From an uncultured Gammaproteobacteria bacterium (GTDB lineage Bacteria; Patescibacteriota; Patescibacteriia; UBA9934), in contig CAYHFQ010000002.1 in NCBI GenBank assembly GCA_964355955.1, forward strand, positions 2,338 through 66,337: a stretch of DNA of 64,000 nucleotides, in the 5' to 3' direction. Numbering within the stretch: the first letter of the stretch is position 1; the number at the start of each line of letters is the position of its first letter. Under the pieces are notes generated by a model that was not told where the DNA came from, did no database searches, and worked only from the letters and a program-made list of their open reading frames with translations. Both the position numbers and the translations under genes were made by a program. Shown in pieces: positions 1 through 64,000 of the stretch.

Positions 1-1
1 A

Positions 2-1198
2 TTCGCTCATGAACGCGCGGCCGGTGAAAGTGGCGCCTTGCCGCATGATGTGGAAGAAGGTCCAGACGTCGTTAATATCATGACCGTGCACGGTGCCAAG
101 GGCCTGGAGTTCCGCTTTGTCTTCGTCGTCAACTTGGTCGAGCAGCGTTTCCCCTCACAGGCTCGCGGCACCTCGCTCTCATTCCCGCCGGGCCTCGTCA
201 ACGAAGACTGGTCAAGTGAAGAACATCACCGCGAAGAACGCCGCCTCTTTTACGTCGCCATGACCCGGGCCAAAGAAGGTCTCTATCTCATGTCAGCTGA
301 CGATTACGGTGGCGTCCGCTACAAAAAACCTTCGCGCTATCTAATCGAGCTCGGCTTCGTCGACCCCGCCACGATTAAAACCGGTCAGAAGGAAAAGGAC
401 GTTCTCGGCGGTTCGGTTGCAGTCACTGACACCGCCCCCTTCGTTTACAAAGTTCCAGAAAAACTCAGCTTCACCCAAATCACTGCCTTCGCCAAATGCC
501 CATTGCAATACAAATTCGCCCACGTCTTGCACGTGCCAATCTTCGGCCGTCACCAAATGAGCTACGGCAAGTCCATGCACAATACACTCCAGCATTTTAT
601 GGAGTCTCTATTGCCGTCAGGAGCTTCGGCCAAGGTACCGCTGCTAGTCGACCTCCTCAAACTCTTCGACGAGCAATGGATTGACGAATGGTACGAGAGC
701 GACGAACAACGAGAAGAATATCGCTCTGGCGGCCGATCATCGTTGGTGACTTTTCATAAACAGGTAATCGAGCAACAACCCAAACCAATCTATCTCGAAG
801 CCGGCTTCACGCTCAAAGTACTCGATGTCACGCTCAAAGGTCGCATTGACCGTATCGACCAGACAGCCGACGGTTGGGAAATTGTCGACTACAAAACTGG
901 CGGCGCTAAAACCATTAAAGATTTAGCTTGGGACGACAAACGCCAGTTGGTGCTGTACGCTATGGCGGTAGCCCAGTGTTTCCCCGACGCCCCCGCCAAC
1001 ATCAAACTCACTTACTATTATCTGGAAGATAACTCAACTGTCAGCTTTGAGGCGACAGAGAAGGACAAGGCCAAGCTCATCGACGACATTACCGAATTCA
1101 TGAGCGCCATCAAGGTCAGCAACTTCGCCCCAGAGCCAAGTCAGCACACCTGCAAGTTCTGCGACTTTAAGGATATCTGTGACTTCAACGCTTCGTAA
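2..1198 (+). CDS. C-terminal part of a UvrD/AddAB-family helicase-nuclease; 5' end lies outside the window
   Basis: Reading frame is open from the window start. It contains a helicase motif-VI-like segment (MTVHGAKGLEFRFVFVV) and a C-terminal RecB/Cas4-like PD-(D/E)XK core (IDRIDQ...EIVDYKTG) with a 4-Cys cluster (C...CKFCDFKDIC) typical of Fe-S nuclease domains. Confidence 0.6.
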   Translation, partial: FAHERAAGESGALPHDVEEGPDVVNIMTVHGAKGLEFRFVFVVNLVEQRFPSQARGTSLSFPPGLVNEDWSSEEHHREERRLFYVAMTRAKEGLYLMSADDYGGVRYKKPSRYLIELGFVDPATIKTGQKEKDVLGGSVAVTDTAPFVYKVPEKLSFTQITAFAKCPLQYKFAHVLHVPIFGRHQMSYGKSMHNTLQHFMESLLPSGASAKVPLLVDLLKLFDEQWIDEWYESDEQREEYRSGGRSSLVTFHKQVIEQQPKPIYLEAGFTLKVLDVTLKGRIDRIDQTADGWEIVDYKTGGAKTIKDLAWDDKRQLVLYAMAVAQCFPDAPANIKLTYYYLEDNSTVSFEATEKDKAKLIDDITEFMSAIKVSNFAPEPSQHTCKFCDFKDICDFNAS

Positions 1199-1200
1199 AT

Positions 1201-1548
1201 ATGGGCATGCAAGACATTAGCAACTTCCTCGCCACGTCATTCTTGAAACGCCACGGCATCGAGCAATCCGTCACCGCCACCATGATCGTGCAACGTGCCA
1301 ACGTCATCCTGGCCGAGCTCATCATCAACTCACCGCTTAAGAACGACGTCTACGTCATCTCCTACAAAAATGACGAGTTGGTGGTGGCTTGTCGTCACGC
1401 TGCCGCTAGTCACGCCGTGCAGGGACTACTGCCACAATTGCGTCAGGCCATTCAACAAGATTTTCCCAATAAATCTTTTCTAGCTCTCCGTACTCGCTTG
1501 AGCGGCCAAGAGTGGTATAATGACGCTAGTCTTGAACCTGGCTCCTGA
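1201..1548 (+). CDS. hypothetical small protein, 115 aa
   Basis: ORF follows the upstream stop directly and has a GC-rich codon pattern like its neighbours. No family recognised. Confidence 0.4.
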   Translation: MGMQDISNFLATSFLKRHGIEQSVTATMIVQRANVILAELIINSPLKNDVYVISYKNDELVVACRHAAASHAVQGLLPQLRQAIQQDFPNKSFLALRTRLSGQEWYNDASLEPGS

Positions 1549-1554
1549 ACCATT

Positions 1555-1938
1555 ATGAATTTACGCGATTATCTCCTCTCATTGTTAGCCGGAACTGTCG
1601 CCGCTCTCACCTCGGCGGTCATTGTGCTACTCATGATCGACCCTGTCAGTGCTGGCTTACTGGCTTTTGCGAGCCTCTACATAACCCTAGGTGCGGCTGC
1701 TGTCGGGCTATTTACCATCATCGGTACCCTGATTCGTGTTAAGCGCCAAGCCGCTGGTGCCGACGTCGGCCAGGCCGTGGCCCGGTCGCTCCGCCAAGCT
1801 ATCTTCTTTGCCGTCCTACTCCTCATCTCACTTTTCCTCTCGGCCCGCGATTTGCTCACGGTGTGGACAGTTTTACTGCTCGTTATTTTGGTAACCTTAG
1901 TCGAATTTTTCTTCCTAGCAGGGAAGCGTGAAGCGTAG
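1555..1938 (+). CDS. hypothetical membrane protein (3-4 TM helices)
   Basis: Hydrophobic helices (LLAGTVAALTSAVIVLLMI, LLLISLFL, LLLVILVTLVEFFFL). Tightly packed between neighbouring ORFs. Confidence 0.4.
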   Translation: MNLRDYLLSLLAGTVAALTSAVIVLLMIDPVSAGLLAFASLYITLGAAAVGLFTIIGTLIRVKRQAAGADVGQAVARSLRQAIFFAVLLLISLFLSARDLLTVWTVLLLVILVTLVEFFFLAGKREA

Positions 1939-1954
1939 TAAAGTGTGAGCTGAT

Positions 1955-3007
1955 ATGTTCAACCGACTCTTCGGTCGCTTTTCGCGCGACATTGCTATTG
2001 ACCTTGGTACTTCGCATACTCGCCTTTTCATTAAGGAGAAGGGTATTGTCATGCACGAGCCATCCATCGTTGCCGTCAACACCCGCACCAATCAAATTCT
2101 GGCCGTCGGTCACGCTGCTAAAGACATGGTGGGTAAAACGCCACCGCATATTATTACCACCAGACCACTCAGCAAGGGTGTTATTTCCGACTTCGAAGTG
2201 ACAGAGAAAATGCTTAAATATTTCGTCGACACCATTCACCAGGAATCATTCACTATCGTGCCCCGTCCACACATTGTGATGAGTGTGCCACTCGAAATTA
2301 CAGAGGTTGAACGCAAAGCTGTGGAAGACGCCGCTATTGGAGCCGGTGCTCGCGAAGTGTCTTTGGTGGAGTCACCAATTCTTGCTGCCTTGGGTGCTGG
2401 TCTGCCGATCGAAGCCTCCATCGGCAACATGATTGTCGACATTGGCGGCGGCACTACGGAGATTGCTGTCATCTCACTGTGCGGCATCGTCACCTGGAAG
2501 TCGCTCACGGTAGCTGGCGACGAAATGACTAAAAATATTATCACCTACGCTCGTGATGTCTTTAACATTTTGACTGGCGACAAAGTGGCGGAACAGGTCA
2601 AGATGCGGATTGGTAGCACGGTCGATACCGGCAACCGGCTCGAAATCGAAATGCGTGGTCGTGACCTTGTTACAGGCTTGCCTAAACAAGTCATTATCAA
2701 TGAAGGCCAAGTGCGTGAAGCCATCTACAAATCCGTCAAAGTCATTATCGAAAATATCAAAGCGACGATTGAAGTTACGCCACCAGAACTTGTGGCCGAC
2801 ATTTACGAGCGCGGTATTGTGCTGACCGGCGGGGGAGCATTACTCCGCGGTATTGAACGCAGCATCAGTAAGGAGGTGGACATCCCTGTACGTATTGCCG
2901 AAGACCCCATGACGGCCACGGTGCGCGGCGCTGGCCTCTTGCTCGACCAGCCGTTACTCCTCAAGGACATAGCCTTGCCTGCCACCGGTCACGACGCCGT
3001 CCGCTAA
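1955..3007 (+). CDS. mreB: rod-shape-determining actin homolog MreB
   Basis: N-terminus DIAIDLGTSHTRLF, the phosphate-2 motif DIGGGTTE, and typical length (350 aa). Followed by mreC and mreD. Confidence 0.92.
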   Translation: MFNRLFGRFSRDIAIDLGTSHTRLFIKEKGIVMHEPSIVAVNTRTNQILAVGHAAKDMVGKTPPHIITTRPLSKGVISDFEVTEKMLKYFVDTIHQESFTIVPRPHIVMSVPLEITEVERKAVEDAAIGAGAREVSLVESPILAALGAGLPIEASIGNMIVDIGGGTTEIAVISLCGIVTWKSLTVAGDEMTKNIITYARDVFNILTGDKVAEQVKMRIGSTVDTGNRLEIEMRGRDLVTGLPKQVIINEGQVREAIYKSVKVIIENIKATIEVTPPELVADIYERGIVLTGGGALLRGIERSISKEVDIPVRIAEDPMTATVRGAGLLLDQPLLLKDIALPATGHDAVR

Positions 3008-3017
3008 CTAAGCGAGT

Positions 3018-3824
3018 ATGCTTCGTCAATCGAGAATCACGAAGACGGGTTACGGCTTGCGCACAGCCGGTATTTTTGTCGCCATCGTCCTCGGCTATTT
3101 GTTGTTGCGCGCTATTCCGCCAGTTGGTCGAGTCTTGGCGCGGGTTGAACACGGCTTCGTAGTTTTAGGTACGGGTATTGGGGGCATCATTTCTCGTGTG
3201 ACAAGTTCCGAATCTTCGACTAATTCTAAGCTAAACGTCTGTACCACTCAGCTCGCGCTGGCCACAACACAGGTAGCTGGTTTAAGTGACGAAGCGAAGA
3301 ACATCAAAGAGCTAGAAGCTATGCTCGGTTATGTAGCCGAGTCCCACGTCACAGGAGTGGCAGCTCGCATCGTCACTCGATCGCTGCCTGAGACATCCGA
3401 ATTAACTATCGACAAGGGCAGCAGCGACGGCGTAGTGAGCGGCAGTGCCGTCACCATTGCGGATGGGCACCTACTCGGCGTAGTCACGAGCGTGGCTAAT
3501 GGTTCAGCTCAAGTCCGCCTAGTCCACAGTCAAGCCAGTAGTATTCCCGCCATGATTATAAATAGCGACCGCACTATCGGTTTGGTGGAAGGGCAGGAGG
3601 GTACGGTGCTCCGCATGCAGTACATTCCGCTCGATGCTAACGTCCATGAAGGCGACGTGGTCGTCACGTCCGGCCTAGCTGGGGGTTTGCCGGCTAACAT
3701 CGTCATCGGTTTGGTGACGAGCGTTATTAGCGTGGAGACGGCGCCTTTTCTAGAAGCCTTAATCGAGCCACTCTATGATGACCGTACCTGGACCAACGTG
3801 CTTGTCTTAAGTCCAACTTTTTAA
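3018..3824 (+). CDS. mreC: rod-shape-determining protein MreC
   Basis: N-terminal TM, coiled-coil, and the C-terminal beta domain with the GDVVVTSGLAGGLPANIVIG motif. Position is downstream of mreB. Confidence 0.85.
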   Translation: MLRQSRITKTGYGLRTAGIFVAIVLGYLLLRAIPPVGRVLARVEHGFVVLGTGIGGIISRVTSSESSTNSKLNVCTTQLALATTQVAGLSDEAKNIKELEAMLGYVAESHVTGVAARIVTRSLPETSELTIDKGSSDGVVSGSAVTIADGHLLGVVTSVANGSAQVRLVHSQASSIPAMIINSDRTIGLVEGQEGTVLRMQYIPLDANVHEGDVVVTSGLAGGLPANIVIGLVTSVISVETAPFLEALIEPLYDDRTWTNVLVLSPTF

Positions 3825-3825
3825 T

Positions 3826-4332
3826 ATGCGCGAGGCCATTTATCTCGCCATAGGTTTTGCGCTGACCATGCTGATGGCTATAGGCATTGTGCCGTCTTTG
3901 CCGTTCCCCCTAACTTACACACCACTCGTGTTAATCACCGGCTTGTTGGTACTCCAGCGTGAGGGAGTTGGGCCTGGTGTGGCCTGGTTATTGCTCGGTA
4001 GTTTACTCATGACTATTGATCACGTTGCACCCTACACACTTTGGCCAACCATCATTGCCACCCTAGTCGCCGTTATTTTCGCTACCCGAGTTTTCGCCAC
4101 CCGTTCCGTTTACGCTCTCATGGGTCTCGGGTTAGTTACTGGCCTCACTTATAGTTTAACTGTCCTGTTTGGTGCGCTCTTGGCGGTAATATTTTCAGCT
4201 ACCCCGCTACCGTCTACTTTGCTACCCAGCCTCTTAGCTTTTTTTGTACTTTTACAACTTTGCCTCTACCTTGGCTTCATGGCTATAGTCTCCCTCCGCA
4301 GCTGGACCTTACGAACCTTCGTTGTCCGCTAG
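3826..4332 (+). CDS. mreD: rod-shape-determining membrane protein MreD (probable)
   Basis: 168-aa polytopic membrane protein immediately downstream of mreC and upstream of PBP2. Confidence 0.6.
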   Translation: MREAIYLAIGFALTMLMAIGIVPSLPFPLTYTPLVLITGLLVLQREGVGPGVAWLLLGSLLMTIDHVAPYTLWPTIIATLVAVIFATRVFATRSVYALMGLGLVTGLTYSLTVLFGALLAVIFSATPLPSTLLPSLLAFFVLLQLCLYLGFMAIVSLRSWTLRTFVVR

Positions 4333-6229
4333 TATGAAATCTCCTTCGCCTTTCGGTACCTTGCTAAACGACGACTTGGGCGTGCTGTCAGACAGCTCGT
4401 CGGACATTGCTATGACGGAAGTAGTTGGTCGTCGTGGCCGCGTCGATAGTGAACCTGTTCGGGCTTTTGTCGGTAATGTCATTCCAGCCAAACGTTACAA
4501 ACTTGGAATTATTTTGACCCTCAGTTTACTCGGATTCTTTTTAGCTCGTGCTGGTTATTTCCAAATCATCCAAGGCGCCAACTATCGTGCCATTGCCGAG
4601 TCGAACCGTGGTCGCACACACATCTTGCCAGCCAAACGTGGCTTGATTACGGATCGGGACGGCGTCATCCTCGCTAAGAATATCCCGTCATTTACACTCA
4701 TCGCCCGACCAGCCGAATTGCCAAAGAAAGAAGTAGCTCGCAATAGTTTGTTTGCGGAGGTAGCTTCTGAGCTTGGTGGCGACGCTTTGGCCTGGACAGC
4801 AGCCTACGAAACTGGTCATGCCGCTTCATCCTTTGAGCTAATGGAGAACGTGCCGTATGAGCAGGCCTTAGCTTTTGCTGTGCATGATAGCGACGTGGTG
4901 GGTATCGACTTGATGCTCGACGCCAAACGGTCTTATGTTACCAACGCCATTCCATCGCTCTCGCATGTCATGGGTTACACTGGCGTCATGAATGCGGAAG
5001 ATTACGCAGCAGAGAAAAAGAATGGCTACCAACCTTACGACAAGATTGGTAAGCAGGGCGTGGAGTCGACGCATGAGGCGGAATTACGTGGTACGAACGG
5101 TTACGAAACGCTCGAGGTCAACGCCCAGGGCAAATACTTGCGCACGGTGGCTAAGCAGGACCCAGTTGATGGCGCCCGTTTGACGTTGTCTATCGACGCC
5201 AACTTGCAGCAGCATATTGAACAGGTCATGGCGGGGAGGCTCAAGGGTACCGTGGCCTCGCGTGGGGCCGTCGTCGTCATGAATCCGAAGAATGGGGAGA
5301 TTCTCGCCTTAGTTTCGTGGCCAGCCTATGACGCCAATCTTTTTACGGATGGCATTAGTCAGACTAATTACGACGCACTTCTCAACGACCCCGATCATCC
5401 GCTCTTCCCACGGGCCACGGCGGGGGAGTACCCCTCGGGCAGTACCATTAAGCCAATGTATGCTGCGGCCGCTTTAACCGAGGGCATCATCACCCCAAGT
5501 ACCACCGTCATCTCAACTGGTGGCTTGCAGATCGGCAACCGCTTCTTTCCCGACTGGCGGCCAGGTGGCCACGGCCTCACTAACGTCTACCACGCCATTG
5601 CGGACAGCGTGAATACTTTTTTCTACATGATCGGCGGTGGCTACGATACGTTTAAAGGCTTGGGTATCGACCGGCTCATGTCCTGGGCGGCCACTTTCGG
5701 CTTCGGAACTGTGAGCGGCCTTGATGTGCCAGGGGAGGGCAACGGTTTTTTGCCAAGCCCCGCTGCAAAACTCGAGGCCACTGGCGAGCCGTGGTACATC
5801 GGCGACACTTACAATGTCTCGATCGGTCAGGGCGACTTCTTAGTGACGCCCGTCCAAATCGCTCGCGCCACTTCCGTCTTTGCTAACGACGGTGTGCTCG
5901 AAACCCCACACCTCGAACTCGGCCTCGACTTGCCAGAGACACGTATTGTCTCAAGCGAAGTCGCCCAAGTCATTAAAGACGCCATGCGCCAAACAGTCAC
6001 CAATGGCTCAGCTAGCTCCATGCAGAGCGTACCTGTCGCTGTGGTCGGTAAAACTGGTACCGCCCAGTGGTCGCACTCTTCACCACCACATTCCTGGTTC
6101 ACCGGTTTCGCGCCGTACGATGATCCAGAGATAACGATTACCACTGTCATTGAAGAAGGCGGCAATGCGGCGCTGGCAATTCCCATCAGCCGGGAGATAT
6201 TAGAATGGTACTTTGCGGACCGCAAATAA
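4322..6229 (+). CDS. mrdA: penicillin-binding protein 2 (elongasome transpeptidase)
   Basis: N-terminal TM anchor, the PBP dimerisation region, and transpeptidase motifs SxxK (SGSTIKP), SxN and KTGTA. Lies within the mreBCD context. Confidence 0.9.
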   Translation: MSASMKSPSPFGTLLNDDLGVLSDSSSDIAMTEVVGRRGRVDSEPVRAFVGNVIPAKRYKLGIILTLSLLGFFLARAGYFQIIQGANYRAIAESNRGRTHILPAKRGLITDRDGVILAKNIPSFTLIARPAELPKKEVARNSLFAEVASELGGDALAWTAAYETGHAASSFELMENVPYEQALAFAVHDSDVVGIDLMLDAKRSYVTNAIPSLSHVMGYTGVMNAEDYAAEKKNGYQPYDKIGKQGVESTHEAELRGTNGYETLEVNAQGKYLRTVAKQDPVDGARLTLSIDANLQQHIEQVMAGRLKGTVASRGAVVVMNPKNGEILALVSWPAYDANLFTDGISQTNYDALLNDPDHPLFPRATAGEYPSGSTIKPMYAAAALTEGIITPSTTVISTGGLQIGNRFFPDWRPGGHGLTNVYHAIADSVNTFFYMIGGGYDTFKGLGIDRLMSWAATFGFGTVSGLDVPGEGNGFLPSPAAKLEATGEPWYIGDTYNVSIGQGDFLVTPVQIARATSVFANDGVLETPHLELGLDLPETRIVSSEVAQVIKDAMRQTVTNGSASSMQSVPVAVVGKTGTAQWSHSSPPHSWFTGFAPYDDPEITITTVIEEGGNAALAIPISREILEWYFADRK

Positions 6230-6252
6230 GCGGGATGATCATTCGCAAATAG

Positions 6253-6272
6253 GCGGGGTTACCATGCCCCGC
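6253..6272 (+). terminator. GC hairpin after mrdA (gcgggg-ttaccat-ccccgc); weak or partial terminator
   Basis: 6-bp GC stem with a 7-nt loop, 24 nt after the mrdA stop. No clear U-tract. Confidence 0.3.
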
Positions 6273-6293
6273 TGAAGTTATCCACGGCTCTCG

Positions 6294-6322
6294 TTGACCA
6301 ACAAAATTACGCATGATAATAC
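6294..6322 (+). promoter_or_regulatory. sigma70-like promoter for the Rhs toxin gene
   Basis: TTGACC, 17-bp spacer, TAATAC. The -10 overlaps the first ATG of the ORF-track ORF (6313), which argues the real start is the ATG at 6346. Confidence 0.45.
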
Positions 6323-6345
6323 TGAAGCAGTTTAAATACTGTCCT

Positions 6346-9300
6346 ATGCGCATTTTGCCATCACGCTGGCTGTTTGGTCTTATCGGTATCATAGGGCTTG
6401 GCTTATTGGCTTTACCATCAGCCACTTTCGCTACAGTCACAGATCAAGACAGCTCGCCGTTTGTGGTCAAAAATCAAATCAAACTCGCACCGGACATGCG
6501 CACCGGTGCGTTTTCGTATACTTACCCCATCACCTTACCTCCTGGCCGTAATGGTCTTCAGCCCAGCCTCGGTCTATCTTACAGTAGCAGTAATAGCGAT
6601 AACGCCAACCTCGCCGGCTACGGCTGGTTGCTGAATCTCCCAACCATCGAACGCATAGCCACCCACGGCACCGATGACCTCTACACTAGTCACGACTTTA
6701 CCTCATCACTTTCCGGCGACCTCGAAGACATTTCTTTAACCGACGCCACGCACGGCACATACGGCGCCAAGGTCGACGATGGTTCCTTCCTCGCTTACGT
6801 CTACAATTCCGACGAGTCGTGGACAGTCACGGACAAGCAGGGCACCATCTACACTTTTGCCGCAGACACCTCAGCTCAAATCGTTAGCAATACCGACACC
6901 ACGCACGTCTTCCGTTGGTACTTAACCGAGATGCGAGACACCAACGATAACTTCATCGCTTACACTTACTCCAAAGACGCTGGCCAAGTTTATCCCTCAT
7001 CTATCACCTACACCGGTCACGGTAGCACCGCTGGCATTTTTGCTGTTAACTTCACTCTGGAGAGCCGCAGCGACGCGGTCACTTCTTTCGCCACTGGTTT
7101 CTCTGTCAAAACCTCTTATCGCATCAGCGCCATCAACGTCACCGAGAATAGCTCCACTATTCGTAATTACGCCTTAGCCTACATCGCTGGTAGCAACGAC
7201 ATTCGTTCACTACTCTCAACTATCACGGAAACCGCCACCGACGAAGCGACCTCATCAATAATTACCAAACCAGCTACTACTTTTGACTATTCTGCCAACA
7301 CGGATTCATGGACGGAAGACACGAGTTTTGGCGGCTTACCAGAACCTATTGCTGGCACTAGTCTTGGCAGCCTCGGCATTTATTTCTTCGACGTCAACGG
7401 CGACGCTTTGCCAGACATGGTGAAGTCGAAAAGTACTACTCGCACTGTTTATATTAACAACGGCGACAATACGTGGACAGAGGACACCAGTATTACCGTA
7501 CCGTTGCAGTTCGCTAATTCTTTAGGAAAGGATACAGGCGTCCGAGTATTTGATTTGAATGGCGATGGCGAACAGGATTTAATCTCTTCACATATTGATT
7601 CTAGCGGCAATGTAGCTTCTGGAATTTATCTAAACAATGGTGACGGTACTGGCTGGACGGAGGATACGACGCTTGCTGTACCAATTGCTTTTACCAACGA
7701 CGGCAGTGGTTTAGATTTTGGTGTGCGCATTATAGATGCAGATGGAGACGGTATGCAGGACTTAGTCTACAGTCGAGATGGCATGACGACGGCAGTTTAT
7801 ATTAATAATGGTGACGGTACCGGCTGGACCGAGGACACTGGTTATGTGGTACCTATACAGTTTGTGACTTCTGGTTTGTACGACATGGGAGTTCGTCAGC
7901 TCGATGTTAATGGGGATGGGTTGCTTGATTTAGTAAAATCTAGATACACCGGCTCTTCATCGGTTATCGACGAAGCGGTCTACATTAATAACGGAAATGG
8001 TACAGGATGGAGCGAAGATACAAATTACTCCGTACCTGTTGCTGTAATTTTAAGTAATTTCGCGGATAACGGTGTTCGCTATCTAGATGTTAATAGAGAC
8101 GGGTTGACCGACATTGTCTACTTCCGTTCGTATTCCGGAACTGATTATAAAGATGTCTACATTAATAACGGAAATGGTACTGGTTGGACAGAAGATGCGT
8201 CCTATCAAGCTCCATTAGCGTATACGATTAACGGTTTTGATGTCGGTGTTCGTGAAGAAGACATCAACGGTGACGGACTGGATGATACTATTCGTTCTCG
8301 TGATATTAGTACTTTACAAGAAAATCTCTACCTCGCCAGTCCCACGTTCAGCGATAAACTTACCACTGTCACCACCAGCACTGGTGCTTCAACTTCCGTC
8401 ACTTACCAACCCTCAATCACAGTGGGTGGCGACCTCTCGTTCCCACTATCCGTTGTTGCGACTGAAACTGTCGACGACGGCCTAGGCCACACTGCCACCA
8501 CTAGCTACGACTTCGCGGATGGCGATTACTACTACGCCAGTGAGTATGACCGCAAGTTCGCTGGCTTCGGTATGGTCACCATCACTGACGCTAGTGGCAA
8601 AGTCACTAAGCGTTATTATCACCAGGGCAACGCCACCAATAGTACCCAGGGCGAAAGTAGCGACGACGTCAGCAAACTCTGGCAAATGTATCGCGAAGAA
8701 AGCTATGACGACGCCAGCCATCTATTCCGCACTGTCATTCATTCGTTCACCAGTGTCGACCTCGGCTATAGTCGAACCTTCGTTTACGAGAACCAAACGC
8801 TTGAACTCCGCTATGACGCGGACAGTGACCACACGGACTTAGCCACAAGCTACACTTATGATACTTCAACTGGTAATCTAACCGAAAAGAAAGAGTGGGG
8901 GAGAGTCACCGGCGTTGACGCTGGCACGTTTACAGATTCTGCCAGTGACACCCGGATCACAGATTACACTTACGCCAGTTTCTCGACCGGTCTGTGTGGC
9001 CTCGTCGACGATGAGCTGGTCAAAAACAACGCTGGCTCTACCGTTCAGGAAACAAAATATTATTACGATAGCTCAAGCCTCGGTACCGCCACGCTCGGCA
9101 ATCTGACGACCGAAGCGCATTGGACAGCTGGCAGTAGCTTCGTTAATACCGCCTATACTTACGACGGCTACGGTTTACTCGCCACTAAAACCGATGCTTT
9201 GAGTAACACCACCACCTTCACACCTGACTCGGCTAATCTCTACACAGCCACCCAGACGAATGCTTTAAGCCAGGCCACGGCTTACACTTACGATTACTCA

Positions 9301-12048
9301 TCGGGCCAAGTCTTAACGACGACGGACTCTAATGGGGGAGTCTTCGCCACTACTTACGACGCGCTTGATCGCCCTCTAACAACTTCTCAACCAGTTATCG
9401 GCAGCAGCGGCTCGGTCACTAGCAAGACTTTCAATTATGACGACTCGACCTTACCGACCATGGTCCACGAGACCGATGCTTATAATAGCTCGACTAATCG
9501 CGAGACCTACGTGTATTCGGACGGCCTAGGTCGCGTCATTCAGCAGCGTGTGGAAGCCGAGGGTACCAGCACGTTCGACATCACCGATACGCTCTATAAC
9601 GAACTCGGCCAGGTCGCTAGTACCACATTGCCTTACGCCTCAACTGGCTCGGCTTACACTACGCCGACCACAGACACGACGCTTTACCAAACTCTCGCTT
9701 ACGACGCCCTCGGCCGCGTCACTGCCTCAACCAACGTGGAAGGCACGTCGAGCAAGTCCTACGAAGATTGGGTCGTCACCGAAACCGATGCTCTCAGTAA
9801 CACCAAGAATTTTGCTTACGACGCTTACGGCAACTTGAGCGTGGTCGTCGAGCACAAGGGGGCTGTCAGCTATACCACAACTTACGTTTGGGACGCACTC
9901 GGTCGCCTGTACAGTTTGACGGATGCCGATGGCGCTGTGCGTGGTTTTAGCTATGACGGCTTGGGTCGACGTCTAACGGCGCAAGACCTACATGTCGCAA
10001 CAGATACCATGTTTGGCGTTTGGACCTACACTTACGACGCTGTAGGCAACCTAGCGATTTCCTATAGCCCGAACGGTATTACTACCACTTACATCTACGA
10101 CGTCCTCAATCGCGTAACCACCGAAGACGCCTCATCAGCCTCCGGCACAGAAATAACTTACACTTACGATAGTTGCACACTTGGCGTTGGTCGCCTCTGC
10201 CAAACCGTAGTCACCGGGGGAGCCACCACCGCTTACACTTACGATGCCCTCGGCCGCACTGCCACTGAAGCAAAAACTATTAGCAGCAACACCTACGCCA
10301 CCAGTTACACTTACGACTTGCAGGGCAATCAAGCCACTATCACCTATCCCGACGGCGCCATCACCACTTTTACTCTCGGCACCGCTGGTCGCGTCAGCCA
10401 AGTCGACTTCACGGACATCGTCAGTTCCGGCAACGCCACTCCAGCTAGCAGCGTGGTCTACGCCCCAAACGGCAAAATCAGCAGCTTCACTAACGGCAAC
10501 GGTGTCACCACCGCCTTCACCTACAACGCCGCTGACCTCTACCGCTTATCCAACCTAGTCAGTACGAGCGGCAGCAATAACATTCAGAATTTTGCTTACA
10601 CCTACGACGCAGCTGGCGACATCAGCCAAATCGCCGACACTTCCAGTCTCTACGCTGCGGACACTATTGCCTACACTTACGACGATCTCTACCGCTTAAC
10701 CGCCGCCACTGCCACCAGCACAGACTCAACACTCGCTTACAGCAAAACCTGGAGCTATGGTGCCACCGGCAACATCTTGGTTGGTGAAGGCCCCTCCCGC
10801 ACCTACGGCGGCACGGACACTGGCAACTACGCCAACCCGCACGCCGTCACGGCCATGGGTACGCGCACTCTCACCTACGACCACAACGGCAATACCACCA
10901 ACGAAGGCATTTGGACTAACACCTGGAACTGGCGGAACCAAATGACGCAGTCGGCAAGGAGTGGTCCCTCAGTCACAGTCACCTACACCTACGACGCCGA
11001 CGGCAACCGTGTCAGCCAAGTCAACGGCTCTCTCACCCTCGTCTACCCGAACGAATATTACTCCTACACCGGCACTACCCACGACCGCCAGATTCCACTC
11101 CCTGGCTACGGCATGGTCGCGACATCAAAGTACAAGGTCTCAACTTCAACATCGACGATCGCTTACCACCATCACGACCACTTGGGCGGTGAACACGTCG
11201 ACACCGACTCCACCGGAGCTACCCTCGAGTACACCATCTACTCGCCCTACGGCAGTATTCAGAAAACCTCTGGCACCTCGGGCTACCTCAACGTCAACAA
11301 ATTCACCGGCAAGCAAGTAGATAAGGACACCGGGTTCTACTACTACGGGGCAAGGTATTGCTCTGCGAATTATGGGCGTTTCCTCAGCGAGGATAATGTG
11401 TTTTTGGCAGTTGGCGACGACAACAGCCACTTACGAGATCCACAAGCACTGAACTCCTATTCGTACGCCAGGAACAACCCACTACGATTCGTCGATCCAG
11501 ATGGCAATTTCTTTAGTGGCTTTGGCGATATCGCCATTCTCGGTATCGACATAGGCTTCTTATTAAGCGATAATAAAGCAGGTGCTGGAATTGGCACAAT
11601 GGCAGCGGATGTGGGGTTCTTGGCTCTCGATACAATTAGCACCATTATTCCTGGTGTGCCTGCGGGTGCTGGAGTAGCAGCACATGGTATAACAGCCACA
11701 ACTAAAGCAGCTGAAGGAGTAATTAGAGCAGGCGAAGCCGCTCGGGTCACCAAAGCGACATTAAACGCAGAGAGGAAATCGGCAGTAAAGAATGCTTGGA
11801 AGGCAGAACGTGAAGCAGTGACTAAAACAGGTACAGGTACTCGACGCTGGAGCGAATCTCAAACTTCTGAATTATTAGGAAAAGGCAAGGTATCCGGCTA
11901 TGAAGGACATCATATTAACAGTGTGAACGGCAGCCCATTATTAGCTGGAATTGCCAATAATATTAAATTTCTGACACGGGATGAGCATTTAGCTGAGCAT
12001 GGTGGTAGTTGGCTTAATAAAACCGTTGGTAAATTACTTAATCGTTAA
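6346..12048 (+). CDS. secreted SpvB / FG-GAP / RHS-repeat polymorphic toxin (TcB-TcC-fusion-like Rhs protein) with a C-terminal GHH-type HNH/EndoVII nuclease tip
   Basis: N-terminal signal peptide (MRILPSRWLFGLIGIIGLGLLALPSATFA). SpvB-type motif FSYTYPITLPPGRNGLQPSLGLSYSS. Six FG-GAP blades (DxNGDGxxD). Many YD/RHS repeats (YTYDALGR...). RHS core (FYYYGARYCSANYGRFLSEDNV ... NNPLRFVDPDGN). Then a Gly/hydrophobic linker and a tip with GYEGHHINSV...FLTRDEHLAEHG. The ORF-track start at 6313 adds 11 aa before the signal peptide. Confidence 0.85.
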   Translation: MRILPSRWLFGLIGIIGLGLLALPSATFATVTDQDSSPFVVKNQIKLAPDMRTGAFSYTYPITLPPGRNGLQPSLGLSYSSSNSDNANLAGYGWLLNLPTIERIATHGTDDLYTSHDFTSSLSGDLEDISLTDATHGTYGAKVDDGSFLAYVYNSDESWTVTDKQGTIYTFAADTSAQIVSNTDTTHVFRWYLTEMRDTNDNFIAYTYSKDAGQVYPSSITYTGHGSTAGIFAVNFTLESRSDAVTSFATGFSVKTSYRISAINVTENSSTIRNYALAYIAGSNDIRSLLSTITETATDEATSSIITKPATTFDYSANTDSWTEDTSFGGLPEPIAGTSLGSLGIYFFDVNGDALPDMVKSKSTTRTVYINNGDNTWTEDTSITVPLQFANSLGKDTGVRVFDLNGDGEQDLISSHIDSSGNVASGIYLNNGDGTGWTEDTTLAVPIAFTNDGSGLDFGVRIIDADGDGMQDLVYSRDGMTTAVYINNGDGTGWTEDTGYVVPIQFVTSGLYDMGVRQLDVNGDGLLDLVKSRYTGSSSVIDEAVYINNGNGTGWSEDTNYSVPVAVILSNFADNGVRYLDVNRDGLTDIVYFRSYSGTDYKDVYINNGNGTGWTEDASYQAPLAYTINGFDVGVREEDINGDGLDDTIRSRDISTLQENLYLASPTFSDKLTTVTTSTGASTSVTYQPSITVGGDLSFPLSVVATETVDDGLGHTATTSYDFADGDYYYASEYDRKFAGFGMVTITDASGKVTKRYYHQGNATNSTQGESSDDVSKLWQMYREESYDDASHLFRTVIHSFTSVDLGYSRTFVYENQTLELRYDADSDHTDLATSYTYDTSTGNLTEKKEWGRVTGVDAGTFTDSASDTRITDYTYASFSTGLCGLVDDELVKNNAGSTVQETKYYYDSSSLGTATLGNLTTEAHWTAGSSFVNTAYTYDGYGLLATKTDALSNTTTFTPDSANLYTATQTNALSQATAYTYDYSSGQVLTTTDSNGGVFATTYDALDRPLTTSQPVIGSSGSVTSKTFNYDDSTLPTMVHETDAYNSSTNRETYVYSDGLGRVIQQRVEAEGTSTFDITDTLYNELGQVASTTLPYASTGSAYTTPTTDTTLYQTLAYDALGRVTASTNVEGTSSKSYEDWVVTETDALSNTKNFAYDAYGNLSVVVEHKGAVSYTTTYVWDALGRLYSLTDADGAVRGFSYDGLGRRLTAQDLHVATDTMFGVWTYTYDAVGNLAISYSPNGITTTYIYDVLNRVTTEDASSASGTEITYTYDSCTLGVGRLCQTVVTGGATTAYTYDALGRTATEAKTISSNTYATSYTYDLQGNQATITYPDGAITTFTLGTAGRVSQVDFTDIVSSGNATPASSVVYAPNGKISSFTNGNGVTTAFTYNAADLYRLSNLVSTSGSNNIQNFAYTYDAAGDISQIADTSSLYAADTIAYTYDDLYRLTAATATSTDSTLAYSKTWSYGATGNILVGEGPSRTYGGTDTGNYANPHAVTAMGTRTLTYDHNGNTTNEGIWTNTWNWRNQMTQSARSGPSVTVTYTYDADGNRVSQVNGSLTLVYPNEYYSYTGTTHDRQIPLPGYGMVATSKYKVSTSTSTIAYHHHDHLGGEHVDTDSTGATLEYTIYSPYGSIQKTSGTSGYLNVNKFTGKQVDKDTGFYYYGARYCSANYGRFLSEDNVFLAVGDDNSHLRDPQALNSYSYARNNPLRFVDPDGNFFSGFGDIAILGIDIGFLLSDNKAGAGIGTMAADVGFLALDTISTIIPGVPAGAGVAAHGITATTKAAEGVIRAGEAARVTKATLNAERKSAVKNAWKAEREAVTKTGTGTRRWSESQTSELLGKGKVSGYEGHHINSVNGSPLLAGIANNIKFLTRDEHLAEHGGSWLNKTVGKLLNR
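7300..8340 (+). repeat. six tandem intragenic FG-GAP (beta-propeller blade) repeats with near-identical nucleotide segments (YINNGDGTGWTEDT)
   Basis: Recurring 'tattaataa(t/c)gg(t/a)ga(c/t)gg...ggctggac(g/c)gag(g/a)aca' DNA. Protein repeats follow the pattern WTEDT...VPxxF...GVRxxDxNGDGxxDLV. Confidence 0.75.
10826..11505 (+). repeat. homology block (RHS core end, NYANPHAV...RFVDPDG) shared with the downstream orphan rhs-CT module
   Basis: About 680 bp aligns colinearly with 12712-13390 at roughly 85-90% nucleotide identity by eye. Protein similarity breaks exactly after DPDGN. Confidence 0.8.
11511..12045 (+). other. C-terminal toxin domain of the Rhs protein: Gly-rich hydrophobic pre-toxin linker plus a GHH-signature HNH/EndoVII-fold nuclease (Tox-GHH-like)
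   Basis: Sequence diverges from the orphan copy right after DPDGN. The GHH motif sits in YEGHHINSVNG, followed by N, H and E (NNIKFLTRDEHLAEHG), consistent with HNH superfamily toxins. The local GC drop is typical of swapped toxin tips. Confidence 0.5.
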
Positions 12049-12052
12049 TAGT

Positions 12053-12652
12053 ATGAATATTCAAGATACGATAATGCCAATTCTAAGAAAAGCTGAAACT
12101 TTAGGTACAGAAAAATTAGATGACGGAACTTTGTTAATTGGCAGAGTTCCGCATATCGCTCCTCTAGCCCGACTCCATATTGTACCGGGTGGTCTTAGAG
12201 AGGAGGGTATTGCTTTGTTGGAGGATCATATTAATAGGAAAATACCTAATAATTATAGAGATTTTTTGCGACAGACAAATGGACTTCACGTATATTCTGA
12301 TGCAATTAGCCTTGATGGATTACGGACTAATTATGCGCGTGACATCGCTGGAGCCTGGCAGCCATTTAGTCTTATTGAGCCTAATACTTATGAACGTCCA
12401 AGAGATGCTAAGGACTCTTATTTATTTATAGGTGGATATGGCTACGACGGATCCTCTCTATTCGTTGATTCCGATTCTGGTAAAGTTTATCGGTGTGCTC
12501 AAAAATATGCATCCGAAATTTTTAACGTCTGGCCTGACTTCTGGACAATGCTAACTTCTGAAGTTGAAAGATTAGATGGGTTGTTCGATGCTGAAGGAAA
12601 GAAGAAATATCCAGATCGGCCAACTACTCCAGAGCCAAATATAAATATATAG
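12053..12652 (+). CDS. SUKH-1 (SMI1/KNR4 family) immunity protein cognate to the Rhs nuclease tip
   Basis: Starts 4 nt after the Rhs stop. SUKH hallmark (IPNNYRDFLRQTNGLHVY, LFVDSDSGKVYRC). It is AT-rich like the toxin tip. The longer ORF-track start (11999) overlaps the Rhs gene and is unlikely. Confidence 0.7.
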   Translation: MNIQDTIMPILRKAETLGTEKLDDGTLLIGRVPHIAPLARLHIVPGGLREEGIALLEDHINRKIPNNYRDFLRQTNGLHVYSDAISLDGLRTNYARDIAGAWQPFSLIEPNTYERPRDAKDSYLFIGGYGYDGSSLFVDSDSGKVYRCAQKYASEIFNVWPDFWTMLTSEVERLDGLFDAEGKKKYPDRPTTPEPNINI

Positions 12653-12711
12653 ATTGTTAATTTTATAAGTTTTTTTATAATTTAATACGGCATTAAATCA
12701 GCTCCTCCCGC

Positions 12712-13390
12712 AACTACGCCAACCCGCACGCCGTCACCACCATGGGTACCCGCACCTTCACCTACGATAATAACGGCAATACCACCAACGAAGGCGTCTG
12801 GACCAACACCTGGAACTGGCGTAACCAAATGACACAATCCACCCGTACCGGCCCCTCCGTCACTGTCACTTACGCCTACGACGCGGACGGCAATCGTGTC
12901 AGCCAAATCAACGGCAGCCTCACCCTCATCTACCCGAACGAATACTACTCCTACACCGGCACCACCCACGATCGTCAGATCCCATTACCTGGTTACGGCA
13001 TGGTCGCGACTTCAAAATACAAAGTTAGCACTTCAACCTCCACCATCGCCTATCACCACCATGATCACTTGGGCGGCGAACACGTCGACACCGACTCCTC
13101 CGGCGCCACCCTCGAGTACACCATCTACTCACCGTACGGCAGTATTCAGAAGACGAGTGGAACAACCGGCTATGTTAACTCGAACAAATTCACTGGCAAG
13201 CAAGTAGACAAGGATACTGGGTTCTATTACTACGGAGCACGTTACTATTCTGCGAATTTTGGTAGGTTCCTAAGCCAAGATAACGTCTTCCTCGCCATCG
13301 GTGTAGATAACGGCATATTAAAAGACTCGCAGGCACTAAATTCCTACTCATACGCCAGGAACAACCCACTACGATTCGTCGATCCAGACG
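12712..13390 (+). repeat. second copy of the RHS-core homology block (partner of 10826-11505)
   Basis: See the partner repeat. It begins 15 nt after an in-frame stop at 12694-12696. Confidence 0.8.
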
Positions 13391-13980
13391 GTAACTCATT
13401 CTGGGATTTCGTAAATCGTGCTGGTAATAGTTTCGGTCGAATTGCTGACTCGATGATCAGAGCCAATAACAGAGTAATTGCTCCAGCAACCAACAGCGCT
13501 TATAATTTCATCACCCTTGGAGCAGGCGACGCCGCTTCTAACATGGGGCGTAACGGGGTAACTGTCGGTGGGTTAGCTCATGTGGGTTATGGGGTTGTGT
13601 ATGGAACTGTCACTACGGCTCTCGCTGCGCTAGATATCGGTGCTGCAGCTGGAGGAGCGGCTGTGAATTTTGGAGTTATGAGCGGTAGAGGCGGTGGTCA
13701 GAATTTGGGAAACGCTTCGGGTAAGTCTGTTAACGGCAGAACAACAATACCTTCTCATTGGACGGTTGAAGAATCTAAGCGTGGGGGAGGGTATATTTAT
13801 ACAAATCCAAACGACACAAGAGAAAATATTAGGCTAATGCCGGGAAACAAAAGCAGTCCCCACACGGTGAGTCAGGCTCCATATATGAGACATCAAGTAA
13901 ACGGAGGCTATCTAGATTCATCTAAAAGAATTAATTCAGATAACGCAGCTACGCACTTTCCAATTAAAACAATCAAATAA
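12742..13980 (+). CDS. orphan rhs-CT module: partial RHS core (no N-terminal shell) fused to a different C-terminal toxin domain of unknown family
   Basis: The first ~215 aa are 85-90% identical to Rhs residues ~1510-1730, including the HHHDHLGGEHVD, FYYYGARY and RFVDPDGN motifs. The in-frame homology (NYANPHAVT) extends upstream of the ATG to 12712 after a stop at 12694. The ~195-aa C-terminus is unique (Gly-rich linker, then HWTVEESKRGGGYIYTNPNDTRENIRLMPGN). Confidence 0.8.
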   Translation: MGTRTFTYDNNGNTTNEGVWTNTWNWRNQMTQSTRTGPSVTVTYAYDADGNRVSQINGSLTLIYPNEYYSYTGTTHDRQIPLPGYGMVATSKYKVSTSTSTIAYHHHDHLGGEHVDTDSSGATLEYTIYSPYGSIQKTSGTTGYVNSNKFTGKQVDKDTGFYYYGARYYSANFGRFLSQDNVFLAIGVDNGILKDSQALNSYSYARNNPLRFVDPDGNSFWDFVNRAGNSFGRIADSMIRANNRVIAPATNSAYNFITLGAGDAASNMGRNGVTVGGLAHVGYGVVYGTVTTALAALDIGAAAGGAAVNFGVMSGRGGGQNLGNASGKSVNGRTTIPSHWTVEESKRGGGYIYTNPNDTRENIRLMPGNKSSPHTVSQAPYMRHQVNGGYLDSSKRINSDNAATHFPIKTIK

Positions 13981-13982
13981 TT

Positions 13983-14348
13983 ATGAACTATATCAGAAAG
14001 CACATTTTCAATTTACTTAATCAGTACCAAGATCTCGCAATGCAACATAAAGAGTGGACCGAAAATTTAACCACTTCATATATAACACCAACGGAATTTA
14101 TCGCCGAATGGTTTGATGATATATTCAACCATGGAGCCGATGAGCTAATTAAGGCGGGTGAGATAAGTATTGAAGAGTGGGAAATTATAGAACCGTTCCA
14201 TGCGTCATTTCGTGCATTCGCAGATGAATACTATAAAAACGAAAATTCAATTCCAGCAGACATGACGACTTATGAGCCTTGGGTAGTAATTGCCAAGACA
14301 GCAGCAGAGACAGTCGAGAAGTTGGAAGATCTGGGTTGGAAGCTATGA
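13983..14348 (+). CDS. candidate immunity protein for the orphan toxin (acidic 121-aa protein)
   Basis: Starts 3 nt after the orphan toxin stop. AT-rich and small, in the position typical of cognate immunity genes. No family recognised. Confidence 0.5.
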   Translation: MNYIRKHIFNLLNQYQDLAMQHKEWTENLTTSYITPTEFIAEWFDDIFNHGADELIKAGEISIEEWEIIEPFHASFRAFADEYYKNENSIPADMTTYEPWVVIAKTAAETVEKLEDLGWKL

Positions 14349-14398
14349 TAAACAATAAAGAACAATTAGAAATTTGTGAGAAATATCAACTACCTTAA

Positions 14399-14686
14399 GT
14401 GGAATCAGCTGAGAATCTAAAAATCGGTATTTCACAAAACGTACGAGAAAGATTGTTATCAATTAATGGTCTTCGTCATAAACAGGAGGGAGATACGACT
14501 GGGTGGTATATCTGGACTGGTGAAGAGTGGACGGAAGATTCCGCATTCCTTGTTCCTGTTCACGTTAAACATATAAATGAATGGAACCCTTTAATCGGCA
14601 AATATCTTGGGCTTCCTCCTGGGACAAGATTCCTTATTACTTCGGAATATGAGGACGTATGGCAAGATCCGTCACTACTAAACTAA
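14399..14686 (+). CDS. hypothetical small protein (possible orphan immunity gene)
   Basis: AT-rich ORF in the immunity array. No motif recognised. Confidence 0.35.
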   Translation: MESAENLKIGISQNVRERLLSINGLRHKQEGDTTGWYIWTGEEWTEDSAFLVPVHVKHINEWNPLIGKYLGLPPGTRFLITSEYEDVWQDPSLLN

Positions 14687-14693
14687 CTTAACT

Positions 14694-15122
14694 ATGAAAA
14701 TTATAAACAAATTAAAACAATGGTGGATGAATCATCAGATAAATATTATGAAGTACACTTGTCCATGTTGTGGGTATATGACTTTCGATGAGGCTCTTGG
14801 TTCAGATGAAATTTGTGATATTTGTTCATGGCACGATGACCTGGTCTCTTATAACCATCCTGACAGGGCTATCGGACCTAACAAAGTCACATTGATACAG
14901 GCACAGGTAAACTATCTTGAATTCGGCATAAGCAATCCTAGCCTAAAAAAATCAAGAGTAAATATCACTAACTACCCAAAGGATAGTTTATGGCGTTTAA
15001 TTGATTTGACTATCGACAAAAATCTTATGAATGGTGGCGGTGAGAGATTTTGGGACCTCTTAATTAAAGAAGTTGGCGAACCCCTACCTAAGTATTACTG
15101 GCTTAGTAATAATGGGAGTTAA
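14694..15122 (+). CDS. Cys-rich CPCC-domain protein (family seen in polymorphic-toxin immunity loci)
   Basis: The YTCPCCGYMTFDE...CDICSWHDD motif matches the CPCC Cys-rich domain. Location is within the immunity array. Confidence 0.55.
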   Translation: MKIINKLKQWWMNHQINIMKYTCPCCGYMTFDEALGSDEICDICSWHDDLVSYNHPDRAIGPNKVTLIQAQVNYLEFGISNPSLKKSRVNITNYPKDSLWRLIDLTIDKNLMNGGGERFWDLLIKEVGEPLPKYYWLSNNGS

Positions 15123-15131
15123 AAAAGTAAT

Positions 15132-15737
15132 ATGGTTAAAAAATCTGTCGAGTCCAGTCTAACCGCTGACAACGAATGCGCAATCTGCCAAACGGGGAGT
15201 ACTGTTGAAAAGTTCGTTGCTCCAGGCATGAAAAGCCAATTAAGTACTAAGCTTTGTTTAGAGTGCAAAGAAAAAGTCAATCAACATTTTTTAGCCGAAA
15301 CACAGGACTCAAATATCGTCAGAGCTATAACCTGGGGAGTTCTTGCGGCTGCAGTTGGTAGTGCTGTTTGGTACTTTGTAGCCATCTGGACGGGTTTAGA
15401 AATAGGCTATCTCGCTATTGGCTTAGGACTTTGGATCGGTTTAGCGGTTCATTTCGGATCGGGTAAAAAGAAGGGCCGTCGATTACAAATAATCAGTTTA
15501 ATTCTGACTTTCTTAGCTATTATAATTGCGAAGAAACTAATCTTTGATTATTATCTCAACGATTATCTTCAGGGTCATTTGGCAGATTTTCAGGATTTTG
15601 TAGTCGGTCAAAAGGTGAGTGTATCATTTTTTGCGGTTGAATTTTGGCAAAGTGTCGCGTCCATCAAGGGTCTACTAATTAGTCTGCTCGGACTTGTTGT
15701 GGCCTTTGTCATTTGCGCACCAAGAAAACTTAAATAA
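15132..15737 (+). CDS. membrane protein with an N-terminal zinc-ribbon-like CxxC...CxxC and 4-5 TM helices
   Basis: ECAICQTG...CLECKEKV, then hydrophobic helices. Last gene of the AT-rich array. Confidence 0.45.
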   Translation: MVKKSVESSLTADNECAICQTGSTVEKFVAPGMKSQLSTKLCLECKEKVNQHFLAETQDSNIVRAITWGVLAAAVGSAVWYFVAIWTGLEIGYLAIGLGLWIGLAVHFGSGKKKGRRLQIISLILTFLAIIIAKKLIFDYYLNDYLQGHLADFQDFVVGQKVSVSFFAVEFWQSVASIKGLLISLLGLVVAFVICAPRKLK

Positions 15738-15744
15738 TAGTAGC

Positions 15745-15772
15745 TTGACTCCCTCACCTCATCTGCTATCAT
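15745..15772 (+). promoter_or_regulatory. candidate promoter for greA
   Basis: TTGACT, 16-bp spacer, TATCAT, about 78 nt upstream of the greA ATG. Confidence 0.35.
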
Positions 15773-15791
15773 AGAACTATCAAACAAATCC

Positions 15792-15822
15792 GTTCCGCTT
15801 TTAGCGGAGCGGCTTTCGTTCT
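15792..15822 (+). terminator. possible terminator of the immunity array (gttccgct-ttt-agcggagc, then a T-rich run)
   Basis: 8-bp stem with a 3-nt loop followed by ggctttcgttct. Confidence 0.3.
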
Positions 15823-15849
15823 ACCAAGAGAAATAGTTAAAACAGCAGT

Positions 15850-16314
15850 ATGTCCAATCCCAACGTTTGTTACATTTCAGCTAGCGGCCTCGTCGACATG
15901 AAGGCTGAGTTGATTGATCGTATTAAAAATATTCGCCCAATTATTGCCGGTAAGATTGGTGATGCTAAGGAACTTGGTGATATCTCGGAAAATTTTGAAT
16001 ATCACGACGCTAAAGAACAGCAAGCCCAAAACGAAATGCGCATTGTCGACTTGACGCACATGATTTCCACGGCCGTGATTGTGGACAATAAGGTGGGCGG
16101 TATGGTCGGCTTGGGCTCTAAGTTCACCGTCAAAGCGGGTGCCGTCGAGAAGACTTACCAATTGGTCGGCGAGAGCGAGGCCAACCCCATGGAAGCCAAA
16201 ATCAGCAATGTTTCGCCACTCGGCGCTGCCTTCATGAACAAGGCACTCGGCGAGAAAGTGAGCGTGACCACCCCGGGCGGCGAAGTCACTTACGAGATAA
16301 TCGCTATCGCTTAG
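15850..16314 (+). CDS. greA: transcription elongation factor GreA
   Basis: GDISENFEYHDAKEQQ (GreA coiled-coil signature) and C-terminal FKBP-like domain. 154 aa. Confidence 0.88.
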   Translation: MSNPNVCYISASGLVDMKAELIDRIKNIRPIIAGKIGDAKELGDISENFEYHDAKEQQAQNEMRIVDLTHMISTAVIVDNKVGGMVGLGSKFTVKAGAVEKTYQLVGESEANPMEAKISNVSPLGAAFMNKALGEKVSVTTPGGEVTYEIIAIA

Positions 16315-16333
16315 CCACAAATCTCGGCTTTAC

Positions 16334-16380
16334 AGAAGCACTTCTTTCCCGTAAAATTGGGCGAGAAGTGCTTTTGTATA
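16334..16380 (+). terminator. intrinsic terminator after greA
   Basis: 10-bp stem (aagcacttct / agaagtgctt) with an 18-nt loop, followed by ttttgtat. Confidence 0.55.
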
Positions 16381-16431
16381 GCTAGCGTTTTGCTTATGTC
16401 TGGAGATGCCAAATTAGGAAATGAAGGATTA

Positions 16432-17916
16432 ATGCGTCGAGACCGTTTGGCTAGCTTGCGTGAGCAGGGGATTGAGCCATATCCCGCCGAACTCGAGCGG
16501 ACTCATGTTATTGCCGACGTGGTCGGTCAGTTTGCGGAGCTTGAAGCCGCTGGCGCCTCAGTCACCATCGTCGGCCGTGTTAAGGCCTTGCGTCAAATGG
16601 GTGGCCTCACGTTTATTCGCCTCGTCGACGGCACGGGGGACATGCAGGTGGTCCTCAAAGAAGATCAAGTTGGTGCCGAACAATATCAACTCTTTATCAA
16701 TCACGCCGACGTGGGCGACTTCTTCGGTTTTACTGGCGGCATGTACGTCACCCAAAAAGGCGAACGCTCCGTGCTCGCCGGCAACTTTACCATTCTCGCT
16801 AAAGCACTCTCACCTTTGCCAGACAAGTGGAGCGGTTTGCAAGACGTTGAATTGCGCTATCGCCACCGCGAGCTCGATCTCATTAGCAATCCGGAAGTGC
16901 GTAAGCGTTTTGAGACTCGGAGTAAAATCGTTTCCACCATGCGTCGTTTCCTTGACGAGCGTGGCTTCATGGAAGTCGAAACACCTATTTTGCAACCAAT
17001 CCCCGGCGGCGCCAGTGCTCGTCCCTTCATTACTCACCACAACGCACTCGACGCTGATCTCTATTTACGCATCGCGCCTGAACTTTACCTCAAGCGTCTC
17101 GTTGTCGGCGGCTTCGAAAAGATTTACGAAATTGGCCGCTGCTTCCGCAACGAAGGCATCGACTACGCCCACAATCCAGAATTCACCATGATGGAGCTCT
17201 ACTGGGCCTACGCTGACAAAAACTCTTTCGTCGCCATGCTCGAAGAGCTCGTGGTCACCATTGTTAACGCCAGTTTTGGCGGCCTAGTCGTTCCATACGG
17301 CGAGGGCAGTATTGACTTCACCGCACCATGGAAGAAAGTCACTTTCCGTCAAGCCATCATCGACGCTTGCGGCATCGATATCGACACTATTCACTCGTCG
17401 GCCGAATTATTCGTCGCCATCAAAGCTGCTAAACTAAAAATCGACTTCAAAGGCTGCGTTGGCATGGGCGAGTTCTACGATCAGCTCTACAAGAAAACGG
17501 CTCGCGCCGCTATTACTCAGCCAACCTGGGTTTTTGACTATCCAATCGAACTCAAGCCATTAGCTAAAGCCAATCCAGCCGATCCAACCAAGAGTTCATC
17601 TGTTCAGTTGGTCGTGCAAGGCGCGGAAATTATCAACGCTTACTATTACGAACTCAACGACCCACTCGACCAGCGTGCCCGCTTTGAAGAACAACAGTCA
17701 CTCCGCGAACAGGGCAGTGAGGAAGCTCAGTGGATGGACGAGGACTTCCTGTCAGCCCTGGAACACGCCATGCCACCTACCTCTGGCGTCGGCATCGGTA
17801 TTGACCGCTTGGTCGCCTTCTTAACCAACTCACCAAGCCTTAAAGAAGTCATTCTTTTTCCAACCTTGAAACCAATCCAGCCAGCAGTCGTAAAAAATGA
17901 CGAGGCGGCCGTATGA
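16432..17916 (+). CDS. lysS: lysyl-tRNA synthetase, class II
   Basis: N-terminal anticodon-binding OB fold (FIRLVDGTG...QVVL) and class II motifs (FRNEGI, GIGIDRL). Start chosen at MRRDRL with the gaaggat RBS; the upstream ORF-track start overlaps the greA terminator. Confidence 0.9.
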   Translation: MRRDRLASLREQGIEPYPAELERTHVIADVVGQFAELEAAGASVTIVGRVKALRQMGGLTFIRLVDGTGDMQVVLKEDQVGAEQYQLFINHADVGDFFGFTGGMYVTQKGERSVLAGNFTILAKALSPLPDKWSGLQDVELRYRHRELDLISNPEVRKRFETRSKIVSTMRRFLDERGFMEVETPILQPIPGGASARPFITHHNALDADLYLRIAPELYLKRLVVGGFEKIYEIGRCFRNEGIDYAHNPEFTMMELYWAYADKNSFVAMLEELVVTIVNASFGGLVVPYGEGSIDFTAPWKKVTFRQAIIDACGIDIDTIHSSAELFVAIKAAKLKIDFKGCVGMGEFYDQLYKKTARAAITQPTWVFDYPIELKPLAKANPADPTKSSSVQLVVQGAEIINAYYYELNDPLDQRARFEEQQSLREQGSEEAQWMDEDFLSALEHAMPPTSGVGIGIDRLVAFLTNSPSLKEVILFPTLKPIQPAVVKNDEAAV

Positions 17917-18341
17917 AAAAAGTAATGGTCTTCGGCTCGTTCGACGTGCTGCACGAGGGTCACCACCACTTCCTAAAAGACGCTAAGGCGCTAGGTGACT
18001 ATCTAGTAGTCGCTCTAGCCTCGGACGCCAGCATCCGTTTCCTCAAAGAACATGAACCCAAGACTAGCTTCGACGTCAGAGCGGCGGCCTTAAGCCTCAG
18101 TGAATACGTCGACGAAGTAGTGGCAGGGGACGAGCTAGACGACGATGGGAATGACGCTTTCGGCACCTGGCAAGTAATAGACAAATTAAAACCAGACATC
18201 ATCGCCTGCGGTTACGACCAGCAGGCTATAAACGAACTTCTCACGCAACGTTTTGCGACACTAGATTCTCCGCAGATTGTTAGTCTGCCACCGTTTGAAC
18301 CAACAATTTACAAATCCTCACTGCTCAATTCCCTTATATGA
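17913..18341 (+). CDS. cytidylyltransferase-family protein (TagD / glycerol-3-phosphate cytidylyltransferase-like)
   Basis: MKKVMVFGSFDVLHEGHHHFLKDAKALGDYLVVALASD closely resembles the TagD N-terminus with its HxGH motif. Confidence 0.6.
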   Translation: MKKVMVFGSFDVLHEGHHHFLKDAKALGDYLVVALASDASIRFLKEHEPKTSFDVRAAALSLSEYVDEVVAGDELDDDGNDAFGTWQVIDKLKPDIIACGYDQQAINELLTQRFATLDSPQIVSLPPFEPTIYKSSLLNSLI

Positions 18342-19603
18342 TCGACTTAAAAATTCTGCGCGAAACGCCAAACGTAATCAGAGAAGCCGCTAAGGCTAAG
18401 AATGTCGAGATCGATATTGACCGCATTCTCGACCTGGACCGTAAAGTCCGCGGCTTGAAGGGCGAAATGGAAAGTATCGCGGCGCAAAAAAATGACTCCG
18501 GCAAGCGTATTGCTAAGGCTACGCCCGAGGAGCGCAAGGCCATGATTGAGGAAATGCGTCCACTAGACGCCCGCGCCGAAAATTTGCAAGCCGAATTCGC
18601 GCCGCTCGCCGAAGAACTCGAAGAGTTGCTGCACAAAATCCCTAATCCATCTTTGCCAGACGTGCGGATTGGCCACAGCGATACCGAGAACGTCGCTATC
18701 CGCTTGGTTGGCGAACCACGTAAATTTGCTTTCCCTGTTAAGGATCACTTGGAACTCGGCGAAGCGCTCGGCATTATCGACACCGTGCGGGCTGCTAAAG
18801 TCAGCGGCGCTCGCTTCACCTACTTGGTAGGGGACGGAGCCCTCCTTGAAATGGCTCTCGTCGACTACGCTGTTCGCACCGCCATCAAACACGGCTTCAC
18901 GCCAGTTACTGTGCCACATCTCGTCAGCGCCAAAGCTATGCGCGCTATGGGTTATTTGGAGCACGGTGGTCACGACGAAATCTATTATCTAGCCAAAGAC
19001 AACCTTTACCTCATCGGTACGTCGGAACAAGCCATCGGCCCCATGCACACGGATGAGATTCTCGACATCGACGCTGCTCCTAAGCGTTACGTCGGCATTT
19101 CACCGTGCTATCGCCGCGAGTCGGGCACCTACGGCAAGGACACCAAGGGTATCATTCGTTTGCACCAATTCACTAAAGTAGAAATGTTTAGTTTCTGTAA
19201 GCCGGAAGATTCCGCAGCGCAACACGAAATGATGCTGGTGATCGAAGAAGAGCTCATGCAGGGCCTTGGTTTGCCATACCACGTTCTCGACATCGTCTCG
19301 GGCGACCTTGGATTACCTGCCGCCAAAAAGTGGGACATCGAAGCCTGGTTCCCATCCCAAGAGCGTTACCGCGAAACTCATTCCACCAGTAACTGCACAG
19401 ACTTCCAAGCTCGCCGCCTCAATACTCGTTATCGTACAGAGGAGGGGATTAACTTCGTTCACACCGTCAACGGCACTGCCTTCTCCGGCCGACCAATCGC
19501 CGCTATCCTCGAAAACTTCCAGGAAGCCGACGGCAGCGTGCGCATTCCGGAAGTTTTGCAAGCCTACATGGGCAAGAGTGTCATCACCCCAAGAACAGTC
19601 TAG
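18338..19603 (+). CDS. serS: seryl-tRNA synthetase
   Basis: N-terminal coiled-coil arm (MIDLKILRE...) and class II core (FRxE, TAFSGRPIAAILE). Confidence 0.9.
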   Translation: MIDLKILRETPNVIREAAKAKNVEIDIDRILDLDRKVRGLKGEMESIAAQKNDSGKRIAKATPEERKAMIEEMRPLDARAENLQAEFAPLAEELEELLHKIPNPSLPDVRIGHSDTENVAIRLVGEPRKFAFPVKDHLELGEALGIIDTVRAAKVSGARFTYLVGDGALLEMALVDYAVRTAIKHGFTPVTVPHLVSAKAMRAMGYLEHGGHDEIYYLAKDNLYLIGTSEQAIGPMHTDEILDIDAAPKRYVGISPCYRRESGTYGKDTKGIIRLHQFTKVEMFSFCKPEDSAAQHEMMLVIEEELMQGLGLPYHVLDIVSGDLGLPAAKKWDIEAWFPSQERYRETHSTSNCTDFQARRLNTRYRTEEGINFVHTVNGTAFSGRPIAAILENFQEADGSVRIPEVLQAYMGKSVITPRTV

Positions 19604-19606
19604 TTT

Positions 19607-20737
19607 GTGCGTACTTGGGTCGAGATTTCGCGTACCGCCATGGCTAGCAACGTCGCTGCACTGCAGGCTTTATTAGAGCCGACTGTCTCTCTTTGTGCTT
19701 TCGTGAAGAGTTTCGCCTACGGCCATGACATTTCGCTCACCACCAAGTTACTCGGTGAATCCGGCGTGACGCATTTTGGCGTCGACAGCATTGACGAGGC
19801 CTTGGACGTGAGAGCAGTAGCACCAGAGGCCGCTATCTTTATTATGGGCATGGTGCCGGTCGAGCGTTTTGATGAAGTTGTGGCGCACGATTGCGTGCAA
19901 AATATTTACGACGAAGAAGGCTTGCGCGCCATTGTTGATGCGGCCGTCAAGCAGCAGAAAGTTGCGCTCATTAATATTGAGATAGAGACCGGCTTAAATC
20001 GATTGGGCGTCATCGAACGCGTTTTGGTCGACCTTTTACGAACCATAAAAAACAATCCTCGTAGTGTTAAACTTGTCGGTTTGTCGACCCATCTCTCGTC
20101 AGCGGAAGATGTCGCCGAGCAACATTACGTCTACGCTCAGGAAGATGGCTTGCAGCGCGCTCTGGAGCTTTGTGCGAGTTATGAACTCAGCGTGCCGTTC
20201 GTGCATTGCGCTAATAGTGCAGCGACAATTTTTGCGCCCCGCGTGCACGACACTATGGTTCGCGTCGGCATAGCCCTTTACGGTTTGTGGCCGAGCGCCG
20301 AACTCAAGCTAGCTGTACAACGTGGTCGGGCTTTTGAGTTACAGCCAGTTCTCAGTTGGAAAACTAAAGTTGTGCAAATAAAAGACGTACCAGCCGGCGG
20401 GGCAGTCGGTTATGATCGAACCTTTATTACCAATCGAGCCATCCGCGTCGCAGTTTTGCCAGTTGGCTATTGGGACGGTTACGATCGCGGGTTATCGAAC
20501 AAAGGCAAAGTGCTTATTCATGGCCGTCCCTGTGCTGTACTCGGTCGGATTTGCATGAACATGATGATGGTCGACGTCTCAGAAATTGCGCAAATCAAAG
20601 CGGGCGACGTGGCGACTCTGCTTGGCCGTGAAGGCATGGGTATGGTGACCGCGGAGACAATCGCCCAGGAACTTGGTACAATTAACTATGAAGTCGTCAC
20701 TCGCATCAATCCGCTCATCCCACGTTTAGTCGTATGA
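19607..20737 (+). CDS. alr: alanine racemase
   Basis: PLP-lysine motif AFVKSFAYGHD and C-terminal beta domain. 376 aa. Confidence 0.85.
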   Translation: MRTWVEISRTAMASNVAALQALLEPTVSLCAFVKSFAYGHDISLTTKLLGESGVTHFGVDSIDEALDVRAVAPEAAIFIMGMVPVERFDEVVAHDCVQNIYDEEGLRAIVDAAVKQQKVALINIEIETGLNRLGVIERVLVDLLRTIKNNPRSVKLVGLSTHLSSAEDVAEQHYVYAQEDGLQRALELCASYELSVPFVHCANSAATIFAPRVHDTMVRVGIALYGLWPSAELKLAVQRGRAFELQPVLSWKTKVVQIKDVPAGGAVGYDRTFITNRAIRVAVLPVGYWDGYDRGLSNKGKVLIHGRPCAVLGRICMNMMMVDVSEIAQIKAGDVATLLGREGMGMVTAETIAQELGTINYEVVTRINPLIPRLVV

Positions 20738-21621
20738 TGCAGCACCGCAACTTTACGCGCGTTGCCCACGCCAAATCTTATGCTGGCGGTCGTTTGCGCA
20801 ACCCATTTTTTGATCACGAGCCACGGCATATTAACCCGTGGTTTTTGTTAGTCGGTATTTCAGTCATCAGTTTAGGATTATTTGCCGCCTTTCTTTACGC
20901 ACCATTTCTCCAATACAATCAGCTAGAAGTTGACGGTCTGACCACCTTATCTTCCGGTGAAGTTGAGGCTACAGTCAACGAAGTACTGAATCATAACCGT
21001 TGGTTGTTAGTGCCTGGTCGTCAGTTATTTTTAATGAATAGTGCACGAGTTATTAAAGAGCTAGACATTAAATTTAACTTTGCTAGTATCTCTTTGCATC
21101 GCAGCGGGCGTCATTTAGTGATTAACGCTGTTGAACGGATTACGCAAGTGACATGGCTCGTTGGTGATAAAGGCTATTTACTTGATTTGTCCGGCTTGGC
21201 GGTAGCCGAGGCCTCGCCTGAAGTGCTGGCTAATGTGACCGCACGTAAAAGTGGTGCGGTGGAGATTCCCGCAGCTCCAGGCGTGCAACCTACCATGCCA
21301 ATTATTATAAATAACCAGGCGGAGGAAGTAGTGCTAGGCCAAGGCGTACTCGATGTAACACGACTAACCAACGTGCTCATGCTAGACAGTGCCCTGCGAG
21401 AGAGGGGACTCATACCTCGTTCTTACGTATTTGAGGACAGTTCGCAGCCTTGGTTAACAGTGCAAACAGATTCAATCGCACTGCTGGTCGACGTCACTCA
21501 AAGTATTATCGAGGCTGTCAGCATGTTCGATACTTACCGCACGCAAGGGAACACTTCTTTTACGACACTAAAGTACATTGATTTACGTTTTGGCAATCAC
21601 CTTTATATTCAAACTAAATAA
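20734..21621 (+). CDS. ftsQ: cell-division protein FtsQ/DivIB-like (POTRA domain)
   Basis: Cytoplasmic tail, single TM, then POTRA-like LEVDGLTTLSSGEV...LVINAVERITQVTWLVGDKGYLLDLSG. Confidence 0.55.
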   Translation: MMQHRNFTRVAHAKSYAGGRLRNPFFDHEPRHINPWFLLVGISVISLGLFAAFLYAPFLQYNQLEVDGLTTLSSGEVEATVNEVLNHNRWLLVPGRQLFLMNSARVIKELDIKFNFASISLHRSGRHLVINAVERITQVTWLVGDKGYLLDLSGLAVAEASPEVLANVTARKSGAVEIPAAPGVQPTMPIIINNQAEEVVLGQGVLDVTRLTNVLMLDSALRERGLIPRSYVFEDSSQPWLTVQTDSIALLVDVTQSIIEAVSMFDTYRTQGNTSFTTLKYIDLRFGNHLYIQTK

Positions 21622-21629
21622 ATTATAAT

Positions 21630-22103
21630 ATGACTACAATCGAACTCCTGAACACTAAGGCGCCAGCATTTTCGTTAGCCGACCAAGAAGGTAAGATTCA
21701 CAACTTGAAAGACTACGCTGGCAAGCTGCTTGTCCTATATTTCTACCCAAAGGATTTGACACCTGGCTGCACAATCGAGGCCTGCAACTTTCGTGACAAC
21801 CTAGCTCGGGTCAGGAGCGCTGGTGCAGCTGTGCTCGGCGTCTCAGCGGACTCTGTGAAGCGCCACGCTAAGTTCGCGGAGGTAGAGAAGCTTAACTTCC
21901 CGGTGCTGAGCGATGAGTCTCACGAGATGCTAAACGCTTACGGCGTGTGGCAGGAAAAGAAAATGATGGGGAAGAAGTACATGGGTATCGTCAGAACGAC
22001 ACTTATTATCGACGAGCAGGGGATGGTTCGTAAGATTTGGACTGATGTTAAAGTGAACGGCCATGTCGACGAAGTGATTGCGACGCTTAAGGAACTAAAA
22101 TAA
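21630..22103 (+). CDS. bcp: thiol peroxidase Bcp (peroxiredoxin, AhpC/TSA family)
   Basis: LVLYFYPKDLTPGCTIEACNFRD catalytic motif. 157 aa. Confidence 0.85.
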   Translation: MTTIELLNTKAPAFSLADQEGKIHNLKDYAGKLLVLYFYPKDLTPGCTIEACNFRDNLARVRSAGAAVLGVSADSVKRHAKFAEVEKLNFPVLSDESHEMLNAYGVWQEKKMMGKKYMGIVRTTLIIDEQGMVRKIWTDVKVNGHVDEVIATLKELK

Positions 22104-22192
22104 TTAGCCATAGCCATTATTATAACCCGTTATTGGGCTTTGTAATGGATCTGTCTGACTGGACACTTGTAGATAATAATTGAGGTGGGGTA

Positions 22193-22222
22193 GGCGAGAA
22201 CCATACATTCTCGCCTTTATTC
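22193..22222 (+). terminator. intrinsic terminator after bcp
   Basis: ggcgagaa-ccataca-ttctcgcc followed by tttattcc. Confidence 0.55.
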
Positions 22223-22594
22223 CTGCATAATTAGGTGTCGCGCATTATACCTTTTGCGAACCATAGGTTGACAATAAAAGAAAACCCAGTAAACGTTAGA
22301 ATCGTTAGTTGTCTTTATCTAATAATACATTTCTCCTACTGCCATGTAATACCAACAATACAGTAGTTCATTATACTGGCCGAGACCGACTAGTCACCAT
22401 CAGTAAGCCCTGAGGCTGGATGTCGTTGATCGCCTATGTGTCGCAATATGTTAATTACCTACCAATAGCCTAACTAGCTCCAATGAGAGCTATAGGGCTT
22501 AAATGACCGACGCATTTAAATGCGCTGTGTTAAACTAGGGGTCCTGTAGTACCTCTAATTTCAATATCGAAAAGCAGGCGTCAACCTGTGGCGC

Positions 22595-23803
22595 TTAGTT
22601 TGATAAATAGCTCATCGGATTAACCGGAATACCACTCTTACGTACCTCAAAATGTAAATGCGGCCCAGTCGAAAGACCGGCTCCTTGCATGCCAGGCTTA
22701 CCACCGGATAAGCCAATCTGCTCGCCGCGAGCTACGTACTGATCAGGCTTAACATCCATGCGCATCATGTGAGCATAAAGCGTCGCCATGCCGTTGGTAT
22801 GGATGATCATGACATAGTTGCCATATTGACTGCCGGTCTTTGCCCAAGCCACGTAGCCAGGTGCGGCAGCTTCAATTGAAGTACCAACAGGTACAGCAAT
22901 ATCTAAACCAGAGTGTTCAAACATTCTGCGGAAGGGGTACGTAGGGTCGTGAAATAATGTAGTGATAATTCCCCGTAATGGCCAAGTCATTTCAGAAGAC
23001 CCTTCCCCCACCTGGTCATTTTGCGCCAACTTAGCTTCAATCGAGTTCTGTAGAGCAGAAATTTCAGCAGCTACACTTTGCTGTTCCTGACGTAGCTCGC
23101 TCATGAGCGTGGTGTACCCTGCTTGGCTCTCCTCTGCTTGCGCCATGAGCACTTCCTTCGCCTGCTGCTGTCCTTCAAGCTTAGCGACTTTAGCCGTTAG
23201 TTCACTAGCTAAATCGTTCAGTGACGCTAGCTTAAGTTCGTGGTCGGCCTTATCTGCTTCGAGCCCCGCCTGGGTGGCCTGAGTAGCGTCGACGGTCTGT
23301 TTCAAGCCGCGGTTAACATCCTCCAACTGCGATACACTATTAAACGCTTCGTGGAAATTACCAGCGCCAAAAAACGTAGCTACTAAGCCGTGATCCTCAT
23401 GCTGATTCAAAGTGAAGAGCATGTTAGACAACATCGCCCGTTGACGTTCCAAGTCAGCCGCCTGCGCCCCGATGTCATTCTCAAGTACGCGCATCTCGAG
23501 GTTTTGTTGCTCGATTTCCGTTTGTGTGGCGGTAATATCAAGCTCAGCAATAGCTGTTTGATTCTCTATTAAGGCTACATCGTTAGCCAAGGATGCACTC
23601 ATGGCAGCAGCTCCATTTATTCTTTTCTTAAGCGTAGTTAGCTTATTGTTAACTTCACTTATAGCTGCCTTTTTTTGAGCTATCTGATCCTGCAGTTCTT
23701 GCGTCGTCGCTTCCGCCGAAACTCTATCTACGCGACCGGCAAACAAGACCATTGTTATCAATGGGATCAAGGCCAATAGTGCGATTGATTGGCGTCGAGA
23801 CAT
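22595..23803 (-). CDS. M23/LytM-family peptidase with an N-terminal coiled-coil (EnvC-like murein hydrolase or activator)
   Basis: Signal/TM, long coiled-coil, C-terminal LytM domain (GLDIAVPVGTSIEAAAPG...YGNYVMIIH...GPHLHFEVR). Confidence 0.8.
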   Translation of the reverse strand: MSRRQSIALLALIPLITMVLFAGRVDRVSAEATTQELQDQIAQKKAAISEVNNKLTTLKKRINGAAAMSASLANDVALIENQTAIAELDITATQTEIEQQNLEMRVLENDIGAQAADLERQRAMLSNMLFTLNQHEDHGLVATFFGAGNFHEAFNSVSQLEDVNRGLKQTVDATQATQAGLEADKADHELKLASLNDLASELTAKVAKLEGQQQAKEVLMAQAEESQAGYTTLMSELRQEQQSVAAEISALQNSIEAKLAQNDQVGEGSSEMTWPLRGIITTLFHDPTYPFRRMFEHSGLDIAVPVGTSIEAAAPGYVAWAKTGSQYGNYVMIIHTNGMATLYAHMMRMDVKPDQYVARGEQIGLSGGKPGMQGAGLSTGPHLHFEVRKSGIPVNPMSYLSN

Positions 23804-23813
23804 GGCAGAATGA

Positions 23814-25286
23814 TTAACCGACTAATTCAAGGGCTCGTTGCAAACGAGCTAACGATTCCTCTTTACCTAAAGCCCACAACAATTCATACGGGCTAGCAGA
23901 CTTCTCAAGACCGGACAGCGCTACACGCATTGGCCACAACACATTACCATTCTGCAGTCCGTTAATTGTAATATACTCCTTTATAGCCGCTTCGAGAAGT
24001 ACAACTTCTGCAAACGCTGCTTCATCTAGCTGTCCGATGACTGCCGTCACATTTTTTAATTGAAGTGCCGAGTCTTCCGTCGTCGATTTCTTCCACGTTA
24101 AAATAGCCGGGTCATAAGCAGCGACGCCAACGTAAGCGCCCAACTTATCAGCGAACTCGGTTAATCTGCTGACGCGCTCGCGTTCGATTATCAGCGCTTT
24201 CTGCAAGGTAGGTGACGCCAAATCTAGTGTCGTAAAAGGTTGTACCGCCGCGACAAGTTCATTCTGCGTCAGCTTCATTAAATACTGATGGTTCATCCAA
24301 TCCAATTTTTCGATATTCATCACCGCCCCTGCCCTACTGACTTTTGACAGGTCAAAAAGCTCAACCAACTCGGCCCGGTCGTAAATCTCCTGGTCTGCCT
24401 TCGGGTTATAGCCAAGCGTGCTGATGAAGTTAATTAGAGTTTCTGGCAAATAGCCCTTGCTCAAATAACTCTCCACCGACACGTCCCCTTTCCGCTTACT
24501 GAGCTTAGTTTTGTCTGGATTCAGAATTAGCGGAACGTGAGCGTAAACTGGCATCGCGATCCCAAGCATGGCGCACAAAATAATCTGCTTCGGCGTCGAT
24601 GAAATCCACTCTTCGCCACGCAGCACATGACTAATCTTCATCAAGTAATCATCAACGACGACAGCCAAATGATATGAAGCAAAGCCGTCGGACTTAATTA
24701 TTACCTGATCGTCGACGTCGGCGTTATTGAAGCTGATCTCGCCGCGAATTGCGTCGACAAATTTGGATTCGCCTTCCGGGATCCGCAGGCGAATAACAAA
24801 CTTCTCGCCAGCTTCTTGGCGTGCCTTCACTTCGTCGAGACTCAAGCCAGCACAGCGGCGGTCGTACTTAGGATTCTGTTTAGCGTCGACTTGAGCAGCT
24901 CGCATCTCGACGAGTCTCTCGCTAGTACAGAAACAGACGTAAGCATTACCGTCGGCCAACAAACGGTCAGCATGCGGGCGATATAAATCGAGTCTCTTCG
25001 ATTGTGTATATGGCCCAACGTCACCTTTCTCGCTGAGCGTGCCATCTGGCAACAAAATTGGCCCTTCGTCGTAATCAATATTCAGCTTCTTAAAAGTATT
25101 AAGCAAACTTTCCACTGCTCCTTCGACTAAACGAGCTTGGTCGGTGTCTTCGATGCGTACAATAAACTGACCGCCCGTTTGGCGCGCCAAATAATAATCA
25201 AACATGACGGTTCGTAGCGTACCGATGTGCATGTAACCGGTTGGTGATGGCGCGATGCGAGTTCGAGTAATCATATTAGCGACCAA
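23814..25286 (-). CDS. gltX: glutamyl-tRNA synthetase
   Basis: HIGH motif (YMHIGTLRT) and KMSKS-like KLSKRKGD. 490 aa. Confidence 0.9.
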   Translation of the reverse strand: MVANMITRTRIAPSPTGYMHIGTLRTVMFDYYLARQTGGQFIVRIEDTDQARLVEGAVESLLNTFKKLNIDYDEGPILLPDGTLSEKGDVGPYTQSKRLDLYRPHADRLLADGNAYVCFCTSERLVEMRAAQVDAKQNPKYDRRCAGLSLDEVKARQEAGEKFVIRLRIPEGESKFVDAIRGEISFNNADVDDQVIIKSDGFASYHLAVVVDDYLMKISHVLRGEEWISSTPKQIILCAMLGIAMPVYAHVPLILNPDKTKLSKRKGDVSVESYLSKGYLPETLINFISTLGYNPKADQEIYDRAELVELFDLSKVSRAGAVMNIEKLDWMNHQYLMKLTQNELVAAVQPFTTLDLASPTLQKALIIERERVSRLTEFADKLGAYVGVAAYDPAILTWKKSTTEDSALQLKNVTAVIGQLDEAAFAEVVLLEAAIKEYITINGLQNGNVLWPMRVALSGLEKSASPYELLWALGKEESLARLQRALELVG

Positions 25287-26133
25287 TTAATTGTAGAAAA
25301 ATTTCAGGTAAAGTTCGACGTACAGCTCGCCAGAAGCGATGTTCTCGTAGTGTAAGCAAGATGACCATCAGTGGAAAGACGACCGTCGCTCGCCAGATTC
25401 GGCGCCAACGTCGCGGTTCAATCGCCAGCCGCCACACCCATTCCAAGCCAATCCTCTGCAGCAGCCTCGGCGCTCTTGGCAAAGTTTTGCCAATCATCGC
25501 GGCTGCTCCACCCACGCCAATCATTACTCTCACTGTGGATAAGTGGTCTACATTCAATGTATACATTGAATGTAGACCAAATATGCACCTCTCCTGCTTC
25601 CCCTGCCCCAGTCCTACTGCAATCACTTGCGCCTGCAATCCTCGCATCTCGTCGATGACGTTCGGCGGTAAATCCCCTGCCTCAGCGATTACTCCAGGAT
25701 CAAGCACGACTACGTCCAGGCCGGGCCACTGCAAACGAAGCTCAGCCGCGGCTCGTTCGTTCGCGCCCTGTTCGCCGAGCAAGAGAAGACGTTGCTGAGA
25801 CTCGACGCATAGTTCAGCCAGCAGTAATAGCGCTTGCACGCCCGGCACGCGGTTTCGCAGAGTCTGTTCGGTCAAGGCGGCCGAGGCAAACCGCAAACCA
25901 ACACCGTCTGGCAAATTCAAGTCAAGGCCGTTCAATAGTTCTTTAAACGATGCATCATGTTGCGCCGCCAATAAAAACTCCGGATTCGGCGTACACACCA
26001 AGTGCGTCATCGCAGCCGCTTTATCGCCGAGCCAATCACGAAACAGCGCCCTCGTCTGTGCTACGTCGACGTTATCGATTCGAACTCCAAGCAAGCTCAC
26101 CGAATTCATACCCGGCGCCATAAAATCACGCAC
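25276..26133 (-). CDS. WecG/TagA-family glycosyltransferase (N-acetylmannosaminyltransferase-like)
   Basis: LLGVRIDNV...LPDGVGL...GLGQGKQERC...IGVGGAAAMIGKTLPRAPRLLQRIGLEWVWRLAIEPRRWRR, the characteristic C-terminal motifs. Confidence 0.65.
   Translation of the reverse strand: MRDFMAPGMNSVSLLGVRIDNVDVAQTRALFRDWLGDKAAAMTHLVCTPNPEFLLAAQHDASFKELLNGLDLNLPDGVGLRFASAALTEQTLRNRVPGVQALLLLAELCVESQQRLLLLGEQGANERAAAELRLQWPGLDVVVLDPGVIAEAGDLPPNVIDEMRGLQAQVIAVGLGQGKQERCIFGLHSMYTLNVDHLSTVRVMIGVGGAAAMIGKTLPRAPRLLQRIGLEWVWRLAIEPRRWRRIWRATVVFPLMVILLTLREHRFWRAVRRTLPEIFLQLIGR
25544..25579. repeat. perfect 36-bp palindrome (18-bp arms, no spacer) inside the tagA/wecG-like CDS
   Basis: tggtctacattcaatgta|tacattgaatgtagacca. 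Both strands encode LHSMYTLNVD. Confidence 0.9.
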
Positions 26134-26546
26134 AACGCACCAAGCAGATCAAAAAATAAGTCTGCTAAACTGTCGCCCAAACCCATCTGTACTAAACCCG
26201 ACCAACTATTTACCCGCGTCAATTCCGCCAAAATAAACTCCATCCATTCCCAACCAATACCAATCAACCCCACAAAACCTAGAACTACTCCGGCAAAAAA
26301 AACTTTACTCAACCATTCTTGCTTCAATTTAAAACGAACATCCAGCACTACATGGTCCCACAAGGCCAGCGCCAAGACAGCCATCGCTACCCCACCGCCG
26401 AAGTGCATAGGCACGTCGTAATATGGGTACCAAGAATACAGCGCGATCATGCCCAAGATGTGAAAGAATATAACCCAGGCTACGGCTTTTGCTGCTTGTT
26501 TATAAGTTGTCATATTGCCCAATTCTAGCAGCAAAAAAGCGAGCAA
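26106..26546 (-). CDS. hypothetical membrane protein (4 TM helices)
   Basis: Hydrophobic helices. Overlaps the tagA-like start by 28 nt, so the start is uncertain. Confidence 0.4.
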   Translation of the reverse strand: MLAFLLLELGNMTTYKQAAKAVAWVIFFHILGMIALYSWYPYYDVPMHFGGGVAMAVLALALWDHVVLDVRFKLKQEWLSKVFFAGVVLGFVGLIGIGWEWMEFILAELTRVNSWSGLVQMGLGDSLADLFFDLLGALCVILWRRV

Positions 26547-26625
26547 GCAAGGCTTGACGAGGCTTTGTTAGCACTCTATACTTAGGACTGCTAAGGTTGT
26601 TACCGTTTATTTTAGCCATTTTCCT

Positions 26626-29280
26626 ATGATGCCTAGTAATTTTACATCAAAGTCGAACCAAGCCATGCAGGCTGCCCAGATGATCGCCGCGGACAATGGT
26701 CAGCACGGGATTGAACCAATTCACCTTCTCGCCGCTCTTTTGGCCGATGATGAAGGCATGGTCATGACTCTTCTCCAAAAGCTGAATTCGCCAATCTCCG
26801 CCATTCAAAACGACGTCGTGCGGATGCTCGAAACCATCCCCCGCCACGCCAGCGTGGAGCAGCCAATTCCTGGCCAGATTTTCTTGACGCCACCTTTGGC
26901 CCACGTTCTCGAAAGCGCCATCACGCTCGCCAAACAATTCGGCGACGAATACATCTCCACCGAACATCTCCTCCTCGCTTTACTGACGGAAAAGATGACG
27001 GGCGGCTTACTCCACAATCACGGCTTAACGGCCGAGGGTATTTTGACGACGCTCAAAGAAATTCGCGGTGACGCTAAAATCAACACGCCAGACCCAGAAA
27101 AGAAGACGCAATCAATCGAACGTTTTAGCGTCAACATGACGGAACTCGCCCGTCGCGGCAAACTCGACCCGGTCATTGGCCGCGACGAAGAAATTCGCCG
27201 CGTCATGCAAGTTTTGTCCCGCCGCACCAAAAATAATCCTGTTCTAATCGGTGAAGCTGGCGTGGGAAAGACCGCCATTATCGAAGGTCTCGCTCAGCGC
27301 ATCATTGCCGGCGACGTGCCAGAGTCGCTCAAAGAAAAAGAAATCGTCAGCCTCGACTTGGGTGCCATGGTTGCCGGTACCAAATTCCGTGGCGAGTTCG
27401 AAGAGCGCCTCAAGTCCGTCGTCAATGAAATCAACGCCAGCAACGGCAAGATTATTTTATTCATCGACGAACTGCACATGTTAGTCGGCGCTGGTCATGG
27501 CGACGATGCTCCGATGGACGCTAGCAACTTACTGAAACCTGCTTTGGCGCGCGGTGAAATTCGCGTGGTTGGTGCCACTACCACCAAGGAATACCAAAAG
27601 CATATCGAGAAAGACCAGGCCCTAGAAAGACGTTTCCAACCTATCATGGTTAATGAGCCAAGCGTGGACGACACCATCGCCATTCTTCGCGGCATTAAGG
27701 AACGCTACGAAATTCACCACGGCGTGCGTATTTCCGACAACGCTATTATTGCCGCCACTGAACTTTCCACCCGCTATATTACCGACCGTCAGTTGCCCGA
27801 CAAAGCTGTCGATTTAATCGACGAAGCTGCCTCAGCGTTGCGTCTACAGATTGACTCCATGCCAGAAGAATTGGATCGCTTGAAGCGTGACGAAATGCGT
27901 TTGCAAATTGAACGCCAAGCCCTACTGAAAGAAGAAGACAAGGCGTCCAAGTCTCGCTTAAAAGAAATTGAGCGCCAAATCGCTGACTTGAAGGAGCAGT
28001 CCGGCGCCCTCGAAATCGCCTGGAATTCGGAAAAGCAATTGATTGAAGGTATTCGCGCTGCCAAAAATGACATGGACAAGCTTATCAACGAGGCTGAATT
28101 TGAAGAACGTCGTGGCAATCTACAACGCGTCGCCGAAATTCGTTACGGTCAAATTCCTGCCAAACGTGAAGCCCTCAAAAAAACCGAGGGCGAGCTAAAA
28201 GTTTTGCAGCAACAACGCGGCCTCCTAAAAGAAGTCGTTGGCGAAGAAGACATCGCTGCCGTGGTTGGCCGCTGGACGCATATTCCGGTATCAAAGATGT
28301 TGGAAGGCGAACTCACTAAACTTGCCCGCATGGAAGACGCCCTCAAAAAGCGTGTCATCGGCCAAGAAGAAGCTATTCACGCCGTCAGCAACGCCCTCCG
28401 CCGTTCCCGCGCTGGCATTAGCGAAGAAAACCGTCCGATTGGTAGCTTCATTTTCATGGGCCCAACCGGCGTCGGTAAAACCGAACTCGCCAAAGCCCTC
28501 GCTGAGTTCATGTTCAATGACGAGAAGGCTCTTGTTCGCTTAGACATGAGCGAATACATGGAGCGCCACAGTATGAGCAAGATGGTCGGTTCCCCACCAG
28601 GCTATGTGGGCTACGACGAAGCCGGTCAGCTAACCGAGAAGATTCGCAAGCATCCTTACTCCGTCGTCCTGTTCGACGAAATTGAAAAGGCCCATCCCGA
28701 CGTCTTCAATCTTCTCCTGCAAATTCTTGACGACGGCCACATTACGGACGCCAAGGGTCGCAAAGTCAATTTCAAAAATACCGTTATCATCATGACGAGC
28801 AACATTGGTTCCGACGCCATTCTAAGCAACGTTCAACGCTCGAGCCTCGGCTTCCATGACGGCACCGTCACCGCCGACGATTCAACCAAGGGCAAAGTCC
28901 TCGAACTTCTTAAGGAACATTTCCGACCCGAGTTCTTAAACCGCATCGACGAAACTATTGTCTTCCACGCCTTAACCCAAGAACAGATCGCCGAGGTCGT
29001 TGAGCTACAGTTGGCCATCGTCGGTAAACGATTAATAACCGAGCGCGGCATCGGCCTCAAAGTAACGGAGAAAGCCAAGAAACTCCTGGCCCTTCGCGGT
29101 TACGATCCACAATACGGCGCTCGTCCTCTCAAACGCGTCATTCAGTCCATGATTCTCGATCCACTAGCCATGAAGATTATCACTGGCGACATTCGTGACA
29201 GCGCCGCCCTCACCATTGATGCTAACAAAAAAGAAGAGATTGAGATTCGGAGTAAAGAATTGGTGGGTAGTAGAAAGTAG
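26626..29280 (+). CDS. clpB: chaperone disaggregase ClpB
   Basis: Clp N-domain, two AAA+ modules ([10 protein letters not shown]; [14 protein letters not shown]), long coiled-coil middle domain. 884 aa. Confidence 0.9.
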
Positions 29281-29306
29281 ATTGTAGAGGGTAGACTAAG
29301 AATTAT

Positions 29307-29339
29307 AAAAGAGCCCGGCTCAGGCCAGGCTTTTTTATA
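29307..29339. terminator. bidirectional terminator between the convergent clpB and ppa genes
   Basis: aaaagagcc-cggctcaggcca-ggcttttttat, an A-tract/T-tract-flanked GC hairpin. It sits within longer flanking inverted repeats (29269-29295 / 29350-29375: gtagaaagtagattgtagagggtaga ... tctaccctctacaat). Confidence 0.55.
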
Positions 29340-29386
29340 ATAGACTTTGTTAATCTACTCTCTACTTTCTACCCTCTACAATCCGC

Positions 29387-29893
29387 TTACTTCTTATAAT
29401 TCTCCATCGCTGCCACGATAATTGCTTTAGCTGCAGCTGCGTCCTGCCAGTCCTCAATCTTCGTCATCTTCTTTTCTAAGATTTTGTAGCTCTCGAAGAA
29501 GAACGAAATTTCATCCTTCAAGTGCTGAGTCACGTCGGCCAAGTCGTTGATGTGCTTAAAACGCACGTCGTCCTTCGCAACCGCCAAAATCTTTTCGTCC
29601 TGGCCCTTGTCGTCGCTCATCACGAGCACGCCAATTGGACGCACATCAACCGCCACGCCTGGGAAAAGTGGGTTGCTAACCATGACCAAAACGTCCAATG
29701 GATCGCCATCGCCGCCCAAAGTCTCCGGGAAGAAACCGTAGTCACAGGGGTAAAACATTGGTGAGAACAGCACGCGGTCGAGCTTGATGATGCCCTGTTC
29801 GTGGTCAAATTCGTACTTGTTCTGGCTGCCGCGTGGCACTTCAATCACGGCTTGGCAAACGTCTGGGGCCTTGCTTCCAATGCTCAAATTCAT
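29387..29893 (-). CDS. ppa: inorganic pyrophosphatase (family I)
   Basis: EIPRGSQNKYEFD, DGDPLDVLV, VLVMSDDKGQDEKIL motifs. Start set at MNLSIG; the longer ORF (to 30028) would overlap the next gene's start. Confidence 0.85.
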   Translation of the reverse strand: MNLSIGSKAPDVCQAVIEVPRGSQNKYEFDHEQGIIKLDRVLFSPMFYPCDYGFFPETLGGDGDPLDVLVMVSNPLFPGVAVDVRPIGVLVMSDDKGQDEKILAVAKDDVRFKHINDLADVTQHLKDEISFFFESYKILEKKMTKIEDWQDAAAAKAIIVAAMENYKK

Positions 29894-29981
29894 AGGTCTG
29901 TAGTTAAAGTCGATGCCCGCATAATAGTGCCCATTTTGCCCTCTGTCAAAGGCTTTTCCGCCTGTGGTATAATAAAGCCCT

Positions 29982-31349
29982 ATGAAACGACTTCTTGCTA
30001 CCCTGGCCCTGGCCACGCTCGTGCTCACACCACTCAGCTCGGTGTTAGCTTTTGATCCTAACTATATTATCTCCGACGACGAACTAACCAACCCTTTCGC
30101 TCTTGATCGCAATCAAATTCAAGCCTACCTCGACCGCGGCTACCTCGGCACCTATCGCACCGAAGATAATACTGGCGTCGTCCGTTACGCCGCGGACATT
30201 ATTTTACGCGCCGCGCAAAGTGCTGGCGTCAGTCCAAAATTCCTCCTCGTCCTCCTCCAAAAAGAACAGAGCCTTGTGGAGGACGACGCCCCGACCGATA
30301 ATCAGCTCGACTGGGCCACTGGTTACGCCGTTTGCGACGACTGCTCTAAAGATGACGGCACCATTCAGCGTTGGCGCGGTTTCGGCAAGCAAGTAAATTC
30401 CGCCGCCTTGCAATTCAGCGAAGGCTACATGGCCGACATTGCTGCCGCTGGTAGCACGCAGGGCAAATACGGTCCGGACCTGAAAGTGACCATTGACAGT
30501 ACCACCGTCACTCCGGTCAATGCTGCCACCGCTGCCCTCTACGCTTACACACCGCACATTCACGGCAACGCCAACTTCGCCTCTATTTGGGACCGCTGGT
30601 TCGGCGCCAACTATCCTAGCGGGTCACTTTTGCAGGTCGCAGGTCAAGCTGGCGTCTACTTAATTCAGGACGGCTACAAGCGTCACATCACTAGCTACAG
30701 CGCCCTCACTTCCCGCTTCAATTCAGACCTGATAGTCCAAGTCAGCCAAACAATCTTGAATAATTATCCAGACGGATCGCCTATCAGTTTCCCTAACTAT
30801 TCGTTATTAGCAGATGAAGAAAGCAACGTTTACTTATTGGTCGACGATAGTCTCCGCAAAATAGACAGCGACGCTACTTTCAAGTCAATCGGTTTTTCGA
30901 GCGACGAAATAGTGGAAATCACCAACGCCGAGCGTGACGCCTACACCATGGGTAGCGACATCACCAGCGCTACCATCAGCCCAGCCGGCATGCTTTACCA
31001 GTTAAAGTCGAACAAGGCTGTTTACTATGTTCGCGACGGCATCCGTCAGGTCATAGTCGACCCAGCTATCCTCGCCGCTCGCTTCCCTAACGAGCAGCCA
31101 ACACCGGCCGACTCGGTCGTCATCGAGCAATACAAAGAAGGTAAGGCTTTACTCTTGCCCGACGGCAACTTAGTTAAAGGCGTGCTCGATCCAACAGTTT
31201 ACGTCATCACGGGTGGCATGCGTCGCGCCATTGACTCCGAAGAAACTTTCTACAGTTTTGGCTGGTCTTGGAATCACGTCCTCACAATCAACGACGAAGC
31301 CCTCGCCTTGCACCCACTTGGCGCAGCGCTAACTTCAGCTTCAGAATAA
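29982..31349 (+). CDS. hypothetical secreted protein (signal peptide)
   Basis: N-terminal MKRLLATLALATLVLTPLSSVLA. 455 aa. No family recognised. Confidence 0.5.
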   Translation: MKRLLATLALATLVLTPLSSVLAFDPNYIISDDELTNPFALDRNQIQAYLDRGYLGTYRTEDNTGVVRYAADIILRAAQSAGVSPKFLLVLLQKEQSLVEDDAPTDNQLDWATGYAVCDDCSKDDGTIQRWRGFGKQVNSAALQFSEGYMADIAAAGSTQGKYGPDLKVTIDSTTVTPVNAATAALYAYTPHIHGNANFASIWDRWFGANYPSGSLLQVAGQAGVYLIQDGYKRHITSYSALTSRFNSDLIVQVSQTILNNYPDGSPISFPNYSLLADEESNVYLLVDDSLRKIDSDATFKSIGFSSDEIVEITNAERDAYTMGSDITSATISPAGMLYQLKSNKAVYYVRDGIRQVIVDPAILAARFPNEQPTPADSVVIEQYKEGKALLLPDGNLVKGVLDPTVYVITGGMRRAIDSEETFYSFGWSWNHVLTINDEALALHPLGAALTSASE

Positions 31350-31350
31350 T

Positions 31351-32142
31351 ATGATCGTCTTCGCCGCGCACGTTCCCAACTCGCCCCTCCTATTGCCCTC
31401 AATTAGCGGCGACCGGATTGGAGCAGTTAAAAAAACCTGCGCTGCCATGGATCAGCTAGCCGACGAGCTCTACGCCGCCAAACCAGACACCATCGTCATC
31501 ATCAGCGACCACCCGACGCGTTATAGCGAAGCCTTTTCTATCTCTGTTAGCGACCCTTACACCGCGGACTTAGCTAACGTGGGCGATTTGAGTTACAAGC
31601 AAACCTATCACCCAGACTTCAGTTTAATCGACGCCTTGCAAAGGGCTCTCCGCAAGTTCGACGAAGCCGTAACTTTAACCACAGATCCTCATCTTAATTT
31701 CGCCGCCGCCATTCCGCTGGATTTACTCACCGAACATTTGCCGAATATTCACATCGTGCCAATCAGTCCTTGCGACCTGGACCCCAAGGCCCACTTTACC
31801 TTCGGCCAATCACTTAAGCACACCCTGACCGAAAGCAAGAAACGTATTGCTGTTATCTCAGCTGGCGACTTGGCCCACACCCTCACGGATTTCGCTCCAG
31901 GCGGTTTACATACCAGCGGCTCTGATTACGACGACACCATGCTGACGCTACTCGAACAACACAACGTCGTTGGCATCTTGCAAATCGAAGAGAAATTGCG
32001 TCATGAAGCCCAGGAAGCAGCCTATTTCAAACTTATGATATTACTCGGCATTCTCGACGGAATGCCAGTTACCACTAATTTAATGAACTACGAGTACCCT
32101 TACGGCGTCGGCCTAGCTGTGGTAAATTTTATATTGGAGTAA
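31351..32142 (+). CDS. LigB-family (class III extradiol dioxygenase / DODA/YgiD-like) protein
   Basis: IVIISDHP... and ...RIAVISAGDLAHTL segments parallel the YgiD/LigB subunit B architecture. Confidence 0.5.
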   Translation: MIVFAAHVPNSPLLLPSISGDRIGAVKKTCAAMDQLADELYAAKPDTIVIISDHPTRYSEAFSISVSDPYTADLANVGDLSYKQTYHPDFSLIDALQRALRKFDEAVTLTTDPHLNFAAAIPLDLLTEHLPNIHIVPISPCDLDPKAHFTFGQSLKHTLTESKKRIAVISAGDLAHTLTDFAPGGLHTSGSDYDDTMLTLLEQHNVVGILQIEEKLRHEAQEAAYFKLMILLGILDGMPVTTNLMNYEYPYGVGLAVVNFILE

Positions 32143-32154
32143 TAACCTTCCACC

Positions 32155-33963
32155 ATGTACCTCCGAGTTTACCCAATCTTAAGACTGCCGCGGAGGTTCG
32201 GCGTCTTTGACTATCAGCTACCGGAGGGACTCAACGTCTCGTCCGGCGATTTAGTGCATGTCCCGTTTCATAATCGCGTCATCCTAGCTGTCGCCGTAGC
32301 CCTAACCGAAGTGACCGAGGTCAGGAGCAAACTCGCCGAGGTGATCGACGTCGCCTTTCCGCAAGCCCTAGCCGAACGCGATACTCACCGCTTAGTGAAT
32401 CTGGCCCAAACAATTGCCCAGTCACCTTCCACTATTTTTTTATCTACCTTCGGCCAGTTAAAATCAGAACATTCCGCCCCACGTCTAGTGTCGCAAAATA
32501 ACACTCAACTCTCACTACCAAAAGACCTAGTGGAGCAGTTACAGAACATCGTAAAGCTAATTTCGTTAAAACAAATCAATCAAGGTAGCGATGGTATAAC
32601 TTGCCAACTAGGCACCGAGGCTTCTTTTGCCCTCGCCCGCCTCCTCCGCCAACGGACTAATGGACAAATGCTCATCATCATGCCCCGCGAACGCGACGTC
32701 GAACTCCTTGGCAAGCTCATCGACCTCGGCAAAAGCACCGCCATGCTCCACGGTCACACCAAACCCTACGAGCGCGAAAAAATCATTCACGCCTGGCGTT
32801 CTGGCCGCCTACAAACCTTGATCGGTACCCTCCAAGCTACTCTCATTCCAGCCCACAAAATCGACACCGTCCTCCTCATGAGCACCGGCACGGACGACCA
32901 TTTTTCCGATCGCCGTAATCCACGGCTCGATAACCGCCTTTGTGCCCAAGCTCAGGCCGTCCAGCATAACGCCCTCTTTGTCACTACTGACTTTTTGCCA
33001 CGACCTGAAGAATTGGCCACCTTCGAACTCTCCTCATTCTCACCAGCCGCCGAGCCGATCATGGTCGATTTGCGTAAACCAGACGAACAAACCGACACTC
33101 AGCTACTCTCCGAAACCCTCCTCGCTGAGGTAAATAAGGCTTTACAAAGCCAAAAAAAGGTGCTACTTTTCTACAACCGCAAAGGCGTCGCCAAACGCGT
33201 CGTCTGCTCCAGTTGTTGCGCCATGGTCATTTGCCCCACTTGCGGCAACGTCCCGTCCATCCGGCCGCCAACTGCCCATTGCTTACGCTGCGGTCACGTC
33301 TGGCCAATTCCGGAGAAATGCGGCGCTTGTACCACCGGTCACCTCGGCCTCAAAGGTATCGGCAACGCCCACCTGGAAAAAGCATTAGTCGCCCTCTTCC
33401 CTACCTACTCTGTCGGTCGCGTCGAGAAGAATCACACCGAGGGCCGCAACGCCCAAATCCAGCTAGTCACCGAATATTTCTTTTCGAGTTTAGTCGAACC
33501 ATTCGGCCGCAAAGAATACGGTTTGGTCGCCGACTTGGCTGCGGACCTATCACTCAACCCCGAGAACTTCCGAGCCGAAGAAGAAACGGCTCGCAAGCTG
33601 CACCGCCTAGCCAGCTTCGGCAAGCAGCAAAATGCCACGGTCCTCATCCAAACTTGGTTGCCGGACTTAATCGAAGAAATGCGTAACGCCGAAACCTGGC
33701 TGAACAACGAGACAACTACTAGGCAAAGCTACGGTCTGCCACCATTTGCCGCGGAGCTTACCGTGCGTCACGTCGACTCAGCTGCGCTCATCGCTATCAC
33801 CAATCAAACCTTTATCGACGTTCCGGAAAAGCTTGAAGCGATCGGCCGAATTCCGTACAATAAACTCGACGAAGTTATCAATACTCTAGCAACTTTGCCA
33901 GACACCGCCGTCATTTCTATTGATCAAACCTATGCCAGCTCTAACCGTCCTCTGCAATCCTAA
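32155..33963 (+). CDS. priA: primosomal protein N' (PriA)-like, with a degenerate Walker A
   Basis: Characteristic PriA Zn-binding Cys cluster (CSSCCAMVICPTCG...CLRCGH...CGAC) and LHG...ERE...W..G...IGT helicase-core conservation. Expected GxGKT reads QLGTEASF and DEEHD reads STGTDDHF. Confidence 0.6.
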   Translation: MYLRVYPILRLPRRFGVFDYQLPEGLNVSSGDLVHVPFHNRVILAVAVALTEVTEVRSKLAEVIDVAFPQALAERDTHRLVNLAQTIAQSPSTIFLSTFGQLKSEHSAPRLVSQNNTQLSLPKDLVEQLQNIVKLISLKQINQGSDGITCQLGTEASFALARLLRQRTNGQMLIIMPRERDVELLGKLIDLGKSTAMLHGHTKPYEREKIIHAWRSGRLQTLIGTLQATLIPAHKIDTVLLMSTGTDDHFSDRRNPRLDNRLCAQAQAVQHNALFVTTDFLPRPEELATFELSSFSPAAEPIMVDLRKPDEQTDTQLLSETLLAEVNKALQSQKKVLLFYNRKGVAKRVVCSSCCAMVICPTCGNVPSIRPPTAHCLRCGHVWPIPEKCGACTTGHLGLKGIGNAHLEKALVALFPTYSVGRVEKNHTEGRNAQIQLVTEYFFSSLVEPFGRKEYGLVADLAADLSLNPENFRAEEETARKLHRLASFGKQQNATVLIQTWLPDLIEEMRNAETWLNNETTTRQSYGLPPFAAELTVRHVDSAALIAITNQTFIDVPEKLEAIGRIPYNKLDEVINTLATLPDTAVISIDQTYASSNRPLQS

Positions 33964-34411
33964 TCCTGAACTCCGCGTTCTCTCTGTCGCCTTAAGCACC
34001 GAAGAGATCTTGTTGCCACACACGCAAAAACTTATTGACGACATGATTGTCACCATGCAAGTGGAAGACGGCGTTGGTCTGGCTGCCCCGCAAGTTGGTG
34101 CTCATCTCCGCCTGATAGTCGCCGAGACTCCACGCGGTAACATGGCTTTCATTAATCCCGTCATCACTTCCCGCTCGGTTCGCCTCATCAACTCCACCGA
34201 AGGTTGTCTCTCCGTGCCTGGTATGTCTGGCGTTGTTAAGCGTCACTCCAGCGTCAAAGTAACCGCTCAAGACCGTACCGGTAAAACCATCGAGCTCAAA
34301 GCCAACGGCCTCCTCTCCATCATCTTCCAACACGAAATCGATCACTTGGACGGCGTTCTCTTCATTGACCGCGCCGAAAAAGTTGTTACCGACGCCAAAT
34401 CCCGCCTGTAA
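33920..34411 (+). CDS. def: peptide deformylase
   Basis: GVGLAAPQVG, EGCLSVPG, QHEIDHLDG motifs. Start may be a few codons in (overlaps the priA end). Confidence 0.9.
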   Translation: MIKPMPALTVLCNPNPELRVLSVALSTEEILLPHTQKLIDDMIVTMQVEDGVGLAAPQVGAHLRLIVAETPRGNMAFINPVITSRSVRLINSTEGCLSVPGMSGVVKRHSSVKVTAQDRTGKTIELKANGLLSIIFQHEIDHLDGVLFIDRAEKVVTDAKSRL

Positions 34412-34425
34412 TTTTGAAAACTTAT

Positions 34426-34497
34426 CAGGCTTTCCCCTAACAGGTTTTCCCCCTAATAGATATTCATCGGATGTAGACTCAGTCTACATCGGATGTA
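34426..34497 (+). promoter_or_regulatory. structured def-fmt spacer: tandem caggCTTTCCCCTAA / caggTTTTCCCCCTAA repeats, then a 9-bp-arm palindrome gatgtagac-tca-gtctacatc flanked by catcggatgta direct repeats
   Basis: Read directly from the sequence. Shares the ATGTAGAC/GTCTACAT core with the palindrome inside tagA. Confidence 0.5.
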
Positions 34498-34508
34498 TAT
34501 CGTATCCT

Positions 34509-35435
34509 ATGAAAATCGTTTTCTTCGGCACCCCCCAATTTTCCGCTGATTTTTTACTCGGCCTCATCAACGAGCCTTCTTTCGAAGTCATCGCCGTCGT
34601 CTGCCAACCCGACGAACCGCAAGGCCGCAAGAAAATCATGACTGCGCCACCAACCAAATCATTAGCCGAGTCTCGTAACATCCCCGTCTTCCAACCAACC
34701 AAACTCAAGGACGACACGTTCGTCGAGTCTCTTCGATCACTTAACGCCGACGCTTTCGTAGTGGTTGCTTACGGCCGCATAATCCCCCAAATCGTCCTCG
34801 ACTTACCCAAGCTCGGTACTATCAACGTTCACCCATCGCTCTTGCCCAAGTACCGCGGCCCTTCGCCCATGCAATCCGCCATCGCTGCTGGTGAAACAGA
34901 AACTGGCATCTCCATCATGCTCCTCGACGCACTCATGGACCACGGACCAATCTTGGCGCAAACGAAGTTATCGATAACCTCGGATACCACTAGCGAATCG
35001 TTGATGGCCGAAGTTGTTGCTACTGGCGTGCCATTGCTTATCGAAACTCTAAAAAAGTTTGAACTCGGTGAAATCACGCCAATCGAGCAAGATCATTCAG
35101 CCGCTACCATCTGTTCATTACTCTCACGAGCCGACGGTATCATTGACTGGACGCAACCAGCGGCCCTCATCGACGCCAAAATCCGCGGCCTCAATCCTTG
35201 GCCAGGTACATCGAGCGCTAATCTCAAAATCTTTTCAGCCTGTATACGCTCAACGTATACGCTCAACTTAGACCTATCACCAGGTCAAATCCTCATCGAC
35301 GGCGACCACCTCCTCATCGGCACCGGCACCACCGCCCTCGCCATCCTGGAACTCCAGCCCGCCGCCGGCAAGCGTATGTCTGCCGCCGCTTTCATTGCTG
35401 GGCATCACGAACTTAACGGAACGAGTTTATTATAA
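34509..35435 (+). CDS. fmt: methionyl-tRNA formyltransferase
   Basis: MKIVFFGTPQFS N-terminus, HPSLLPKYRG motif, C-terminal domain. The ORF-track start at 34365 would cover the structured spacer. Confidence 0.9.
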   Translation: MKIVFFGTPQFSADFLLGLINEPSFEVIAVVCQPDEPQGRKKIMTAPPTKSLAESRNIPVFQPTKLKDDTFVESLRSLNADAFVVVAYGRIIPQIVLDLPKLGTINVHPSLLPKYRGPSPMQSAIAAGETETGISIMLLDALMDHGPILAQTKLSITSDTTSESLMAEVVATGVPLLIETLKKFELGEITPIEQDHSAATICSLLSRADGIIDWTQPAALIDAKIRGLNPWPGTSSANLKIFSACIRSTYTLNLDLSPGQILIDGDHLLIGTGTTALAILELQPAAGKRMSAAAFIAGHHELNGTSLL

Positions 35436-35467
35436 ACTTTTTAGACGAACTATAGTCCCCGAGCCTT

Positions 35468-35522
35468 GGCCTGCACGAGCGACAATAAAAAATCACCTCA
35501 CCGGACGCTTTCTCGCGTCACG
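35468..35522. terminator. bidirectional intrinsic terminator (fmt on plus, ABC exporter on minus)
   Basis: aaaaaatcacctc...gaggtgattttttttc: 9-bp outer stem, inner gacgc/gcgtc stem, A-tract 5' and T-tract 3'. Confidence 0.6.
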
Positions 35523-35540
35523 GGAGGTGATTTTTTTTCA

Positions 35541-37298
35541 TTACGGTAAGAACCCACCAGCTTGAATACTCCACAACTTCTTGTACGTCCCCTCATGCTG
35601 GATCAACTCTTCGTGCGTGCCAGCGTCGACTACAGCCCCCTTTTCGATGACCACAATGCGGTCCATCTGCATAATCGTACTCAAGCGATGCGCGATGACA
35701 ATCACCGTCTTACTCTTCATCAACTCATGCAAAGCGTCCTGAATAAGTGATTCGCTCTCGGAGTCAAGACTACTCGTCGCCTCGTCGAGTACCAGGATTG
35801 GCGCGTTCTTGAGAATTGCTCGAGCAATCGCCACGCGTTGCCTCTCACCACCAGACAGTTTAACGCCACGCTCACCAACCTTCGTGTCATAACCATGCGC
35901 CAGCTCCGAGATAAACTCATGACAATGGGCCTTCTTGCTGGCCGCAATCACTTCTTTGTCACTCGCATCACGCCGACCATAACGAATATTCTCCATCACC
36001 GTTCGATGAAAGAGCAACGAATCTTGCGGCACGAGCGATACCAGCGACCGCAAACTCTCCTGCGTCACTTTGCTAATATCCTGTCCGTCGATAGTAATCG
36101 CCCCCTTCGTCACGTCAAAGAACCGCATGAGCAGTTTGATCACCGTACTCTTCCCCGCCCCGCTCGGCCCAATGAACGCCACCTTCTCGCGTGGTTTAAT
36201 ATCAATCGTCAGATCGCGCAAAATTGGTTTACTCTCACTGTAACCAAACGTCACATTCTTAAAAGCAATTTCCCCCTTCTTAACCATGAGCTTCTTGGCC
36301 CCCTTTTTGTCGACTAATTCAAAAGGCAATTCCAATACGTCGACCATCTCTTTAGCGTCCGCAAAGCCTTCATAAACATCACGAATAACGCGACCAAAGT
36401 CCCACAAACGATTAAAAAGGCCAATCAAAGCAGCCTGAATAAGCGCGAAGTCACCCAAGGTAATTCGACCAAGAACATACAGGTGGATAGCAATATACAT
36501 CGCCACCGCGTTCAAAACCAACATGAAACCACCCTGCACGGCGTCGTTCACCGCCCCCAGGTTCCAGGTAAACGTCATCATCTTGCGCCACCTGGCGTTC
36601 ACCTCCACAAATCGTGTCTCCTCAAACTTTTTACCTACAAACTGCTGAATCGTCACAGCATTGCCAACAGCATCCGCCAACACGCCGCTCGCCTCAGTAT
36701 CCAACTGTGCCCGAATTAAGTCATACTTAAGCTTCCATTTGGCCACGAAGATATTGGCGATGATAAATAAGACCGCCCAAATACAAAGTATGCCCGCAAA
36801 CAACGGACTACGGAGATAAAAGATTATGATCGTACCAACAATCGCAACAACAATAGAAATCAGCTTCCAAGTGAACTGATCCATCAAGCGTTCGAAAGCG
36901 CGGCCAAAACGATGAATCTTCTTTACCAACGAACCAGCAAAGTTATCGGTAAAAAAACGATAGGAGTGACTGAGTAGATGACTAAAGGCCGTCTGCTCCA
37001 AATCAGCAATAATTTTTGGCTGAATATAATTATTGGTAACGCCGGCTAAGCGATGCAACAACCAAGAAGATGCGTTCACACCAACCATCAAACCCAAAAT
37101 ACCAAGCAAAGTCGCCGCTAACACCTCACCTGTTTGCCCGGTCGCGAATGCATCAAAAAACCTCTTACTCAGCAATGATGGTATTAGTTCTAAAACGTTC
37201 ACCCCCACCAGCACGAGCAACAAAAAACTCATGGACCACGGATACCGCTTAACGTGCTGCCAGTAAACTTTGATTGTTGAGTTGATAGATAATGACAT
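35541..37298 (-). CDS. ABC exporter, fused TMD-NBD (MsbA/type-I-exporter family)
   Basis: Six N-terminal TM helices, Walker A GPSGAGKST, signature LSGGERQRVAIARAIL, Walker B ILVLDEATS. Confidence 0.85.
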   Translation of the reverse strand: MSLSINSTIKVYWQHVKRYPWSMSFLLLVLVGVNVLELIPSLLSKRFFDAFATGQTGEVLAATLLGILGLMVGVNASSWLLHRLAGVTNNYIQPKIIADLEQTAFSHLLSHSYRFFTDNFAGSLVKKIHRFGRAFERLMDQFTWKLISIVVAIVGTIIIFYLRSPLFAGILCIWAVLFIIANIFVAKWKLKYDLIRAQLDTEASGVLADAVGNAVTIQQFVGKKFEETRFVEVNARWRKMMTFTWNLGAVNDAVQGGFMLVLNAVAMYIAIHLYVLGRITLGDFALIQAALIGLFNRLWDFGRVIRDVYEGFADAKEMVDVLELPFELVDKKGAKKLMVKKGEIAFKNVTFGYSESKPILRDLTIDIKPREKVAFIGPSGAGKSTVIKLLMRFFDVTKGAITIDGQDISKVTQESLRSLVSLVPQDSLLFHRTVMENIRYGRRDASDKEVIAASKKAHCHEFISELAHGYDTKVGERGVKLSGGERQRVAIARAILKNAPILVLDEATSSLDSESESLIQDALHELMKSKTVIVIAHRLSTIMQMDRIVVIEKGAVVDAGTHEELIQHEGTYKKLWSIQAGGFLP

Positions 37299-37321
37299 GG
37301 CGGGATTATAACACGAGCTAA

Positions 37322-40300
37322 CTATTTCACTCCAGCCGGAGTTACGCCAGACAAGAACCCAAAGTTATTGTTAGTACCGTCTCGATCCTGTACCTGGCCT
37401 AAGACAGACCTCATTCCTGCGGCATCATAAACAACAGCATGATCGTAATAGCCGGTATCAAGGTTAACCAGACCCTTCACATTCATGGACTTAGCGATTA
37501 CGGCCTCTTCATAAAGCGTCATCGGCTGTGAGAAGTCAATAATACCGAATGTGCCGTCTTTGAAAGTAGCTATTGCTCGACGCTTATCCCTAACATTACT
37601 CGAGTTTCCAGCCACTGCCAATTCCCCATCGTCGACCAATAGATGCCCAGACATCATATCGATTTTATTCTTTTTAGCTAAACTGAGTAGCGTTGAAAAA
37701 TCCTCCAAATTCTTACGGAAAGCCAATGGTTCTGCGGTCTCATTGCTATCCAAGTCATGTTTAGTTAGCTTATCACGGTTCACAATTATCATGTGTCCTT
37801 CAGCATCTACAATTACCGCGCCATCACGATTAGAAATTAGATAGTTCACCACACTTCCGTTGTCGATAGCTAATTCTGCCGGCTTCATAGCGCCTGTCGT
37901 GTAAGCACCGACGCTTTCCGCTACCAAGGCACCATCCGGGTAATTATCGCGCATAACCTGCTCAGTCAACCCACCGCCAACTTTGACTGTATAATCAACA
38001 GTCGCTCCCTTGCTTGGGTCGCCAATTACAACCGTAGCCAATTCTTTGCCATCAGTGCGCCAAGTTACCATTCTGAAACCAGCTTTGAGTTTCTTGGAAC
38101 TACGTCTTACCTCCGGCGTTATCGACGCCCATTCATCACGCATGACCCCTGCAGATAGTAATCGATCAAAACCTTTATTTAATACATATCCAAAATTACC
38201 ATCTTTTAAACTGCGGGTAGTCTTGCTAAGACTTCCCTCGGTAATTGGAATATTTGCCCCAGCATCTTGCAACTGAGCAATAATATCGGCCGCCCGCCTA
38301 TCACCAGTATCCGTCTCCAGGCCTTCGGTATTAAAAAATTCTAAGATTTTCTGCACCTGGAAAGACCCTAACATTGTGTACATACCAAGTACATCACTAG
38401 GTATGCCTCTACCATCAGCCTTTAAATAATTTTTGGCAAAAGTGGTTTTCTGGTTAATATTGTCCCAAGTCACCGGTTCACCGTCAATTGCCCTTGTCCC
38501 AACATCAATCAATATTTTGTCTCCCGCCGCCGCGTCAATAGCCGCATTTATTTTTTTACGAATATCTTCAACTTTAGAAATATCATTAACATCTATCCCT
38601 TGCGCTACTCCATGCCAATCAACTTGCTTCATGAATTCTGCCTCCAGAGTATTTGCAGCGTCTTTATTGATATCACGAATCAACGAGATCTTAGCCAGAC
38701 CCTGCGTAAACTCGGTAAAGTTGGCTGCTTTAGGCACGCTCACCTTAACAGTTGAATTAAATTGGCCCCTTCCCTCCTGCTGTCCAATGCCAAAGTTGAT
38801 AAATAATAGCTTGGCGTGTTCCGACTCTAGATTCTCGTCTGTAATGACATCAGCAAAACCGTAGACTTCGGTTGAATGTAAGGTATTGGCATAAGCCTGA
38901 GCCAAGCGAAAACCATTAATATTGGTCATTAACTTCAAGACGGCAGCTACGTCCGCCTCAGTCGAAGCGTTCATTTCTGTAGGAAATCCCTTAAAGTTTA
39001 GCTTACTAAAATAAAGTTCACCAGCATTTGTACCAAACTCCTGAGTTATATAGTTAGCCTGGGCCACTACCTCGTCCATGGTCTCCGGTGAGAGAGTAAA
39101 CTGCACGTTAGAATAATCAGCTCTTTCTGCTAATTTACTCATAAAACTCCGGTATTGGAAATACCCATACAATGGCTTGGTTTCCGCATCATACCGCGCC
39201 GAAAAAACCGGGAAACCGGAAAAATCTAGATGCTTAAGAATTTCACTCCTCGTCCTATCTGACTTAAACTGTCGCAATAACTCATCGATGTTTCTTAAAT
39301 CTTCTAATGACTTCGGCTGTTGCCAATTTCCCTCTAAGTGAACGTCCTCGTAGCCAGTAATTTTCAATCTATGCAAATTGCTCTCGAGAGAGGCAGTCTC
39401 TATAATTAAATTAATGTTATCTGCTTCCTTAAGATTATCTATCGTCCAATTAGTCGGATAACCAACTATCTTAACATTGATTCCGTCATCATACCTATTA
39501 ACTAAACTGGCCAGCAAAACCGTCGCAACGGGACTACTATTGATTTCCGCTAATGAAATTTGACCCTCAGATCTATGTTGCTTATCAACAGCGATAGCAA
39601 TATCACCTTTCACTAAACTAGGGTCATTCACTAAATACGCCATCCGTGCAGAATCATAGCCGGAAGATTGTTCAAGATCTTTGATCTTTTTAATTAGCTG
39701 AAAAAAATTATCATCAGTTACTACGCCGCCATAGAATTGCTCCCGAGCTTGCTTTAATAAAATAGCCTCAAGACCAACCTTCGGCTGAAAGTCTTCACTA
39801 TTTTTAATAGCCTTCAGAAAGTTCTCGTATTCTGGTAATCCTAAAGCGTCAAATTTAGGAAACGACGATGGATCAGCATTCTCAATATAGCGCGGGATTA
39901 AGGTTGCATAATAATCCTTAGAACCAACATCTTTTATTAAGGATTCTAACTGATTACCAATTTCTATAAACTGCTGCGGATTTTTAAAATCTAAGCCAGG
40001 AAATCCTTCAAAAGAGGCCGAGTTTAGCAAATGGGTGCCAATTTCAAAACTAAATTTACGGTCATCATAATGATCCCCTTGGAAATCATAATTCTGCGCT
40101 TTCGTAAGACCAAACTCCCAATACCCAATGTCATTAAGCTGCTTGGCAGCCGCCACAATATCTTTAGTGTATTTTTGATTAATTACGGTTGGGAACTCAT
40201 GCGGATCAAAAGTTAATGAATCAATATATTCATCGACTAAAAAAGAACTGTATCTAGCCCCATAATCATCTCTATCAGATTCTTGAACTGCTTTAAATAA

Positions 40301-41044
40301 AAAAGCTCTTAAGCGTGGTAAGTCTTTCTTGTGCAATTCATGAGGTAAATCCTTGAATTCAAAATGTTCAACTAAATTCGCCATCCCCCTACCCAACAAA
40401 TGCTGCATTTTTAAAAAATCAGTCTGACCGTCAATTTCAACGCTAGGTACACGCTGATTAGAATATTCCCTAGCCTGTCTGTACAGCAGCCCTTGAGCAC
40501 ATGTAGCTACATCGTTATACTCGACAATTTCTTCATGTTTTGGGTCTTTGATAACAATGTTATCAATAAACTTCCCCCAGGCTTCGCGTTCATCTAAATA
40601 TTGACGCAAGTCTTGCTCGTCTTTTAGTTCAACCGGTAGTCCATCTAATTTAAAGTGTTCTTCAAAAACGTAAGATAGTTCATTATTATCAAGCTTTGGA
40701 TAATAAGCATGAAGTTTTTTAATCAACTCAGGAATTCTCTCCCTCGTCACTGGTGTCGCCATCTCGCCGGCAAATTCTTTAACAAATTTAGCCTCTGCCT
40801 CGGCCCGCTCGTCAGTTACTTTGCTCGCTACTAATTCCAACTTTTTAAACGGTACATTCCTCTCCGCGAACTCTTCCGCTGTAGTTGCGTGCGGAGGAAC
40901 TGGATGTTCAATCTGGTTCCCTTCAGCCAAAGTCGTCAAACCGAGCAGAACGCCTTGCATCAGGCGACTCTTCCAGGTAAACCTAACTGGCTCTTTTCTC
41001 ACCTCAGGTGAATATCCACCTCTCTCACCATGGCCAAAACTCAT
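37322..41044 (-). CDS. giant hypothetical protein (1240 aa), paralog 1. Internal 'xxGFPxxxxxxxEAD' repeat modules. C-terminal ~330 aa resembles a phosphodiester-glycosidase (NAGPA-like) domain with a degenerate LDGGGS site
   Basis: No recognisable catalytic family in the N-terminal 800 aa. The C-terminus RRAIATFKDGTFGIIDFSQPMTLYEEAVIAKSMNVKGLVNLDTGYYD parallels the NAGPA-family pattern (R.A.G..dG.l.l..vdg...g.tl.ela.....ga.nAlNLDGGGS). An N-terminal hydrophobic segment (LMQGVLLGLTTLAEG) may be a signal anchor. Confidence 0.55.
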   Translation of the reverse strand: MSFGHGERGGYSPEVRKEPVRFTWKSRLMQGVLLGLTTLAEGNQIEHPVPPHATTAEEFAERNVPFKKLELVASKVTDERAEAEAKFVKEFAGEMATPVTRERIPELIKKLHAYYPKLDNNELSYVFEEHFKLDGLPVELKDEQDLRQYLDEREAWGKFIDNIVIKDPKHEEIVEYNDVATCAQGLLYRQAREYSNQRVPSVEIDGQTDFLKMQHLLGRGMANLVEHFEFKDLPHELHKKDLPRLRAFLFKAVQESDRDDYGARYSSFLVDEYIDSLTFDPHEFPTVINQKYTKDIVAAAKQLNDIGYWEFGLTKAQNYDFQGDHYDDRKFSFEIGTHLLNSASFEGFPGLDFKNPQQFIEIGNQLESLIKDVGSKDYYATLIPRYIENADPSSFPKFDALGLPEYENFLKAIKNSEDFQPKVGLEAILLKQAREQFYGGVVTDDNFFQLIKKIKDLEQSSGYDSARMAYLVNDPSLVKGDIAIAVDKQHRSEGQISLAEINSSPVATVLLASLVNRYDDGINVKIVGYPTNWTIDNLKEADNINLIIETASLESNLHRLKITGYEDVHLEGNWQQPKSLEDLRNIDELLRQFKSDRTRSEILKHLDFSGFPVFSARYDAETKPLYGYFQYRSFMSKLAERADYSNVQFTLSPETMDEVVAQANYITQEFGTNAGELYFSKLNFKGFPTEMNASTEADVAAVLKLMTNINGFRLAQAYANTLHSTEVYGFADVITDENLESEHAKLLFINFGIGQQEGRGQFNSTVKVSVPKAANFTEFTQGLAKISLIRDINKDAANTLEAEFMKQVDWHGVAQGIDVNDISKVEDIRKKINAAIDAAAGDKILIDVGTRAIDGEPVTWDNINQKTTFAKNYLKADGRGIPSDVLGMYTMLGSFQVQKILEFFNTEGLETDTGDRRAADIIAQLQDAGANIPITEGSLSKTTRSLKDGNFGYVLNKGFDRLLSAGVMRDEWASITPEVRRSSKKLKAGFRMVTWRTDGKELATVVIGDPSKGATVDYTVKVGGGLTEQVMRDNYPDGALVAESVGAYTTGAMKPAELAIDNGSVVNYLISNRDGAVIVDAEGHMIIVNRDKLTKHDLDSNETAEPLAFRKNLEDFSTLLSLAKKNKIDMMSGHLLVDDGELAVAGNSSNVRDKRRAIATFKDGTFGIIDFSQPMTLYEEAVIAKSMNVKGLVNLDTGYYDHAVVYDAAGMRSVLGQVQDRDGTNNNFGFLSGVTPAGVK

Positions 41045-41073
41045 ATGCGTTTATTATAACACGAATATTTTAT

Positions 41074-44000
41074 CTATTCCTGTGCGGTCTGATAGACCAT
41101 CGGCATACCTGTCAAAAAAGCAAACTTGTTATTCGTTCCATCCTGATCCTGTTGACCTAAGGCAAATAACATACCAGAAGCATCGTACACATTTGCATGA
41201 TCGTAATAACCAGTATCGAGGTTGACGAGACCTTTTACGTTCATCGACTTAGCAATAACCGCTTCCTCATACAGGGTCATTGGCTGCGAGAAATCTATCA
41301 AGCCAAAAGTGCCGTCCTTAAACGTCGCAATCGCCCGCCGCTTATCTCTGACGTTACTCGAGTTACTGGCTATAGCGAGTTCACCATTATCCACCAATAA
41401 ATGACCAGACATGACATCAATCTCGTTCTTGCGAGCTAACGTAAGTAGAGTCGAAAAATCCTCTAGCTTGTCGCGAAAAGCTAAATGATCAGCAGCCTCT
41501 TTACTATCCAGGTCATGCCTAGTTAGTTTATCGCGGTTAACGATATTCAAGGCCCCGTTGACATCAACAATCGCTAACCCATCGCGATCGGAAATTAAAT
41601 AGTTAACCACATAACCGTGGTTAATAGTTAACTCAGCTGGCTTCATCGCACCAGTCGTGTAAGCGCCCACGCTTTCGGCTACCAAGGCGCCTTCTGGGTA
41701 TTTGTCATGCATAACCTGTTCGGTTAACCCACCACCAACCTTCACGGTATAATCTACCGTCGCTCCTTTAGCTGGATCGCCTATCACCGCCTTCGCCAAC
41801 TCCTCACCATTATTTTTCCAATTAACAAAAGTATACCCAGCCTTAAGTCGCTCGGTTCGAGTTTCAAAAATAGGCGTAATACCCTGCCATTCTGGCCGCA
41901 TAACGTCGGCTGCTGCCAACTTGTTTTCAATTTTGCTCCAAATATAAGCTGGGTCACCCATGCTCCGCCAAGCCTTTTGCCAACTGCCCTCAGTCACAGG
42001 GATATTAGCTCCTGCCGCTTGCAAACGCTCAATAGTTTCCGCTACTCGGGCGTCACCTGTATCTGCGGCCAAGCCTTCAGCGTCAAAGAACTCTAAAATC
42101 TTCCGCACTTCAAAAGATCCCAACATCTTATAGACGCCTACTACATCTGGGTCTATACCGTATTGTTCAGCCTGTAAATAATGCTCAGCAAAAGTAATTT
42201 TTTTCTCCATTGTCAGCCAACTGACAGGTACGTTAGCGATATCTCTAATACCGACCTCCACAACCAGTCCGTCCCCTGCTGCAGCATCGATTGCCAAGTT
42301 AATATTCTGGCGTACCGACTCCACGGCCTCGATATTATCGATATCAACACCCTTGGCAACTCCTACCCAGTCTACTTGAGATAAAAATTTTTGCTTCAGC
42401 TCTTCCGCTACCTTATTATCCAAATCTTGCACTAACCCAATTTTCGCCAGGCCAGCAGTAAACTCGGCAAACGTTGTGGCTAGTGGAATAGAAACTTCAA
42501 ATTTTGGCTTTATTCCAGAATATCGAGTCTCTGGCGTAGAACCTATGCCGTAATACACTAATAATCTCTTAGTATTTTCATGCTCTAAATTCTCATCAGT
42601 AATAATTGGGGCGAAAGTATAAAGATGATCAGAATGTAGAGTTTTAGCATAACTACTGGCCAAATCTTCCTGAAAACTATTAATAAATAGTTTTAGAGTA
42701 GCGGCCACATCAGCTTCGGTTTTTTCATTAACTTCTTGTGGAAAGGCAGCAAAAGTTAGTTTGTTCAAATAGCCCCTAGCCTCACCAGTTCCAACAACAT
42801 CTACTAAATAGTCAAACTGCCGTTTTATTTCTGGTAGATTATCGGGAGTTACCGCAAAAATACAGTCAGAGAAGTCGGCTCGTTCCACTAAGCCCGGGCC
42901 GAACCAGCGACTGACCAGAGAGCCACGTTTTAATATGTTGGCCTTGTAACTTGCCGAAAAGACTGGAAATTTTGAATAATCAAGATGTCTAACAATTATT
43001 CGTCCAGTTCTTTCGTGCTCTTTTAAAATTGCCGCCAGATTCTCTAGATCATGCCAAGTTCTGGGCTGACTCAGTTCACCCTCAAACTTCACGTCACGAT
43101 AATTACTGGACCCGATGTCAATTTGGCTACCTAATAAATCAACAGCCTCGATTGCTTTCTCGATTTCCGTAATGTTTTCTAAAGTCCAAACCATCGGGAA
43201 GCCATTTAAGGAGATTTTATCCGGAATTCTGTAATTAAAAAATTGGTGAAAAAAGGCTTTACCTGTTGGGCTCTTTTCTACTTCTTGTAGTGCTAGTTCA
43301 CCAGGCAGCTTATGTTCAGCAGCAAGCGATAAGGTTAAGTCACCTCGCCAATGAGCAACTGGAGCCATCAAGGAAACGAGAAGTTCCGGTTCAACATCTG
43401 ACTCGGCATCAAGTCTAGCTAACTCAGCCAAGACAGTCTCTAAATTTTCAGGCGTTATATCCCCCAATTGCGCTTGGCGTCGAATAATCCTTATTAATTC
43501 GTTTCTTGTATTATCTCGATCCCAGGCAAAATCAATATTATTATCAAATTCAATAAAGAAAGTTTGATACGTTTCCAAGCCTGCAGTATTAAGTTCAGGG
43601 AAATTTCTTGTTTCAGCTAAATCTACAAAATGTGACGCCAGACTTGACCGATAAATCGTTGAACCAGCAGACTTACCGAGATCAGTCAAAATTCTAACAG
43701 TGTCCGCAAATTGCTCAGGGTGGTGAAAATCTAATGGATTAAAACCCTCAAATGTTGAACTCCTAAGTAGTTGATGGCCTAATCCAAAACTGACAGGAGC
43801 ATCTTTATTCACCCAATCACCATCTTGAATATCTAATGATTTGCTAATCCCATTCTTATAAAAGCTTATTTGGTTCAACTGTTTAGCGGCCGCTAAACTA
43901 TCTGCTGAATCATCCTTGTGGATGACTGTCGGAAATTCAGCTGAATCGAAGGTTAATGTGGCAATATATCTATCTAACAAAGCAGTCGTACAAGCATCGT

Positions 44001-44691
44001 CAACATGGTTCAATGCGCCACCACGACGAACCGCCTCCAATAAAAACGAACGTAAGCGTGGTAAATCACGCTTGTGAATTATATGCGGTAAACCTGCAAA
44101 TTCTATTTCTTCCACGCGTCGTAACTGATCGTCAACGGTTTCTACCTGCAACTGATAAAAATCTTCTTTGTCTCTAACTACTAGCTTAGGAATAGGACTC
44201 TTTTGGTAAGTATGTTCATGTTCATACAAGACGCTGAGCAACCATGAATCCTCCGACTTTTCAAAAATTTTCTTCCACGACTCGTGAGTTGCGAGATATT
44301 GACGAAAATCTTGCTCATTTTTTATTTTCTCGGGAAAACCGGCTAATTTGAATTGTAGTATGAAATCAGTGGGTATAGTGTCGTGAGGAGTGGCGAAAGA
44401 TTGAAGCTTTTTATCCAAAGCTGGCAACTGGTCAGCCGTAATCGGAGATTGTAATTCAACGGCAAAAACACGCTTGAATTCTTCACCTCGTTCAGCTAAA
44501 TCTTGAGCCGCTGGATTCGCGCCCACTTCACTTATTTTCACTAATGGCTCAGAACGCGCTGCAAATTCAGCTGTGGAAGTTTCACTATAGCCATCTGGTA
44601 CGTCCAACCGCTCTCCGGCAGCCATCGTCGCCAGACCAAGCAAAGCGCCCCGCATCAACCGGCTACCTCCCTCCCCTTGGCCAAACTTCAT
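41074..44691 (-). CDS. giant hypothetical protein (1205 aa), paralog 2 (tandem duplicate of 37322-41044)
   Basis: Same architecture. N-terminus MKFGQGEGG vs MSFGHGERGG. The C-terminal 350 aa are about 75% identical to paralog 1. The 29-nt gap to paralog 1 contains TATAAT. Confidence 0.55.
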   Translation of the reverse strand: MKFGQGEGGSRLMRGALLGLATMAAGERLDVPDGYSETSTAEFAARSEPLVKISEVGANPAAQDLAERGEEFKRVFAVELQSPITADQLPALDKKLQSFATPHDTIPTDFILQFKLAGFPEKIKNEQDFRQYLATHESWKKIFEKSEDSWLLSVLYEHEHTYQKSPIPKLVVRDKEDFYQLQVETVDDQLRRVEEIEFAGLPHIIHKRDLPRLRSFLLEAVRRGGALNHVDDACTTALLDRYIATLTFDSAEFPTVIHKDDSADSLAAAKQLNQISFYKNGISKSLDIQDGDWVNKDAPVSFGLGHQLLRSSTFEGFNPLDFHHPEQFADTVRILTDLGKSAGSTIYRSSLASHFVDLAETRNFPELNTAGLETYQTFFIEFDNNIDFAWDRDNTRNELIRIIRRQAQLGDITPENLETVLAELARLDAESDVEPELLVSLMAPVAHWRGDLTLSLAAEHKLPGELALQEVEKSPTGKAFFHQFFNYRIPDKISLNGFPMVWTLENITEIEKAIEAVDLLGSQIDIGSSNYRDVKFEGELSQPRTWHDLENLAAILKEHERTGRIIVRHLDYSKFPVFSASYKANILKRGSLVSRWFGPGLVERADFSDCIFAVTPDNLPEIKRQFDYLVDVVGTGEARGYLNKLTFAAFPQEVNEKTEADVAATLKLFINSFQEDLASSYAKTLHSDHLYTFAPIITDENLEHENTKRLLVYYGIGSTPETRYSGIKPKFEVSIPLATTFAEFTAGLAKIGLVQDLDNKVAEELKQKFLSQVDWVGVAKGVDIDNIEAVESVRQNINLAIDAAAGDGLVVEVGIRDIANVPVSWLTMEKKITFAEHYLQAEQYGIDPDVVGVYKMLGSFEVRKILEFFDAEGLAADTGDARVAETIERLQAAGANIPVTEGSWQKAWRSMGDPAYIWSKIENKLAAADVMRPEWQGITPIFETRTERLKAGYTFVNWKNNGEELAKAVIGDPAKGATVDYTVKVGGGLTEQVMHDKYPEGALVAESVGAYTTGAMKPAELTINHGYVVNYLISDRDGLAIVDVNGALNIVNRDKLTRHDLDSKEAADHLAFRDKLEDFSTLLTLARKNEIDVMSGHLLVDNGELAIASNSSNVRDKRRAIATFKDGTFGLIDFSQPMTLYEEAVIAKSMNVKGLVNLDTGYYDHANVYDASGMLFALGQQDQDGTNNKFAFLTGMPMVYQTAQE

Positions 44692-44700
44692 ATAGCCCCA

Positions 44701-46185
44701 TTATACCATGCTCTTCAACACCCGATAAATCTCCACCATCGCCCAGGTATCGAGGGCACAGTAGTCGAGCAAGTCGCGTTTAATCTTCTCCTTGTCACTG
44801 GCTGACGTCGACGGAGATATAAGCTTCTCCCAGCGCTCACTCGCTTGGTCACCCTTACTGATATTCATCACCGAATAATTCAACGATGGTACTAAGACTG
44901 GCAAAACCTTTTTAATACTGGCACTCCCCTTAAAAGCCGGGTCGACGTAATAGCCATCAGAAAAAATCGTCATCAAGTCGAACATCTTGTCATTGATTTC
45001 TTTCAAGAACGCTGCATGCTCAGGGTGCAGTTCGGCGAGTTTGTCATTCCGTTGCTTCTCATAACTGCTATACCAACTAATCACCGTCCCATTCGGATCG
45101 AGGTCCTTCTTCATCCGTTCAATCAGCGGCAACGTCAAATCTCCCTCCGGCTCAGTTATAAGAAACTCGCGATGTTCTATCTCCCCATCTGCTCCCATAA
45201 TGTGCAAACTGTACTGGAAAGGAATCTGCTCATACGCCCCAAAGCCGTCAAACATCGGAATAGCGCTACTGTATCCCTCGTAATCAAAGAACTGGAGTGG
45301 AAACTGCAAGCCGTCTAACGCTTCTTTAATCGCGCCATGATCGATTATCGCCTTGCCGAGCACATAAGACTCATACTGCAACTTCTGCGCCACGTTCAAG
45401 TCCTCGGGATTATGAATGTCGGTCAGCGCTAACTCCCCGCGGTCCACCCAATCAATCAACTTCTTCTTGCTCATGCCAATCCGGTTAAAGTTATGCACGG
45501 AATATGCCGGCACCTCTGGATTAGAATAACCAAAGGTGGAGCACTGATTACTCCGTCCCTCGTACACGCAAGCGCAACCTTTGCTCTCCGGCATTTCCAA
45601 ACACTCTTTCATCTGCATCATCTCCCCCTTTACCTGTTCTTCCGCCGCTATCACCTCCCCCGTCAAATCAGCTTCGATGAATAACTCACAATTCACCACC
45701 TTGCCGTTTTTACGATATTCACGATTCAAATGAATAACGCCGGTCTTAACTACTTTCACCCCACACGCTTCAATGACAATCTTCTGAAAGGCCAAGTCGT
45801 TGACGTGGTGATGCGGCACTTTACGCTTCACCTCATTCGTCGCCTTCACCTCCCACAATTCCCAAGAATCGAGCTCGGTATTGAACTTCAAAATATCCGC
45901 CCGCAAATAAAACACATCGCTCTGAAACGTCGCCTGAAAAATCGTCTGCTTCTCCTCAATGGCCTTCTTGGTATCTATCACCGCCTGGCCATGATGACTC
46001 TCAATCAGCACTCCCTCAGGATACAGCAGCCGACACGCCGCCTCCGCCAAGTTACCATCCTCAATAATCTTCTTCTCAAAGTCGCTAAACTCCACGTCCG
46101 CAAACAACTCTGGCTTATGCTTCCGCAGCCACAGGTTCTTCTTACAAAAAGTGTATTCGAGGTAATCGGTTTTGGTGATGAGCAT
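44701..46185 (-). CDS. Cas4/RecB-like PD-(D/E)XK nuclease with Cys cluster fused to a C-terminal DEDD-like exonuclease-type domain (DUF2779-like architecture)
   Basis: N-terminal C...ADIL...ELWEVKAT (D/ExK), Cys cluster GCACVYEGRSNQC, C-terminal FFDYEGY...DTWAMVEIY. Ends 9 nt before giant paralog 2. Confidence 0.5.
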   Translation of the reverse strand: MLITKTDYLEYTFCKKNLWLRKHKPELFADVEFSDFEKKIIEDGNLAEAACRLLYPEGVLIESHHGQAVIDTKKAIEEKQTIFQATFQSDVFYLRADILKFNTELDSWELWEVKATNEVKRKVPHHHVNDLAFQKIVIEACGVKVVKTGVIHLNREYRKNGKVVNCELFIEADLTGEVIAAEEQVKGEMMQMKECLEMPESKGCACVYEGRSNQCSTFGYSNPEVPAYSVHNFNRIGMSKKKLIDWVDRGELALTDIHNPEDLNVAQKLQYESYVLGKAIIDHGAIKEALDGLQFPLQFFDYEGYSSAIPMFDGFGAYEQIPFQYSLHIMGADGEIEHREFLITEPEGDLTLPLIERMKKDLDPNGTVISWYSSYEKQRNDKLAELHPEHAAFLKEINDKMFDLMTIFSDGYYVDPAFKGSASIKKVLPVLVPSLNYSVMNISKGDQASERWEKLISPSTSASDKEKIKRDLLDYCALDTWAMVEIYRVLKSMV

Positions 46186-46192
46186 AATGAAA

Positions 46193-47191
46193 TTAATCGA
46201 TCAACTTTTTAATCTGCTTTTCAAAGTCCGACTCAATTGGCTGTGTTTTATTGAACATCTCATATTCAGATAATGCCTTTTTCTCAGCCGTAGCCATACT
46301 TACCACACCTTTATTCTTCAACACCTTAAACTTGTTAAAAGCTAAGAAATTACCAATACTCTCGGCAAACTCCTTCATGGTTAAAGTCTGTTCCTGTTCA
46401 ATCAAGTTTTCGACATAGTCAAAGTAGTTAGTTATCGTTCGCTCTAACCTCTTGATATCCTTCTCGGCTAAATAATTCTTAGCCACCACGACATCCGACG
46501 GCAACACCCGACCATCTGGACTATTCTTCCAACTCGTTAACCCCATATGCTTCTTGTTCCTATCGACCTTACTATGGATAATCTCCGCCGCCGTCTGACC
46601 AGTAATCGCAAAATGGAATAGGTTTTGTACGGTCGCAAAAAATGCTCGAGTCGTAGGTGACTTGGGATCATAGTCAACACTACACTCCGAAAATATATCC
46701 GTGATCTGCAAATACACCCTACGTTCACTCGCCCGAATCGACCGAACTCTCTCCAGCAACTCTCTAAAATAATCCTTACCAAATACTTCCTTACCCTGTT
46801 TCAACCTCTCATCATCCATGGCGAAACCTTTAACCACATACTCCTGCAGCACCCTTGTCGCCCATATCCTAAACTGTGTCGCCTGCACAGAATTCACCCG
46901 GTATCCAACGGAAATAATGGCGTCGAGGTTATAGAACTGAGTTTCATATTCCTTGCCATCAGCGGCAGTTATTCGAATTTTTCGAATAACTGCTTTTTCG
47001 CTTAACTCAGCAGTTTTAAACACCTCTTTAAGGTGATAATTGATAGTATTTGCCTCCACGCCAAATAACTCCGCCATCATCTTCTGCGTCAACCACAAAG
47101 TTTCCCCCTCTACCCGCACCTCAAACCTAACCGCTCCACTTGGGGTGGTGTAGAGGATAAAAGGGGTCAAGTTTGATTTTTCTTTAGCCAT
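46193..47191 (-). CDS. RhuM-family protein (virulence-protein RhuM family)
   Basis: N-terminus FILYTTPSGAVRFEVRVEGETLWLTQKMMAELFGV...YNLDAIISVGYRVNSVQATQFRIWATRVL matches the conserved RhuM N-domain. 332 aa. Confidence 0.75.
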   Translation of the reverse strand: MAKEKSNLTPFILYTTPSGAVRFEVRVEGETLWLTQKMMAELFGVEANTINYHLKEVFKTAELSEKAVIRKIRITAADGKEYETQFYNLDAIISVGYRVNSVQATQFRIWATRVLQEYVVKGFAMDDERLKQGKEVFGKDYFRELLERVRSIRASERRVYLQITDIFSECSVDYDPKSPTTRAFFATVQNLFHFAITGQTAAEIIHSKVDRNKKHMGLTSWKNSPDGRVLPSDVVVAKNYLAEKDIKRLERTITNYFDYVENLIEQEQTLTMKEFAESIGNFLAFNKFKVLKNKGVVSMATAEKKALSEYEMFNKTQPIESDFEKQIKKLID

Positions 47192-47258
47192 ATCTCAATC
47201 CTCAATATTAACCAGAAAATTAGCCCTTATTTACCGCTCAGTTAAATATATTGTACTA

Positions 47259-47287
47259 AAAATGGACCCCTAATTCAAGCTAAATAA
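47259..47287 (-). promoter_or_regulatory. near-consensus sigma70 promoter reading into RhuM, DUF2779, the two giant proteins and the ABC exporter
   Basis: On the minus strand: TTGAAT, 17-bp spacer, TACAAT. A GAGGA RBS lies 6 nt before the RhuM ATG. Confidence 0.6.
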
Positions 47288-47311
47288 AGCAAGAAGTAAA
47301 CCACGCACTCG

Positions 47312-47800
47312 CTATAACTCCACATACTCCTCAACCGCCGTATCCTCCTGACTATACGCCATATCATCATCCTCGCTCTCACTCTCCCCACTACCCTGCC
47401 ACCCAGCGGCCAGCTGAGCTGGTCCCGCTACGCCCCTACCCAGCCCCTGAACACACTGTTCCTTAACTGCCCGCTCTGCCCACACTCTAAACCTATTCGC
47501 TAACCCCGGATTACTCCTATACCCAACGGCCAGTATCGCCTCCAAACTATAACTCTTAACCTCATAGTTCTTCCCATCCCTCGCAGTTATCCGGTTTTTC
47601 CGGACAACTGTATTCTCGCTAATCTCACCACCTTTAAACGCATTCTGTAAATGCTCGCTGACTGTTTTGATACTAATGCCGAACACCTCTCCTATTTCCT
47701 TTTGGGTGAGCCAGACGGTGCAATCCTCAACTCGTACATTAAAACGAATTGAACTGTTAGGTATTGCGTAGACAGCAGACTTAGGCTCAGAGGCAATCAC
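47312..47800 (-). CDS. stand-alone RhuM N-domain paralog with an acidic tail (truncated RhuM-like protein)
   Basis: AVYAIPNSSIRFNVRVEDCTVWLTQKEIGEVFGI...YSLEAILAVGYRSNPGLANRFRVWAERAV is about 50% identical to the N-domain of 46193-47191. The C-terminus is Glu/Asp-rich. Confidence 0.65.
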   Translation of the reverse strand: MIASEPKSAVYAIPNSSIRFNVRVEDCTVWLTQKEIGEVFGISIKTVSEHLQNAFKGGEISENTVVRKNRITARDGKNYEVKSYSLEAILAVGYRSNPGLANRFRVWAERAVKEQCVQGLGRGVAGPAQLAAGWQGSGESESEDDDMAYSQEDTAVEEYVEL

Positions 47801-47803
47801 ACT

Positions 47804-49654
47804 CTACAAAGCTAATCGACTCTTAAAAAACTCTCTTACATTCTCATCCACAAAATAAACATAACACCCCTTCATCCCACGAGTCATTAAGATCTTGTAT
47901 ATATTACGAACGTATTTATTAAGTTGATCTGGATTATTCTTCAGCGACTTCTTGCCGCTAGCATCTTTGTAAGAAGTCCAATTAGTTTTATATTCAAGTG
48001 TCTCTGAATCAAACTTCAAGTCACCGCCAACTATCACGCCCACATAATCAAACTCTAAGCCCTGTGACGTATGAATGCAGCCAACCTGGTCGAGGCCTCG
48101 AGGATCTATCGCCCAGGTAGTACCAACCTTACGAGAGTTCCAAGGCATTCTAAAATCGTGGCTCATTATCTCGACGTCAGCAACACCTCCATCAGCGTTG
48201 CCATCACGAATGGGCGTCCACTTCCAAGCATAACCAGCCACTATACGAGCGCTGTTACCTTCTGCCGATTTATCTTTAATAGCATCCCTAAGAGCATGCG
48301 GATCATCAAAGATTTGAAAATCAAAAGCCATCTTGTCCCAGCCATTAAAATTAGCTGTGGACTTGAGGTGTAAAACATCATTCAACCAATTGATATAACC
48401 TTCAGCTCCAGAACATCTGAATTGAGCAACTAAATCAACCGTATGAACTTTGGCACTAAATAGTTCTGCAACTCTGATTATTTCCTTTACTGTACCAATA
48501 TCTTCCGGTCTAATCGCCTGATCATCATCAACAAAGAATATACTTGTCTTAGCTGCCTTCACGATATCTTCTACTTGGTTTTGTCCGTAATATTGGTACG
48601 CTGTTTTATTCTTAAGACGATGAGCTTCGTCGACAATAACCACATCAAACGTGTCAGGCAATGCATCGACAAAACCAGCCGAACCCTTAAACAAATTCTT
48701 TAGACGGTTCTTCTTGTGCTCCTTGGCCAGTTTGTGAACGATTGTATCGCGAAATGAGGCGTTAGGAGCTACAAAGATGGTATTGAGCTCGTTCTTAAGC
48801 AATCCGCCAAGCAGATTGACTGAGATTACAGACTTGCCAGTGCCTGGGCCACCCTTAATAATTACTACTGATTTCTCCTTATTAGTTAGTGCTACCGAAC
48901 GAGCAGTCTCATAAGCCACCTTTTGCTCATCCAATAAAATAAACTCCTGGTTACCGCTAAACATACCAGCGACATGGTCAATCAACTTCTTGCTTGGCTT
49001 AATCTTACCGTATTCTATTTCGTAGAGAATCTCCTCGCCGTTACCTTTTCCAACATACTTCTTAAGAAACTGCTCGAGCTTAACCTGATCATTTTTGAAA
49101 TAAATAGGCGTCTCTTGAACTAACTCCTCATAAATACCGGTCGACAACGGCTCAGGCGAACGCTTTTCAAAATTATGTAGATAAGCGCAAGAAAATGGCG
49201 TCAGGTCCTTGGAATCAATATTCTCATTATAATCCTGTAAAAAATGCTTATAAGATTGGGCCTGATAGGATGGATGCGGCGTATCCCTAACTCCACCACC
49301 AAGATAGGTGCTCACAACTCCATCCTTCTCAGTTGCCTCAGCTGACTCCCACTGTTTGAGCTCGACTAAAATAAAGTTCTTGTTACCCTCTTCGTCATGT
49401 CCAGAAACGAAAAAGTCGATTCGGTTCGAGGTAGCAGGAATTACATACTCAATCAGAACTCCACAGCTCAGGTCCAGCTCGGCTTTTCGCACAACCCTCT
49501 CCATATACTGGAGCGAGTTCTCCCATGCTCGGCGTTCACTCGGAGCAACACGTCTCCCTAACATCCGCTGAAATTGCCCCTCAATAATCGGTGCAATCAT
49601 GTTCGAGTCGACGTCCTCTCTAAATCCGCCAATGGTGCTCTTATATAGAAACAT
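47804..49654 (-). CDS. DUF2075-type protein: N-terminal PD-(D/E)XK-like nuclease domain, P-loop ATPase, UvrD-C-like domain (defence-island ATPase-nuclease)
   Basis: RIDFFVSG...ILVELKQW (nuclease-like), Walker A GGPGTGKS, Walker B VVIVDEAHRL, C-terminal TSQGLEFDYVGVIVG (UvrD_C-type). Confidence 0.7.
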   Translation of the reverse strand: MFLYKSTIGGFREDVDSNMIAPIIEGQFQRMLGRRVAPSERRAWENSLQYMERVVRKAELDLSCGVLIEYVIPATSNRIDFFVSGHDEEGNKNFILVELKQWESAEATEKDGVVSTYLGGGVRDTPHPSYQAQSYKHFLQDYNENIDSKDLTPFSCAYLHNFEKRSPEPLSTGIYEELVQETPIYFKNDQVKLEQFLKKYVGKGNGEEILYEIEYGKIKPSKKLIDHVAGMFSGNQEFILLDEQKVAYETARSVALTNKEKSVVIIKGGPGTGKSVISVNLLGGLLKNELNTIFVAPNASFRDTIVHKLAKEHKKNRLKNLFKGSAGFVDALPDTFDVVIVDEAHRLKNKTAYQYYGQNQVEDIVKAAKTSIFFVDDDQAIRPEDIGTVKEIIRVAELFSAKVHTVDLVAQFRCSGAEGYINWLNDVLHLKSTANFNGWDKMAFDFQIFDDPHALRDAIKDKSAEGNSARIVAGYAWKWTPIRDGNADGGVADVEIMSHDFRMPWNSRKVGTTWAIDPRGLDQVGCIHTSQGLEFDYVGVIVGGDLKFDSETLEYKTNWTSYKDASGKKSLKNNPDQLNKYVRNIYKILMTRGMKGCYVYFVDENVREFFKSRLAL

Positions 49655-49669
49655 ACACGATAAATTCTT

Positions 49670-50719
49670 TTAAATACGTGATAATCTTTTTAATACATTT
49701 TGATACTTACTGATAAATTCACCAGTCTCATAAGGTTCACCCGAATAGAACATATCCTTATCCACGTTATAATCTTCTGAAAGCTGCAATGCGTTGCGTA
49801 AACTCTTCATGACACCCTTATCTACCTCTTCACCCTGTTTAATTTTGTTTGCAGATAGATGATACGATAAGGTTTGATGCCTTTTAAAAAATTTATTTCC
49901 GTTCGTTATTGTTCTTTCAAAACACTCAGTTTGGTTATTATATATACAATTAAAATTACGTAGAATACGAGTAAGTTTCATTAAAGTTACTGGTCGTTGA
50001 CCTTTTTTCATTATTTTAGCATTTTTTACAATCCAAAGCGCGAGATTATATATCACACCATCCTCACTCAAACCGTTATCGTGTTGAGCGATCTTCATTG
50101 AAATTTGGAATAATTCGTCATCATTACATATTAAAGAAACATGATGTCGGTCAAGAAAAACTAGAAGAGAGACGAGGGCGGATCTCTTATTACCATTATG
50201 GAATGAATGGTTATTTGAGATAGCATACATTAATGCAGCCCCAGATGTTTCTACAGTTGGATATTTGTAATTATATCCAAATGATGTTTGAGGGTGAAAA
50301 ACAGCAGACTCTAACAAGTTAATATTCTTAATACCGTCAGGAGAAATAGGATCCTCTGATAGCGCGGCATCCTTCGCTAATTCAGAGTGAATGGCGATAA
50401 TCTCAGAAGTAGTCAGATAAACAGGCTCGTCTAATCTCTTGCCTATAGTAGAATAATCGAAATACTCTACTTTAGCATTTTTCTTGGCTTCTTTTCGCGT
50501 CAAAGAAATATCTGCAGGATTTACATTAGATATAGTTTTTAGGATAAAAGCTAAATGCTTCTGCCTGATTACACTATTTCGATTAATTAAATAATCAAAC
50601 TTATCACTGCTAGCGCCAAGATCCCAAAGCAATATTAATAGATTATCAGGGTCGATGTTATAATTTCTTGCAATTCGGCCAATTGTTCTTTTTGTCGATT
50701 TCATATTTTGCATTCTCAA
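49670..50719 (-). CDS. Fic/Doc-family protein with a Doc-type active-site motif (HSFHNGNKRSALV), flanked by extra N- and C-terminal regions
   Basis: HxFx(D/N)GNKR is the Doc-class signature of the Fic fold. 349 aa. Very AT-rich codon usage. Confidence 0.7.
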   Translation of the reverse strand: MRMQNMKSTKRTIGRIARNYNIDPDNLLILLWDLGASSDKFDYLINRNSVIRQKHLAFILKTISNVNPADISLTRKEAKKNAKVEYFDYSTIGKRLDEPVYLTTSEIIAIHSELAKDAALSEDPISPDGIKNINLLESAVFHPQTSFGYNYKYPTVETSGAALMYAISNNHSFHNGNKRSALVSLLVFLDRHHVSLICNDDELFQISMKIAQHDNGLSEDGVIYNLALWIVKNAKIMKKGQRPVTLMKLTRILRNFNCIYNNQTECFERTITNGNKFFKRHQTLSYHLSANKIKQGEEVDKGVMKSLRNALQLSEDYNVDKDMFYSGEPYETGEFISKYQNVLKRLSRI

Positions 50720-50720
50720 C

Positions 50721-51071
50721 CTATAACTCCGTATACTTCACCGCACTCCCCTTACTCTTCTCCACCGGATACTTCTCCCCATTCTTCGCCAGTTTGCGTT
50801 CGAAGGCGTCACTCAGGTCAATCCCTAAGTCATGCGTCATGAGGAGTACCCAGTAGAATACGTCCGCCAGTTCGTCCGCCACGTCGGCCTTGTGCTCCGC
50901 GAGGTACTTGGTCAAAGCATCGCCATTCCGCCACTGGAAGTGTTCAAGTACCTCTGTGGCCTCTAGTTGGAGCGAAATAGCGCAGTCCTTGGGATTATGA
51001 AACTGCCGCCAATTCCTAGCGTCGCGAAAGGAGGTGACGAGGGCGGTCAGTTCGGCGATGGATTTAGGCAT
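50721..51071 (-). CDS. MazG-like nucleotide pyrophosphohydrolase (YpjD-type, all-alpha NTP-PPase)
   Basis: WRQFHNPKD...SLQLEATEVLEHFQW...ELADVFYWVL...GIDL...KYP, the EExxE/D motifs of small MazG proteins. Starts 1 nt after the Doc gene stop. Confidence 0.8.
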   Translation of the reverse strand: MPKSIAELTALVTSFRDARNWRQFHNPKDCAISLQLEATEVLEHFQWRNGDALTKYLAEHKADVADELADVFYWVLLMTHDLGIDLSDAFERKLAKNGEKYPVEKSKGSAVKYTEL

Positions 51072-51181
51072 ATGTTGTGGATAAGTTGACTTTTACTCAA
51101 ATATACACTATTCTAACACATGTAAGCCCTCGGGTTTGCCCGATTTTGATCAAGATCCGTCCCTCGGGGCGGATCTTTGAG

Positions 51182-51781
51182 TTAATGGCCAACTTTTAAA
51201 CGATAGTCCAAATCTTGGGCAAAGATTATTTCATCTAAATATCCCTGCTTTTTAGCGTCAAAAACTTCTCGACCTATATGGTCACGCGCCCCAATTACAA
51301 TACACGATTTTTGATATTCGTCTTTCAAATAGCGTACCGCGTGCATTAAATCCCCATCCCCTGAGAAAAGTACCAATGAATCATAGGAATCACGATACTT
51401 CACTAGGTCGATTGCCATTTCAACATCCAAATCACACTTCTTTTCAAACCCAATCTTATTATCAGAAGAATGGATATATTTAACTCGCTTAGTGACAATT
51501 TCAAATTTATTCCATTTGGCTTTTTCCAAAATCAATCGCGACCATTCAGAAAGTGCTGACGACCTTTCATCTTTGCCAAAATCTGAACCATAGTAAAAAC
51601 GTCTATTCTGTCTATTACCGAGCGAAAAGTGCTTGACCAACTGAGCCAATTTACCAATATCAATATTCCAACCTAGACTATTCTTCCATTTCTCTACATT
51701 ACCAAAATCAACAATAACCATCGTTCGGTCAAGCTTAACTGCATATGTATCGAGATATTTCTTAATCTGTTCCTTATTCAT
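51182..51781 (-). CDS. NYN-domain (LabA-like, PIN-related) predicted RNase
   Basis: VIVDFGNVEKW ... LVLFSGDGDLMHAV, the NYN acidic motifs. 199 aa. Confidence 0.65.
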   Translation of the reverse strand: MNKEQIKKYLDTYAVKLDRTMVIVDFGNVEKWKNSLGWNIDIGKLAQLVKHFSLGNRQNRRFYYGSDFGKDERSSALSEWSRLILEKAKWNKFEIVTKRVKYIHSSDNKIGFEKKCDLDVEMAIDLVKYRDSYDSLVLFSGDGDLMHAVRYLKDEYQKSCIVIGARDHIGREVFDAKKQGYLDEIIFAQDLDYRLKVGH

Positions 51782-51797
51782 AATCCAGATCCATCTT

Positions 51798-51858
51798 ACA
51801 CCATTTTCGTGATATCACGAAAATGGTGTGTCGGTATGTTCCAATCTGGAACATACCG
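51798..51858. promoter_or_regulatory. two strong palindromes just upstream of NYN: a 32-bp perfect palindrome acaccattttcgtgat|atcacgaaaatggtgt and cggtatgttcca-atc-tggaacataccg
   Basis: Read directly. The first starts 17 nt upstream of the NYN start codon. Confidence 0.6.
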
Positions 51859-51940
51859 GGTTTCCCTTTATTTAATGATTTGTTGACGTCAACAAAATGA
51901 TAATTCATTGGTGAATTGATAAAAATGTGCAATAAATAAT

Positions 51941-52030
51941 AAACGTGAAAAACATCAAAATTTAGTCATAATTCACGTTTATCTTGACTATAAACGTGAA
52001 AAATGGTAAAATATCGTCATAATTCACGTT
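51941..52030 (+). promoter_or_regulatory. Fic promoter/operator: two tandem ~40-bp units (aaacgtgaaaaa-N-gtcataattcacgtt, each an inverted repeat) around a TTGACT-17-TAAAAT promoter (51984-52012)
   Basis: Unit 1 is 51941-51980 and unit 2 is 51992-52030. Further palindromes: ttgacgtcaa (51882-51891), aattcattggtgaatt (51902-51917). Confidence 0.55.
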
Positions 52031-52041
52031 AATTATTTGCT

Positions 52042-52914
52042 ATGGCTAGGCTCAAGTCGTATCTAAAAGAGATTGATAATTTGCGTAAACGCTATTTTTT
52101 GGCTTTACCAGGCAAAGAATCGCTCGTGAAACTAATTAGTGAAGCTGAGGTTTCGGAGCAAGTTTATAACTCAAATGCTATTGAGAATAGTACGTTAACC
52201 TTGGAAGAGACCGAGAAGATTTTGCTTAAATTGGACCTCGATCGCTACATCAGCGAACGAGAACTATTTGAAGCTAAGAATCTAGCTCAGGTGACTAACT
52301 ACATGGAGATACGGGCTCATGAGCAGCCACTCAATGAGGACGTGGTGCTCCTGCTCCACAAAATGCTGTTAACGAATATTCGTACCGATATCGCCGGACG
52401 GTTCCGAGCGGCAGACGAATGGGTTCGTGTTGGTAGCTATATTGCTGCCAACCCAGCTGAAATTTACGAGCTTCTGGCTAACATGTTTACAGAATATGCC
52501 GCCAATCCGCAGCTGCACATTGTTAAACGTCTAGCTAGGTTCCATTTAACCTTTGAGCATATTCACCCGTTTGTTGACGGCAATGGTCGCATGGGCCGCA
52601 CCATGAATAACTACCTCTTGCTACGTGACGGTTATGTGCCGCTCACTATTCTTTTCGCTACCCGCGAGTTGTATTACCAGGCTTTCAAGGAGTTTGATGC
52701 GACAGGTTCAACGTCGACTATGGAAGATATCATCGGTTTAGCCCTACGAGAAAGTTACCACAAGCGCTTGGCATATCTTGAAGGTAAAAAGATTATTACC
52801 CTCAATGAATATGGGAAGATAAACAATATCACGCTTTCTGCCCTACTCAATAAAGCCGCACGCCAAACTATTGAAGCTTTTCGCGAGAAAGGGACGTGGA
52901 AGATTGGAGTTTAA
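52042..52914 (+). CDS. Fic-family protein (class II, with N-terminal inhibitory-helix motif SNAIEN and canonical HPFVDGNGRMGR)
   Basis: The HPFx(D/E)GNGR active-site loop is exact. (S/T)xxxE(G/N) is present near residue 44. 290 aa. Confidence 0.85.
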   Translation: MARLKSYLKEIDNLRKRYFLALPGKESLVKLISEAEVSEQVYNSNAIENSTLTLEETEKILLKLDLDRYISERELFEAKNLAQVTNYMEIRAHEQPLNEDVVLLLHKMLLTNIRTDIAGRFRAADEWVRVGSYIAANPAEIYELLANMFTEYAANPQLHIVKRLARFHLTFEHIHPFVDGNGRMGRTMNNYLLLRDGYVPLTILFATRELYYQAFKEFDATGSTSTMEDIIGLALRESYHKRLAYLEGKKIITLNEYGKINNITLSALLNKAARQTIEAFREKGTWKIGV

Positions 52915-54469
52915 AAGGCAACCTAACCATCTCCTTCTCCCCCTCTTGTTTACGGAGCGCCAACGTCAATCCCTCCCAGTCAAAGAACGGCAAGACAAAC
53001 AACATATACCCCAAGCCGATCGGGTGATTTAGGTACGGCGAGAAGACGTGGGTGATGAAGAGAGCCACTACGCCAGCGTACAGGCCGATGGTGAGCCAAC
53101 GGTGGCCGTGATTGTGATAGGTGAAGTAAAACGCGCGGCTGACGACGACGAAATACCACACGAAGGCGATGAGGCCGAGCAAGCCCATCTTGAGCCAAAT
53201 ATCTTGATAACCCCATTCAAAACGGTAGGTGGTGTATTCGCCCGTTGGGTTGGTAGCGCGGATGCGGGGGTCGTCGGTAATGAAGGTGACGTCGTGACCA
53301 AAGCCACGGCCGAGCATCGGGCTCGCTACAATTTCCTGGTACATCGGGTAAAGCAAGTTCCAACGACTGCTAATGGCAAGCCCTCTGTCATCCGCTTGCG
53401 ACGCTTTATAGAAGGCCGCCTCTTTCAAATTCGGATGTTTCGGAATCGGTGAAACGATAACCGCCCAGAACAACACGGCACCCAAAGCCATCACCAAACC
53501 AACTCGGCCAGCATTCAAAACATATTTACCGACACTCTTCGGTGCATCAAGCAGCGCAAACAAGGCAACGATGCCAGCCCCAGCCATAGCACCTAGCACA
53601 AAGCTGCGGGAAAGACTTGCTATAAACGTGGCCGTACAAAGAATTAACGTCGCCTTAGCAATTAGTGGCATCCTTTCGCTCTTCCAGACGGTGAACCTCG
53701 CAGCGACCAGAGCAAAGATCATGACCATCGGGAAGAAATGGGCTGGCTCGAACACGCGGAAGTACCATGGGCTAGCAGAAGGCAAAAGATTACCAACGAA
53801 CCACTTAGGCCCTGTGAGCAACGTCACCTCGGCAATCCGGGCATCACGCACAAACTCATACACTCCCCGTAGTAATCCTCCTGGCAAATGCGTAAACAGG
53901 AAAACGATCAAGAGCGTATTAACGCAAATAAAAATCGTACTAGCAAACAGCACCTGCAGCAGCTCTCGCTTCTTATTGCTGTCCCAAGCGATCGACAACA
54001 GCGGCAACAAATAAGCAATCGTCACATAACTATTAGCGTCATCAAAGGCTTCGCCGACATTGTTCTGCGCTAAACCGATAATCGCGCCTATACCAACCGC
54101 CAACAACAGCAGCAACCACGGCGTATCGCGGAGTACCATAAACTTCGGCCACGTCTTTGTCCTTATCGACGACGCCAACCAGGCCAACATGACAGCCGCA
54201 AAAATTACCATCCTAATACTCAAACTAAATCCGCCAACGCTGGCATCGATCAAATGCCCATGCCCGCCGACCATAATTTCGGCAAAGGCAATCAGCAATC
54301 CGTTAATCGGATTCTTATATGCCATTACCGCTGTCGCCACAAAAATGACACCCAGCGCTATCAACGACGGAATTTGCTGATGTTGAATAGGAATCGCCAC
54401 CAGTGTCAGCAAAGTCAACGCCGCCAACACTATCCCTGCTGTTTTTCCTACAAATTGCTTGTTAAACAT
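52868..54469 (-). CDS. polytopic membrane protein, O-antigen ligase/polymerase (Wzy_C)-like
   Basis: About 12 TM helices with a central large loop, next to the GT and Wzx genes. The start likely lies internal to the ORF, which overlaps the Fic gene's 3' end. Confidence 0.5.
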   Translation of the reverse strand: MFNKQFVGKTAGIVLAALTLLTLVAIPIQHQQIPSLIALGVIFVATAVMAYKNPINGLLIAFAEIMVGGHGHLIDASVGGFSLSIRMVIFAAVMLAWLASSIRTKTWPKFMVLRDTPWLLLLLAVGIGAIIGLAQNNVGEAFDDANSYVTIAYLLPLLSIAWDSNKKRELLQVLFASTIFICVNTLLIVFLFTHLPGGLLRGVYEFVRDARIAEVTLLTGPKWFVGNLLPSASPWYFRVFEPAHFFPMVMIFALVAARFTVWKSERMPLIAKATLILCTATFIASLSRSFVLGAMAGAGIVALFALLDAPKSVGKYVLNAGRVGLVMALGAVLFWAVIVSPIPKHPNLKEAAFYKASQADDRGLAISSRWNLLYPMYQEIVASPMLGRGFGHDVTFITDDPRIRATNPTGEYTTYRFEWGYQDIWLKMGLLGLIAFVWYFVVVSRAFYFTYHNHGHRWLTIGLYAGVVALFITHVFSPYLNHPIGLGYMLFVLPFFDWEGLTLALRKQEGEKEMVRLPFKLQSSTSLSREKLQ

Positions 54470-54477
54470 ATTTTCGA

Positions 54478-55332
54478 CTAACCTCGTTTAATAATCGCCG
54501 CGCCATATGCCAAAACAATGAACACTGGCGCTAGTACCCACAACATAAGTGCCGAGCCAACACCGTGATGCTTGGCGAAATACTTGCGCATACTCTCCCG
54601 CACCCATTTTTGCTTCCTAATCGTCGCCAACTGGTCGAACGTATGGCCCTTATGATGCACAATCTCCACGTCGGCATAATGTCGTATTTTGAAGCCAGCG
54701 TCGTGCGCCATCTTGCAATAATCCACCTCCTCAAACCAAATGAAATAACGCTCGTCAAACAAACCAATTTTATCGATAACTTCCTTACGAATCATCATGA
54801 ACGCCCCCATGATCGAGTCGACATCTTGCGTCTTCAAGGCGTCGACGTCACGCATCATGTAATCATCAATGCTCCGTACTCGACGAATGAAGTGCGGCAC
54901 TTTAAGCATTATCAGCAACTGGTCGATCATCTTCGGGAAGCGACGAATACTGTCTTGCAACTCACCGTTCGGATAGCGAATAATACAACTCCCAATCCCC
55001 ACCTCCGCATCCCTATCCATATGCTGCACCATTTTTTCGATGGCATCTGCGGGAATGACAGTATCAGGATTGAGGAGAAGCACATATCTCCCCTTGGCCA
55101 ACTTCATTCCCTGATTCACTGCTGCCGCGAACCCTCGGTTCTCCTCGTTGGACTTATAGGTCACATCGGTCAAGTATTCTTTAACGAGTTTTTCTGTAGC
55201 TGCATTAGCTGCATTATCAATTACAATCACTTCGCGGTCTACGCCAGTCGAGGCTTGTACAGCCGCCAAGCACGCCGTCAAAACAGCTGGAGCTTCCTTA
55301 TACGTCAGGATTACGATGGAGACGTCGGTCAT
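54478..55332 (-). CDS. family-2 glycosyltransferase
   Basis: VSIVILTYKEAP...VIVIDNA...DxD region. Confidence 0.75.
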   Translation of the reverse strand: MTDVSIVILTYKEAPAVLTACLAAVQASTGVDREVIVIDNAANAATEKLVKEYLTDVTYKSNEENRGFAAAVNQGMKLAKGRYVLLLNPDTVIPADAIEKMVQHMDRDAEVGIGSCIIRYPNGELQDSIRRFPKMIDQLLIMLKVPHFIRRVRSIDDYMMRDVDALKTQDVDSIMGAFMMIRKEVIDKIGLFDERYFIWFEEVDYCKMAHDAGFKIRHYADVEIVHHKGHTFDQLATIRKQKWVRESMRKYFAKHHGVGSALMLWVLAPVFIVLAYGAAIIKRG

Positions 55333-56042
55333 ACAAGATGATGTTTTTTAACCATGATTTCACGAGCCGCTTCGTACTTACTCACCCTCGCTGGCTTCCA
55401 CGGCAACCAACGCCACGGCAATTGATACACGAACGACGGCAACCAACTGCTCCCAATGCGTGACGGCCCGTCGATAGTAACGTCAAACCACACACCCGGC
55501 ACCAACACACCTTCAAAGCCCCGTTCGAGCATAGTCAACCACACATCCCAATCCTGAAAGCGTTTAATGGTTTCATCGAACCCCGGAAAGACGCTGTGCT
55601 TCACTAAACAAGTGGTATGCACAAAATTCACCCGCTTTAAACGATTGGCGCTGAACGGCAGACCACGGAAGATCTTCCAACCAAAACGGAAACCGGTGTA
55701 GGCGTAACCAACATTTTTCGGCGCCGACTCAAGTGTCGCGAAACATTTGGTTAGCATGCCTTTTTTGAGGACGACGTCCGCATCCGCAAACATAAGATAC
55801 TTACCAGTCGCCGCATAGAGTCCCCTATTCCTGGCTGGATTAGAGCCTTTATTCTCCTGGTGGATCACTGTCACTTTATTCGCATATTTTTTGAGCACCT
55901 CGGCCGTATTGTCCGTGCTCCCATCGTCGACCACGATCACCTCAATACCGACTCCCGCCTGCGCCAAAATCGAATCCAAGCAAGCCGGCAAAGTTGCGGC
56001 ATGCTGGTAAGTTGGCACGATGACGGAAATAAGTGGCTTCAT
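55329..56042 (-). CDS. family-2 glycosyltransferase
   Basis: ISVIVPTYQHAATL...VIVVDDGSTDNT. Confidence 0.75.
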   Translation of the reverse strand: MKPLISVIVPTYQHAATLPACLDSILAQAGVGIEVIVVDDGSTDNTAEVLKKYANKVTVIHQENKGSNPARNRGLYAATGKYLMFADADVVLKKGMLTKCFATLESAPKNVGYAYTGFRFGWKIFRGLPFSANRLKRVNFVHTTCLVKHSVFPGFDETIKRFQDWDVWLTMLERGFEGVLVPGVWFDVTIDGPSRIGSSWLPSFVYQLPWRWLPWKPARVSKYEAAREIMVKKHHLV

Positions 56043-56043
56043 A

Positions 56044-57207
56044 CTAGCTCAGTAATTCATCTAACTTCGACATCTGCGCCAACCTTGTAAACTCGGCGAG
56101 CACGCGTTCCCTCCCCTTCTGTCCTTGCTCTCGTCCGAGCCTATCATCGTTCATGTAGCCCTCGATGGCCTTCGTTAAGTCTGCCACCGAGCCGTCGATG
56201 AGTTTCCCCGTCACACCGTCGACCACCGCCTCATCAACTCCTGGCGTGTTATTCGCCACCACCGGCAAGCCGAACAACCCAGCCTCCAGATAAACTATGC
56301 CGAAGCCTTCGCGATCCGTAGCCGACTTCTTAGCCGGCATGACGAACAGGTCGGCGTCACGGTAGAACTGAGCCAGCGCCGCATTCTCGATGATACTGTG
56401 CACAGTTACACGATTACGCAAACCAAGTTCCGCAATCTTCTCCTCGATGATTTTACGGTATGGCCCGTCGCCGATGATATCGTACGTAACCCCAGGCAAG
56501 TTCTTGATAGCTTCGAGGACTAGCAAATGGCCCTTACGCTCTACCAGCCTAGCCACCGTCAACAGCCGCAATCCAGTTCTTGCCTCACCTACTACCGAGT
56601 CCGAGCCTGGCTTCTCATTAGTTTTCTCTTCCCTCACCTCATCGATTGCAATTCCCTCCGTCTTTGCGAGCTCGGTGAAGCAATCTTCTGCACTCTTAAC
56701 CATCTCATCCGCCACGCACGGATACACCACCAACGGCGTAACACCCGGCACAAAAGTCGATACTTCGTCGGCCAACGCTTGCGAGTTCGTCACCACCTTT
56801 TTAGCGAGCCTTAGAATTCTCTTCGTTAATTCCCTTCTGATGAAGCCCTGTCGCGCTAAGTCAAAATCAAGTCCGTGCAAAAATATCACGTACGGTTTAC
56901 CACCCAACAACTTCGCCGCCAACGCCGCTGTCCCAAACGGCAAAACATGATGAATCCATAATTGATCGTAATCTTCACGTCTCTGCCAATATAACGAAAA
57001 TAGCTCATTATAACTCGGCATGACATCAAACGCCGCTATCTCAACATTCCCCGGAAACGTCTTGACGATACCCTCAATATAACGGGCCACGCCACCCTTG
57101 AACCCCGGCGCCTCAATTGTCGGCAAGAGAATGCGAGCCATATTAGCGTCGACGAAGAATCTGGCGGAAGGAATGAAGGTGGTCAACGGTGAAGGCACGG
57201 CTGGCAA
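56044..57207 (-). CDS. family-1 (GT4) glycosyltransferase
   Basis: C-terminal EGFGIVYLEAGLFGLPVVANNTPGVDEAV (EX7E-type motif). Confidence 0.8.
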   Translation of the reverse strand: MPAVPSPLTTFIPSARFFVDANMARILLPTIEAPGFKGGVARYIEGIVKTFPGNVEIAAFDVMPSYNELFSLYWQRREDYDQLWIHHVLPFGTAALAAKLLGGKPYVIFLHGLDFDLARQGFIRRELTKRILRLAKKVVTNSQALADEVSTFVPGVTPLVVYPCVADEMVKSAEDCFTELAKTEGIAIDEVREEKTNEKPGSDSVVGEARTGLRLLTVARLVERKGHLLVLEAIKNLPGVTYDIIGDGPYRKIIEEKIAELGLRNRVTVHSIIENAALAQFYRDADLFVMPAKKSATDREGFGIVYLEAGLFGLPVVANNTPGVDEAVVDGVTGKLIDGSVADLTKAIEGYMNDDRLGREQGQKGRERVLAEFTRLAQMSKLDELLS

Positions 57208-58573
57208 AGATACAGACGACGTAAACGAGGCCCCCGATTATCATGGAAGCGACGAATGGGACGTGTGATTTGACCGCGAACACGACAAGCGCCATGACCA
57301 GGCCGGACAAATAGAAACCCCCCACGCTCTTAATAAGCTCGACAAACTTGAGTGAAGCAATTGGGGCGGCGAAATACCAGCCCGCCGCAAACATGAAGAT
57401 GAAAGAAATGAGGGCGGCTACACAAGCGCCAGCAATGCCAAGGATTGGAATCAGTATGAGATTAGCCATTACGTTGATAACCATGACGCTACCCATAATG
57501 GCAGTTTTGATATGTTGGCGACGCGTGGCGTTGAGCAGTGAACCAATCGGGAAGTCGAGGAAAATTGGTAAAAGTACAAAGATTAGAATCGACAACGGCA
57601 CGGCGGCACTAGCGTAGTCATGGTTAAAATAACTAATAATTTCTGGGGCTAGCGACCAAATACCAAAAACAATCGGCGCTGCCAATAACGAGACGTACCA
57701 CTCGGCGTCAAGAAAAATCTTTTTGAGGTCCGCAGGTTTATCCGCTGCCGCACTCATAGTTGGATACAACGCACCAATAAAGGCTAAAGGCAGGAACTGA
57801 AAGGCATACGTCAGCTTGTAGGCCACGCCGTAAACACCAACGGCTGCCTGACCAAGAATGGCGTTAAGTACAAAACTATCAAAGTAAGAATAGATCTTGA
57901 CGAAGACGGCGGCCAGGAAGAACGGAAAAGCCATGCGGAGGAGGACCGTGTCGAAAGAAACTTTCGGCAAGAGCGACTTGAGGCCAAGGCGACGAGTAAC
58001 TTGGTAGGCCGAGAAGCAGAGGTTAAAAGTGCTACCAAGCGTCAATGCTAAAACGAGTGTTGGCAAGGTGGCGGTGTGAGTGACAATGAGAATAAGGCCG
58101 AGCACCGTCGACAACAACTGGCCAGAAAAGATGCCAAGCGACTCATAAGCCAAGTTCTGCATGCCACGCAAAACGCTGTAGAAAGTTAGCGACAAAGTGT
58201 CGGCGATCATGATACCCAGTGCTAGCAAGACGAGCATCTGTACTTGCTCCGTATAGCCAACTACAGCCGGTAAAATGAAAGCGATGATGATGGAGAATGG
58301 GATGGTGAAAAGCTTGAAGCCGAGGATGCTGCGTAACCAACGAGTAGCGTCTCCCGGTGTTCGCGCCACTTCGCGGGTCAGTACAGAGGTCAAACCAATA
58401 TCGTCGAGCACACCAATCGTCGTCACCATGCCAAGCGCCAAAAAGTACGCGCCGTTCCCGGAACTGCCCAAATAATTGGCCAGAATAGCAAAATAGGCAA
58501 AAGCTATACACTTCTGCCCAATGCTCGCCGCCGTCAAAAACAGGGTATTTTTAGCTAATTTGCTGGTGGTCAT
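57143..58573 (-). CDS. polysaccharide flippase (Wzx / MOP superfamily)
   Basis: MTTSKLAKNTLFLTAASIGQKCIAFAYFAILANYLG... with 12-14 TM helices. Overlaps the GT4 gene by 65 nt. Confidence 0.75.
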   Translation of the reverse strand: MTTSKLAKNTLFLTAASIGQKCIAFAYFAILANYLGSSGNGAYFLALGMVTTIGVLDDIGLTSVLTREVARTPGDATRWLRSILGFKLFTIPFSIIIAFILPAVVGYTEQVQMLVLLALGIMIADTLSLTFYSVLRGMQNLAYESLGIFSGQLLSTVLGLILIVTHTATLPTLVLALTLGSTFNLCFSAYQVTRRLGLKSLLPKVSFDTVLLRMAFPFFLAAVFVKIYSYFDSFVLNAILGQAAVGVYGVAYKLTYAFQFLPLAFIGALYPTMSAAADKPADLKKIFLDAEWYVSLLAAPIVFGIWSLAPEIISYFNHDYASAAVPLSILIFVLLPIFLDFPIGSLLNATRRQHIKTAIMGSVMVINVMANLILIPILGIAGACVAALISFIFMFAAGWYFAAPIASLKFVELIKSVGGFYLSGLVMALVVFAVKSHVPFVASMIIGGLVYVVCIFASRAFTVDHLHSFRQILRRR

Positions 58574-58605
58574 GTGGCCTCATGGTACTCCAAATTGGTG
58601 ATGTT

Positions 58606-58636
58606 TACAAACAAAAATCCCCCACTTGCGTGAGAG
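58606..58636 (-). terminator. intrinsic terminator after rpsI
   Basis: On the minus strand: ctcac-GCAA-gtggg (GNRA loop) followed by ggatttttgtttg. Confidence 0.5.
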
Positions 58637-58656
58637 ATTCCTGCTGGATAAGCGAA

Positions 58657-59052
58657 TTAACGCTTGCGCCACTGTGGTGAACGGCGAGCACCGTGCTTAC
58701 CGAACTTCTTGCGCTCCTTCTTGCGAGGATCGCGGGTCAAGAGGCTCTGGGCCTTCAAGGTTGCTTTGAGCGCTTCATCCATCATGACGAGGGCGCGAGC
58801 AATACCGAGCTTTACAGCGTCGGACTGACCGGTTGGGCCACCACCGACGGTCTTGACGGTGACGTCCATGCTGGTCAAGTTACCCGTTTCCTTGAGTGGG
58901 CGTTCAACTGAAGCCTGCAAGGTTGGGGTGGTGAAGAACTCCTGATATGGTTTACCGTTGACGGTGATCTTACCACTACCAGCTGGGTACAAACGCACCT
59001 GAGCTACTGCAGTCTTACGACGACCGACGGATTGGAAATACTTTTCAGCCAT
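58657..59052 (-). CDS. rpsI: 30S ribosomal protein S9
   Basis: MAEKYFQSVGRRKTAVAQVRL...KKFGKHGARRSPQWRKR. Confidence 0.95.
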   Translation of the reverse strand: MAEKYFQSVGRRKTAVAQVRLYPAGSGKITVNGKPYQEFFTTPTLQASVERPLKETGNLTSMDVTVKTVGGGPTGQSDAVKLGIARALVMMDEALKATLKAQSLLTRDPRKKERKKFGKHGARRSPQWRKR

Positions 59053-59053
59053 A

Positions 59054-59422
59054 TTAGGAAATTGACAACCGCTTCATGCGGTTCGTGCGGTGCTTGTTCT
59101 TAGGAAGCATACGTGACACGGCAGCGCGGAGGACGGATGCTGGATCCTTTTCCCACATCACACGCATGGTGGTCTCGTGAATACCGCCTGGGTGACCACT
59201 GTGATGGAAGTACTTCTTGTCTTCGTACTTTTTGCCCGTCACCTTGATTCCGGCGCAGTTGGTCACGACGACCAGGTTGCCAGCGTCGACGTTTGGCTGA
59301 TAGACAGCACTGGTTTTGCCCACCAGGTTCATGGCAATTTGTGTTGCCAAGCGACCGAGGATTTTGCCAGTAGCGTCGAAGGCCACCGTCTTACGGACTG
59401 GATTGATTATTGTGTTTGCCAT
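59054..59422 (-). CDS. rplM: 50S ribosomal protein L13
   Basis: MANTIINPVRKTVAFDATGKILGRLATQIA... Confidence 0.95.
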   Translation of the reverse strand: MANTIINPVRKTVAFDATGKILGRLATQIAMNLVGKTSAVYQPNVDAGNLVVVTNCAGIKVTGKKYEDKKYFHHSGHPGGIHETTMRVMWEKDPASVLRAAVSRMLPKNKHRTNRMKRLSIS

Positions 59423-59424
59423 AT

Positions 59425-59775
59425 TTAGACGAATTCGATGAGCGCCAAGTCAGCTGCATCACCCTTACGAGCACCGAGTTTGGTGATTCGTGTGTAGCCG
59501 CCAGTGCGAGTGAGGAAACGAGGACCGAGAACTTCGAGCAACTTCTTCACTGGCTGTTCAGTCGTGAAGTAGCCGAGCAAAGCGCGGCGGGTTGCCAAGT
59601 CGTTCTTGCGGGCCATGGTGACCAACTTCTCCACTGCTGGACGAGCATACTTAGCACGAGCGATGGTGGTTTCAATCTTTTCGTAGGTGATAAGACTGGT
59701 CACCAAGTCGCGTAACATTGCTTTGCGGCCAGAAGTGTGGCGACTAAAGGTTTTCTTATTTTTACGATGTCGCAT
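59425..59775 (-). CDS. rplQ: 50S ribosomal protein L17
   Basis: MRHRKNKKTFSRHTSGRKAMLRDLVTSLI... Confidence 0.95.
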   Translation of the reverse strand: MRHRKNKKTFSRHTSGRKAMLRDLVTSLITYEKIETTIARAKYARPAVEKLVTMARKNDLATRRALLGYFTTEQPVKKLLEVLGPRFLTRTGGYTRITKLGARKGDAADLALIEFV

Positions 59776-59780
59776 ACGTG

Positions 59781-60524
59781 TTAGCCTTCGGCCGAAGCAT
59801 CAGATGCTTTCGCGATCTGTTCGGTGAGTGAGGCGTGGCTAAGCTGGCTTTGAATCCAGGTGAAGTGATTGAGAAGAATTTTGGTGGCGTGTTCAACAGC
59901 TTCTTGGGCCGTCACCGTGCCGTCCGTGATGATGTTCATGATGACCTTGTCGTAGTTGGTGATTTCACCGACACGGGTGTTTTCAATGCGGATACCGCAC
60001 TGACGCACCGGGCTGAACAAAGCGTCAACGCCGATCATACCAATCTCTGTGTTTGGTACTTCGCGTTCCTCGGTTGGCATATAACCGCGGCCACGGGAGA
60101 CCACGATGTCCATTTCGAAGTTGATGCTGTCAGTCAAGGTACAAAGGACCAAGTCTGGGTTCATGATTTCCACGTCAGCGTTGGCTGAGATGTCGGCGGC
60201 AGTGATGACGCCTGGCTTGCTAGCAGTAACTTTGAGGGACACCGGTTCTTCCGAGTGGACCTTCAAGCGCAACTGTTTCAAGTTCAACATGATTTCCAAA
60301 CCGTCTTCTTTGACACCAGTGATGGCGGCAAACTCATGCTGCACACCCTTGATCTTCATGGCCGTAACTGCGGCACCAGGCAAAGACGAGAGCAAGACGC
60401 GGCGAAGTGCATTGCCCACTGTCGTACCGTAACCGTGATGGAGAGGCTCGATAGTGAGAATAGCTTCGTGCTCGTGTTCGCCGGCAGTGAAGTACATCTT
60501 TGACGGAAGAAGAATGTTCTCCAT
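59781..60524 (-). CDS. rpoA: DNA-directed RNA polymerase alpha subunit, N-terminal domain only (no alpha-CTD)
   Basis: Alpha-NTD motifs (LHHGYGTTVGNALRRVLLSSLPGAAV). Only 247 aa; ends ~5 nt before rplQ with no helix-hairpin-helix CTD. Confidence 0.9.
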   Translation of the reverse strand: MENILLPSKMYFTAGEHEHEAILTIEPLHHGYGTTVGNALRRVLLSSLPGAAVTAMKIKGVQHEFAAITGVKEDGLEIMLNLKQLRLKVHSEEPVSLKVTASKPGVITAADISANADVEIMNPDLVLCTLTDSINFEMDIVVSRGRGYMPTEEREVPNTEIGMIGVDALFSPVRQCGIRIENTRVGEITNYDKVIMNIITDGTVTAQEAVEHATKILLNHFTWIQSQLSHASLTEQIAKASDASAEG

Positions 60525-60536
60525 AGGATGATGGGA

Positions 60537-61160
60537 TTAGCGCATCGAGTAAAACTCGACGATTAGCTTAGGATCAAACACTTCCTTAAGGTCCTCGCCT
60601 GCCGGAATGCTGACCACTTTGCCCACATTGTTTTCCATATGGAGCCAACCAGGAACGGTTGTGGTCTTCAAACGATCACTGAGGTCGCTGAATACTTTCT
60701 TTTCCTTCTTGTTTTCGCGGAGGCCGACGACGTCACCGACACGGACCTGGTATGAAGGGATGTTAACCTTGATACCGTTGACCGTGAACATGCCGTGGCT
60801 GACCATCTGACGAGCCTGTGGACGAGTCTTGGCGAAACCGAGACGGAAGGCTGTGTTGTCCAAGCGGAGCTCGAGCAAACGACACAACTGTTCACCGGTG
60901 TTACCTTCCATCTTCTCCGCCTTGGCGAAGTAGTTGCGGAACTGACGCTCCATCATGCCGTACAAACGCTTGGCCTTTTGCTTCTCACGCAACTGCTGGC
61001 CGTAGACCGAGAGACGTGATGGGCGACCCATGTTCTTCTTGCCGTGCACACCCGGTGGGTATGGACGCTTCTGCATGAGCTTGAGGATGCTGGAACTCGT
61101 GGAAAGTGGGACGCCTTCACGACGACTCATTTTGCCGAGCTTATTTAATGTTTTTCCCAT
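60537..61160 (-). CDS. rpsD: 30S ribosomal protein S4
   Basis: S4 N-terminus and S4 RNA-binding domain (GMFTVNGIKVNIPSYQVRVGDVV). Confidence 0.95.
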   Translation of the reverse strand: MGKTLNKLGKMSRREGVPLSTSSSILKLMQKRPYPPGVHGKKNMGRPSRLSVYGQQLREKQKAKRLYGMMERQFRNYFAKAEKMEGNTGEQLCRLLELRLDNTAFRLGFAKTRPQARQMVSHGMFTVNGIKVNIPSYQVRVGDVVGLRENKKEKKVFSDLSDRLKTTTVPGWLHMENNVGKVVSIPAGEDLKEVFDPKLIVEFYSMR

Positions 61161-61163
61161 AGA

Positions 61164-61631
61164 TTACATGCGACGTGCTCGACGTGGACGGCAGCCGTTG
61201 TGGGCTACTGGCGTCAAGTCGTTGATCGAGAGAACGTTGAAACCGTTGCCGTTCAAAGCGCGCAAGGCTCCGTCGCGGCCGTTGCCGATACCACTGACGA
61301 AAACGTGCAAATCCTTGAGTCCGTACACGGCGCTGGCCTCGGCAATCTTTTTGACGATGACGCTAGCGGCGTATGGAGTGGCCTTCTTCGGACCTTTGAA
61401 ACCACAGTTACCGGCGCTTGACCAGGTGACAGTGTTACCATTTGGATCCGTCAAAGTTACGATTGTGTTGTTAAAGCTGGCTTGGATGTAAGCGCGGCCT
61501 TGGGGAATGGTGCGCATCACGCGCTTCTTACCCTTAGCTGTGCGGAGCGTCTTGTCGGCCTTGCCCTTGGCTACTGGAGCCTTGGCGTCGGCAACTTCCG
61601 CTACTTTGTCTTTGATAATTTCTTCAGTCAT
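61164..61631 (-). CDS. rpsK: 30S ribosomal protein S11 (with ~25-aa N-terminal extension)
   Basis: AYIQASFNNTIVTLTDPNGNTVTWSSAG...RRARRM. Confidence 0.92.
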   Translation of the reverse strand: MTEEIIKDKVAEVADAKAPVAKGKADKTLRTAKGKKRVMRTIPQGRAYIQASFNNTIVTLTDPNGNTVTWSSAGNCGFKGPKKATPYAASVIVKKIAEASAVYGLKDLHVFVSGIGNGRDGALRALNGNGFNVLSINDLTPVAHNGCRPRRARRM

Positions 61632-61639
61632 AGCAGGGC

Positions 61640-62026
61640 TTAGGTCTTGGTTAACATGCGGCGACCACTTCCGGCCGTCTTACGAACGTTGCCACGTACT
61701 GTACGTGAGTTCGACTTGGTGCGTTGACCACGAACCGGCAAACCCTTGGAATGACGGGAACCGCGGTAAGAACCAATGTCCTTAAGACGCTTGATGTGGC
61801 CCATGACTTCGCGGCGCAATTCACCTTCGACGCGGAATTCCTTTTCCACAATCGTGCGGATGGCGTTTTCCTCGTCTGGGGTCAAATCCTTAACGCGAGT
61901 TTCTGGACTTACCTTCGAGCGGGTAAGAATGTCAGCTGCACGGGTCTCACCGACTCCAAAAATGTATTGGAGGGCAATGACGATGCGCTTGTTGTTTGGG
62001 AGTGTTACTCCAGCAATACGTGCCAT
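61640..62026 (-). CDS. rpsM: 30S ribosomal protein S13
   Basis: [26 protein letters not shown]... Confidence 0.95.
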
Positions 62027-62029
62027 AGA

Positions 62030-62146
62030 CTAACCTTGACGTTGTTTATGCTTCGGACTCTTGGGACAAATGACGTGGACTCGACCCTGGCGGCGCACCA
62101 CCTGGCAGTCGCGACACATCGGCTTCACTGATGCACGAACTTTCAT
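62030..62146 (-). CDS. rpmJ: 50S ribosomal protein L36 (not in the ORF track; found by hand)
   Basis: Minus-strand translation [38 protein letters not shown] with the CxxC...C..H Zn ribbon. 4 nt after rpsM. Confidence 0.85.
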
Positions 62147-62244
62147 ACGCAAATTAATTGACTACTAGTTCTTAACTGTGTCTTACGACAAAATCATCCG
62201 GCAAACGGGGGATGATTTTGACGAAGGATGTCATGCCTTCCCGC

Positions 62245-62460
62245 CTAGAAACGGAAAGTGATGCGTCCTTTTGTGAGATCATACGGACTGATCTCAACTT
62301 TGACATCGTCACCCGGCAGGATACGAATGCGATTTTGGCGCATTTTACCCGACAAGTGAGCGAGAATCTCTTGGTCGTTCTCGAGGGTTACTCGGAACGA
62401 GCCTGCAGGTAAGGCCTCCATGACCTCTCCCCGCATCTCAATAAACTGCTTTTCTACCAT
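62245..62460 (-). CDS. infA: translation initiation factor IF-1
   Basis: 71 aa; S1-like OK: [60 protein letters not shown]. Confidence 0.95.
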
Positions 62461-62557
62461 AGTGTAGCGGGACTATAGCAAATCTTCGCTATCTTTGCAA
62501 GAAAAGCTTGGTTTCCTGAGCTGGCGCAATGGTACTTCATGTAGATATTAGTGTCAA

Positions 62558-63412
62558 TTATTTAGCCTTATTTCTAATAAATAAGTTTTTTATATCTTTT
62601 CCCAGATTTCTGACATTCTCCAAGAATGACTTTGCGGGACGTAATTCGGCTGGCTCCGCAATTTTTGCAGTTCTAAGCTCTAATGGTAAAACTGGTGGTC
62701 GAGCCCCTTCTTCATTCACAACCAAACGCTTAAAATCTGCTAAATTATTAATTTTGATTATATTTGGAAAGCCTTCCATGCCTGCTCTACCTTGCATTTT
62801 AGTGTTCAGAGCCCAGTAATCCTTAAAAGCCTGGTAACGATCTTCTGGCGTCATTTGCTCATTTTTAACCTCTGCCATCAACCGACGTTTTTCCAAATTC
62901 TGCGCATCCCTCTCCTGCCTATCAGGACTAAGACTTGGCCTTGTCATAGCCATTAATTCGTCGTCCTGAACTGGCTCGGGTTCTGGCTCTGGCTCAGGCT
63001 CGCCTCGCAACTGACGCAATTTCTGGCTTGCTCTCGCCCTATCTCTTGCCACTAGTGCCTTGTCTGCTTTTGAAGTTTTCCTCAGGCTCTCATTGTGAAG
63101 TTTATCAGCGTCTGCCCACAAGTTGAATTCCATTAAACTCAATTCCTTATCAACAGATGGCAAATGAGCCGATACTTCCACGCCACCACCTCCAGCTAAA
63201 GACGCCTGTCTGTATGCGACGTAGGCATCATAGCGCTCCTCCAGTGGCGATGCTTCATTCAAAATCTTACTCTCTGCCTCCATTTTCACCGCTTTCCACT
63301 TTCGCTCATTTTCTCGCCGACTTGCCCTCGCCTCTTTCTCCGCTGGTGATAATTCATGATACGTCTTTGGAAGCTCACCTCGCTGAGTCTTACTCATTAC
63401 ATCATTTGCCAT
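62558..63412 (-). CDS. hypothetical charged protein with EPEPEPEPEP low-complexity linker
   Basis: 284-aa ORF in the position where secY-adk-map usually precede infA. No family recognised. Confidence 0.4.
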   Translation of the reverse strand: MANDVMSKTQRGELPKTYHELSPAEKEARASRRENERKWKAVKMEAESKILNEASPLEERYDAYVAYRQASLAGGGGVEVSAHLPSVDKELSLMEFNLWADADKLHNESLRKTSKADKALVARDRARASQKLRQLRGEPEPEPEPEPVQDDELMAMTRPSLSPDRQERDAQNLEKRRLMAEVKNEQMTPEDRYQAFKDYWALNTKMQGRAGMEGFPNIIKINNLADFKRLVVNEEGARPPVLPLELRTAKIAEPAELRPAKSFLENVRNLGKDIKNLFIRNKAK

Positions 63413-63429
63413 AATACATGATTAACTCA

Positions 63430-63768
63430 TTATTCTCCCCAACCAAACATCTTCGCCCACCATCCCCCAATGCCCTTACTTACTCTCTTTTCTTCAACAG
63501 CTGGCGAGAACGTCGGCAGATCTCCGGTGTCAAATGTATCCTCAGCCCTGTGCGCTTCACCTGGTGGAGCCTGATCGATACTCTGCCGTATAGCTCTCGC
63601 CTTAGCTGCTTCTAATCTCGCCATAGCGATCTCCGCATATGGTTGCTTAACAGGTTTTTGCTCACGAATCGTTTTAAACTCTCCCTCATAACCAGGCAGC
63701 TCTGCTCTCCCGCCAAACCTAAGCTCAACCACTTCTCCCTGTCGCGGTGACAAAATATCATCTTCCAT
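63430..63768 (-). CDS. hypothetical small protein (C-terminal GIGGWWAKMFGWGE)
   Basis: 112-aa ORF. Its C-terminal motif resembles the C-terminus of the next partial ORF upstream. Confidence 0.35.
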   Translation of the reverse strand: MEDDILSPRQGEVVELRFGGRAELPGYEGEFKTIREQKPVKQPYAEIAMARLEAAKARAIRQSIDQAPPGEAHRAEDTFDTGDLPTFSPAVEEKRVSKGIGGWWAKMFGWGE

Positions 63769-63778
63769 ATATTATCAA

Positions 63779-64000
63779 TTACTTCTTCTCGCTACTCCCA
63801 AACATCATCTTAAGCCAACTCTTGATACCTTCAATCATCCCCTTGCCAGGCTTCCGTTCTCCATTCCCACCATAACTCTTCTCCCAACCTGAGTCACCCA
63901 TTCCTGTACTGATCTTTTGTACCTTACTTTTTCCTGCATCTAAATTCTTGGTCTGTTCCTTCTTAACCGATTTTCTAACATCACTCTTCCCTACATCTGG
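63779..64000 (-). CDS. 3' part of a hypothetical ORF running off the window (ends ...SWLKMMFGSSEKK*)
   Basis: Open minus-strand frame from the window edge to the stop at 63779-63781. Its C-terminal W..KMMFG motif is paralogous to the downstream small ORF. Confidence 0.3.
   Translation of the reverse strand, partial: PDVGKSDVRKSVKKEQTKNLDAGKSKVQKISTGMGDSGWEKSYGGNGERKPGKGMIEGIKSWLKMMFGSSEKK

Follow-up and report, generated by a model that had tools for sequence, protein, structure and literature searches.

Genomic context of the NYN-Fic intergenic region

The window, i.e., the whole 64-kb stretch of DNA that was analysed, contains a low-GC island at approximately 37-53 kb (about 40% GC vs. 52% elsewhere), and the genes from DUF2779 to Fic (44.7-52.9 kb) encode defence-type functions. 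This defence island includes a DUF2779/Cas4-like gene, two RhuM genes (PADLOC PDC-S05), a Schlafen-type helicase gene (AbiO/Nhi-like), a Doc-like Fic gene (PADLOC PDC-S23), a MazG-like gene, an NYN (LabA-like) gene, and a 290-aa Fic gene (PDC-S04/SoFic-like). The last two are transcribed divergently and are separated by a 260-bp spacer (51782-52041). The NYN-domain gene (51182-51781, minus strand) encodes a LabA-like protein of 199 aa (Pfam NYN, E = 7.8e-16) with a start codon that agrees with its homologues (MNKEEIKK...), and it is the first gene of the minus-strand cluster of the island. The class II Fic gene (52042-52914, plus strand) encodes a 290-aa protein with inhibitory-helix and active-site motifs and a C-terminal winged helix.

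We scanned the 64-kb window for inverted repeats with perfect arms of at least 8 bp and a loop of at most 30 nt; 6 of the 36 repeats obtained lie inside the spacer, which represents 0.4% of the sequence and would be expected to hold approximately 0.15 of them. The first-pass annotation had described six strong symmetric elements in the spacer, four on the NYN side, here termed (i) to (iv), and two tandem units on the Fic side; all are present, at a density far above chance. A motif search of the 64-kb window with AACGTGAA-N15-30-TTCACGTT, with both palindrome arms, and with TAAACGTGAAAAA returned the spacer only, i.e., no regulon. BLAST comparison of the spacer with phage and plasmid collections gave no match, and an Rfam covariance-model search (E <= 10) gave only noise (E >= 1, far under the gathering scores).

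Promoter-operator of the Fic gene and its conservation

The two tandem units constitute a pair of 44-nt direct repeats (51939-51982 and 51990-52033), which are 84% identical and have a period of 51. Their description as two operator-like repeats over the Fic promoter holds, whereas the inner gap, previously given as 10 nt, amounts to 12 nt. The basic unit of the repeats is the 11-bp half-site ATAAACGTGAA, present in four copies (H1-H4) with the layout ->N22<- 7 ->N22<-. H1 (51939-51949, plus strand, ATAAACGTGAA), which is conserved as CGTGAA in orthologues, and H2 (51972-51982, minus strand, TTCACGTTTAT) are 22 nt apart, and the 7-nt gap between H2 and H3 is filled by the -35 hexamer TTGACT (51984-51989, plus strand), replaced by TTGACA at this place in most orthologues. 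H3 (51990-52000, plus strand, ATAAACGTGAA) lies within the promoter spacer, and the extended -10 element TGgTAAAAT (52004-52012, plus strand), identified by a promoter scan, within the second unit; at the same offset from H3, the orthologous loci L015 and L013 have TATAAT and CATAAT, respectively. H4 (52023-52033, minus strand, TTCACGTTAAT) corresponds to approximately +4 to +14 of the predicted transcript and is limited to the clade of the window, L013, and L015. The arrangement ATAAACGTGAA-N22-TTCACGTTTAT is found twice around TTGACT-17-TAAAAT and represents a widely spaced inverted repeat over the gene's own -35 and -10 boxes, with H2 and H3 forming an additional inverted repeat centred on the -35 box. 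The pattern AACGTGAA-N22-TTCACGTT is exact in both units and absent elsewhere in the window (0 expected). The promoter TTGACT-17-TAAAAT, as proposed in the first-pass annotation, is corroborated together with its upstream TG by 10 of 12 matches and by the conserved positions of the -35 and -10 boxes in orthologues.

A scan of 185,000 species genomes yielded 80 loci, approximately 46 with full-length Fic orthologues (39-64% identity) and 34 with more distant proteins (28-37%). The orthologues originate from more than 10 phyla, including CPR groups, Bacteroidota, Planctomycetota, Verrucomicrobiota, Spirochaetota, Nitrospirota, Elusimicrobiota, Bdellovibrionota, and others. In 39 of the 46 full-length loci, GTGAA-N21-23-TTCAC is located at most 200 nt upstream of the gene, and about 26 of the 46 have a third CGTGAA located 16-17 nt beyond, with TTGACA between. 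The common layout is CGTGAA-N22/23-TTCACG-[-35]-CGTGAA-[-10]-ATG, in which the ATG follows 6-10 nt after the -10 box and H1 and H3 are spaced by 50-51 bp in all orthologue loci with this layout. The reading of the tandem units as operator-like elements overlapping the Fic promoter is therefore supported by the recurrence of this layout in front of Fic orthologues from many phyla. All four half-sites are present in L015 (72% aa identity, different neighbours), and H2 to H4 in L013 (77% aa identity). The operator motif was detected in none of the 34 more distant Fic loci, and elsewhere in the 990 kb of fetched DNA there are 2-3 chance matches (4.7 expected). Thirteen matches to the operator in viral contigs were dismissed as chance occurrences in GC-rich coding DNA, none of them adjoining a Fic gene, and the Fic protein had no BLAST match in phage and plasmid collections.

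Several orthologous loci carry variant half-sites, namely CGTTAA (L030), AGTTAA (L031), GATTAA (L032), and AGTAAA (L044), and within each of these loci every half-site is altered alike. In L032, moreover, the gap between H1 and H2 is 11 instead of 22, i.e., exactly one helical turn shorter. As judged from the sequences, such concerted change of half-sites is the signature of a sequence-specific protein co-evolving with its sites. The recognition-helix sequences of the Fic proteins also differ in the variant lineages, of which only about four are independent. The Fic loci have no conserved neighbour gene, the largest family of flanking ORFs (within 2 kb) being present in 3 of 46 loci. A type II toxin-antitoxin module of the Doc/Phd-like kind was also considered and rejected, there being no conserved adjacent small antitoxin gene and no ORF family in more than 3 of the 46 loci.

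The Fic protein as the candidate operator-binding factor

The active-site motif of the Fic protein, HPFVDGNGRMGR, fits HxFx(D/E)GNGRxxR, and H175, P176, F177, D179, G180, N181, G182, R183, and R186 are invariant in 45 homologues. The inhibitory helix S44-N-A-I-E-N49 (SNAIEN) is located on the same chain and is invariant in the family, which assigns the protein to class II, and in structure its model fits onto FICD and BT_2513. In conservation, the C-terminal 50 aa equal the active site, with N270, K271, A272, R274, Q275, I277, F280, E282, and W286 invariant. Residues 251-290 (nt 52792-52911) form a predicted winged helix of the MerR/excisionase type: the AlphaFold model of the C-terminal domain has the order beta-alpha-alpha-beta-beta (strand-helix-turn-helix-hairpin) with a pLDDT of 92.6 for the domain alone, and DNA-bound MerR/excisionase-type members can be superposed on the model of residues 251-290 with deviations of 1.5-2.5 A (42-45 residues). 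This predicted fold is shared with BldC, TnrA/GlnR, phage Xis, and P2 Cox; however, there is no significant sequence similarity to the MerR/excisionase-type binders, the domain is here fused to an enzyme, and the half-sites are located approximately 33 bp apart (centre to centre), whereas those of the known binders are adjacent. In Pfam, the C-terminal domain belongs to no recognised family and HTH families score just E = 0.04-0.1; a PDB sequence search with the C-terminus returned nothing significant, and the E-values of a Foldseek search with the 59-aa C-terminal model were not significant. The first-pass annotation had found no obvious cognate repressor in the window and had named the Doc-type protein as a candidate. 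Searches of the Doc-like N-terminus for an HTH (Pfam, PDB sequence search) returned nothing significant, and the best candidate is instead the Fic protein itself via its C-terminal winged helix.

The closest functional precedent is CccR from Yersinia pseudotuberculosis, a class II Fic toxin with a C-terminal HTH, which binds AGATAATCAT-N26-ATGATAATCT over its own -35 and -10 boxes as a dimer; its protomers stand back to back, with 70 A between the DNA-binding helices, and its self-repression has been demonstrated (PMC9755527). SoFic and CbFic2 of Coxiella have the domain plan of CccR, and DNA-dependent control of enzyme activity has been proposed for CbFic2 (PMC10628234). The Fic protein described here resembles CccR in being of class II with an N-terminal inhibitory helix, in the canonical HxFx(D/E)GNGRxxR motif, in its C-terminal DNA-binding (HTH) domain, and in having two inverted repeats of approximately 10 bp, more than two helical turns apart (N26 in CccR, N22 here), over its own -35 and -10 boxes. 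The two systems also differ in several respects. CccR has 380 aa, with DUF4172 at its N-terminus and a large winged helix of the SoFic type, whereas the present protein has 290 aa and a 40-aa wing of the MerR/excisionase type, and the alignment is restricted to the Fic cores (7xux, E = 5e-4, residues 73-228). The operator contains three to four half-sites compared with two for CccR; CccR is a T6SS effector, whereas the 290-aa Fic gene belongs to a defence island; and binding and repression were shown for CccR, whereas for the 290-aa Fic we infer them.

The protein is also related to SoFic and to the PDC-S04 anti-phage candidates (PADLOC; PMC12249575): its Fic core matches the PDC-S04 models with E = 7.7e-33 and SoFic with E = 1.9e-28, and it shares with these candidates a defence-island context, here with RhuM/PDC-S05, the Doc-like PDC-S23, and an AbiO/Nhi-like helicase. 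Unlike PDC-S04/SoFic, it has no conserved downstream small antitoxin such as AS1 and has a different C-terminal domain, and it misses the equivalog cut-off of SoFic (NCBIfam NF046030, 42.5 vs. 550 bits).

Thus, we read 51939-52033 as a CccR-like self-repression site, because the operator is conserved, no neighbour gene travels with it, the predicted C-terminal fold is that of a DNA-binding domain, and CccR provides a precedent. On this analysis, Fic most likely represses its own promoter via the putative C-terminal operator-binding domain, although the Fic protein as the binder, repression upon binding, and the stoichiometry are our deductions. In the proposed mechanism, H1/H2 and H3/H4 would serve as two operators, O1 and O2, each a wide inverted repeat with 22 bp between the arms, with centres 51 bp apart (about 5 helical turns). 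O1 stops 1 bp short of the -35 box, and O2 fills the promoter spacer, spans the -10 box, and reaches the first transcribed bases. In a Fic dimer formed via the enzyme core, the two small winged-helix domains at the C-termini would be kept at a wide distance from each other, and each would read one CGTGAA half-site; two such dimers on O1 and O2 could block RNA polymerase, with the outcome that the potentially toxic AMP-transferase may be kept at a low, self-limited level.

Alternatively, the CGTGAA operator could be bound by a separate regulator encoded elsewhere, with the C-terminal domain of Fic serving for target recognition or DNA-dependent activity control. One NYN homologue (L178) is located behind a complete Fic-type operator of the GTGAATGA subtype on a 3.6-kb contig with no visible Fic gene, which implies that genes other than Fic can be served by this operator. 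Furthermore, CbFic2, whose activity is switched by DNA, shows no apparent sequence specificity in its DNA binding (PMC10628234). However, the operator accompanies the Fic gene in more than 10 phyla and in genomic settings that are unrelated and share no conserved neighbour gene, so that an unlinked regulator would require co-transfer with the Fic gene each time, and the lineage-specific half-site variants argue against a universal host factor. We consider a separate regulator quite unlikely and retain self-repression by Fic.

The Fic part of the spacer is a broadly conserved variant of a known mechanism with a different and much smaller DNA-binding domain. Few single genes of uncultured bacteria are transferred as widely as those for Fic enzymes of the 290-aa type, which by score are also candidate anti-phage genes. 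As to how cells tolerate such enzymes, the family-wide operator and the fused DNA-binding domain offer a concrete answer, namely that expression limits itself, perhaps in combination with a DNA-dependent control of the enzyme's activity. If true, this would extend the single experimental precedent, CccR, to another DNA-binding fold and to many phyla.

Phage-type palindromes on the NYN side

Palindrome (i) (51798-51829) is a perfect 16+16 repeat with the arms ACACCATTTTCGTGAT and ATCACGAAAATGGTGT and represents a near-consensus copy of the ACCATTTTC-N10-GAAAATGGT family described below; it is present as originally reported, with 16 nt between the palindrome and the NYN ATG (51781). An assembly artefact was rejected, since two independent ENA assemblies span the 32-bp repeat and since the de Bruijn-graph contigs of three other runs (Logan) end exactly within it, at 51800 and 51827. 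Hairpin (ii) (51832-51858), also confirmed, is a perfect 12-3-12 repeat followed by GGTTTCCCTTTATTT on the plus strand, where it is terminator-like; its role as an intrinsic terminator was nevertheless discarded, as there is no plus-strand gene upstream. Just two viral contigs share the arms of (ii), and both are distant look-alikes. Palindrome (iii) (51879-51896) had been reported as a 10-mer; it is present, yet in fact extends to a perfect 9+9 repeat of 18 bp, TTTGTTGACGTCAACAAA, with the arms TTTGTTGAC and GTCAACAAA. It represents a degenerate second copy of the family, and its sequence including the right flank (51879-51899), TTTGTTGACGTCAACAAAATG, matches the core of the viral consensus exactly. 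Palindromes (i) and (iii) align at 15 of 21 positions, because both are copies of one family, and have TTTnnTGAnnTCAnnAAA in common, 74 bp apart. Element (iv) (51903-51918, AATTCAttggTGAATT) has 6-bp arms, under the 8-bp arm threshold, and its listing as a strong symmetric element does not stand, as about two such repeats are expected by chance per 260 bp. Near-matches to TTTnnTGAnnTCAnnAAA at 38663 and 38840 are inside a 1240-aa gene and were attributed to chance; outside coding sequence, the window has copies of the (i)/(iii) motif in the spacer only.

The spacer is thus probably a composite of two unrelated parts, the Fic promoter-operator (51939-52033) and the phage-type palindromes (51798-51896). 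The earlier proposal of multi-factor repression of both NYN and Fic stands as far as the Fic operator and promoter are concerned, but the six elements do not form one joint control region for both genes, because the Fic operator travels with Fic only. Its NYN half is weakened further: a promoter scan found no sigma-70-like NYN promoter in the spacer, and palindromes (i) and (iii) are not NYN- or Fic-specific. Instead of being dedicated control elements of these two genes, they are copies of the phage-associated family GACCATTTTnnTGACGTCAnnAAAATGGTC.

This family is present in at least 240 viral contigs. In IMG/VR, ACCATTTTC-N10-GAAAATGGT has at least 120 matches, where about one is expected by chance, and ATTTTGTTGACNTCAACAAAAT, a sub-pattern derived from (iii), likewise has at least 120, the flanks of which give the consensus GACCATTTTGTTGACGTCAACAAAATGGTC. 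The family palindrome is 28-32 bp long, GACCATTTTnnTGAC-G-TCAnnAAAATGGTC, and in related small genomes further copies precede other NYN genes and accessory genes; among the viral matches listed, the middle 10 nt are mostly symmetric too (e.g., GTGACGTCAC and CTGACGTCAG). Phage carriers in GenBank are those of Streptococcus, Flavobacterium psychrophilum, Fusobacterium, Bifidobacterium, Akkermansia, and Porphyromonas, and the family is conserved across bacterial phyla whatever the GC content (21-72%). The viral copies are mostly intergenic and usually flanked by genes of the same orientation (among the matches listed, 48 are tandem, 13 convergent, and 6 divergent). In annotated phages, examples are located after an anti-repressor gene, upstream of terS (small terminase) at a distance of 93 nt, and in the gap that separates rusA from a methylase gene. 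The palindrome has no conserved neighbour gene: genes for integrases, CI/LexA-like repressors, antirepressors, DinD, and endolysins are encountered repeatedly in its vicinity, but each at no more than 10 of the 120 matches listed. Its identity as an intrinsic terminator was rejected, the mean number of T per 12 nt being 4.19 vs. 4.06 and T runs 9% vs. 7% in controls; with no T-run enrichment and no Rfam match, the family is neither a standard terminator nor a known RNA. A literature search with the motif strings found no published description of it, returning unrelated primer sequences only.

Among NYN homologues, the upstream regions of about 85 (57-80% identity) contain no conserved palindrome with the exception of L147, L114, and partly L097, and the ACCATTTTC-N10-GAAAATGGT motif is absent upstream of about 80 of them; by this comparison, (i)-(iii) are not a feature of the NYN family. 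In L147, ACCATTTTC-N10-GAAAATGGT ends 18 nt before the NYN ATG, with arms and gap as in (i) and nearly the same position. L114 has two direct repeats of approximately 100 nt, each containing CCATTTTCAC-N6-GTGAAAATGG and each located just upstream of a different accessory gene, and L097 has a GTGATAT/ATATCAC palindrome over the NYN -10 box.

We suggest that (i) and (iii) most likely act in cis at the 5' edge of the NYN cassette, as a protein-binding site or as a DNA/RNA hairpin. For the family as a whole, we tentatively put forward an as yet undescribed cis element of phage and defence-island cassettes, read by a conserved factor or through its own structure, which possibly gates NYN here and might even be a substrate of the NYN RNase. 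A more specific and somewhat less probable proposal is that (i), (ii), and (iii) are operators of a putative dimeric repressor silencing the NYN operon. It would account for the TTTnnTGAnnTCAnnAAA shared by (i) and (iii) at a distance of 74 bp, for the position of (i) 16 nt before the NYN ATG, for the L097 palindrome over the -10 box, and for the arrays of two to three related palindromes in phages; on the other hand, no sigma-70-like NYN promoter was found in the spacer, the window has no further non-coding sites, and the same palindrome stands beside unrelated genes in hundreds of phages with no common neighbouring regulator.

For either strand, folding of (i) and (ii) gives two neighbouring hairpins (-41 to -42 kcal/mol, z about -7.5), which brings in RNA hairpins in the NYN 5' leader, acting on stability, on occlusion of the ribosome site, or as an NYN RNase substrate, or else a plus-strand RNA or terminator made of (i), (ii), and the U-rich tail and antisense to the NYN start. 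The terminator-like character of (ii) on the plus strand agrees with this, as does the inner stem of viral copies, which varies while pairing is kept (e.g., GTGACGTCAC, CTGACGTCAG, and GGGAATTCCC). However, the fold energies are silent on RNA, because perfect symmetry folds equally on both strands, and concerted symmetric change is equally expected for a co-evolving dimeric protein; neither an Rfam match nor a plus-strand gene or promoter upstream of (ii) was found, and T runs in the family are not enriched. Such RNA-level functions appear unlikely, and a cis element at the NYN-cassette boundary remains the favoured reading.

Recombination is the least probable of the alternatives considered for the palindromes; here, they would mark a cassette boundary for accessory or defence genes, in this case the NYN-Fic junction. 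The palindrome can be read as 11-6-11, like the core site of a tyrosine recombinase, integrases are located within 4 kb in 10 of the 120 viral matches listed, copies occupy module-boundary positions in annotated phages, each of the two L114 copies precedes a different accessory gene, and a close relative has different genes upstream of the same Fic gene. Nevertheless, no recombinase is consistently linked to the palindrome, its usually symmetric centre confers no directionality, and it also occurs within intact DinD-like genes.

Conserved stem-loops at gene-cassette boundaries are known from phages, e.g., the promoter-early stem-loops of T4-type phages. The GACCATTTT...AAAATGGTC family is similar in consisting of short conserved intercistronic palindromes beside accessory genes; in contrast to those stem-loops, its sequence shows conservation in hosts as diverse as Streptococcus, Flavobacterium, and CPR-like genomes, and it is also embedded in DinD-like coding sequence. 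The palindrome family is a more unusual by-product of this analysis than the Fic part and offers a starting point for finding what may be a general signal for the punctuation or regulation of accessory genes in phages, with cultivable carriers among pneumococcal prophages and phages of Flavobacterium psychrophilum and Porphyromonas.

One reading frame of the family palindrome spells [DN]HF[RPV][DE]x[TRGN]KMV, which is a genuine peptide in DinD-like genes only (9-10 of the 120 matches listed); in at least 85 of these 120, the frame is closed nearby on both strands. Palindrome (i) itself reads HHFRDITKMV, but its frame is closed by stops on both sides and both strands, and an origin from a decayed DinD-like gene was rejected; tblastn of a DinD-like protein against the window returned nothing. 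The apparent residue pairs of the peptide (R..T, P..R, and P..G) track the symmetry of the DNA and not a protein logic.

A Fic-type operator ahead of an NYN gene

In contig L178, a complete operator of the Fic type (positions 2000-2096) is located upstream of a homologue of the window's NYN gene (73% identity), with its elements in the order GGTGAATGAA-N-CATTCACTG-TTGACT-CGGTGAATGAA-TAAAAT-ATG. This arrangement is a hint that NYN genes and this family of Fic genes may be linked in their regulation; a Fic gene is not visible on the 3.6-kb L178 contig. The same NYN homologue adjoins a MazG-like gene, as does its counterpart in the window.

Leader, start codon and flanks of the Fic gene

Most of the Fic orthologue loci L017-L061 have only 6-10 nt between the -10 box and the ATG, and thus their mRNAs are presumably leaderless or almost so. 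In the clade of the window and the orthologues L013 and L015, by contrast, the Fic leader is approximately 22 nt long and includes the fourth half-site of the operator. In two relatives that are 86-87% identical to window positions 51993-56018, ATA replaces ATG as the Fic start codon (L011:1-60 and L012:1-50), and therefore gene callers begin the gene 28 codons further downstream (262 aa). Both contigs end within the tandem operator repeat. The last 47 nt of the Fic gene (window positions 52868-52914) also belong to Wzy_C, a convergent O-antigen ligase-like gene. This Fic-Wzy junction is retained in the 86%-identical relatives, whereas a different set of genes (Bro-N, RhuM, a MazG-like gene, and a 207-aa ORF) lies upstream of Fic in them.

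Palindromes in L114, viral contigs and DinD-like genes

Contig L114, which also encodes two NYN paralogues, carries two direct repeats of approximately 100 nt (positions 1810-1900 and 3727-3817), each with the hairpin CCATTTTCAC-CGGACA-GTGAAAATGG, that lie ahead of a 169-aa ORF and an ORF6N-like gene. Two to three differing members of the palindrome family are adjacent in the viral contigs L221 (8131-8220), L203 (5941-6007), and L302 (10527-10577), forming in L221 the series TTTGTTGACATCAACAAA, ATAGACCATTTTCCTGACGTCAGGAAAATGGTCTAT, and ACCATATTGCCGACGCTGGCAATATGGT; these side-by-side palindromes resemble the cluster of palindromes (iii) and (i) and hairpin (ii) in the NYN-Fic spacer of the window.

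The phage palindrome was also observed inside coding sequences for DinD-like proteins (DNA-damage-inducible protein D) in nine viral contigs (L211, L251, L309, L199, L225, L312, L303, L252, and L247), and likewise in Streptococcus phage Javan290 and Akkermansia phage Chantilly. There it codes for the conserved peptide DHFR(E/D)VTKMV, in which the DHF codons are the exact reverse complement of the KMV codons.

Other features of the window

The longest palindrome of the window, the perfect 36-bp TGGTCTACATTCAATGTA|TACATTGAATGTAGACCA (25544-25579), shares a GTAGAC core with the 10-1-10 palindrome GATGTAGACTcAGTCTACATC (34470-34490); both are outside the low-GC island. A perfect 13-3-13 hairpin, GCAGTTATTCGAAtttTTCGAATAACTGC (46965-46993), is located within the coding sequence of RhuM (332 aa). 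The low-GC stretch, which continues to ~53 kb, is mostly filled at ~37-45 kb by two adjoining paralogous genes (37322-44691) whose products of ~1200 aa each have near-identical C-terminal parts and a weak match to NAGPA (phosphodiester glycosidase).
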